Assembly: GCA_964016885.1 (NCBI GenBank)
Contig: OZ024742.1
Span: 351,354,001 to 351,418,000 of the forward strand
Origin: Eledone cirrhosa
Taxonomy: Eukaryota
Direction of reading: 5' to 3'
DNA length: 64,000 nt
Shown here: one piece after another, positions 1 to 64,000 of the stretch
Position numbering within the stretch: the first letter of the stretch is position 1
Layout of the letters: every line of letters starts with the position of its first letter
The notes under the pieces: generated by a model
Databases searched by the model: none
Told to the model about the DNA's origin: nothing
Seen by the model: the letters and a program-made list of their open reading frames with translations, nothing else
Made by a program: the position numbers and the translations under genes

Positions 1-1570
1 TAAATTATTTAGCTCATAACTTCCAGCTACAATATTACGGAAAAGCTCAACAAATATCAATTTATTTCTACGTAGATATAATGCATGAGACAAAGCGTTG
101 TTTTCAAACATACACGGTAATGGGTTAGATGCAATTTATGTGTTTGAACGTATTTATTTTATTATAAAGACTCATGTTATGTAATATTGCATGGATATTG
201 TCTTCACCAAATTAATCTGATCTATTTACAAATATATCTCCACCTTGGTCATGAAAATCTAAAGATAATCACCAGTGAATACTTGTATTACACGTACATA
301 TCTAAATTACTGATACATAAGTGTAAAATTATGTCAGCAATATTTTTACGAATTTCAAAATAATGATCGACATATGTTATCACCTAAAAGAGACAGGAAA
401 TGGAACACAATTTGGTTATTACGAGAGATTTGGAAGCAGTATTTTACATTGAGCTCTATGATTTAAGCGTTTATATGAATAAGCAATTACCATGTCACTT
501 CATGTGAGAAGGTAATACGACTAAACGCATAGGTTGTCCAGAATCTGTATATATGTAGTATCTAGACTGGGACACGATACATGTTATTGTTCTATGCAAT
601 TTCGGGTCCAGAAATATAAAGATAAATCTATATTTTCTGTTACTTGAAGCTGCTCTTTGTATTACTTTAGCCAACTGATTCTCTATCATCCAACTTACAC
701 AAGTTTGTGTCGTTGTAGGAATGTATGCAATACAAATTATATTTATCATTACTTCTGCAGGGAGCTGCTTGTGTTATAGGAATGAAATATTTACGTAAGA
801 TAACTTAACTCTAAATGTTCCTAGGATAATATGAAATATTTGATTGTAGGTTACAACAACGCGTTGATAGACTAACTATGTAATAAACAGTAACATCGTA
901 CATTTTAATTGTTATCAAATATATTATATATATCTCATATATATGTATATGTAAACAATAGTTGATTGTAGGTTTTATGTGAATAATAAGTAGTCATAGA
1001 TTTAATCAATATTTACTGAATGAAAATGAATTTGTATATATATATATATATATACATATAGACATTTTATATATTTCATTTAAATTAACAATGCCGTTTG
1101 ACGTTCAACATTTCCAATAAATTATATCAGCCTCTCATGATGTCATTATTTTATGAATTTCATTTTTCATCTCATTTAATTTATATATTAATTTCCTCTG
1201 TTCATTTCCTATCTTGTATATATTAGTAACTCTATTATTATGTTAGTTTGTTAATGAAGCTTTATAACGTGCAAGAAACCAGAAATTATTTCAGAATTTC
1301 TTATGCAAAAATTTACCGATAATATTTTGATTGTATTTTTATTTTATGTGAAATCTCATTCTAAGTATTTATATACCACTCTCAACCAATGTAACACGTA
1401 CACTGCGGATTTATCTGGCATTATATATGAAGTGATATTATTTTAGACATTTAAATGCCAGCAAGTCGGTACTGAAATACAGAAAATAGATGTAGTGTAT
1501 GCTAGATAGAAAATATAACTCCCTGTACTCAATACATCTGAATCAATTTATCTGACATTATTTTGGAAGT

Positions 1571-1751
1571 GCAGTATCGGTAGAGGGTCGGACGCCATGC
1601 TTTTCAGCATAGAGTTACGGCCCTTTATGGTCTGAGTTCAACTCCTGCCGAGGTTAACTTTGCCTTTCATCCTTACGGGGTCTATAAAATAAAGTACCAA
1701 TAATACACTGAGATATTTGCTGGCCTTGCGCTAAAAGCAGAAACAATTATT
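1571..1751 (+). mobile_element. tRNA-derived SINE, family A (octopus OK-like), slightly 5' truncated
   Basis: A-box-like GCAGTATCGG, B-box GAGTTCAACTCC, conserved body TTTGCCTTTCATCCTTACGGGGTC.ATAAAATAAAGTACC and ATT-type tail. At least 7 clear copies occur in the window. Confidence 0.85.
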
Positions 1752-2108
1752 TTAGACGTTTAAATGCCAGAAGAAAAGACAGAAAATAGATGTAGAGTAT
1801 GCTAGATAGGATATATAACTTCATGTACTCAATACACTGAAAAGGATGTAATGATTGTGATATGTTAGGTGAGAATATGTGTATGTTGAATAAAAGTACA
1901 AGTTGGCTAATTCTTGTTTAAAAATCCATTCATTTCTCAAACCTAAATCTAAATATTGGATCAAACCTAAATCTAAATGTCGTATTCCATCAGGGTCTAA
2001 ACAATTTTTGTTAGAAATTAAACAAGTTAAACACTATGCTTTTACATTTACTTCTTTCATTAGATGATGATTATTCGAAATTTTGATGTTGATTTTCACA
2101 TACATTTA

Positions 2109-2294
2109 AATAATTGTTTCTAATGTTGGCACAAGGCCAGCACTTACGCAGTACATTACTGGTACTTTATTTTATCGACCCCGTAAGGATGAAAGGCAAA
2201 GTTAACCTCGACGGGATTTGAACTCAAACCGTAAAGGGACGTAACTATGCTAGAAAGCATGGCGTCCACCCCTCTACTGATACTGCCAATTCAC
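2109..2294 (-). mobile_element. tRNA-derived SINE, family A
   Basis: Reverse complement of the 1571/10348 family (GGTACTTTATTTTATCGACCCCGTAAGGATGAAAGGCAAAG...GGATTTGAACTC). Confidence 0.85.
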
Positions 2295-2821
2295 AATGAT
2301 TGATGCCGACACATTTCGTACACGATTACGTTGGTTGATATAGATAAGCATGCACTATATAGTAACAACAAAGCAAACAACACATTACAACGAAGAAATA
2401 TATTAGCCTAAAATCGTCTTTACCTTCCGGACACTATTTAACTGATATATCACTCGTCACTATAATATATATCATAATTGAACTGCATTGTTTCTTGTTG
2501 GATTTCATTTATTTTTCACATACAACAGGACACATATACACACATGCATACGTACACACACATACACGCGTACACATATATACATATTTTGTGGGGTACC
2601 AGTATAAATAACTAAAAAAATATATTTACGCAATGAATGACTCAACGCGGTATGTTTCCAGTTCCGTACATATTCTGAAGATAACCATGTGTTAATGAGG
2701 AACAACTGCTTCAACTTTCGAATCTAATATTTTCTGTGAGCTGTTATGCATATATTTTCTGTTTTATCATATATCTGGAAATTTATCGATATATATACAT
2801 ATAATTTTATCGATATATTTA

Positions 2822-2871
<50 letters not shown>

Positions 2872-2883
2872 ATATATATATAT

Positions 2884-2960
<77 letters not shown>

Positions 2961-3004
2961 TTATATAATATATAAGATCAAAAGATGGTTAAAAGAGTTC
3001 CATG

Positions 3005-3075
3005 TATTTTATTATGCGCATTTCAAAAACAAATATCATCATGCAATAATATTTGTGTTTTCATCAGATAAAATA
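3005..3075 (-). ncRNA. Type I hammerhead ribozyme
   Basis: Minus strand reads TATTTTAT CTGATGA [stem II] GAAA TGCGCA TA ATAAAATA. Confidence 0.8.
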
Positions 3076-3189
3076 GGAAGACATGATAGGAAGGTTAAAA
3101 AACACTTGTGAATAGTGCAGTTTTGAATCAACATTGATTCAACACTGCACTATTCACAAGTGTTTTTTAAACTTCCTATCATGTCTTCC

Positions 3190-3260
3190 TATTTTATCTG
3201 ATGAAAACACAAATATTATTTCATGATGATATTTGATTTTGAAATGCGCATAATAAAATA
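3190..3260 (+). ncRNA. Type I hammerhead ribozyme
   Basis: Stem I TATTTTAT/ATAAAATA, core CTGATGA (3198-3204), stem II CAAATATTAT/ATGATATTTG, GAAA (3241), palindromic stem III TGCGCA and AUA cleavage triplet. Confidence 0.8.
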
Positions 3261-3423
3261 CATGGAACTCTTTTAACCATCTTTTGATCTTATATATTAT
3301 GTATACTCCAGTCCTACAAACTGTAGAGTGCTTCTTATCCGATATCTGCATTGCTTTATTGTACTACAATAAAACTCTCCTCCTACATATACATTTATAT
3401 ATATATATATATATATAATAAAA

Positions 3424-3741
3424 TTGAAGACTAAAATCCAAAGAGGGCTCGATAAGGATACATATATATCAAATGTATAAGGACCGTAGAGCAAATATTT
3501 GTTAAAATAACAGATTGAAGTTTAAGCAAAGAATCGCTGCTTTTACCCTTAACAGGATCTTCTGAAACTAACAAAGTCAATCTGTAAACGCAGAACTGGA
3601 TATTTCAAAAAACGTTGCACCCGGGTGCAACGTTTTTTGAAATATCCAGTTCTGCGTTTACAGATTGACTTTGTTAGTTTCAGAAGATCCCGTTAAGGGT
3701 AAAAGCCACGATTCTTTGCTTAAACTTTAATCTGTTATTTT

Positions 3742-3745
<4 letters not shown>
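3424..3745. mobile_element. Interspersed repeat with fold-back centred on CACCCGGGTG; carries variant HHR (CAGANGA core)
   Basis: Arms 3500-3622 and 3623-3745 are reverse complements. The same family occurs at 33517-33585, 38010-38685 and 63825-63885. Confidence 0.8.
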
Positions 3746-3807
<62 letters not shown>

Positions 3808-3937
3808 CATTGATATATATATGTATATATATATAATATATATTTATAATGGAAAATTTGAACAGGAACAAAACAGAGAGGCAGTACATCGAATGTTTAA
3901 TAATTTCACGCTCTGGAGAGTGGGGTGGTGGTGGGGA

Positions 3938-3970
3938 ACGACGTTTCGGGCATAAGCCCTTCCTCAGGTG
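3938..3970 (-). ncRNA. Minimal hammerhead ribozyme of the PLE terminal repeat
   Basis: Minus strand reads CTGAGGA AGGGC TTAT GCCC GAAAC GTC, with a loopless stem III as in PLE minimal HHRs. Stem I is weak. Confidence 0.75.
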
Positions 3971-5459
3971 AGAAGTGTGTGGGAAGTGAGTTCAAAGGGT
4001 GTGTAGGGGAGTGGTGGAGAGACATATAGCGAAAAGGGGGTGGGAGGAAACGGTGCGAATGAAATTAAAAATAAAAATAAAAATAAAGCATGATCAAAAT
4101 AAAATGAAATGAAATAAAAATAAATATAAAAGCATGATCAAAATAAACTGAAATTAAAAAGTGGTAAAACAGGTGGTGGAAGGGTGTGGGGTGTGTAGGG
4201 GTGGTGGCACGTGGAGTGGGGAGAGGGAGACGGGGTGTCCGAGCGGGGAGGGCTGAAGGTGGTGTGTGTGTGTAGGTGTACGTGTGTGTGTGTGTGTGTA
4301 TGTGAAAGCAAGGGTTGGAGAAAGAACGGGGTTGCATGTTCAGGAAGAGGTGTGTGTGGGGTGGAGTGTAGGTCGGAGTGTCTGTGCGTGTGTGGATAGA
4401 GGGGTGGGGGGAGAGGAATCCGGAGGCTGAGGGTGTAAATATGTGGTGGAAAGCACGTGTGTTTGAGGTTTAAGCGTGTTGTGGGTGTAGGTGGCGTGTG
4501 GGAGAAAAAAAAAATATTGGGTGTGTGTGTGGGTGAAATATATAGTTGATTCCGTAAGAGGATGAGGTTGAAATATTGGTAAACTCCTATGATGTTAGTA
4601 GATTCCACGGTGGTCAAGTTCCACATACGAGTATTCCATGAAGAGATGGTCGGAAGAGGAGAGATGTGGGGTGCGCGCGCAACAGGAAGTGGTCAAGGCG
4701 GTGGGAGTGCTGTGTGTCTGTTTGTGCTGGGAGGTGGTCAGAGGGCATAGCAGCAGACGGGTGGAGTGGTAATGGGGCGAGGATGGGTAGGTGTGAAAGT
4801 TGGAGTGAGGAGGGTGTGTGTGTGTATTAGTAGAGGTGTTAGTGGGATGAGTGAGTGTGGAGAAAGGGTGTGGGTGGAGCGGGTAGAGAAGGGTGTGGGG
4901 GTGATGGAGGGAATGTGGTGTACTGGTGTGTGTGTAGTTTGATGAAGGGGGTGTTAGTGGGTGTTAGTATACTGGAGGTGGGGAAAGGGTTGAACGGCAG
5001 GTGTGAGTGGGGATTAGTGGTGGTAGGGTGTGTAGAGTTGGTGGTGTACGAGGGTGTGTGGGTACGTGTGCCTGGGGTTGGGGGGTGTTAGTGATGTTAG
5101 TTGCGTGTGGGGTGGGTGGTGTAAGTGGGTGCGTGTGTTCGTGTGCTTGGGGTCAGGGGGTGTTAGTGATGTTAGTTGCGGGATGGTGGGATGGAGGTAT
5201 GGGGGTGAGGGTTAGTTGTGGTAGTGGGGTGTGTGTTTAGTGTGAGCGCGTGTATATATGTGCCGGTGGGTGTGTGCGTGTGATAAGGAGGGGGAGGAGA
5301 AGAAGGGATTGATGTTAGTATGTTAGTTGGGGAAGGGTGGTCGGATGAGGGGTAGGGTGGAGGTGCTAGTATTGTTAGTTGTAGGTTGGGCGGTGAAAAG
5401 GAGGGTTGTGTTAGTGGTGTTAGTGGGGGATATGTGTGGGGGGAGGGGGCTGTCGAAGG

Positions 5460-7225
5460 CTAAAGGAATAAGGGTGGGGAGTTCAGGCCGGGGGGAGTGT
5501 GGGTCAGTAAGATGAAGATGGTTCTTTGTTCGACTCTAAGGAGATTGGCGTGTGTTCCGTGGAATTGGAGTAGGCCACAGACTGTGAGATGGCGTGCGTA
5601 ATGTCCAGGGGCAACAAAGTGGCGGGCGATGGGGGAACTACCACCGAGACGAATATCCCAGAGGTGCTCAGTGAATCGGTCCGCCAGGCGGCGCCCCGTC
5701 TGTCCGATATAAGTCGGGTGAGAGCGGTGTGGACGAGAGAGAGGGTAACCTCTGCGGATGAAATGGCTGACTAGGGAAAGGGCCTGGGACTCGAAGTCAG
5801 CATCTCGGCTACAGAGGCGGCGGATCCTGAGGAGTTGGGAGTAGGGAATAGAGTGTTTAGTGTGTGGGGGTGGGAAGAGGGGAAGTCGAGGTAAGAGTGG
5901 GAGTCAATTGGTTTGAAGAAGGCGGAGGTGACGATGGATTGGTGGGAAGGGTCGAAGGCGACGGAGATGTCTAAGAAATGGACGTGGGTGGTGGAGATAG
6001 AGGTGGTGAAGTGGAGGGAGGCGTGGGAGGTGCAGAAGACGGAGAAAAAGGAGTCGAGCTGTTCTCGGGTGAGGATCCTGGCTCCGATACATCGTCAATG
6101 TAACGACCGTACAGTTCGGGCGTGGGGCCGGTGTACTGGGCAAAGATTTGGGCCTCAACATGGCCAACAAAAAAGGTTGGCATAGTTCGGGCCCATTCAT
6201 GTACCCATGGCTATACCCGTGACCAGTTGGTAAAACTCACCCGAGAAGGAGAAACAGTTGAGGGTGAGGACCAGCTCGGCGAGGCGAAGGAGGGTGGAGG
6301 TGGAGGGAATGGGGGAGGGGCGAAGGTCGAGGTAGAGTTTGAGGGCGCGTAGGCCGTCGACGTGGGGGATGACGGTATAGGGGGACTTGATGTCTAGGGT
6401 GAAGAGGAAGGGCTGTGGGCCGGGTGGGTAGGTGAAGGAGTCGAAAAGGCGCAGGGCGTGGTTGGTGTCGGAGATGTGGGAGGGGAGGGTGGTGACAAGG
6501 GGGGCGAGGATGGAGTCAAGAAAGGCGGAGATGAGTTCGGTGGGGCAGTTGCAAGCGGAGACGATGGGGCGGCCGGGGTTGTCGGGTTTGCGGAGTTTGG
6601 GGAGGAAGTAGATGGTGGGGGTGCGGACGATGAGGTGGGAAGCAGTGGGGGGGGGGGGGGGGGTAGGAGGAGGAGGCGACAACGTCTTGGTTGGTGGAGG
6701 AAACTTGTTGTTGGTAGAGAGGTGTGGGATCGGAGTGTAGAGGGCGGTAGAAGAGGGGTTTACAGAGCTGCCTGAGAGCTTCGGCCGTGTAGAGGTCTGC
6801 GCGCCACACCACCACGGCGCCTCCCTTGTCCGCCGGTTTGATGACGATGTCATCTCGGCTACGGAGGGATCGGAGAGCGAGGAGTTCACCCCGTGAGATA
6901 TTGTACCGTTTGGAACGGTGGCGGAAGTCGAAACGATTTACTGCGCTACTGCTGGCATCGACGAACGCGTCCAGGGTGCTAAATTGCCCTGGTGCCGGCG
7001 TCCAAGAAGATGGTCCTCGACCCAGGTGGGGAAACGGGTCTGGGGCGTCCGGAGCCGGTGGCGGTTGGCCGAAATGTGGCTGTAGCTTCGTGCGTCGCAC
7101 GAATCGCTCGACTTCCATTCGGGTGCCAAACTCGTCGCTGTGCGGAGTGTGGGGTATGAAGCGAAGGCTTCTACTAAGGAGTGAGCGCTCAGGTGCGGAG
7201 AGGGGGAGGTCAGGGTGTATCTGAG
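5460..7225 (-). pseudogene. PLE reverse transcriptase + GIY-YIG endonuclease, frameshifted
   Basis: Across frames: IKPADKGGAVVVW, PGRPIVSAC, FTLDIKS, GIAMGT..GPNYANLF, RYIDD, SIPYSQLLRIRRLCS, RRGYP, then YIGQTGRRLADRFTEHL...PPGLN and a stop at ~5460. Confidence 0.92.
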
Positions 7226-8419
7226 ACAAGTTATTCATATGTGACCTGTTTACGACCGGAATTCGTTAGCAACGAAAACCTGTTTCATGTGATTCAATTA
7301 TTTCTATTGTTTCAACGTTTTAGATCAAATATATGATAACATTCGATATATCAAAAGATAATAGAAATGCTACATACATAAATTATACAATTCAGTGAAG
7401 TAAACTGTGATCGGGATGATAGGATTAAATAACAAAAACATATAATCGATAAATTTGATTGTAATAGGTTTGGTATGTTAGTAAATAGATATATATATAC
7501 ACACATACACGCCAAATGTACATACACATATGCTCAATTTTATTATCTCTGGAAAAGTTTCAAAGAACAGAAGATTATCGGTGATCACTCATAATTCATG
7601 TTTTATTTTGTATATGGTGGATCAGAAAATAAAACTCTATCTTCGCTGACCGAATGAATGGTAAACGAGTTTAGCGTCGTACTTTATAATCTGGACAGCG
7701 CCGGAATGTCTTAAATTGAGACGCGATTTTACAAGTGTACTAGGATTCACGAAGTACACTTATTGAAGGCTTAAACGACCTTCTACATTGATATTCTAAC
7801 CCTAAAATTATGTATTCTTCCATAACTTAGGGAAGGGAAATTATTTCTGCCTAGTACTGAGGTGGACTTATATGTAGGGAAATAGGAAGATAGTATTGCC
7901 CCAATACAACTGATTTCTACATTTAATTTCCAGTTCCATCGCAACGCGTCAGCAATTCTGTCTTGCCTTCAATTCCAATTTATTATCTTTCTATTTCAAA
8001 TATGTTTTTGGAAAATCTTTGCTACCTATATGCAAATACGAGTAACAGCGAGGGACACACATACAAACGATATAATAACTCAAATTATCTTCTGCCTTCA
8101 AACTAAATATTAATGTGGTCAACTTTCTCTCACGAGTCTGATGTCTGTCGAATAAAAATAAGTAATTCTGCTTGGAGGAAAATTTATATATATGCTGTTA
8201 ATTTAAATATTTTTGTTTACGATCTGAAAATAATTAATTGTTATCACATTTGTAGAGCATATTAATCTGTTCTATCATTTAGACAGCTCTCAACTGTATG
8301 CAGGGATTCAATAAGTACAAGATCCCGAAGCATTGTATTAGTGAATCTAACATAAGGAAGATACAGAGAAAACTTAATTCTAGATAATATTTAGAAGAAA
8401 GATCTTGAATAAACCGAAC

Positions 8420-8563
8420 GGCGGTGGATTGTCAGAATCGGTAGAGGGTCGAACGCCATGATTTGCAGCAAAAAGTTACGGCCCTTTATGGTGTGAGTTC
8501 AAATCCCGCCAAGGTTAACTTTGGCTTTCATCCTTACGAGGGTGTGTGCCAAACGTAGAAACA
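8420..8563 (+). mobile_element. tRNA-derived SINE, family A, internally deleted
   Basis: GGCGGTGGATTGTCAGAATCGG...GAGTTCAAATCCCGCC...TTTCATCCTTACG joined directly to the 3' tail. Confidence 0.8.
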
Positions 8564-9120
8564 CTTATCTTGTATAGTATGAGATTCTGTAAACGTCTTG
8601 TGATCTATTTGAATCGGGGTCGTTTCAGACGATCAATTATAAAACAAACAATTTGGGATTTATGCGAATAAATATGTTAAACTGAAACCCTACAATTTTA
8701 TTTATATACGGCCCAACACACACACCCACACAGCGCATCTCTCTTACTATCCTCCTGTGAAACGCCTTCTCGATTCTGTCCGCCAAGGCTGTGGGGAGGC
8801 CAGCACGTGGGACACCATTTGGTCACCATACGGAGATCTTTATGGTTGTGTTAATCAAGCAGTTAATGAGTATGTTTATGTGTACCACCGCTGCTGCTAC
8901 TACCAGCGCTACACCTCCATCTATATACACAAGCTTTCACTTTTACATTCGCCTGTGTCTTGGAGCGTATGCGTATTTGTGACTGTATAGCCTAATGTGT
9001 CAACGCATGCATTTGCTTAAAGAGACAAACAGGCTTACTTCATGAAGTAAGCTTGTTTGTCTCTCTCGCTCTCTCCTTCTTTCACTCATTCCCCATATAT
9101 ATATATATATATATATATAT

Positions 9121-9235
9121 CATCTTGATCACCTTTACCGACCAGTCTGTCGGGCGCCAATCGGCGCCGCTAGTCACAGCATGTCGTGGTCTTTTAGCCA
9201 TAAGATAACGCCATCCCACTGGCTGGGCGGGCAGG

Positions 9236-9236
<1 letters not shown>
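9121..9236. repeat. Short interspersed repeat within (TA)n
   Basis: TTGATCACCTTTACCGACCAGTCTGT.GGGCGCCA matches the reverse complement of 55766-55866. Confidence 0.65.
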
Positions 9237-9283
<47 letters not shown>

Positions 9284-9570
9284 AAATAACGAAACGAAAT
9301 TAAATTTCGTTTCGCTTCTAACTCACTTTTGTATGACTGACGCTTAAATAATTAAGTTAAAAGTGTACATCTACATATGTATACGGAAATATTAGTATGC
9401 ATAAAAATACACACATGTATACATATGTACATGTACTGAGTTTTTCACTGGACACTTTACTGTGAGTGTCCAGCTAGTCTGTATGTAAACAAACAGACAA
9501 ACCGGGTTTTAGAGTCATACGGGTTTTCAAGGAAACACATTTCCTCTATTCTCCAGAGAGCCAGACAGGA

Positions 9571-9613
9571 ATATTGGACTAGTTTCGATGTTATTACATC
9601 TCATCAGCAATAT
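9571..9613 (-). ncRNA. Type I hammerhead ribozyme
   Basis: Reverse complement of 10093-10135. Confidence 0.9.
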
Positions 9614-10092
9614 AAACCCATCTTCCGGCTTCTCTAGAGAATCGTAAAAGCACATATCGTTATATGCTTTTTCTATGAAAATTAGTAGTGGGCAGACTAA
9701 TTTGCATAGAACGTGAGTCATTGTACAAACCCGGTTTGTCTGTTTGTTTACATACAGACTAGCTGGACACTCACAGTAAAGTGTCCAGGGAAAAACTCAG
9801 TACATGTACATATGTATACATGTGTGTATTTATATGCATACTAATATTTCCGTATACATATGTAGATGTACACTTTTAACTTAATTGTTTAAGCGTCAGT
9901 CATACAAAAGTGAGTTAGAAGCGAAACGAAATTTAATTTCGTTTCGGTATTTGTTTTTATCGTTTCCGCTGAACCGGTGCGTACAATGACTCACGTTCTA
10001 TGCAAATTAGTCTGCCCACTACTAATTTTCATAGAAAAAGCATATAACGATATGTGCTTTTACGATTCTCTAGAGAAGCCGGAAGATGGGTG

Positions 10093-10135
10093 ATATTGCT
10101 GATGAGATGTAATAACATCGAAACTAGTCCAATAT
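10093..10135 (+). ncRNA. Type I hammerhead ribozyme, canonical core, GUC site
   Basis: ATATTG CTGATGA GATGT AATA ACATC GAAAC TA GTC CAATAT. Stem I can extend via TCTCTAGAGAAGCCGGA/TCTGGCTCTCTGGAGA. Confidence 0.92.
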
Positions 10136-10232
10136 TCCTGTCTGGCTCTCTGGAGAATAGAGGAAATGTGTTTCCTTGAAAACCCGTATGACTCTAAAAC
10201 CCGGTTTGTCTGTTTGTTTACATACAGACCAG

Positions 10233-10323
<91 letters not shown>

Positions 10324-10347
10324 TATACATAATAATTATCATTATTA

Positions 10348-10545
10348 GGGGCGGTGGATTGGCAGTATCGGTAGAGGGTCGTACGTCATGCTTTCCAGCA
10401 TAGTTACGTCCCTTTACGATCTGAGTTCAAATCCCGCCGAGGTTGACTTTGCCTTTCATCCTTACGGGGTCGATAAAATAAAGTACCAGTAATGCACTGG
10501 GTAATTGCTGGCCTTGTGCCTAAAGTAGGAACAATTATTATTATT
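10348..10545 (+). mobile_element. tRNA-derived SINE, family A, full length
   Basis: GGGGCGGTGGATTGGCAGTATCGG (A box), GAGTTCAAATCCC (B box) and (ATT)n tail. Confidence 0.9.
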
Positions 10546-10743
10546 GTGGATTGGCAGTATCGTTAGAGGGTTTGACGCCATGCTTTCCAGCATAGTTACG
10601 TCCCTTTACGATCAGAGTTCAAATCCCGCCGAGGTTGACTTTGCCTTTCATCCTTACGGGGTCGATAAAATAAAGTACCAGTAATGCACTGGGTAATTGC
10701 TGGCCTTGTGCCTAAAGTAGGAACAATTATTATTATTATTATT
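10546..10743 (+). mobile_element. tRNA-derived SINE, family A, second tandem copy
   Basis: Near-identical to 10348-10545 and starts in that copy's (ATT)n tail. Confidence 0.9.
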
Positions 10744-12552
10744 CATTATTAAGGTATTAAGACTTGTCCTTGTTTTTACTTTATAAATTGCCAGTGTTTA
10801 TCAGAAGTATAAGTGTCGTTAACATTTCACTCCTATGGTCGTTTTATATAAAGAAAACAACAATTGGTGGAACAAATGAACCATTGCGGCAGCAGAATAT
10901 CCCTTCTATAGCGTTATATTTTCCTGTCATACTGCGTTCAAATATCGGAGTGCCTTGTCGCTTTAATATTATACGTTAGAATAAAAAATTATCCAATAAC
11001 ATTCAGAATCTAATTCCTTCATTATGTAGGGAACACTCTCCTCTGATGTAAATATCTTAATACCATAGTCAGTTATGTTACATTTTGTTTTTGTTTTAAA
11101 ATTTGGAGAAATAAATTATGTTCTCTTTTCAACTATATACTCGAGTTGTTCCTTTACCAAAGTATAAATATATTGTAAGGAAATATAAGGAAAGAAATAT
11201 AAGGAAAACATACATAGATCACATGACAGATTTCGGCTGGAAATCTTTAAGAGAAATAATGGCTGTAATGCTAATACATATATATATGAGCACGTTAGCA
11301 TGCGCACACACATGCGCGCTCGCACACCCGGATACACACACACACAAACACACGACCGCGCATGCAAACACCCAGACACAAACATATCCATGTATAGATA
11401 CAGGCACAAACACACTCAACTATAAAAATACACAAAAGGAAACATGCAAAGACATATAAACATAACCACACACACAGTAAATACATGCTTCAGCTTACGT
11501 GTTGAATAATTCTAGTCCCATTGTTGAAAACAGTGGAAAAGATAGCGTATTAATTGCATGCAGGAGGCCAAGACTTTTTTGTATCAGCCTACCCATCTTT
11601 GATCCTTATCGCTCATACATACATATCTGCGAACAGTAATCAACGGATATTGATAGGCATGATAACTGAACCTTAGTTAAGATCACTGTGTTTCACTTAG
11701 CAACATATTCCATGCTTGCATTCCTTGTATTTTTATCCAACCAGTGTGACATGATGCATGCAAAAGTTCTGATCTTGCATCAAACCATATTTGAACAAAA
11801 TAAGAGGCGAAGTGAATATTAAAATATCTCTATTACTTTGATGATTTCATTTTGTTCGTATTTGTATATTTCTTCTTTTCTTTCCCGAACCGACATCGTA
11901 TGTGTTTTATCAGACGAAGCGTATTAACTTCAATCTTCCCCTCATATATATATATTTTTTCTTTATGAATGAACATTCCGTGCCTCTTCTTTCTTAGATT
12001 ACACACAACAGTAGTGTATTGTGTGTTTCATAGTTAGAATAACGGTACTAAGAGATGTGAACAGAAGTAGGTTGGTAATGTTTCGAGACTAGCAACCCCA
12101 CCATCTCCATTCAATAGACATATATTGATAAGTTCAAAAGAAACCTTTTACACTGTGAACTCGTTCACATGAGGCACTATATATTGACTTCTAAGTCTTT
12201 GATAGTGGTACGGATATTATACATTTTTCTCTAGTGTTATGATCACCTATTTATTGTAGTATTAAGGCAACAAAATCAATACCACCGCTGTTACCACGAC
12301 TAGCCCGCAGTTCTTTATTACTAGACAAATTAGAAACGCAATTAGAGACGATTTGCCAGGAAATGTGTACTCAAATGTTATCGAAGGTCATCAAAGACAA
12401 TTTTTATTAGTGTCACGCCATAATGCTTTACGGAAAATTACATAACACCAAGGTGATATCTTTCTTGATGTTTTTGCAAAGGAGGAATATTGAGTAATGT
12501 ATATATAGCAGCAGAAATAGACATATATTTATGTGTGTGTGTACGTACATTA

Positions 12553-12626
<74 letters not shown>

Positions 12627-45490: not shown

Positions 45491-48400
45491 CATAGAATAT
45501 TCGAAAATATTCTGTATGTTTATAATAAACATTTTGAAGACCTAATCGCTATAGAATAGAATACGTCACGTATTACAATTAGATTCTCGATAAAAGCAAG
45601 GGAAGTAATCTACGCGTTTCATTCTTGTTAGAAATCATCAGGACTACATATCCAGTGCTTTTATCGAGAATGACACAGCTAGAGACTTATAGAATACTTA
45701 GCTGTGTACAGGAACTGGTTTGAAAGAGCGGTTGCCGGTCCGGCAGAAATTAGAAATTGGAATAAATGCTCTGAAATAGCGATATATATGTGAATATAGA
45801 CATAGAATATTCGAAAATATTCTGTATGTTTATAATAAACATTTTGAAGACCTAATCGCTATAGAATAGAATACGTCACGTATTACAATTAGATTCTCGA
45901 TAAAAGCAAGGGAAGTAATCTACGCGTTTCATTCTTGTTAGAAATCATCAGGACTACATATCCAGTGCTTTTATCGAGAATGACACAGCTAGAGACTTAT
46001 AGAATACTTAGCTGTGTACAGGAACTGGTTTGAAAGAGCGGTTGCCGGTCCGGCAGAAATTAGAAATTGGAATAAATGCTCTGAAATAGCGATATATATG
46101 TGAATATAGACATAGAATATTCGAAAATATTCTGTATGTTTATAATAAACATTTTGAAGACCTAATCGCTATAGAATAGAATACGTCACGTATTACAATT
46201 AGATTCTCGATAAAAGCAAGGGAAGTAATCTACGCGTTTCATTCTTGTTAGAAATCATCAGGACTACATATCCAGTGCTTTTATCGAGAATGACACAGCT
46301 AGAGACTTATAGAATACTTAGCTGTGTACAGGAACTGGTTTGAAAGAGCGGTTGCCGGTCCGGCAGAAATTAGAAATTGGAATAAATGCTCTGAAATAGC
46401 GATATATATGTGAATATAGACATAGAATATTCGAAAATATTCTGTATGTTTATAATAAACATTTTGAAGACCTAATCGCTATAGAATAGAATACGTCACG
46501 TATTACAATTAGATTCTCGATAAAAGCAAGGGAAGTAATCTACGCGTTTCATTCTTGTTAGAAATCATCAGGACTACATATCCAGTGCTTTTATCGAGAA
46601 TGACACAGCTAGAGACTTATAGAATACTTAGCTGTGTACAGGAACTGGTTTGAAAGAGCGGTTGCCGGTCCGGCAGAAATTAGAAATTGGAATAAATGCT
46701 CTGAAATAGCGATATATATGTGAATATAGACATAGAATATTCGAAAATATTCTGTATGTTTATAATAAACATTTTGAAGACCTAATCGCTATAGAATAGA
46801 ATACGTCACGTATTACAATTAGATTCTCGATAAAAGCAAGGGAAGTAATCTACGCGTTTCATTCTTGTTAGAAATCATCAGGACTACATATCCAGTGCTT
46901 TTATCGAGAATGACACAGCTAGAGACTTATAGAATACTTAGCTGTGTACAGGAACTGGTTTGAAAGAGCGGTTGCCGGTCCGGCAGAAATTAGAAATTGG
47001 AATAAATGCTCTGAAATAGCGATATATATGTGAATATAGACATAGAATATTCGAAAATATTCTGTATGTTTATAATAAACATTTTGAAGACCTAATCGCT
47101 ATAGAATAGAATACGTCACGTATTACAATTAGATTCTCGATAAAAGCAAGGGAAGTAATCTACGCGTTTCATTCTTGTTAGAAATCATCAGGACTACATA
47201 TCCAGTGCTTTTATCGAGAATGACACAGCTAGAGACTTATAGAATACTTAGCTGTGTACAGGAACTGGTTTGAAAGAGCGGTTGCCGGTCCGGCAGAAAT
47301 TAGAAATTGGAATAAATGCTCTGAAATAGCGATATATATGTGAATATAGACATAGAATATTCGAAAATATTCTGTATGTTTATAATAAACATTTTGAAGA
47401 CCTAATCGCTATAGAATAGAATACGTCACGTATTACAATTAGATTCTCGATAAAAGCAAGGGAAGTAATCTACGCGTTTCATTCTTGTTAGAAATCATCA
47501 GGACTACATATCCAGTGCTTTTATCGAGAATGACACAGCTAGAGACTTATAGAATACTTAGCTGTGTACAGGAACTGGTTTGAAAGAGCGGTTGCCGGTC
47601 CGGCAGAAATTAGAAATTGGAATAAATGCTCTGAAATAGCGATATATATGTGAATATAGACATAGAATATTCGAAAATATTCTGTATGTTTATAATAAAC
47701 ATTTTGAAGACCTAATCGCTATAGAATAGAATACGTCACGTATTACAATTAGATTCTCGATAAAAGCAAGGGAAGTAATCTACGCGTTTCATTCTTGTTA
47801 GAAATCATCAGGACTACATATCCAGTGCTTTTATCGAGAATGACACAGCTAGAGACTTATAGAATACTTAGCTGTGTACAGGAACTGGTTTGAAAGAGCG
47901 GTTGCCGGTCCGGCAGAAATTAGAAATTGGAATAAATGCTCTGAAATAGCGATATATATGTGAATATAGACATAGAATATTCGAAAATATTCTGTATGTT
48001 TATAATAAACATTTTGAAGACCTAATCGCTATAGAATAGAATACGTCACGTATTACAATTAGATTCTCGATAAAAGCAAGGGAAGTAATCTACGCGTTTC
48101 ATTCTTGTTAGAAATCATCAGGACTACATATCCAGTGCTTTTATCGAGAATGACACAGCTAGAGACTTATAGAATACTTAGCTGTGTACAGGAACTGGTT
48201 TGAAAGAGCGGTTGCCGGTCCGGCAGAAATTAGAAATTGGAATAAATGCTCTGAAATAGCGATATATATGTGAATATAGACATAGAATATTCGAAAATAT
48301 TCTGTATGTTTATAATAAACATTTTGAAGACCTAATCGCTATAGAATAGAATACGTCACGTATTACAATTAGATTCTCGATAAAAGCAAGGGAAGTAATC

Positions 48401-49388
48401 TACGCGTTTCATTCTTGTTAGAAATCATCAGGACTACATATCCAGTGCTTTTATCGAGAATGACACAGCTAGAGACTTATAGAATACTTAGCTGTGTACA
48501 GGAACTGGTTTGAAAGAGCGGTTGCCGGTCCGGCAGAAATTAGAAATTGGAATAAATGCTCTGAAATAGCGATATATATGTGAATATAGACATAGAATAT
48601 TCGAAAATATTCTGTATGTTTATAATAAACATTTTGAAGACCTAATCGCTATAGAATAGAATACGTCACGTATTACAATTAGATTCTCGATAAAAGCAAG
48701 GGAAGTAATCTACGCGTTTCATTCTTGTTAGAAATCATCAGGACTACATATCCAGTGCTTTTATCGAGAATGACACAGCTAGAGACTTATAGAATACTTA
48801 GCTGTGTACAGGAACTGGTTTGAAAGAGCGGTTGCCGGTCCGGCAGAAATTAGAAATTGGGATAAATGCTCTGAAATAGCGATATATATGTGAATATAGA
48901 CATAGAATATTCGAAAATATTCTGTATGTTTATAATAAACATTTTGAAGACCTAATCGCTATAGAATAGAATACGTCACGTATTACAATTAGATTCTCGA
49001 TAAAAGCAAGGGAAGTAATCTACGCGTTTCATTCTTGTTAGAAATCATCAGGACTACATATCCAGTGCTTTTATCGAGAATGACACAGCTAGAGACTTAT
49101 AGAATACTTAGCTGTGTACAGGAACTGGTTTGAAAGAGCGGTTGCCGGTCCGGCAGAAATTAGAAATTGGAATAAATGCTCTGAAATAGCGATATATATG
49201 TGAATATAGACATAGAATATTCGAAAATATTCTGTATGTTTATAATAAACATTTTGAAGACCTAATCGCTATAGAATAGAATACGTCACGTATTACAATT
49301 AGATTCTCGATAAAAGCAAGGGAAGTAATCTACGCGTTTCATTCTTGTTAGAAATCATCAGGACTACATATCCAGTGCTTTTATCGAG
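45491..49388 (-). ncRNA. 13 tandem type I hammerhead ribozymes (minus strand, 310-bp period)
   Basis: Each unit contains GTAATCTACGCGTTTCATTCTTGTTAGAAATCATCAGGACTAC, the reverse complement of the HHR core. Confidence 0.9.
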
Positions 49389-49392
49389 TGTC

Positions 49393-49481
49393 ATTCTCGA
49401 TAAAAGCACTGGATATGTAGTCCTGATGATTTCTAACAAGAATGAAACGCGTAGATTACTTCCCTTGCTTTTATCGAGAAT
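49393..49481 (+). ncRNA. Type I hammerhead ribozyme (first of 12 plus-strand copies, 310-bp period)
   Basis: ATTCTCGATAAAAGCA ctggatat GTAGTC CTGATGA T TTCT AACA AGAA T GAAAC GC GTA GATTAC ttccct TGCTTTTATCGAGAAT. Predicted cleavage is after 49453. Confidence 0.92.
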
Positions 49482-52400
49482 CTAATTGTAATACGTGACG
49501 TATTCTATTCTATAGCGATTAGGTCTTCAAAATGTTTATTATAAACATACAGAATATTTTCGAATATTCTATGTCTATATTCACATATATATCGCTATTT
49601 CAGAGCATTTATTCCAATTTCTAATTTCTGCCGGACCGGCAACCGCTCTTTCAAACCAGTTCCTGTACACAGCTAAGTATTCTATAAGTCTCTAGCTGTG
49701 TCATTCTCGATAAAAGCACTGGATATGTAGTCCTGATGATTTCTAACAAGAATGAAACGCGTAGATTACTTCCCTTGCTTTTATCGAGAATCTAATTGTA
49801 ATACGTGACGTATTCTATTCTATAGCGATTAGGTCTTCAAAATGTTTATTATAAACATACAGAATATTTTCGAATATTCTATGTCTATATTCACATATAT
49901 ATCGCTATTTCAGAGCATTTATTCCAATTTCTAATTTCTGCCGGACCGGCAACCGCTCTTTCAAACCAGTTCCTGTACACAGCTAAGTATTCTATAAGTC
50001 TCTAGCTGTGTCATTCTCGATAAAAGCACTGGATATGTAGTCCTGATGATTTCTAACAAGAATGAAACGCGTAGATTACTTCCCTTGCTTTTATCGAGAA
50101 TCTAATTGTAATACGTGACGTATTCTATTCTATAGCGATTAGGTCTTCAAAATGTTTATTATAAACATACAGAATATTTTCGAATATTCTATGTCTATAT
50201 TCACATATATATCGCTATTTCAGAGCATTTATTCCAATTTCTAATTTCTGCCGGACCGGCAACCGCTCTTTCAAACCAGTTCCTGTACACAGCTAAGTAT
50301 TCTATAAGTCTCTAGCTGTGTCATTCTCGATAAAAGCACTGGATATGTAGTCCTGATGATTTCTAACAAGAATGAAACGCGTAGATTACTTCCCTTGCTT
50401 TTATCGAGAATCTAATTGTAATACGTGACGTATTCTATTCTATAGCGATTAGGTCTTCAAAATGTTTATTATAAACATACAGAATATTTTCGAATATTCT
50501 ATGTCTATATTCACATATATATCGCTATTTCAGAGCATTTATTCCAATTTCTAATTTCTGCCGGACCGGCAACCGCTCTTTCAAACCAGTTCCTGTACAC
50601 AGCTAAGTATTCTATAAGTCTCTAGCTGTGTCATTCTCGATAAAAGCACTGGATATGTAGTCCTGATGATTTCTAACAAGAATGAAACGCGTAGATTACT
50701 TCCCTTGCTTTTATCGAGAATCTAATTGTAATACGTGACGTATTCTATTCTATAGCGATTAGGTCTTCAAAATGTTTATTATAAACATACAGAATATTTT
50801 CGAATATTCTATGTCTATATTCACATATATATCGCTATTTCAGAGCATTTATTCCAATTTCTAATTTCTGCCGGACCGGCAACCGCTCTTTCAAACCAGT
50901 TCCTGTACACAGCTAAGTATTCTATAAGTCTCTAGCTGTGTCATTCTCGATAAAAGCACTGGATATGTAGTCCTGATGATTTCTAACAAGAATGAAACGC
51001 GTAGATTACTTCCCTTGCTTTTATCGAGAATCTAATTGTAATACGTGACGTATTCTATTCTATAGCGATTAGGTCTTCAAAATGTTTATTATAAACATAC
51101 AGAATATTTTCGAATATTCTATGTCTATATTCACATATATATCGCTATTTCAGAGCATTTATTCCAATTTCTAATTTCTGCCGGACCGGCAACCGCTCTT
51201 TCAAACCAGTTCCTGTACACAGCTAAGTATTCTATAAGTCTCTAGCTGTGTCATTCTCGATAAAAGCACTGGATATGTAGTCCTGATGATTTCTAACAAG
51301 AATGAAACGCGTAGATTACTTCCCTTGCTTTTATCGAGAATCTAATTGTAATACGTGACGTATTCTATTCTATAGCGATTAGGTCTTCAAAATGTTTATT
51401 ATAAACATACAGAATATTTTCGAATATTCTATGTCTATATTCACATATATATCGCTATTTCAGAGCATTTATTCCAATTTCTAATTTCTGCCGGACCGGC
51501 AACCGCTCTTTCAAACCAGTTCCTGTACACAGCTAAGTATTCTATAAGTCTCTAGCTGTGTCATTCTCGATAAAAGCACTGGATATGTAGTCCTGATGAT
51601 TTCTAACAAGAATGAAACGCGTAGATTACTTCCCTTGCTTTTATCGAGAATCTAATTGTAATACGTGACGTATTCTATTCTATAGCGATTAGGTCTTCAA
51701 AATGTTTATTATAAACATACAGAATATTTTCGAATATTCTATGTCTATATTCACATATATATCGCTATTTCAGAGCATTTATTCCAATTTCTAATTTCTG
51801 CCGGACCGGCAACCGCTCTTTCAAACCAGTTCCTGTACACAGCTAAGTATTCTATAAGTCTCTAGCTGTGTCATTCTCGATAAAAGCACTGGATATGTAG
51901 TCCTGATGATTTCTAACAAGAATGAAACGCGTAGATTACTTCCCTTGCTTTTATCGAGAATCTAATTGTAATACGTGACGTATTCTATTCTATAGCGATT
52001 AGGTCTTCAAAATGTTTATTATAAACATACAGAATATTTTCGAATATTCTATGTCTATATTCACATATATATCGCTATTTCAGAGCATTTATTCCAATTT
52101 CTAATTTCTGCCGGACCGGCAACCGCTCTTTCAAACCAGTTCCTGTACACAGCTAAGTATTCTATAAGTCTCTAGCTGTGTCATTCTCGATAAAAGCACT
52201 GGATATGTAGTCCTGATGATTTCTAACAAGAATGAAACGCGTAGATTACTTCCCTTGCTTTTATCGAGAATCTAATTGTAATACGTGACGTATTCTATTC
52301 TATAGCGATTAGGTCTTCAAAATGTTTATTATAAACATACAGAATATTTTCGAATATTCTATGTCTATATTCACATATATATCGCTATTTCAGAGCATTT

Positions 52401-53036
52401 ATTCCAATTTCTAATTTCTGCCGGACCGGCAACCGCTCTTTCAAACCAGTTCCTGTACACAGCTAAGTATTCTATAAGTCTCTAGCTGTGTCATTCTCGA
52501 TAAAAGCACTGGATATGTAGTCCTGATGATTTCTAACAAGAATGAAACGCGTAGATTACTTCCCTTGCTTTTATCGAGAATCTAATTGTAATACGTGACG
52601 TATTCTATTCTATAGCGATTAGGTCTTCAAAATGTTTATTATAAACATACAGAATATTTTCGAATATTCTATGTCTATATTCACATATATATCGCTATTT
52701 CAGAGCATTTATTCCAATTTCTAATTTCTGCCGGACCGGCAACCGCTCTTTCAAACCAGTTCCTGTACACAGCTAAGTATTCTATAAGTCTCTAGCTGTG
52801 TCATTCTCGATAAAAGCACTGGATATGTAGTCCTGATGATTTCTAACAAGAATGAAACGCGTAGATTACTTCCCTTGCTTTTATCGAGAATCTAATTGTA
52901 ATACGTGACGTATTCTATTCTATAGCGATTAGGTCTTCAAAATGTTTATTATAAACATACAGAATATTTTCGAATATTCTATGTCTATATTCACATATAT
53001 ATCGCTATTTCAGAGCATTTATTCCAATTTCTTATG

Positions 53037-53128
<92 letters not shown>

Positions 53129-53273
53129 AACACACGTATGCACGTATACACGTATGGGGAAGGTCATATTGTTGTAATAATATTGCCATAATTAATACAA
53201 CAATACGACCCACGCCAAGTATAACAACATATCTTTCGACACACGATTTCATATCAAAAACCTCGTAAAACTA

Positions 53274-53342
<69 letters not shown>

Positions 53343-54666
53343 CAGAGAAGTGTAGAGTTGAGTGTCAACAAATATTATGATGGTTTAAATGAAAGGACAC
53401 CCGCAATTAATATCTTGTATATGTTTGTTTCAACACTTGACAAACCTTATCTGAGCAGAAATCCGTTTATTTTCATATGTATATATTTAAAAACACCAAG
53501 ATTTCGTGTTGAACTTCACTTCAACTTATCTCTCAGTTTATTGCATGTTTACACATCATGTGTCCTCTACCTTTCATTAACTCATAACGATTCCACTCTT
53601 GCTTCGTCTTAGACTCTCATCTCACCTATGCATGGACACCATGGTTACGATCACTTATATCACTTATATCACTCCATAGTGTTACATCCCACCCACTAAA
53701 TGTCATTCTACCTTACCTCACAATAAACACGCCTAGACATTTCTATACACAATAACTACATACACTGATCCATCACATGCATTCATAGAAATACATATAA
53801 CAGAGCAATAGCATATATACACATATTCCCCTAATCAATCATCTTCACAATCTCTCCTACAGTAAAATATCTACTGTTCAATCGATAGGTAGCTACTTCG
53901 ATATTTACATAAGAACACGACCGTTTCACATGCTCTCCTTTGCTGACTTCATATTTATCTTATTCCCTCCCCCCGCCTATATTTGCTTACCTCCCTTTCA
54001 ACATCTCTCTACTAATATCAATCATACCAGCACCCGGTTTCTTGTTTACTCTCTCTCATTCCACATCGTTCGTTTCTGCAGTTCCTCTGTAAAGGTCTAA
54101 CATCATTTCCATGATGTGTCTGAAGAAGAAGGTTTTGTATGTTTTTAGCTTGGTATTGTTCTAATATGTGTTCTTATTTTCTCATTTACTTATTTTACTA
54201 TAACTCTATAGCCGTAGGTGTGAGCCTCGCGAGCTGGAATGGCTTTTCCAGCGCGTCTTCCTTACCGTCCTCCGGGGAAACACAAGCACACAAATAAACA
54301 TATATATCTTCACTTTCTTTATTTCAATAGAAAATCTGAATTCTGACACCCCAGCGAACTAACCATATTCACTGAACCAGACAATTCTCCCATCCTATTT
54401 CTCTTGACCATTATCTTTTGCTTGTCATTAAATTCTCTAAAAAGGGTGCAGAATAAATTTCCGAATAGGGGCGCGAAATTTAATGGAAACTTGTTCACGT
54501 GACAGCCATAATATCATTTATAACCAATCAAATTACGTTTATTAAAAAAAAGCCTTCGTTAGCCCCTTTTTTTAGTAACATGACATTCAAACACTCATGT
54601 ATGAAAAAAACAACACGAGCCCCACCCCCCACACACACACACTCCACCCACCCACACACACACCTG

Positions 54667-55016
54667 GTTTGAAGAACTTTGTAACGCGAACTGGCGCGAA
54701 ATTTATTATGTTTATTGACAAACCAATCAAATTACTTCTCTAAAAACCTGGCGTTTCGAGCCACATTTCTCCATATAAAACAAGCAACATTCAAAGACCG
54801 ACCAGATGTGAGAAAAACCACAGACCCTCCATCTCGCTCTACTTTTGAAAAGCAGAAGAACTGCGAAACCGGTAAAGGAACGAAATAAATATATATATAT
54901 TTTTAAAAATAAGACTCCAGTTGCATTTTCGATTTCACATTATTTTCTTTATACTTTCACTCGTGTAGGACACCTCGGTTATTTTTCATTTTGTAACAAA
55001 AACCTCACTTTCTAAT
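54667..55016. repeat. ~350-bp interspersed repeat (family of 27175)
   Basis: Direct similarity to 27175-27525. Confidence 0.75.
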
Positions 55017-55074
55017 ATATATATATATAAATATATATATGTATATATATATATGTATATAAATATATATATAT

Positions 55075-55160
<86 letters not shown>

Positions 55161-55166
<6 letters not shown>

Positions 55167-55490
55167 ACTAGAAATTGATTGACATACAAATATATCTAAA
55201 TAAACATATGAAACAATCACAGGGGATAATTTATAAAAGTGTGTAAGCACACATAGCTAGGTAGGTAACTAAATAATTTATTTAGTTACCTACCTAGCTA
55301 TGTGTGCTTACACACTTTTACAAATTATCCCCTGTGATTGTGTCATATGTTTATTTAGATATATTTATATGTCAATCAATTTCTAGTTGATATAAAATGC
55401 TCGGATCTATTCATTAGAATCTTAGCCCATATTTTACGGGTGATATGGTGCATGTCTATCTGACATGACACCCTTAATTTATCTTAATTT
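55161..55490. repeat. Fold-back copy of the 44197 family
   Basis: About 115-bp arms centred at ~55277. Confidence 0.8.
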
Positions 55491-55513
55491 TGTATATATA
55501 TATATATACATAC

Positions 55514-55766
55514 ATGGCTTGCAATCGAAAGGTTGTGAGTTCAATTCTCGGACCGAGTGATGTGTTGTTTCCTTGTGCAAGACACTTTATTTCACGTTGC
55601 TCCAATTTACTCACCTGAAAATGAGTACCAGCAATAGCTGGAGGTTTAACCCTACGATTGACTGGCGTCATGTCCAGGGTTGAGTCTTGTACTCTCAGTC
55701 GCTTCACGCCATGAAACCGGGATAAGCACCGGCCAAATGAGCCTTCTGGCTTGAGATATACTTTAG
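55514..55766 (+). mobile_element. tRNA-derived SINE, family B (V/CORE-like centre), 5' truncated
   Basis: B box GAGTTCAATTC, centre TTGTTTCCTTGTGCAAGACACTT, and 3' GCTTCACGCCATGAAACCGGGATAAGC..ATGAGCC. Confidence 0.7.
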
Positions 55767-55862
55767 ACAGTCGGATGGCGTCATCGTATGCCTAAAACAG
55801 CACATGTTGTGACAAGCGGCGCTGAATGGCGCCCCACAGACTGGTCGGTCAAGGTGATCAAG

Positions 55863-55937
<75 letters not shown>

Positions 55938-57596
55938 TATATATATATGTCTGATGGTAGCTAAGATGCTTCCATAGGCGGTATGCCGGTTGAGCACTAT
56001 ATACTCTTATAGAGCAGAGTATGATAGAAAACGAAAAATCAGTGATGCATCTGAACTCAATTTATTGTGTGTTACAATTGTTTCCTCGGCGGAAACAATT
56101 GTAAAACACAAAAAATTGAGTTCAGATATATATATAAATGGTGTGGGATGCTTAAAACGTCCGTAAGCGGTATGCCGACTCAATATAAGTCTTATTTTGT
56201 TCACAACCTTATATGTGAGTTTGAGTTTGAATTTCAATTTATGATTTTTAATTCTTAATCTTCGTCTACACACACACGGTCCCTTGCGTCCTCCAGTCAT
56301 GAAACCTCTCTCATGTTCATGGTTGATGTGCAGGTTCGAAAACAGTCCTTTGGATAGACAATCCTGTATCTTATATAATCCTATACATCACGGTCTTCAA
56401 GTATATTATGCAACTTTATGAAACCCCCTCTAATGTCCGAGTGGCGTGAACAAATACCCCTTTGCATCTTTTTAATGTATACATTCCTTTACTCCATTAT
56501 CTTATTTATTTTATATTATTTTATTTAGTGTACGTTCACGCATTTTATATATGAGCCCCCAACGTTATATGTGACTAGTACATGACTATTACGTAGATAC
56601 TGCATTTATGCATATTGTGTGTGCACTTTCAGAATAATATGGCTTGTGTCCAAGCCTCAAGAACGTTGTCTCATATAATATTGTATGCACCATGTGCACA
56701 GTTGCGTGTGTGTGTGTGTATGTGTGGGTATTCATCAAGTATAGGCTATTTTTTGAGACGTATGGGCATTCCCATGTGCATGCCGATACGCGGGCATATG
56801 TATGCATGTGTGCATGCATACAGGCATATAGGCATGTGTATGCATGTCCGGGTGTATCTAATTGTATGAACATGTCTGTGTAGGTGTATGCATATCTATG
56901 TGTAGATTCTCAATTTTTTCATCTGTATATGTGCGTAGCGTCTTAAGTATATATGATTCACTGAGTAGGGTGTATGTGTGTGGATGTGCGTATACTTATC
57001 AAAAATAGCTTTGAAATTATATTTTTGAAGGCCTCTTCCATGCATTTTTTTAAAGAAGTTCTTTTTGAAATGAGGAGTTTTAAGGTATTGTGAGGGTGTG
57101 TTTTTATGAAATGCCTCTTTAAAACATTTTTAAAATGTTTTTTCTAAAATGTTTTTTAAACGTTTTTGGAAACGTTTTTTTTAAAATGCTTTTTCTTTCT
57201 AAGTATTCGATACACATTTAATATTTAATATTTACTGTGATTGTCGCATATGGGACCGTTGCGGGTGTGTATCTGATTGGTGTGGGTGTTTGAGTACCCA
57301 TACCTAACACGCCTGCGCGATACATGGACATAGGCGTGGGAGCGTACGGGCCGGCAGAGCTGCGAAAAGACGCCACCGGTTCAATCATACAACCCCTTAC
57401 CCACTAGAGTAGTAATACCGATATAAGTAACAACTTTGATTGACAGGAGGCAATTGAAAAGAATCAGATATACGACGGCCGTGAGTGGCCAAAAATACCG
57501 ATGACCACTCATAGAATGAAAACAACAGGATCTAAGCTGCCGTGCGAAGGCAGCGGGTGTAACTGGACAATTGGAAACTCTGCTTCGTAGAATCGT

Positions 57597-57691
57597 GACA
57601 TATCTGAGGACCTTGCGATTTCAAAGTCAGGTTTGATCATTGCATCGATCGTGCTTCGAGCTGATCGCCAGAGAAACAATTGAAATATGTC
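57597..57691 (+). ncRNA. Type I hammerhead ribozyme with long stem II; cleavage triplet mutated (GAA)
   Basis: GACATAT CTGAGGA ..GCGAT...ATCGC.. GAAAC AATT GAA ATATGTC, with a perfect 7-bp stem I. Confidence 0.7.
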
Positions 57692-57734
57692 TAATAAATC
57701 TTATTCGTCGGACCACTGATTCTCCGTTTGTTAT

Positions 57735-57789
<55 letters not shown>

Positions 57790-57793
<4 letters not shown>

Positions 57794-59725
57794 AATGAAT
57801 AATAACAGGTAGACATCATAAAAAGGTAATTTATTCCGTGTGCTTACAAATGTTTCCACGGTGGTACTACAGCCTAGTTATGCTAAGTGCAAATTTACAA
57901 CTATTTGCAGAACTCAAATATCCAATGCTGTGACCACTGTATCCTCAGAGCAGAATGGTAAAATGTACAATGTAAATACCCTTAAGTGGGGTTGTTGGGG
58001 AAGATAGAGTAGAAAAGGAAGAGAGAAAAGTAGGGGAGAGGGAGAGAGAGAGAAATATATGCAGGGGTTGGAGAAGTAGGAGAGAGTGGTTTGTAGATAT
58101 CTTAATCAAAATGTTATGGTAGGGCTTTATTATGCTGGTTACTTTTGGAGAGATGCGTTGATAGTTAAGGTCTGAATTATTTATTGCCCCAGAGGGCAGG
58201 TTCATATATGTAGAGAGGGAGGTAGGCCAAAGGCGAGAGAGAGAGAGGGAGTGTAATGGATGTAGACAGAGAGGTAGAGAGGGGACAGACGAAGTTTATG
58301 TGGTGAGTGAACTTTGGGTTTGTAGTAGTAATCTGCGAATTGCACAGAGTTACCATTTATAGTGATAAGCAGTCTATTGTATTGTAGTGTGGGGGAAGAG
58401 AAGGTGGTTAGCTAGAAAGCGATGTTATAGTTACGGGTTCGAATGTTAAGTTATTTTATAGTGAGAGAATTTAGCTTTTAGCTTTTAGTTTGTGGTTGCA
58501 GTATAATGGTCGTTCAATTCTATCAGAAAGTAGTTTGTTTTTGGATTTTAATATGTAAAAGAGTTCAAGGTTACATAACCTGCAGTACTTTAATCCACTC
58601 CGATATGCACTTGCGCTGAAAATATATCCCATTTTAAGGTGAACTGTTGGTTGCGTTCACGGAGTTGCCAGGTCTTGTTGGCGAGCGTGGTCACAAAACG
58701 GTGATTAGGATGTTTGATTGAGAATCGATAACGGTACCAGCGAGATTTAAACGAGGTGGTGGTAGATCCGATATAATACCATTTCTGGTCGTTCGATTCA
58801 ACCGTGCATTGGTAAACAATGTTGGACTTTAGGCATTCATTCTTCAATGGACATCTTTCAGGTAGATGGCAGTTACATTCTTTGTTGTGGGTAGCGGGTA
58901 TACCATGGACAGGTTGTGATAGCAGTGCAGGTGGATTGTGTAATACCCGTCTCCCATTTAGTGGTTGGGAGGCAGATATTACGTTCTGCCCATCTATTAC
59001 TAAAATGTTTTGTTTTGTAGAGTTGTTTAATTGCCTTAAGGTAAGTTTTTTTTAATGTATGCTTCAAGGTTTGGTGCCGTGGAGTATGATAGTCTAATAG
59101 TTTTAGATTTCAGAATGTTGCTGTATTTATGGGAACTAGGGAAATGTTTGTTGATTAACTTAAAGAATGAAAGAGATAGTTTTGTAGTAATCGAGGCATT
59201 AAAAATAGGATTGTACCAGTTATACTTTCTACAACGTGATTTATTTGGTGGTGATTTTCTATTATTAGTATGTCTGGTAGTATAGTGTGTGTGTGCTTGT
59301 ATTTTAGTCCCCCGGTTACGTATTCCTTGATTTCGTGTAGAGCTATGTGTGTTATGGACATTCCTATCAATGTATTCTATTGTATCCCGGTGGTCGGCAT
59401 TCCTTAATGCATTATTGTAGTATTCAGCGTGTTCACTAAAAATATCAGAGTTAGACGATAGACGAGAGATTCTAAGAGAAATACTCCGGGGAACCGATTT
59501 GATCATGGAGAGTGGGTGGTTAGAGTTAAAGTTAATATACGTAATGTTCTCATTCATCTTGTGGAAGGGTAGTATCTGTCCGGTATTTAAATTAAGAGTT
59601 ACGTCCAGAAAGTTTACTACTTTAAGATTGTATTTGTATGTTATTTTTAGACCCAGTTCACTAAAAGATTTTCTAATATTTTTCCGTAGCCTTTCAAGAT
59701 TTTGGTTATTCAAGTTATTAACTAA
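57790..59725 (-). mobile_element. Naiad-like PLE, 5' truncated (RT C-terminal half, GIY-YIG, UTR, HHR)
   Basis: VNFLDVTLNL, SNHP, WYNP, IRLSYS..PN, CNC...CPL..ECL..NIVY.C..YYIGST..FKSRW, CRLC. Frameshifts are present. Confidence 0.9.
57841..57952 (-). ncRNA. Type I hammerhead ribozyme with ~85-nt branched stem II
   Basis: TGCT CTGAGGA TACAGTGGT..ACAGC...GCTGT..ACCACCGTG GAAAC ATTT GTA AGCA. Confidence 0.78.
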
Positions 59726-59741
59726 ATATATATATATATAT

Positions 59742-61858
59742 AAAATCAGGTGGCGAGCATTCCACTTTGATAAATCTAATATAAATGAAAATGTCTCGGA
59801 CTTAAACAAAGTTTTCAAATCCAAAAGAAATCCACCCCCCAACAAACTTTTATCTGACTTTGAAAACGATATAATTTCTATCATACAAGGAGTCAAATTT
59901 AAGAGAAACTTCAAAGACCAGGAATATCTGAAAGGCATTAGGGATAATATTGAGAACTTGGAGAAAACTGAGAAGATCTTGGTAAAATCTGACAAGACCA
60001 ACAACCTCTATGGAGTGCAGAAAGACATGTATAATGGCCTCATACTAAAAGAACTGAGGAAAAAGTACAAGGTAACAGATAAGGCCGAGCTACAGAAAAT
60101 GAATGTTGAGGCATCTTGTATAATGCACGAGTTGGAAATCGAGAACAGAACACAACCTTTCGTGCCCAGGAAACCGAAGATCAATATGAAAGATCATAAG
60201 AGAAATTTCGAGAATGACTTGCCAGTCAGATTGATTGCACCATCAAAATCGGACCTGGGTAAACTAAGCAAAAACATTCTTGACAGGGTGATACAGCAAA
60301 TTAAAAACTTGGGTTGTTTACCTAACCTGAGCTTGTGGAAGGGAACTGGTGAGGTTGTTGAGTGGTTTAAGCAAATTAAATATAACAATAATAATAAGTT
60401 TATTCAACTTGATATTGCTAACTATTATTCTTCCATTACCCCTAATCTACTAAATAAGGCACTAAATTACGCATTCAAACATACAGACCTAACTAGCAAT
60501 GAAATGCACATTATATTATCGGCTAGGAAAACATTGATAGAATTTAATGACCAACTATGGACCCGAGCAGATAGAGATAACAATTTTGACATTACTATGG
60601 GATCATCCGACTCAGCTCAGGTAACTGACCTTGTGGGCTTATTTTTAATCAATTCGCTGCATAGGAAAATACCTGGTACTACCGGAGGTTTATATAGAGA
60701 TGACATGCTTTTACTTATTGATAATAATAACTCTGAACTAAATAGAAAAAGAAAACAAATTACACAATTGTTTAATCACTTTAATCTAAAAATAGAAATT
60801 GAGAATAGCCATAGAATAGTCAACTTCCTAGATATAACATTAAATCTCAACACATGTCTTCACTATCCATTTCACAAATTGAATGAAAACTTAAACTATG
60901 TCAGCTTTAACTCTAACCACCCCAAATCCGTTAAAAACACTATAGTAAACTCTGTTCAATCACGTATCTCTAGAATCTCATCTAATAAAAAGATTTTCGA
61001 CGAAAAAGCCCATTATTACAATGAAGCGTTAGCTAGAGCAGGATATAGTGATAAAATTATGTACATAGATAATGATAAACAAATTAAACAAAATAACAAC
61101 TGTTTTAATTATGGCCACAACCTTAACAACTATAATAGAAAGCATTACAATAATTCCAAAAGCCATAAAAGAAATAGAACTAGGAATATAATATGGTTTG
61201 CCCCCCCCCCCCCCTTCTCACTAAACATTAAAACCCACATTGCTAAACAATTTTTTAAAGCTCTCGATAATCGCTTCCCGAGAACACATAGGTATCACTC
61301 AATTTTCAATAGACATACTATAAAATAACCTACTCATCCACCAAAAATTTAGCGCAAAATATTAATAGAATAAATAACAGGAACTTAAAACCTAGCGATA
61401 ATAGCATAAATAATATACAAGTTAACAAATGTAACTGTAGAGATAGATCTAAATGTCCGTTAAATAACAACTGCTTAGTTAAAAATATAATATACAACTG
61501 TAATGTTAAAACGGACGTTAATTCTTTTAACTACGTTGGTTCTACATCGACGGAATTTAAACTTCGCTATAACAACCACAAGAATTCTTTCACAGATCCA
61601 TCCCAAAAATCTTCAACAGCACTATCAGGCGTACTCTGGCAACTTAGGCATGATAACGTTAGATATTCGACGACTTGGAATATAGTTTCAAGGGGGATTC
61701 CTTTTAATTCATCCTCTGAGACATGTGACCTCTGTGCGGAGGAGATATTCTTTATACTAAAATCTAAAAATTCCCTTAATCTACGGACAAATTTATTCAG
61801 TTGCTGCAGACATAGATTGAACTCAACGTTTAAATATAAATTTAAATTTAAAATGTAA
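59742..61858 (+). pseudogene. Naiad-like PLE RT + C-terminal GIY-YIG endonuclease, near-intact (5' truncated, one frameshift at ~61325)
   Basis: KIRWRAF, SDKTNN, KDHK, PVRLI.P, FIQLDIANYY, ITMGS, GLYRDD, VNFLD, SNHP. After the shift: CNC..CPL..CL..IIY..YVGST..FKLRYNNH..CDLC..E..LN..CRH, stop at 61858. Confidence 0.93.
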
Positions 61859-63176
61859 TTATGTTTGTTTTGATTTGATTTGTAATTATTTATGAAACTA
61901 GCCGATAAATCTTTCGATTTCTTCTTTTTATTAAAACATTCTTTTTAAACATTCTTCATGAATAATTAAACTACCCTAAAAGCTGATGCTCCAAATATAT
62001 CGAATTAAATTTTAAACTATATAAACTTCTATATTATATATAAGAACATATGTCGACCAAATGGGTATCCTAAACTTTTGGAATGATTTCTGCTAGACAG
62101 GATTTGGTAAACAATTTTTGTTTTATCTGTTTCGACTCTGATGCTTATGATGATCTTGGCAATATATTGTCAATTAACTTTGAAAGGCTGATCTCTGTGT
62201 TTTATTTTTATTTGTATTATTTTTTAATATTATTTTTTAATATTTTTTAATATTTTGTAATATTTTTTATTTTTAATATTAAATGTTTTAGTTTTTCTGT
62301 TTATTTATTTATTTATTTTCTTGTCTCTGATGTTTTTATTTTTATTTTTATTTTTATTTTTATTTTTATTAATATATTGAAATCTGTTCTCTATTTCTGC
62401 TTGATCGACAATCAGCTAGAATAAAGACAAGAATAGTATTGTTAAAATTAATATAGACTCTATATATATATGTGTATATATACACACATATATGTATACT
62501 TGAATTTTTATAGCACAATGAGAATGTTTTCGTGTGAATTGGGAGTTTGTTTATAATTATGATATAAACATATGAATTTTTAAAAACTAGACATAAGATC
62601 ATTACTTTTCACACATTATAGATACATGTCTCATTCATGAATACTGGTACTTACATTATAATGCCTGTTTTATACGAACTAATATTTTCTACGGATAAAA
62701 CATAGCGGTTTTAAATTCTGCATCGTTTGTGTCTGGTTATGTTTCATTTTTTCTTTTTCATTTTCTCTTTTTTTCTCTCTATATAACGGCTATTTTCTCT
62801 CTTAACTACATACATCTCTCTTTACATTAATACTAGAGCTAAACAAATAAATAAATAAATGAATAAATGTATCAACCGATACTCAACTTCCTAATTTCTC
62901 TATCTATCTCTATCTATCTCTTTCTTTTTTTTTTTCCTCTCTCTATATATATTTCTCTCTGTTTCTTTACATGGAGTTCTTCTCTTTATCTATCTTTCTA
63001 TATCCCTCTATTTAGTCACATGCATTTCTTCTTTTTCTTCGTTTCTCTTTCTTTCTCTCTTTATCTCTTTCTTTTTACAACTGTCCTCAATATTTTTTAC
63101 TATCAAATCAACCTCCCAAATGCAAGGTGATTGAAAGGTATGTCGTATCTATTTATTTATAAGACTGTTTATATTG

Positions 63177-63242
63177 TATTTTGTCTGAAGATGGCATAAC
63201 ATATTGTTAATATGATATCCCTGAAATATATATAACGAAATA
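63177..63242 (+). ncRNA. Type I hammerhead ribozyme (PLE 3' end)
   Basis: TATTTTGT CTGAAGA [stem II] GAAA TATATA TA ACGAAATA. Confidence 0.65.
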
Positions 63243-63370
63243 AATATGGTTTTATAAATATAGTTTCCATTTATTTAATATCATAAATATACTCCAAATA
63301 CGTGTTGAGTGCTTTTATATCAGTTATAAATATTTACTCGTTGTTAGCCCAACTATTTAAATATAACTTT

Positions 63371-63493
<123 letters not shown>

Positions 63494-63643
63494 ACTGGAA
63501 GGTAATATCCGTAGCGGTAGAACATCAGTCCATGGGACGCGTTAGTTAGATGTGGTACACAACAGTTAGTTCACCATACCGAGAACAATTGTGAAACGAT
63601 TGATCTCGGTATGGTTATCTAATTGTTGTGTGCCTCTTCCCTC

Positions 63644-63735
<92 letters not shown>

Positions 63736-63881
63736 CATATATATGTTTGTCGGACTTCCAACAAATTAAATACCACTTCTACTTATATATATATATATAT
63801 ATATATATAGACATATATATTTCTTAAAATAAAATATTAAAGTTTAAGCAAAGAACCAGTGCTTTCGCCATTAACGGGATC

Positions 63882-64000
63882 TTACGGACTGAGTTCAAAT
63901 CCCGCCGAGGTCAACTTTGCCTTTCATCCTTATGGGGTCGATAAAATAAAGTACCAGTAATACACTGGATAATTGCTGGCATTGTGCCAAAAGTAGAACA
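63882..64000 (+). mobile_element. tRNA-derived SINE, family A, 5' truncated, running off the window
   Basis: CTGAGTTCAAATCCCGCCGAGGTCAACTTTGCCTTTCATCC... Confidence 0.85.

Follow-up and report, generated by a model that had tools for sequence, protein, structure and literature searches.

Retrozymes, their RNA circles and their PLE origin have already been published (PMC7229834; PMC7761336; 10.64898/2026.07.22.740005), and for the non-LTR retrozymes of metazoans both a circRNA intermediate and a PLE helper have been proposed (PMC7229834; 10.64898/2026.07.22.740005). How PLEs come to make tandem and inverted insertions with tails, and by which enzyme animal retrozymes are mobilised, are questions that the literature explicitly leaves open. 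Here we describe a family of 470-nt units met in a 64,000-nt stretch of Eledone cirrhosa DNA (the window). Like the metazoan non-LTR retrozymes it consists of non-coding, low-GC tandems with a type I hammerhead, and both are highly self-paired and without LTR, PBS or PPT (PMC7229834; 10.64898/2026.07.22.740005). The unit length exceeds the 170-400 nt given in PMC7229834 and falls inside the 51-972 bp of 10.64898/2026.07.22.740005. A plant LTR retrozyme, with a type III hammerhead in its LTRs and a 4-bp TSD (10.64898/2026.07.22.740005), was rejected, as the family is type I, tandem and without LTR.

The Hydra-clade PLEs share with the 470-nt family the partial tandems, the inverted 5'-truncated copy at the 5' end, the hammerhead, the (TA)n targeting and a tail often found at one end only; unlike them, the 470-nt family has no ORF (PMC8557442). 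The tail measures 70-75 nt in this family and 160 nt in a 927-aa PLE of the same genome, compared to 30-40 bp in PMC8557442, and where that work describes a frequently one-sided tail, the present counts give a strict one-of-each rule. Poseidon PAc, studied in vitro, is similar in that two internal RT starts bound the tail and the target is AT-rich (PMC11167929). PAc cuts and extends both target strands and was modelled as a dimer, and uncleaved RNA was the dominant in vitro substrate; the two strands showed no difference in start site in that work, which speaks against the present reading (PMC11167929). The PAc work as described there left the two strands of one target unlinked, whereas in our data the two sites are mutually exclusive within an insertion.

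A palindromic, two-armed retrozyme insertion seems not to have been described in these accounts: the word "inverted" is absent from the main text of PMC7229834, and the results and discussion of 10.64898/2026.07.22.740005 do not describe two-armed palindromes with two fixed ends. The latter reports a PLE pLTR sequence match for 24 of 57 Xenopus families, compared to no match for the 470-nt family among the small part of the PLE families sampled in the present genome. In the largely open-access literature covered, we found no published statement of such an insertion or of a strict one-of-each rule. The element class is known, but its end-pairing rule is sharp and extends to three families.

The locus in the window

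The 470-nt unit corresponds to positions 9727-10196 of the forward strand, numbered here as phase 1-470. Between a left (9237-9280) and a right (10236-10331) (TA)n target microsatellite lie a minus arm of ~0.96 unit (9281-9726; phase 255 to 470, then 1 to ~229-234) and a sense arm of 1.08 units (9727-10235; phase 1-470, then 1-39), joined head to head at 9722-9730 with an exact overlap of 1 nt. The minus arm starts at 9726 (the complement of 9981) and ends at 9281 (the complement of 9955), where its 3' end is the distal fixed end of the family; it may reach 9276 (the complement of 9960), the terminal bases being ambiguous with TA. The preliminary description of the locus had called two inverted arms in different phases, flanked on both sides by (TA)n, with a sense arm that begins and ends alike and an antisense arm that crosses the unit junction, and the alignments bear this out to the base. 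The minus arm aligns to the concatenated unit in one piece across the junction (score 866) and to the linear sense arm only partially (score 496), while the sense arm closes with a 39-nt direct repeat of its beginning (9727-9765 and 10197-10235, 97% identity), where a second turn of the unit begins. Between the two arms, 6 differences were counted over 443 compared sites.

Within the highly self-paired, non-coding monomer (9727-10196), the proximal fixed 3'-end site (9886-9891, phase 160-165) and the distal one (9955-9960, phase 232-234) are putative reverse-transcription starts 1 and 2, and the 70-75-nt tail between them contains a hairpin (9922-9946, phase 196-220) at which arm 5' ends are enriched; all three lie on the plus strand. 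The 39-nt repeat was also considered as a terminal repeat or PLE tail. This is ruled out by the junction of phase 39 with (TA)n, which is unique, with one exact match genome-wide; the tail proper occupies phase 161-234. Since the phase-39 end occurs once in the genome, the repeat of ~40 nt in the preliminary description is an accident of the window copy. With its ends at 234 and 39, this copy breaks the end pattern of the family, and it would represent a normal distal arm with an atypical partner, produced by aberrant priming or by a later loss of ~120 nt. The single locus originally flagged is an atypical copy, and its value rests with the family. Positions 8420-8541 and 10350-10737 hold a repeat with A- and B-box-like motifs that we take to be tRNA-derived and SINE-like; a 192-nt tandem dimer stands directly after the locus.

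Outer ends in the 470-nt family and in other elements

The search of 3.0 Gb of genome gave 881 first-look candidates for the unit, and the distal junction of phase 234 with (TA)n had 2,193 exact genome matches (control 0). The copies, at 83-99% identity to the window unit, are dispersed in (TA)n, and most insertions are head-to-head two-armed palindromes within it. Arm length ranges from 0.1 to more than 10 units (median arm 497 nt), and in four loci (L068, L083, L102 and L116) arms of 9-10 or more units extend beyond the 5-kb loci. Whereas the 5' inner ends scatter across the unit, the 3' outer ends have fixed positions, phase 160-165 or 232-234, and run into (TA)n, so the phases that had been expected to vary across copies do so at the inner ends and not at the outer ones.

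Three sets of loci were used to count how the ends are paired. Among the 34 best-matching loci plus the window (set A), 20 of 26 head-to-head junctions pair a proximal (157-165) with a distal (233-234) end, in the other 6, among them the window copy, one of the ends is non-canonical, and no junction pairs a site with itself. Set B holds 60 of the first 61 position-ordered distal junctions listed on contig 1, one having been omitted as already included. The partner arm ended at 160-165 in 35 of these, a short stub of that end was present in 6, 3 partners ended elsewhere, 1 was off-locus and none ended at 234; no partner was found for 15, among them 2 arrays that extend past the locus and 1 complex locus. 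Approached from the other side, 15 of 18 proximal junctions (set C; taken from 36 not yet seen among 49 listed) had a partner, and all 15 partners ended at 232-234. Altogether, two-armed insertions with canonical ends use one of each in 70 of 70 cases (69 independent, as L098 and L099 are one duplicated insertion) and the same site twice in none. The fixed, one-of-each 3' outer ends are the signature of a PLE tail, that is, of dual reverse-transcription starts.

The same rule was observed in other elements. A 435-nt sibling retrozyme has one of each end in 4 of 4 head-to-head copies (20 loci), and the 927-aa PLE, with two fixed ends 160 nt apart, in 8 of 8 two-armed copies (36 loci). The latter gave 51,871 first-look candidates and carries the RWK, DKT and CxCX5C motifs, which are marks of the Hydra clade (PMC8557442). 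Its intact 927-aa frames are present at L156:3779-6559 (G000:C5) and L155, with a pLTR, an inverted arm and the 160-nt tail; the pLTR contains a hammerhead-like motif whose core begins in a non-canonical way, and the 927-aa ORF has no sequence relative in PDB. One-of-each start use common to two retrozymes and an intact Hydra-type PLE is countable genomic evidence, and it ties retrozymes to PLE machinery through the anatomy of insertion and not through co-occurrence. A 310-nt hammerhead unit in the window forms a head-to-head array of 12.6 and 11.8 copies in (TA)n (45494-53033), whose two arms end ~50 nt apart in the unit; 22 of its 23 whole units are identical, with a U-U at the base of stem II. 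It is unrelated in sequence to the 470-nt unit (best score 26), and the likeness in design between the window copy and this 7.5-kb array, already pointed out in the preliminary description, holds.

Palindromes in (TA)n could in principle arise at the DNA level, by satellite turnover through fold-back replication or hairpin-capped breaks and with no RNA involved. The unit is indeed hairpin-rich, the 5' ends of arms are enriched at the hairpin of phase 196-220 (16 compared to 6.2 expected), and higher-order repeats occur in L068 and L116. However, fold-back predicts central mirror symmetry, while the arms begin at unrelated phases, and neither the two fixed sense-strand 3' ends, used one of each at thousands of dispersed sites, nor a conserved and covarying ribozyme is explained. 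We therefore regard such an origin as extremely improbable: a DNA-level process is largely refuted for the insertion step and probably acts afterwards on long arrays.

Ribozyme and proposed RNA template

The preliminary description had seen a textbook hammerhead with a GUC site in each arm. Type I hammerheads with GUC are present in both, at 10092-10136 of the plus strand (CUGAUGA core at 10099, predicted cleavage after 10129) and at 9570-9614 of the minus strand (core starting at 9607, predicted cleavage after 9577), but the word textbook goes too far: stem I has 6-7 bp and stem II 5 bp in the sense arm, helix III has 1-2 bp, and Rfam gave no match at gathering score over the whole window. 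Helix III is closed by the palindrome CUAG, an architecture said to need a dimer (PMC4209133). In the family, each position of the C-U-G-A-N-G-A core and of GAAA is kept in 87-88 of ~88 insertions, and a base pair of stem II is exchanged in a compensatory way (A-U in 59 insertions, U-A in 28). It is worth keeping in mind that 8 of 9 predicted Xenopus elements failed to cleave (10.64898/2026.07.22.740005).

No ORF of 120 aa was found over the locus, and the unit is AT-rich. Its predicted fold is more stable than that of shuffled sequences (z = -10.08; 0 of 100 shuffles equally stable). Of 23 common alternative pair states in the predicted global fold, 3 are compensatory, 8 one-sided and 12 breaking, and covariation backs only the local helices.

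The two arms of an insertion resemble each other far more than they resemble other insertions. Median divergence was 0.8% from arm to arm compared to 6.1% between insertions (52 two-armed insertions, each offering 100 or more sites for comparison), and at 62 diagnostic sites the arms agreed in 2,469 of 2,536 comparisons (97%, compared to 58% expected). Each insertion event draws on one template lineage, to which one molecule or two molecules from one source locus both fit. The central junctions have a gap or filler in 24 of 47 cases; the 23 filler-free ones overlap by at least 1 nt in 22 (46% at random) and by at least 4 nt in 7 (2% at random). That an RNA template was copied twice in opposite directions, as suggested for the window copy, is supported by the copies of the family, and the suggestion that it was circular or multimeric is supported by 92 of 123 arms that pass at least one cleavage site, 29 of which pass at least two.

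We infer from the DNA that a circular template is somewhat the better account for most events; for PLE tandems such a template has already been proposed (PMC4209133). A less probable, though not negligible, account is PLE double priming on a linear multimer that was transcribed from long tandem arrays and escaped cleavage, for which no circle would be needed. It would agree with the weak helix III, with the median arm of merely 497 nt, with the existence of arrays of at least 10 units as possible sources, and with the findings for a PLE in vitro, in which hammerhead cleavage was dispensable and unprocessed RNA dominant (PMC11167929). In addition, arm 5' ends are about twofold in excess near the cleavage site, with 16 at phase 396-430 compared to 8.5 expected (p = 0.011 in one of the four windows tested; the 5'-end count leaves out four duplicate or misparsed loci, apart from one arm each of two of them). 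Because of this excess some templates may be linear. In the first set, 5' ends were likewise enriched near phase 400-470, but this was put down to query length bias and set aside.

On the other hand, the units within an insertion are uniform (adjacent units, 72 arms: median divergence 1.1%), whereas the subfamilies are at 83-99% identity to the window copy, and the 310-nt array likewise has 22 identical units among its 23. Copying that truncates at the 5' end cannot alone rebuild long arrays. Of 10 long arms, 5 have only single-unit variants, which also speaks against the linear multimer, and 5 have variants shared between units, which suggests DNA-level duplication in at least some long arms; L068 and L116 show higher-order variant patterns. 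The array at L039:2504-4926 has a period of 924 nt, with alternating 453- and 471-nt units and 99.3% identity at lag 924, and every second hammerhead carries C3-to-U. Thus alternate ribozymes are dead, and its deletion variant, found nowhere else in the genome, is private, which a linear multimer does not readily explain. No source locus was found when one was sought for this period-2 array, and a third match to the dead ribozyme was a separate single-arm copy without the L039 variants. The L039 array may have been left by a dimer circle that was read 2.6 times; DNA duplication fits it too, and it is one case.

Probable PLE helper and proposed mechanism of insertion

With a hammerhead in each unit, tandem low-GC non-coding units and self-pairing, the family has the characters of a non-LTR retrozyme, and it lacks an ORF with RT and GIY-YIG inside the element, by which an autonomous PLE is recognised. 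Its insertions are of PLE type: 5'-truncated partial tandems, an inverted 5' copy, two fixed 3' ends and a microsatellite target. We consider it likely that the family is a non-autonomous, hammerhead-bearing retroelement mobilised by a PLE, probably of the (TA)n-targeting Hydra clade. The same traits, that is the fixed 3' ends, the tail, the inverted 5'-truncated arm and the (TA)n targeting, would also be expected if the unit were pseudo-LTR debris, solo or truncated, left behind by an autonomous PLE and not a self-standing element. The preliminary description had named fixed ends flanking an RT ORF as the case against a circular or multimeric template. The ends turned out to be fixed, while none of 94 loci has a PLE ORF joined to any arm, and the arms reach at least 10 non-coding units. 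The search for an autonomous PLE whose terminal repeat matches the unit gave none among 73 endonuclease-downstream stretches (16 clusters, a small part of the PLE families in the genome), with the exception of one unique chimera.

This chimeric two-armed insertion (window 38930-40290) consists of a truncated Hydra-type PLE ORF and 1.2 units of the 435-nt sibling retrozyme on the minus strand, whose plus-strand partner is a short arm of PLE tail. The sibling unit directly follows the ORF fragment (39430-38930), as pseudo-LTR debris would predict, and it is related to the 470-nt unit (72% identity over 488 aligned nt, score 223, shuffle maximum 51). However, the junction between ORF and sibling has this single instance in 40 scored matches, and a different 3' end is present in 35 further copies of this PLE, for which reason the 470-nt unit was rejected as the pLTR of the PLE at 38930-40235, and we find the debris explanation very unlikely. 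The chimera arose either by a template switch between two RNAs or by a later insertion with deletion, and the latter is favoured because both outer ends are of the distal type.

Consequently, it is the common insertion anatomy and target, and not sequence, from which we infer a PLE helper. That the 927-aa PLE family is this helper is possible, although we would put it forward only as a doubtful candidate. PLE-type double priming, in turn, is very likely to be how the family inserts. Tandem copies would be transcribed, the hammerhead would cut as a dimer and the products would at least partly be ligated to circles. A dimer of the PLE RT-endonuclease would then nick both strands of the self-complementary (TA)n, and the two DNA 3' ends would prime the same RNA, one at phase 160-165 and the other at 232-234. 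From there, each enzyme would reverse-transcribe a variable length of the RNA in the 5' direction, passing the cleavage or ligation site. Microhomology or filler of a few bases would then link the two cDNA 3' ends, and fill-in would follow. In this scheme, self-cleavage and ligation are carried over from PMC7229834 and the use of one site per strand is deduced from our junction counts; double nicking and two-site priming have been seen in another PLE (PMC11167929), and microhomology joining of the two cDNAs is our own suggestion.

The scheme resembles a known process in another group of elements. In L1 twin priming, two target ends prime one RNA and yield an inverted 5' part, with no overlap between the two parts and a variable second site. 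In the 470-nt family, in contrast, both sites are fixed and each arm can copy the whole unit several times. It is conceivable, and we offer it tentatively, that PLE integration as such is a built-in, asymmetric form of twin priming, in which one dimer and one circular RNA with two fixed starts, one per strand, give two rolling-circle cDNAs that prime each other, and that retrozymes are minimal circular substrates that have kept the platform and the ribozyme. If this is true, a single event would account for tail, inverted copy and tandems in every PLE. The mirrored one-of-each insertions suggest a way in which PLEs insert RNA into the two DNA strands simultaneously, and the 470-nt RNA together with the 927-aa open frame make the mechanism of PLE integration directly testable.

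Further hammerhead-like cores, from at least three other repeat families, are found next to (TA)n in the window at 16474, 33926, 31528 and 3967 of the minus strand and at 24287 of the plus strand. Other PLE ORF fragments of several families lie at 59421-61858 (plus), 58590-60007 (minus), 20572-21358 and 5460-7265 (minus), and Pfam on 7 ORF fragments gave one sub-threshold GIY-YIG match only. The fragment at 59421-61858 is nearly whole, in two frames, and that at 5460-7265 presumably belongs to another clade.

What the first reader, a model, noticed from the sequence alone, without database searches (positions are those of the whole stretch)
45491..53032. 310-bp hammerhead retrozyme array: ~24 identical units, each with a self-cleaving ribozyme
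Seen: an exact 310-bp period, only one substitution noticed (48861), no ORF, insertion into a (TA/TATG)n tract, and a complete type I HHR in every unit. The HHR has stem I GTAGTC/GATTAC extended by a perfect 16-bp helix, CUGAUGA, stem II TTCT-AACA-AGAA, GAAA and a GUA site. The rest of the unit is also hairpin-rich: AGAATATT-TTCG-AATATTCT, TGCCGG-A-CCGGCA, ACACAGCTA/TAGCTGTGT and ATAGCGAT/ATCGCTAT. Known: newt satellite 2, Schistosoma Sm-alpha and metazoan non-LTR retrozymes are 170-400-bp HHR tandem repeats processed into monomeric, often circular, RNAs. Inference: this is a very young cephalopod retrozyme, made by many rounds of reverse transcription around a 310-nt circular RNA.
Basis: partly seen in the sequence, partly recalled or inferred. 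Interest (0 to 1): 0.95.

Follow-up and report, generated by a model that had tools for sequence, protein, structure and literature searches.

The report
Mirror-image arrays of a jumping ribozyme
This repeat is one of roughly 1,500-2,000 young insertions of a small non-coding RNA element carrying a predicted self-cutting ribozyme, and most are mirror-image pairs of arrays, apparently because a borrowed Penelope-type enzyme copies the RNA from both sides of the cut chromosome, which makes the poorly understood Penelope insertion mechanism testable.

Summary
The 310-bp unit and its type I hammerhead (HHR) motif are real, but the array is not one tandem run. It is a 7.5-kb head-to-head palindrome: 12.6 units on the minus strand, 11.8 on the plus strand, inside (TA)n. 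This layout is the family rule. Of 78 end-matched insertions in 121 Mb of one chromosome, 66 are two-armed. Every two-armed one has one 'short' end and one end with a ~35-nt tail, the Penelope-like element (PLE) signature. Centres are scattered, microhomology-joined and not fold-backs. Both arms share one haplotype in 46 of 49 cases (chance 13%). Inherited variants spare the ribozyme (0 of 12 harmful) while sporadic ones do not (15 of 18). Best reading: a non-LTR retrozyme whose monomer circle is reverse-transcribed from both target ends by a PLE enzyme, then joined. An intact (TA)n-targeting Hydra-type PLE in this genome is a candidate helper, not proven. Cleavage, the circle and raw-read support were not shown. 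Retrozymes and inverted PLE insertions are known; I found no paper reporting this combination. The scan earlier noted palindromic mini-PLE insertions in another genome.

The parts
45490..49388 (-). Left arm: 12.6 tandem 310-bp units, RNA sense pointing left; 13 HHR cores; outer end of 'short' (S) type (last matching unit offset 186; offsets are 0-based from 49388)
49388..53033 (+). Right arm: 11.8 tandem units, RNA sense pointing right; 12 HHR cores; outer end of 'tail' (T) type (offset 234)
49388..49395 (.). Centre junction: 1-nt overlap (G at 49388) joining inner offsets 8 (minus arm) and 0 (plus arm); 7 nt between perfect arms
49393..49481 (+). Example HHR domain: 16-bp outer helix 49393-49408/49466-49481, stem I 49417-49422/49454-49459, core 49423-49429, U-U pair 49430/49443, stem II 49431-49434/49439-49442, GAAA 49444-49447, minimal palindromic stem III, predicted cut after 49453
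49331..49361 (-). Example HHR core of the minus arm (innermost of 13)
49551..49570 (+). 8-bp hairpin just upstream of the S start site, kept with compensatory changes in two sister families (candidate enzyme-binding signal; inferred)
49583..49592 (+). S start site (offset 195-204): AU-repeat tract complementary to a (TA)n primer; 56 of 64 S ends map to offset 195 or 204
49584..49618 (+). ~35-nt tail ending at the T start site (offset 230; 41 of 63 T ends), present at one outer end of each two-armed insertion only
48861..48861 (-). Only internal substitution in the array (sporadic, one unit)
45261..45489 (.). Left (TA/TATG)n target flank
53034..53128 (.). Right (TA)n target flank
16347..24348 (.). 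Separate head-to-head copy (internally deleted) of the candidate helper, a Hydra-type PLE; tail end at left, short end at right, HHR at about 24285-24320 sharing 26 of 28 aligned positions with the retrozyme core and stem II

Best explanation
A young non-autonomous retrozyme family mobilised by a Penelope-like element. Steps: (1) arrays are transcribed (inferred); (2) tandem minimal hammerheads, probably pairing as dimers through the palindromic stem III, cut out 310-nt monomers that circularise (inferred; selection on the fold is shown); (3) a PLE RT/endonuclease cuts both strands of a (TA)n tract (target shown, enzyme inferred); (4) one target end anneals to the AU-repeat tract at site S and primes rolling-circle cDNA, the other end primes at site T about 35 nt downstream on the same RNA or an identical copy (end positions, S+T pairing and shared haplotype shown; priming inferred); (5) both cDNAs stop at random points and are joined by microhomology-mediated end joining with occasional short inserts (junction pattern shown; pathway inferred). 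The product is a head-to-head palindrome made at insertion. When the second priming fails, a single arm, usually ending at S, is left.
For: Window array is minus-then-plus. Census of C1 1-120.8 Mb by end patterns: 58 S and 67 T ends form 47 divergent pairs, all 47 S+T, none S+S or T+T; after fetching, 66 of 78 insertions are two-armed, all S+T, 11 single-armed (9 end at S, 2 at T), 1 cut by a gap (my tally). In the 12 insertions listed by HHR core alone, 10 are two-armed. Inner ends uniform over the unit (chi2 p=0.45; 2 of 120 within 5 nt of the HHR cut); not mirror-symmetric (4 of 62 within 15 nt, 6.2 expected); 24 of 43 insert-free centres overlap by 2 nt or more against an 18.5% null, 17 of 60 carry inserts. 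46 of 49 arm pairs share one haplotype (chance 12.9%); 19 haplotypes, 13 seen once. HHR-domain changes: fixed 0 harmful/12 benign, sporadic 15/3, Fisher p=1e-5 (2/12 vs 18/3 counting stem indels, p=5e-5); transition-only null P=6e-4. Sister families keep the fold with 17 of 35 pairs changed on both sides and a U3-A8 core swap. An intact Hydra-type PLE in this genome shows the same layout: full arm ends short, inverted arm carries a 68-nt tail, (TA)n target. A PLE enzyme cleaves and extends both target strands and has two RT start sites flanking the tail in vitro (PMC11167929).
Against: No RNA evidence and no cleavage assay. Monomer HHR scaffold is 3.5 kcal/mol above the MFE of its domain; Rfam gathering not reached. 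8 of 9 Xenopus retrozyme dimers did not cleave in vitro and HHR mutants did not affect PLE insertion in vitro. Five non-fixed variants are shared by both arms (0.03 expected), two of them in register in the outermost unit only (L070, L078), which a pure monomer circle cannot give; L087 arms differ at one site. One arm repeats two variants exactly 7 units apart (L034/L035), i.e. some later amplification or a multimer template. In vitro the two strands showed no difference in RT start site, unlike the strict S+T pairing here. Similarity of the S/tail region to the candidate helper is not significant (478 of 1,000 shuffles). All but one analysed insertion come from one chromosome.
Confidence: 0.6

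Rival explanations
1. Twin priming by a PLE enzyme, but mostly on uncleaved linear (or circular multimer) transcripts of existing arrays; the monomer circle is only an occasional bottleneck.
For: In-register variants in the outermost unit of both arms in L070 and L078, and 5 shared non-fixed variants overall; PLE insertion in vitro used unprocessed RNA; weak cleavage of minimal HHRs.
Against: 13 of 19 shared haplotypes were seen once yet are fixed across up to 17 units of both arms; sporadic variants recur between insertions in only 3 of 74 cases; purifying selection on the HHR implies cleavage matters for transmission.
Confidence: 0.2
2. Short PLE-end palindromes are inserted first and each arm then grows in place by unequal crossover, as proposed for vertebrate retrozymes (10.64898/2026.07.22.740005).
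For: A 7-unit repeat of two variants in one arm; adjacent units sharing a deletion in L036; older sister families have shorter arrays in the loci seen.
Against: Needs more than one unit per arm at the start, which already implies a circle or multimer; arms up to about 14 kb in a family with 0.40 sporadic variants per kb; block-shared variants are rare.
Confidence: 0.1
3. Self-priming fold-back: one cDNA folds back and copies itself or an antisense template, as suggested for rotifer Penelope elements (PMC3846280).
For: This window's own centre is nearly symmetric (offsets 8 and 0); both arms share a haplotype.
Against: Symmetric centres are no commoner than chance (4 of 62 vs 6.2); copying the first arm back would give two identical ends, but all two-armed insertions are S+T; arm lengths are only weakly correlated (Spearman 0.26, p=0.05).
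Confidence: 0.07
4. Assembly or long-read fold-back artefact.
For: Near-identical units are hard to assemble; no raw reads across a centre were seen; one locus (L065) looks duplicated beside a gap.
Against: Artefacts would be symmetric and would invert the flanks; here ends are unequal and fixed, centres are asymmetric with microhomology, flanks are unique, and the same layout occurs in older families and in an autonomous PLE. Unit numbers per arm may still be misassembled.
Confidence: 0.03

Closest known systems
Metazoan non-LTR retrozymes (Cervera and de la Pena 2020, PMC7229834; passages and Discussion read)
   Same: About 300-bp low-GC (34%) non-coding tandem units, type I HHR in each, thousands of dispersed copies; U-U at the base of helix II as in axolotl HHR_Amex2.
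   Different: Described as head-to-tail tandem arrays; the word 'inverted' does not occur in the main text. Here most insertions are head-to-head pairs of arrays with two fixed start sites. Circular RNA was shown there, not here.
Penelope-like element insertions with inverted pLTR and 30-40-bp tail (PMC3846280, PMC8557442; passages read)
   Same: Head-to-head inverted 5'-truncated copy, tail at one end only, microsatellite target, no discernible TSD.
   Different: No ORF; both arms are multi-unit arrays; the arrangement is near-obligatory and quantifiable; centres are not palindromic self-priming junctions.
Poseidon element of Anolis, PAc, in vitro (PMC11167929; part 2 of 4 and passages read)
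   Same: Internal RT initiation at two sites flanking the tail, downstream of the HHR; both target strands cut and extended; AT-rich target.
   Different: PAc start site had no homology to the target and no strand difference; here site S has an AU-repeat tract matching (TA)n and each insertion uses S once and T once.
LINE-1 twin priming (reviewed in PMC10760644; passages read)
   Same: Two priming events at the target, cDNAs joined by microhomology, giving a 5' inversion.
   Different: In L1 the second priming site is not described as fixed in the passages read; here it is fixed, lies 3' of the first site, and both cDNAs run through many units.
Hydra-clade PLEs (PMC8557442, section read)
   Same: The candidate helper has RWR, DKT, CxCX5C, CxxC and CxH motifs, an HHR and (TA)n insertion.
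   Different: It is about 5 kb with a long simple-repeat 3' region, against generally under 3 kb; no phylogeny was run and Pfam gave no RT hit.

Membership tests
Type I hammerhead ribozyme | Core C3 U4 G5 A6 N7 G8 A9, G12 A13 A14 A15, U16 H17 with stems I-III in type I order | tested here: met
   25 exact cores in the window
Type I hammerhead ribozyme | Paired 10.1-11.1 at the base of stem II | tested here: not met
   U-U in this haplotype; A-U in 12 other insertions; U-U is a described natural variant
Type I hammerhead ribozyme | Rfam hammerhead model at gathering score | tested here: not met
   0 hits; HH9 19.2 bits vs 52
Type I hammerhead ribozyme | Structure kept by covariation and selection | tested here: met
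   17 of 35 pairs changed on both sides over 6 rows from 3 families (related rows, descriptive); fixed vs sporadic p=1e-5
Type I hammerhead ribozyme | Self-cleavage | not testable with these tools
   needs in vitro transcription
Metazoan non-LTR retrozyme | 150-450-bp non-coding, low-GC tandem units each with a type I HHR | tested here: met
   310 bp, GC 0.34, no ORF
Metazoan non-LTR retrozyme | Dispersed multi-locus family | tested here: met
   4,177 exact cores; 1,235 S ends; 778 forward-strand T ends
Metazoan non-LTR retrozyme | Expressed as monomeric circular RNA | tested here: inconclusive
   no RNA holder listed; circular contigs are also what tandem DNA gives
Metazoan non-LTR retrozyme | Target-site duplication when present | tested here: inconclusive
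   both flanks are (TA)n, so a duplication cannot be read
PLE-mobilised insertion | Head-to-head inverted 5'-truncated copy | tested here: met
   66 of 78
PLE-mobilised insertion | 30-40-bp tail at one end only | tested here: met
   offsets 195/204 vs 230-237; 47 of 47 pattern pairs S+T
PLE-mobilised insertion | Sequence link to the pLTR of an autonomous PLE | tested here: inconclusive
   HHR core and stem II 26 of 28 positions with the Hydra-type element (E 4e-5), 11 of them core consensus; S/tail similarity not significant; none with a second PLE family
Autonomous PLE | Own RT + GIY-YIG ORF | tested here: not met
   no ORF in the unit

The most novel reading that the evidence does not exclude
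Each insertion records a two-ended rolling-circle reaction: a dimeric Penelope-type enzyme holds one circular ribozyme RNA, starts one cDNA at site S from one target end and a second at site T from the other, and the cell joins them. This would explain the long-unexplained PLE inverted repeat and one-sided tail as the product of two obligatory, distinct priming sites, give the first insertion-level evidence that animal retrozyme arrays are written at insertion from a monomer circle under selection for ribozyme function, and mean the element seeds over a thousand kilobase-scale perfect palindromes per genome. A further, weaker possibility (about 0.1) is that the identical circle is shared across species.
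Probability: 0.45. Interest if true: 0.85.

Novelty: new variant of a known kind. Interest (0 to 1): 0.7.

Why it matters
How PLEs form tandem/inverted insertions with a one-sided tail is named as an open problem (PMC8557442), and how animal retrozymes integrate is a proposal without insertion-level evidence in the papers I read. This family gives hundreds of near-identical, haplotype-tagged insertion events with defined start sites, a candidate intact enzyme in the same genome and a 310-nt template, so twin priming, same-molecule use and circle dependence can be tested directly. It also indicates selection on a genomic hammerhead at the transmission step. Long perfect palindromes should yield double-stranded RNA on read-through and be fragile in DNA (inference, untested).

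Tried and rejected
DNA search of the genome with the unit returned nothing because common words are skipped; patterns were used instead. Rfam miRNA hits at the centre only reflect the palindrome. Fold-back symmetry as a rule: rejected. Enrichment of inner ends or sporadic changes at the HHR cut, expected from end-to-end jumps on linear monomers: not seen. Homology of the S/tail region to the Hydra-type PLE looked convincing by eye but failed the shuffle test (478, 845 and 679 of 1,000 for families A, B, C). A second young PLE family (745-codon frame; window 59743-61858) shows no DNA link beyond TA repeats. Pfam and PDB searches did not classify the helper ORF. Expression: no RNA holder listed. 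Raw-read run X21 laid 0 reads, no test. No match in JGI metagenome contigs or IMG/VR. The first junction script mis-scored centres next to haplotype SNPs; it was redone with per-locus haplotypes on 60 centres. Alignment A1 had one row reversed and was replaced by A2. Rows dropped before the variant counts: three sister-family fragments, the first L065 copy (two arms), one inner L043 fragment, 45 nt at each arm end, and 10 ambiguous variant calls. A>G excess among fixed variants as RNA editing: not supported outside helices (3 A>G vs 2 T>C). Loci for family C could not be cut out, so its link to a PLE stays open.
Full report
Observation. The period is exactly 310 bp, with one internal substitution at 48861. 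TRF gives two arrays meeting at 49388. Mapping shows the left one (45490-49388, 12.6 units, 13 HHR cores) on the minus strand and the right one (49388-53033, 11.8 units, 12 cores) on the plus strand, with 7 nt between perfect arms. RNA-sense directions point outward into (TA)n tracts. The unit is 34% GC without an ORF. Offsets below are 0-based from 49388.

The ribozyme. Each unit has a full type I core, a 6-bp stem I extended by a 16-bp helix, a 4-bp stem II closed by U10.1-U11.1, and a 2-bp stem III with palindromic ACGCGU; the predicted cut follows 49453. Rfam does not call it (0 gathering hits; HH9 19.2 bits against 52). The scaffold is 3.5 kcal/mol above the domain's MFE, while two stem III segments form a -9.5 kcal/mol duplex, fitting the dimer mode described for metazoan HHRs (PMC4209133, passages). 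U-U at stem II and U3-A8 are described natural variants (PMC7229834; PMC3088659, passages). Two comparative tests favour function. First, older sister families B and C keep the helices through compensatory change (17 of 35 pairs, 6 rows from 3 families; descriptive, as rows are related) and B swaps C3-G8 for U3-A8. Second, over 71 insertions (190 kb), variants fixed in whole insertions never break the core or a pair (0 harmful, 12 benign, plus 2 single-base insertions in stem I), whereas sporadic variants do (15 harmful, 3 benign, plus 3 stem indels); p=1e-5, and P=6e-4 under a transition-only null. Sporadic variants may include assembly errors. Cleavage itself was not tested.

The family. The exact 43-nt core occurs 4,177 times in the 3.0-Gb genome. 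Outer ends sit at two places: S (offset 195 in 39, 204 in 17 of 64) and T (230 in 41 of 63, range 230-237), each followed by (TA)n. Genome-wide there are 1,235 S-pattern ends and 778 forward-strand T ends (reverse count inflated by overlapping matches), so about 1,500-2,000 insertions (inference). In the first 120.8 Mb of C1, 58 S and 67 T ends form 47 divergent pairs, all S+T. Fetching all 78 insertions gave 66 two-armed (all S+T; one possibly an assembly duplicate), 11 single-armed (9 S, 2 T) and 1 cut by a gap (my tally). The census misses insertions whose ends fit neither pattern, such as this window's own (186 and 234). Of 12 insertions listed by core alone, 10 are two-armed. Complete arms average 1.4 kb (120 arms); one reaches about 14 kb.

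Centres and haplotypes. Inner ends are uniform across the unit (p=0.45) and not enriched at the cut site (2 of 120). Mirror-symmetric centres are at chance level (4 of 62), so this window's near-symmetric centre is atypical. 24 of 43 insert-free centres overlap by at least 2 nt (null 18.5%); 17 of 60 carry inserts, several matching nearby unit sequence. Both arms carry the same majority haplotype in 46 of 49 insertions (chance 12.9%), and 13 of 19 haplotypes were seen once. A variant private to one insertion yet present in every unit of both arms needs a single-unit template copied repeatedly. Exceptions matter: five non-fixed variants are shared by both arms, two in register in the outermost unit, one insertion has discordant arms, and one arm has a 7-unit repeat. 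Some templates are therefore multimers, or arrays are later remodelled.

Helper. A Hydra-type PLE (RWR, DKT, CxCX5C motifs as in PMC8557442 section 11) has many 758-codon open frames. L209 shows an inverted arm ending in a 68-nt tail, a full arm ending short, and (TA)n flanks; a deleted copy lies at window 16347-24348. Its HHR core and stem II match the retrozyme at 26 of 28 positions, but the S/tail regions do not align above shuffles. It is a candidate only.

Mechanism. Shown: two fixed, complementary outer ends; (TA)n target; random microhomology-joined centres; shared haplotypes; selection on the HHR. Inferred: transcription, cleavage, circularisation, double-strand cutting and twin priming by a PLE enzyme, end joining. 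At S the RNA has an AU-repeat tract that a (TA)n primer can anneal to; at T only 1-3 nt match. Because most single arms end at S, and the helper's full arm ends short, S is probably the first priming. Fold-back copying would give two S ends and is excluded by the S+T rule.

Comparison. It works like a non-LTR retrozyme and meets the sequence-level criteria; circular RNA is untested. It integrates like a PLE: inverted head-to-head copies and a one-sided 30-40-bp tail are known (PMC3846280; PMC8557442), as are two RT start sites and extension of both strands in vitro (PMC11167929) and twin priming in L1 (PMC10760644). A 2026 preprint (parts 1 and 3 of 5 and passages read) links retrozymes to PLE pLTRs by homology and proposes local amplification. 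Searches returned no paper describing head-to-head retrozyme arrays, obligatory S+T pairing or haplotype sharing; the library lacks most subscription papers, and supplements (for example Fig. S9 of PMC7229834 and the preprint's tables) were not seen. An octopus repeat annotation does not mention ribozymes (PMC13282606, passages); the host here was not identified. An earlier scan note (e1-7858806) reports palindromic mini-PLE insertions in another genome with centres built anew; it agrees but was not checked.

Verdict. Real, and more informative than first described: a new variant of a known kind. Interest 0.7; 0.85 if the same-circle twin-priming model is confirmed.

Noticed in passing
window 9281-10236: A second HHR family, also a head-to-head insertion between (TA)n tracts; cores at 9607 (-) and 10099 (+) with a palindromic ACTAGT stem III.
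   Followed up: partly
window 16347-24348; L209-L212: Hydra-type PLE: head-to-head, internally deleted copy in the window; many genomic copies with a 758-codon open frame; short end in 10 and 68-nt tail end in 13 of 25 copies.
   Followed up: yes
window 57791-62460; L136-L165, L196: Two further PLE-type families lying head-to-head; the right one is young (150 scored matches at 96% amino-acid identity or more, some 745-codon frames).
   Followed up: partly
L077:3318-3818, L103-L122; L123:470-830: Older sister retrozyme families B (319-320 bp, about 95% identity, U3-A8 core) and C (about 91%), both with inverted pairs: successive waves of one lineage.
   Followed up: partly
L031, L047, L054, L194, L210, L211: Another HHR repeat family (period about 421 bp in L211) with U-U at the base of stem II, divergent pair in L054.
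   Followed up: no
(runs X1, X2, X4): 20 runs under 17 organism labels in 16 studies hold 71-100% of the unit's sampled words; the three contig runs laid each hold one clean 340-nt circular contig identical to this unit (depth 128, 12, 10). X1 may be the source sample; run kinds are not on record. Related species, diet, contamination and transfer are not distinguished.
   Followed up: partly
L036:2099-2370: 272 bp of unrelated GC-rich sequence captured between the two arms.
   Followed up: no
L043:718-5451: Complex centre (minus, short plus, short minus, plus), suggesting repeated template switches before joining.
   Followed up: no
L034:5707-9901 and L035:1-1878: Two variants recur exactly 7 units apart in a 19-unit arm of a 308-bp haplotype.
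   Followed up: partly
window 33880-33960 (-): HHR-like core related to the Hydra-type element's, in a short (TA)n-flanked insertion.
   Followed up: no
window 5460-7265 (-), 39603-40235 (-): Further broken PLE-type ORF fragments judged by eye; no Pfam hit.
   Followed up: no

Follow-up and report, generated by a model that had tools for sequence, protein, structure and literature searches.

A palindromic, head-to-head insertion form in a putative hammerhead retrozyme family of Eledone cirrhosa

Structure of the palindrome and of its repeat unit

The stretch of DNA analysed here (the window) comprises 64,000 nucleotides from Eledone cirrhosa (GCA_964016885.1 OZ024742.1:351354001-351418000) and carries a 7.5-kb palindrome built from tandem copies of a 310-nt unit. 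Positions 45752-49388 are the reverse complement of 49396-53032, a match of 3,637 bp broken by a single mismatch at 48861, and the palindrome holds 13 hammerhead cores on the minus strand and 12 on the plus strand; the near-perfect palindrome with ~3.6-kb arms and the two ribozyme counts, first proposed by a model from the nucleotide sequence (the sequence-only reading), are thus both borne out. That reading placed the start of the insertion at 45752, which is too far inward, as the whole insertion occupies 45490-53032. The left arm (45490..49388, minus strand, 3,899 bp) contains 12.6 tandem units with 13 hammerheads and extends from unit phase 187 at its outer end to phase 9 at its inner end. 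The right arm (49388..53032, plus strand, 3,645 bp) consists of 11.8 identical units with 12 hammerheads and extends from phase 1, defined as window position 49388, to phase 235 at its outer end. TRF returned a period of 310 for the arms, with 12.6 and 11.8 copies and matches of 99-100%. The mismatch at 48861 is the sole substitution among the 24 units and has no mirror change at 49923.

The arms meet head-to-head at 49388..49395, where they overlap by 1 nt of microhomology (49388; phases 9 and 1). The 7-nt spacer described by the sequence-only reading does lie between the mirrored stretches (49389-49395), but it contains no foreign sequence and is simply positions 2-8 of the right-arm unit. 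Outside the arms are two G-interrupted (TA)n tracts, at 45261..45489 and 53033..53128. On the plus strand the left tract has 15 G, the right tract has 4 G and neither has any C; because these interruptions sit on the same strand on both sides, the flanks are direct and not mirrored, and they are both halves of a single split (TA)n tract. The description of the outer flanks as unrelated therefore needs correction, although the accompanying observation that the arms end at different phases of the unit stands and is the real signature of the insertion. The last 18 nt of the left target (45472-45489) match unit phases 188-205 with three mismatches and are the likely primer-annealing stretch. A 31-mer across the head-to-head junction has one exact occurrence in the 3.0-Gb genome. 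None of the listed assembled pieces from four sequencing runs spans the joint, runs X1 and X3 each providing one 340-nt unit contig. The palindrome is confirmed in the assembly, though the unit counts per arm could be mis-assembled.

Each unit contains all the core positions, stems I-II and the palindromic stem III of a type I hammerhead, which sequence inspection and a pairing table place at 49417..49459 on the plus strand in the first plus unit. The predicted domain consists of stem I (49417-22/49454-59; phases 30-35/67-72), the core (49423-29; 36-42), stem II (49430-43; 43-56), GAAA (49444-47; 57-60) and a self-complementary 6-mer (49447-52; 60-65), with cleavage predicted after 49453 (phase 66). 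The 6-mer takes the place of a stable stem III, a dimer-type arrangement; among metazoan type I motifs, those that cleave as dimers typically have a short palindromic helix III (PMC4209133). A perfect 16-bp stem (phases 6-21/79-94; 49393-49408 with 49466-49481, plus strand) encloses the hammerhead domain in every unit. All 11 fixed substitutions found in phases 6-94 across the family preserve the core and pairing, compared with 34% expected of possible changes, a figure that is inflated by transition bias and omits a fixed 1-nt insertion near phase 68. Further along the plus strand, the region at phases about 125-240 (49512..49627) is conserved at 70-82% in related retrozyme families and contains both of the start sites discussed below, at phases 196-205 (49583-49592) and 231-235 (49618-49622).

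At its gathering threshold Rfam gave no match in the window; the unit has a weak match to HH9 (19.2 bits, E 0.055, gathering 52). No ORF of at least 130 aa was listed within the array, and Pfam searches of eight window ORFs gave nothing convincing. The tandem, non-coding units fall within the 150-400-nt range of retrozymes (310-nt period, 24 units), the structure of each includes a type I hammerhead, and the copies are dispersed and numerous, with over 1,000 ends of each type joined straight to (TA)n and hence apparently no LTR/PBS/PPT organisation. The insertion is non-coding, and so has no counterpart of the RT plus GIY-YIG ORF of an autonomous Penelope-like element (PLE). On every feature tested the unit is a non-LTR retrozyme, with ribozyme cleavage predicted. 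It was present in 20 of the 24 listed sequencing runs, spanning 17 coded organism labels, although two runs that share a label with one containing it lack it; no RNA run is listed among those that contain it, which makes this distribution uninformative on expression.

A family-wide insertion form

The family was searched in its own genome by exact patterns. An exact 37-nt hammerhead core has 4,541 occurrences, and exact end motifs running into (TA)n number 1,051 of the 231 type and 1,255 of the 196/205 type. The first 100 core matches resolved into ten arrays on contig C1, eight of which are two-armed with outer ends at phases 231-233 and 192-205. A further 60 loci were drawn by their 231 end, taking the first listed that had not already been sampled, and these yielded 52 simple two-armed insertions in 51 loci and single arms at four; the remaining loci are L078 (with a 20-nt arm), L042 (complex), L077 (whose far end lies off the stretch) and L051 and L072 (each with an arm of >7.5 kb). 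In all 53 simple cases picked in this way the far end is of the 196/205 type. Reciprocally, 20 loci drawn by a 196/205 end, and chosen for lacking an exact 231 motif, comprise 14 two-armed insertions with far ends at phases 232-237 (that of L109 adjoins a gap) and six single-armed arrays.

When the window copy is combined with the eight insertions picked by core, the 53 picked by 231 end and the 14 picked by 196/205 end, the total is 76 simple two-armed insertions in which both ends are visible. Every one of them runs minus-then-plus (head-to-head) and pairs a 231-type with a 196/205-type end, and in none are the two ends alike; 67 of these loci were chosen by one end type and all but the window lie on C1. 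Outside this set are L042 (which also contains a gap), L077, the unspanned L051 and L072, and 12 single-armed arrays, two of them next to gaps. The outer ends fall at phases 231-237 on one side and 187-205 on the other. If the two strands chose their sites independently, same-type pairs would be expected in about half of the insertions; the observed number is 0 of 76. Scaling the yield of 54-56 per 60 loci to the 1,051 ends of the 231 type gives ~950-980 two-armed insertions by extrapolation from C1, which is a lower bound because ends at 232-237 are uncounted. The shorter arm reaches at least 500 bp in 34 of 52 insertions and at least 2.9 kb in just two, and the window copy is thus among the largest. 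The sequence-only reading had treated the locus as a one-off; it is instead a large but typical member of the family, for which the head-to-head palindrome is the normal form.

The target is (TA)n at nearly all sampled loci. A target duplication, of 11-14 bp, is readable at L035 alone, being masked by the microsatellite elsewhere, including at the window, and an automated search for duplications was uninformative within such tracts. The two-armed form also occurs in related retrozyme families (L035, L074, L095 and L123), which have phases about 125-280 in common at 70-82%.

In contrast to the outer ends, which are fixed, the inner ends are random. Among 53 joints (52 plus that of the window), six are blunt, 32 have an overlap of 1-5 nt, one overlaps by 16 nt and 14 contain filler; one of the 53 (L047) uses the 16-bp stem. 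Overlaps of at least 2 nt occur at 24 of the 39 filler-free joints, where 18% would be expected (p 3e-9). Of 106 inner ends, 4 coincide with the ribozyme cut where 2.4 would be expected, which is no enrichment. The arms differ in phase by amounts scattered across the whole unit, and 4 of 53 joints lie within 8 nt of symmetry by hand count (about 2.9 expected). Because near-symmetric joints occur at chance frequency, the 7-nt spacer at the window is attributable to chance, and these joint statistics lead us to reject a special role for either the spacer or the 16-bp hairpin. Eight other head-to-head joints, with overlaps of 0-3 nt and depths of 3-13, are present in contigs of run X2, with sides of <30 nt and the run type not given. 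Mean arm lengths are 1,181 and 1,585 bp with no significant departure from an exponential distribution, and the two arms of an insertion are weakly correlated in length (rho 0.36, p 0.008). Either arm may be the longer (20 versus 32 of 52), the difference exceeding one unit in 13 and 23 cases, respectively.

Variants in the units provide a record of what each arm was copied from. At 32 loci every unit position is covered twice per arm, and at 29 of these both arms carry an identical haplotype, drawn from 18 haplotypes in all; shuffling gave a mean of 3.2 such loci and a maximum of 10 in 20,000. It should be emphasized that this sharing could be inflated by post-insertion gene conversion between the arms. 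At L066, L092, L097 and L100, variants private to the locus are fixed throughout the units of both arms. Substitutions confined to a single unit, which may include post-insertion changes and assembly errors, number 56 that are not shared between arms and one, at L068, that is. The arms differ in haplotype at 3 of the 32 loci: by one variant at L095; at L060 in all but the two innermost units; and at L087, where each arm, followed inward from its outer end, is an ordered mosaic of two haplotypes, X, X, Y. Among fixed variants there is also a weak excess of A>G changes, read on the RNA strand: of the 24 types, 8 are A>G and three T>C, compared with three and ten among single-unit variants (Fisher p 0.04). 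This could reflect A-to-I edits in the template that reverse transcription made permanent, or selection for G-U pairs, the polarity of the changes being uncertain.

Priming, template and rival explanations

The observed parts of the insertion process are the (TA)n target, two fixed outer ends each used once, random inner ends with microhomology, the haplotype common to both arms, read-through of the cut site and the target duplication at L035. A head-to-head, inverted 5'-truncated copy is present in every one of the 76 simple two-armed insertions, and a tail, corresponding to two RT start sites, is found at one end only (ends at 231-237 versus 187-205); both features are those of PLE-mobilised sequences. 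We have considerable confidence that the family is a non-autonomous retrozyme inserted by two-strand priming of the PLE type. The additional proposal that both strands were copied from a single circular template is our favoured reading, held with more reserve. A more elaborate form of the hypothesis, which we offer only tentatively, is that a dimeric PLE acts on one 310-nt circle with one start site per target strand and two RTs working at once, such that every insertion is a kilobase-scale perfect palindrome, about a thousand of these are tolerated and constitute a large source of dsRNA, and A-to-I edits on the circle become fixed in DNA.

The proposed sequence of events is as follows. Arrays would be transcribed, and the tandem hammerheads would release 310-nt monomers that are then circularised, as suggested by other retrozymes. 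A GIY-YIG/RT PLE protein, probably a dimer, may bind phases 125-240 and nick both strands of the (TA)n target; the target is evident from the insertions and the enzyme is deduced. One nicked end would anneal to the TA-like stretch at 188-205 and start at phase about 196-205, and the other would start at 231-237, some 35 nt to the 3' side, where only a few bases are homologous; the end positions are observed, and their order is the one we infer. Both RTs would then go over the same unit sequence many times before halting at random points, the simplest template for this being one circle; shared haplotypes and random stops are seen directly, and the circle is proposed to account for them. Finally, the two cDNA ends would be joined by microhomology-type end joining, in keeping with the junction statistics, and the product would always be a head-to-head palindrome with a spacer shorter than one unit. 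The twin-priming-like origin offered by the sequence-only reading, in which each strand of one (TA)n target primes a cDNA and the two are joined at their truncated ends, is therefore supported by the end phases and the joints. The same reading proposed that read-through transcription would yield kilobases of dsRNA, a possible small-RNA or ADAR substrate, and that the DNA might extrude a cruciform.

ORFs encoding RT plus GIY-YIG occur in the genome. A search of 36 GIY-YIG loci, taken from 10,597 first-look candidates, gave no partner PLE that shares the priming region; with BLAST and with a profile built from five sequences of that region, the only matches were to retrozyme relatives and none was to a PLE terminus. 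A match at L123, considered as a pseudo-LTR, was rejected, as it proved to be a small two-armed insertion of its own, lying behind the ORF within a TA tract. The truncated PLE L156 forms a 3,266-bp palindrome (99.7%) in which just one arm has a tail, of roughly 55 nt.

The main rival to the circle retains two-strand PLE priming but replaces the template with a long uncut linear multimer, or with two sister transcripts ("dual priming"). It could be argued that this accounts for the X, X, Y order in both arms of L087, for the single-unit variant shared at L068 and for the different haplotypes over most of the two arms of L060. The L087 mosaic and the L068 variant indeed mean that a single circle is insufficient unless switching was coupled. 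In addition, the in vitro reaction drew chiefly on uncut RNA (PMC11167929), and read-through of the cut site is equally compatible with either template. A linear multimer does not, however, readily explain private variants that are fixed in each unit throughout the two arms, the sharing of one single-unit variant against 56 unshared, or the arms of >24 units at L051 and L072. Moreover, random truncation can only shorten arrays, and hence an extra lengthening and homogenising step would be needed; that the fixed variants conserve ribozyme structure also counts against it. The circular template is preferred because uniform arrays of >24 units and fixed private variants are best explained by it, and we regard the linear alternative as unlikely, albeit deserving of serious consideration. 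Ribozyme-cut linear monomers were rejected as a template, since inner ends are not piled at the cut and the arrays are not mosaic.

The sequence-only reading also raised a fold-back template switch, in which a single cDNA snaps back and copies itself; in a related proposal for rotifer PLEs the antisense template self-primes. Shared arm haplotypes would be expected of such a process, the window joint, with phases 9 and 1, is close to symmetry and is located at the 16-bp hairpin, and the idea has been suggested for head-to-head PLE structures (PMC3846280). Folding of the long arm of L087 at its joint, however, predicts Y, Y, Y, and the short arm read from the joint is Y, X, X. Nor does the model fit the freedom of either arm to be the longer by more than one unit, the scatter of phase differences over the whole unit, or the unmirrored variant at 48861. 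The L087 mosaic and the arm lengths contradict fold-back, which is largely refuted and in our view very improbable. Antisense self-priming, as put forward in PMC3846280, thus fits the data less well than two primed cDNAs.

Perfect repeats and palindromes are prone to error, the window joint is bridged by no listed read or contig, and three sampled arrays (L034, L086 and L109) adjoin N gaps, all of which might suggest that fold-back chimeric reads or a mis-join of two arrays by the assembler created the structure at the window. Such errors would not, however, generate one polarity and one end of each type in 76 of 76 insertions, direct flanks, a unique junction and haplotypes that match across arms, and comparable joints exist in the contigs of run X2; the chance that the locus is an artefact is slight. 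Least probable of all is a DNA-level origin by later inversion or break-fusion of an ordinary tandem array, for although arrays with internal inverted repeats can rearrange and the L047 joint uses the 16-bp stem (1 of 53), both outer ends are of the 3' type, at fixed phases and always joined to (TA)n, and inversion within a one-direction array creates no second fixed 3' end.

Relation to known elements and implications

For metazoan non-LTR retrozymes a circRNA intermediate and mobilisation by PLEs have been proposed (PMC7229834; bioRxiv 10.64898/2026.07.22.740005), and expression and circles have been demonstrated in coral, mussel and axolotl. The family described here resembles these elements in its low-GC tandem unit of ~300 nt with one type I hammerhead each, its lack of an ORF and its dispersed arrays. 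In contrast with those retrozymes, described as simple head-to-tail arrays, it is head-to-head and two-armed with fixed paired ends. Opposite-strand hammerhead pairs have been noted in Schistosoma (PMC4209133).

EN+ PLEs are reported to have an inverted 5'-truncated copy, a 30-40-bp tail at one end and a bias for (TA)n (PMC8557442; PMC3846280). The head-to-head copy, one-end tail (here 26-35 nt or more), TA-rich targets and, at the one locus where it is readable, a short target duplication are shared with the family studied here, which differs in being a retrozyme with no ORF, in having arms that are multimers of one small unit and in the near-obligatory nature of the structure. The Anolis Poseidon PLE has been characterized in vitro (PMC11167929), where both strands are cut and extension begins at two internal sites, which delimit the tail; these sites lie downstream of the ribozyme, the RT passes the cut site and a dimer is predicted. 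According to the same source, the enzyme worked mainly on uncut RNA and did not require the ribozyme; the two strands showed no difference in start site, nor was priming homology seen. The model proposed above would parallel this system in two-strand cutting and extension, two internal start sites bounding a tail, and read-through of the cut site. In a retrozyme insertion, unlike the Anolis reaction in vitro, both sites are used, once each, and one of them is TA-like and can anneal to the target. There is also a likeness to twin or dual priming by LINE-1 (PMC2837659), in which both target strands prime and inverted cDNAs are joined with microhomology inside the target duplication. In LINE-1, however, the outcome is an occasional variant comprising two inverted fragments with an internal deletion, whereas the retrozyme arms copy the same sequence many times, from fixed starts, as a rule.

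Retrozymes and Penelope inversions are thus already known, and what appears to be new is the one-site-per-strand rule together with the evidence for a single template. Two-armed retrozyme arrays, the one-site-per-strand rule and arm haplotype sharing were not found in the literature searched, largely the main texts of openly available papers; the terms 'ribozyme' and 'palindrom' do not occur in the main text of a 2026 repeat annotation of Octopus vulgaris (PMC13282606). The origin of tandem and inverted PLE structures has been named as an open question (PMC8557442), and rival models were left undecided (PMC3846280).

The finding is the rule behind the locus, the window copy itself not being unique. 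This study ties retrozymes to PLE machinery by insertion anatomy, beyond co-occurrence or phylogeny, and the 310-nt unit offers a minimal substrate for comparing circular with linear templates. By extrapolation from C1, roughly a thousand long near-perfect palindromes are implied in one animal genome, and this is relevant to palindrome stability, dsRNA load and assembly errors. As the family is young, high-copy and naturally barcoded, it provides an in vivo record of the PLE mechanism, in which each strand receives one of two start sites and the same unit variant appears in both arms.

Two-armed hammerhead insertions within and beyond the 310-nt family

At one locus of the 310-nt retrozyme family in the same genome 272 bp of unrelated sequence (L038:3099-3370) is caught between both arms of a single insertion. 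At another (L072, contig G000:C1 about 97461504-97476481) the end motifs are separated by 15 kb and oriented as expected, which, judged from these ends, suggests a 15-kb two-armed insertion. Related retrozyme families were found at L035:9130-9963, L074, L095 and L123:2440-2870; their ribozyme domains differ from those of the 310-nt unit, the priming region (unit phases ~125-240) is kept at 70-82% identity, and the insertions are likewise two-armed with both types of outer arm end. The window itself contains a second hammerhead-bearing two-armed insertion (9276-10235), unrelated to the 310-nt family and sited between (TA)n tracts, in which the unit is roughly 460 nt long, the arms display 98% likeness and hammerhead cores occur at 9607 (minus strand) and 10099 (plus strand). 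Other families are represented by single type I hammerhead motifs at 16474, 31528, 33926 and 39245 on the minus strand and at 24287 on the plus strand, with ~200 nt of flanking sequence common to those at 16474 and 24287.

Penelope-like elements and candidate remnants

A protein-coding, truncated Penelope-like element (PLE), of the kind proposed to mobilise the retrozyme, forms a 3,266-bp palindrome (99.7%) at L156:1860-5125, its tail confined to one arm. Within the window, region 59039-61855 carries a plus-strand reverse transcriptase (RT)-like ORF of 635 aa (59421-61325), followed in a different frame by a 181-aa ORF that we take to resemble a PLE endonuclease, the PLE likeness of the region being likewise presumed, and a diverged, related minus-strand ORF lies on its 5' side; Pfam returned no match for the ORFs of this region. 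An older inverted repeat (18994-22935; ~1.8 kb per arm, arms 83%), mostly microsatellite, encloses an ORF fragment at 20575-21189 that resembles a PLE N-terminus but for which Pfam gave no convincing match. Fragmented, GC-rich minus-strand ORFs at 5463-7265 resemble a decayed PLE, and a hammerhead-like motif lies downstream at 3967.

Occurrence of the unit in public sequencing runs

Among the 24 public runs listed, the 310-nt unit was recovered near letter-for-letter in 20, which derive from 16 studies and bear 17 coded organism labels. This spread could mean that related species carry the unit, that it came in with food or as a contaminant, or that it was transferred.

Follow-up and report, generated by a model that had tools for sequence, protein, structure and literature searches.

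A 310-bp non-coding repeat with a type I hammerhead, found as a tandem array in the cephalopod Eledone cirrhosa, belongs to a retrozyme family that is real and young and bears a clear PLE insertion footprint. The retrozyme is present at an estimated 1,400 or so places in the genome, mostly as back-to-back arrays in (TA)n, and its 310-nt sequence has probably been copied into these sites from a predicted circular RNA by a PLE of the Hydra clade acting in trans. The array lies in the window, by which we mean the whole 64,000-nt stretch of contig OZ024742.1 that was analysed, and in an earlier note it had been tied to a neighbouring PLE through the likeness of the two hammerheads. That likeness is by itself a weak and ordinary clue, and the insertion footprint is the stronger evidence.

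The array and its insertion footprint

The array (Table 1) is made up of near-identical units, with one substitution across the 23 full units compared, whose size falls inside the 170-400 nt range of non-LTR retrozymes; every unit has a type I hammerhead (stems assigned by hand), and the array is without any listed open frame of 120 aa. The hammerhead core pattern is matched 31 times in the window, against 0.13 matches expected, and 25 of these are array copies at 310-bp spacing (13 minus, 12 plus), namely the motif singled out in the earlier note, which we place at 49423-49448, and 24 further copies. The array hammerhead is absent among the 150 of 179 Rfam matches listed. As a circle, the unit has a predicted fold of -67.8 kcal/mol (z -4.6).

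Table 1. Features of the retrozyme array and of the PLEs in the window
Feature	Position	Strand	Remarks
Retrozyme left arm	45490..49388	-	12.6 units of 310 bp; short-end class, its 3' end in (TA)n at unit position 121
Retrozyme right arm	49388..53032	+	11.8 units of 310 bp; long-end class, its 3' end in (TA)n at unit position 169
Left flank of array	45261..45494	.	(TA)n-type
Right flank of array	53033..53128	.	(TA)n-type
Single unit	49454..49763	+	cut site to cut site; predicted circular RNA
Unit positions 130-165	49583..49618	+	two recurrent insertion ends and intervening tail; putative RT start sites; short end 130-139 at AUAUAUAU tract, long end about 165 (unit positions)
Type I hammerhead of array	49417..49459	+	from sequence; GUA cut site predicted after 49453
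Stem I of array hammerhead	49417-49422 paired with 49454-49459	+
Core of array hammerhead	49423-49429	+
Stem II of array hammerhead	49430-49443	+	U·U at base
famB, broken Hydra-clade PLE	16342..24347	.	inverted arrangement; long end left, short end right
Other DNA inside famB element	17290-19000		about 1.7 kb
famB frame, N-terminal piece	20669..21139	-	RWR and DKT
famB GIY-YIG endonuclease, C-terminal end	21128..21358	+	CxxC, CxH and stop codon
famB hammerhead compared in the earlier note	24280..24332	+	motif 24287-24310; stem III 4 bp, 8-nt loop
Inverted famB hammerhead	16429..16481	-	motif 16451-16474; one C>T in stem II; followed by a 68-nt tail (-)
Two-armed short remnant, famB subfamily	33876..34055	.	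hammerhead 33903-33926 (-)
famC, second Hydra-clade family	59421..63372	+	frameshifted here, intact elsewhere; rival helper
famC hammerhead	63185		palindromic stem III
famP, canonical-type PLE	3850..7265	-	DKG, C-terminal endonuclease, hammerhead 3967; rival helper

Across the genome (3.0 Gb), the exact 38-nt hammerhead has 4,200 matches, and the end patterns on the forward strand number 704 for the long end and 604 for the short end, with 90 for an older subfamily; the figure of about 1,400 insertions is the forward count doubled, reverse counts being inflated by overlapping matches. Individual loci were mapped on one contig (C1) and in the window. In a first set, from which four loci were left out (a duplicate, a continuation, a cut one and a gapped one), each of the 61 two-armed insertions pairs a short end, located within unit positions 110-145 (mostly 125-139), with a long one within 150-175 (mostly 165); the opposite, plus-then-minus orientation was seen in none of these two-armed loci, and a further 13 insertions are one-armed. 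A second set of 20 loci comprises 16 two-armed insertions, again all pairing a short with a long end, two one-armed insertions and two loci cut by the fetch. In total, therefore, the rule is kept by 77 of the 77 two-armed insertions in which both ends were seen (23 chosen as pairs and 54 not; 13 chosen on the hammerhead alone), their arms pointing outwards into (TA)n and a tail of 26-35 nt separating the two end classes, while 15 insertions are one-armed. PLEs are described as leaving an inverted truncated copy and a one-sided tail of 30-40 bp (PMC8557442), and the retrozyme has both traits, the inverted 5'-truncated copy and the short tail at one end only. The earlier view of the array as a retrozyme-type repeat with (TA)n targets is thus borne out by the dispersed ends in (TA)n and by the PLE footprint.

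The 5' breakpoints are scattered over the unit, only 2 of 131 falling at the hammerhead site where a uniform spread would give 5.1, and the arms are 3.9 units long in the median and 27 at most, the longer arm carrying the long end in 32 of 58 insertions and the short end in 26. Fixed variants agree between the two arms of 44 out of 49 insertions (32 of 37 when those with any fixed variant are counted, 12 of the 49 having none), and 29 haplotypes occur among 82 insertions; the variants shared between arms, taken with this number of haplotypes, point to repeated single-unit bottlenecks. Fixed variants sit at unit positions 2, 20, 158, 259, 262, 276 and 295. On the RNA strand, a first count gave nine A>G against one T>C (p 0.007), and a count with more loci and a stricter rule gave seven against three (p 0.13), a lean towards A>G that is a possible trace of A-to-I editing. 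Foreign sequence is found between or within the arms in L067 (1999-2270, 272 nt), L280 (492-751) and L285 (about 1980-2090), which suggests template jumps; the piece in L280 is presumably LINE-like.

Copying and template

One short and one long end per insertion can be read as a PLE tail produced by two internal RT start sites, and the copying that we propose would run as follows. Array transcripts would be cut by dimer-type hammerheads and ligated to circles; the two strands of (TA)n would each be nicked by a PLE endonuclease; reverse transcription would start on one RNA from two RT sites, which probably belong to a dimer, at unit positions about 130-139 and 165; the RT would roll round the circle for several turns, with one start site for each arm; and the two truncated copies would finally be joined at their 5' ends. 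In published work, the Poseidon PLE protein nicks and extends both strands in vitro, and its RT starts at two internal sites whose spacing equals the tail, a dimer being predicted (Frangieh et al. 2024, PMC11167929), while hammerhead-made circles have been proposed as templates for copies of more than unit length (Cervera and de la Peña 2014, PMC4209133). For the array hammerhead itself, a predicted dimer co-fold reaches -22.3 kcal/mol against 2 x -8.1 kcal/mol for the monomers. In its most specific form, in which a Hydra dimer copies one 310-nt circle from one fixed site per subunit into opposite cDNAs and famB is both ancestor and helper, the proposal is unlikely to be right in all its parts at once; if it were true, it would name an RT for a metazoan retrozyme and would show, in vivo and across a whole genome, how the inverted repeats and tails of PLEs come about.

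Of the alternatives, the one that survives best concerns the template and is compatible with the same Hydra helper: the PLE machinery may have worked on an uncut linear transcript of several units, or the second arm may have been copied from the DNA of the first, which we regard as possible though somewhat improbable. Both arms of L180 switch haplotype after two copies, which is easier to explain with a DNA template, or one of several units, than with a single circle, and in L173 a single variant is mirrored between the arms; moreover, the U·U at the base of stem II would be expected to weaken that stem, and for Poseidon in vitro the main substrate is uncut RNA and hammerhead cutting is dispensable (PMC11167929). 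Against this, variant positions are mirrored between arms in only 8 cases and confined to one arm in 64 (some of the latter being alignment artefacts at hairpin junctions), L146 is not mirrored, many private haplotypes are fixed in every unit, and the short-end arm is the longer one in those 26 of 58 insertions, which a simple fold-back from the long end cannot give.

The neighbouring element and the choice of helper

The PLE whose hammerhead had been compared with that of the array (famB) was taken in the earlier note for Naiad-like, an assignment that does not stand: by its motifs and domain order it is Hydra-type and not a Naiad. The element is broken in the window, and its N-terminal piece is 92% identical over 169 aa to an intact frame at locus L260; a 758-codon open frame is present in eight of eight famB loci chosen for long frames (L260 and seven more), with RWR at 83, DKT at 161, YRDD at 392 and CxCx5C at 611, followed towards the C-terminus by YIG at 647, CxxC at 711 and CxH at 739. 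The RT comes first and the GIY-YIG domain is C-terminal, with no pair of cysteines in its core, the N-terminal GIY-YIG of Naiads being absent; DKT is exact, as opposed to the DKA of Naiads, and RWR stands where Hydra has RWK. At L260 a hammerhead lies on both sides of the intact frame, and the family has a canonical hammerhead and (TA)n targets. Craig et al. (2021, PMC8557442) describe Naiads as having an N-terminal endonuclease, DKA and no canonical hammerhead, together with (TA)n targets, inverted copies and 30-40-bp tails, and characterise those of cephalopods as old remnants; their Hydra clade has a C-terminal endonuclease, RWK, DKT, CxCx5C, CxxC, CxH, hammerheads and (TA)n targets, its definition adding a GIY-YIG core without the cysteine pair, and an element named Hydra-1_Obim appears in their supplement. 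Like the clade so described, famB, famC and famF encode RT and then GIY-YIG in a single frame, with RW(K/R), CxCx5C, CxxC and CxH, and possess a hammerhead and (TA)n targets, and famB and famC also have DKT; unlike it, famB and famC read RWR instead of RWK, and all three exceed 3 kb by virtue of long repeat-rich 3' regions and have tails of 68-160 nt. A homologue search returned 692 relatives, of which those listed are 38-53% identical and without informative names; in Pfam, GIY-YIG is weak or absent and no match names a clade. The 3' region of famB (21358-23800 in the window) is made up of 2-3.5 kb of TA/TG microsatellite-like sequence that moves with the element, which would thereby spread its own target type.

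The helper is almost certainly some PLE and likely a member of the Hydra clade; the famB group is its leading candidate, a choice that we make tentatively, with famC and famF as the alternatives. Nearest-neighbour identities in the four PLE families of the window are 0.996-1.000 (12 best matches each), and famB, famC and famF are young and have intact frames. The (TA)n preference shared with the neighbour, which had been offered as a link, is real in that both the retrozyme and famB lie in (TA)n, but such targeting is common to at least four young PLE families, and since all the PLE families compared end in (TA)n, the target does not discriminate between helpers. The short-plus-long rule is kept by famB in 9 of 10 inverted pairs. 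A long end is present in 14 of 26 famC and 12 of 19 famF copies and in 0 of 11 endonuclease-bearing famP copies, and for famB in one of six intact copies and in 26 of 53 ends overall; the share among the longer arms of the retrozyme (32 of 58) is like that of famC and famF and unlike that of famP. Tails measure 68 nt in famB, 90 nt in famC and 160 nt in famF, against 26-35 nt in the retrozyme, which is thus nearer to the roughly 40 nt of famP (one observation) and to the canonical 30-40 nt than to the Hydra families.

This last comparison is part of the case for a helper outside the Hydra clade, such as famP, with its DKG motif, or a family beyond those sampled, which we think rather unlikely. 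The family is young (nearest-neighbour identity 0.996) and ends in (TA)n, its short end lies about 90 nt past the hammerhead site with a tail of 40 nt seen once, and this geometry is nearer to the 130-139/165 of the retrozyme than is the 21/89 of famB. The long end, however, is found in none of the 11 famP copies, whereas 32 of the 58 longer arms of the retrozyme carry it (Fisher p 0.0005); famP has no likeness to the retrozyme at the hammerhead or the short end, and its longest open frame among 150 matches is 699 aa, most being under 300. Candidate chimeras were also considered as markers of the helper. At L077 (618-1291), a famC-related 3' end (91% to window 63137-63396) abuts an arm of the older retrozyme subfamily with no TA run between them, an ambiguous case that a separate insertion could also explain; L175 and L307 were set aside because TA runs separate the retrozyme from its neighbours, and L064 because an assembly gap does so.

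As for the hammerheads, the motifs of the array and at 24287, 16451 and 33903 can each be folded by hand into a type I hammerhead that has U10.1·U11.1 and a GUA site, which confirms the GUA site and the U·U at the base of stem II that were reported earlier. The description of the cores as nearly identical holds for 28 columns spanning core and stem II, 26 of which are identical between array and famB and 11 of which belong to the universal core CUGANGA/GAAA, and it fails elsewhere, stems I and III and the remainder of the unit being unrelated. For stem I the array has GUAGUC/GAUUAC and famB AGAUUC/GAAUCU, and stem III is a palindromic ACGCGU of the dimer type in the array as against ACAG, an 8-nt loop and CUGU in famB; when the unit is compared with a whole intact famB copy, only TA-rich noise matches beyond the 28 columns, outside which we found no homology to any PLE compared.

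Comparison with nine families nevertheless places famB first: the whole-hammerhead match to the retrozyme scores 50 for famB, 40 for the famB subfamily and 33 for the next, unrelated family, and famB is also the closest in stem II. Of the earlier interpretation, this much is supported: famB is young, has intact frames and gives the best whole-hammerhead score among the nine. The 3' half of the hammerhead fits famF better than famB (18 vs 12). The likeness of the short-end region to famB has an uncorrected p of about 0.04 among eight families; mimicry of the famB short end was dropped as a candidate, its significance being lost once the eight families are allowed for, and in the older retrozyme subfamily the likeness disappears. 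Pattern searches for sequences intermediate between retrozyme and famB found none, the single match that combined a famB-type stem III with the retrozyme stem I being the retrozyme motif plus one extra base. Hammerheads that share the retrozyme stem III gave 26 matches against 12 in a control and are mostly retrozyme variants; for 11 of the 26, no link to a PLE frame appeared within about 150-200 nt of flank. Separately, hammerhead-like motifs with the same ACGCGU stem III and other stems I and II occur at L205, L206, L216, L213 and L215. Descent of the retrozyme from the famB group is plausible from these comparisons, and such common ancestry may have left its trace in the stem II likeness, which is no proof of it.

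How specific the U·U is was gauged with a structural hammerhead scan of 1.46 Mb of this genome (overlapping loci included), in which six clusters have at least two distinct copies. Four of the six show U·U, namely the retrozyme, famB, a second non-coding family at 39245 and a family in L276; famC has it in some copies and A-U in others, and the retrozyme itself has A-U at the base of stem II in 19 of 89 insertions. The axolotl retrozyme HHR_Amex2 also has U·U at the base of helix II (PMC7229834), and because the signature is present in other hammerhead families here and in axolotl, hammerheads unrelated to Naiads do in part share it, which the earlier note had itself said would tell against its interpretation. 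The pattern CTGATGATTTC-N3-8-GAATGAAAC has 36,129 genome matches, of which the 22 listed are all famB-group ends or retrozyme copies.

These results bear on the further claim that a Naiad terminus was the source or the model of the retrozyme, which would use the RT and endonuclease of Naiads. Naiad tails of 30-40 bp are close to the 26-35 nt seen here, and Naiads too have (TA)n targets and inverted copies (PMC8557442), yet the neighbour is refuted as a Naiad by its C-terminal endonuclease, DKT and canonical hammerhead, and Naiads are described as having no canonical hammerheads and as old remnants in cephalopods (PMC8557442), so that we find the claim very improbable. Nor do the hammerheads establish the direct link of helper and parasite that had been drawn from them: U·U occurs elsewhere, (TA)n is a common target, the tails differ and no intermediate was found. 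Least credible of all is a satellite that arose by unequal crossing-over and DNA-level inversions around a chance or fossil hammerhead, to which the almost identical units of the window array would be suited, as would the local amplification after the landing of a PLE end that a recent preprint favours (10.64898/2026.07.22.740005), and which is contradicted by the dispersal of about 1,400 insertions, whose two ends are fixed and lie in (TA)n, by the strict pairing of short and long ends and by the foreign sequence captured at some central junctions.

Known systems and other elements in the window

The link between retrozymes and PLEs has already been proposed in print, and the footprint described here makes it testable. 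PLEs have been named as a strong candidate for the mobiliser of metazoan retrozymes (Cervera and de la Peña 2020, PMC7229834), and vertebrate retrozymes have been argued to be non-autonomous derivatives of PLE terminal repeats, 24 of 57 Xenopus families matching 22 Repbase elements of which 21 are PLEs (Li, Clavereau and Pollet, bioRxiv 10.64898/2026.07.22.740005). That preprint shares the helper idea with us; its evidence consists of co-occurrence and terminal-repeat homology, mostly in vertebrates, whereas here it is an insertion footprint, with homology almost absent (10.64898/2026.07.22.740005). Like the non-LTR retrozymes (PMC7229834), the family has a non-coding tandem unit of 170-400 nt with one type I hammerhead, a short palindromic stem III and a self-paired predicted circle; unlike them, it forms arrays of two outward arms whose ends in (TA)n, one short and one long, are fixed, and the words "inverted" and "target site" occur 0 times in the main text of that paper (PMC7229834). 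Circles and cleavage were demonstrated for those retrozymes (PMC7229834), and the present family is known from DNA and predicted folds. A literature search by titles and abstract openings, with subscription journals mostly outside it, found no inverted two-armed retrozyme arrays with paired ends.

Among PLEs, Poseidon PAc of Anolis (PMC11167929) resembles the family in the two adjacent internal RT starts downstream of the hammerhead that define the tail, in the nicking and extension of both strands and in the predicted dimer; it differs in being an autonomous element studied in vitro, and strict short/long pairing and the use of a non-coding repeat are not reported for it in the part of that account drawn on here (PMC11167929). 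The non-autonomous elements of Chlamys, for example MRC1, are likewise non-coding PLE passengers with multicopy head-to-tail insertions; their 3' end resembles the helper and hammerheads are mostly absent, whereas the retrozyme has a hammerhead and no clear homology to a helper (PMC8557442).

The enzyme that mobilises retrozymes has so far been a matter of proposal, resting on co-occurrence and terminal homology, and the origin of the inverted copies and one-sided tails of PLEs is only partly worked out. The repeated unit of the roughly 1,400 young insertions preserves, for each arm, where copying started, how far it ran and which template was used, and with its short RNA and several intact candidates for the helper protein the family lends itself to direct testing in vitro.

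Several other elements of the window are worth recording. The non-coding element at 9280-10235 has two arms between TA-type flanks, a G-C stem II hammerhead, and short and long ends 38 nt apart, and is probably another PLE passenger; weak Rfam HH9 matches were found only at 9554-9626 and 10081-10152 among the 150 of 179 matches listed. The second non-coding U·U hammerhead family (38930-39420, core 39245, minus strand) is attached there to the 3' region of the Hydra family famF and occurs twice in L260. A further remnant of a Hydra-type RT and endonuclease is situated at 58300-59420 (minus strand), directly upstream of famC. Finally, a dispersed repeat of ~190 bp, which we take to be SINE-like, is present at 1571-1751, 2109-2300, 10354-10737 (in tandem), 40810-40998 and 63882-64000.
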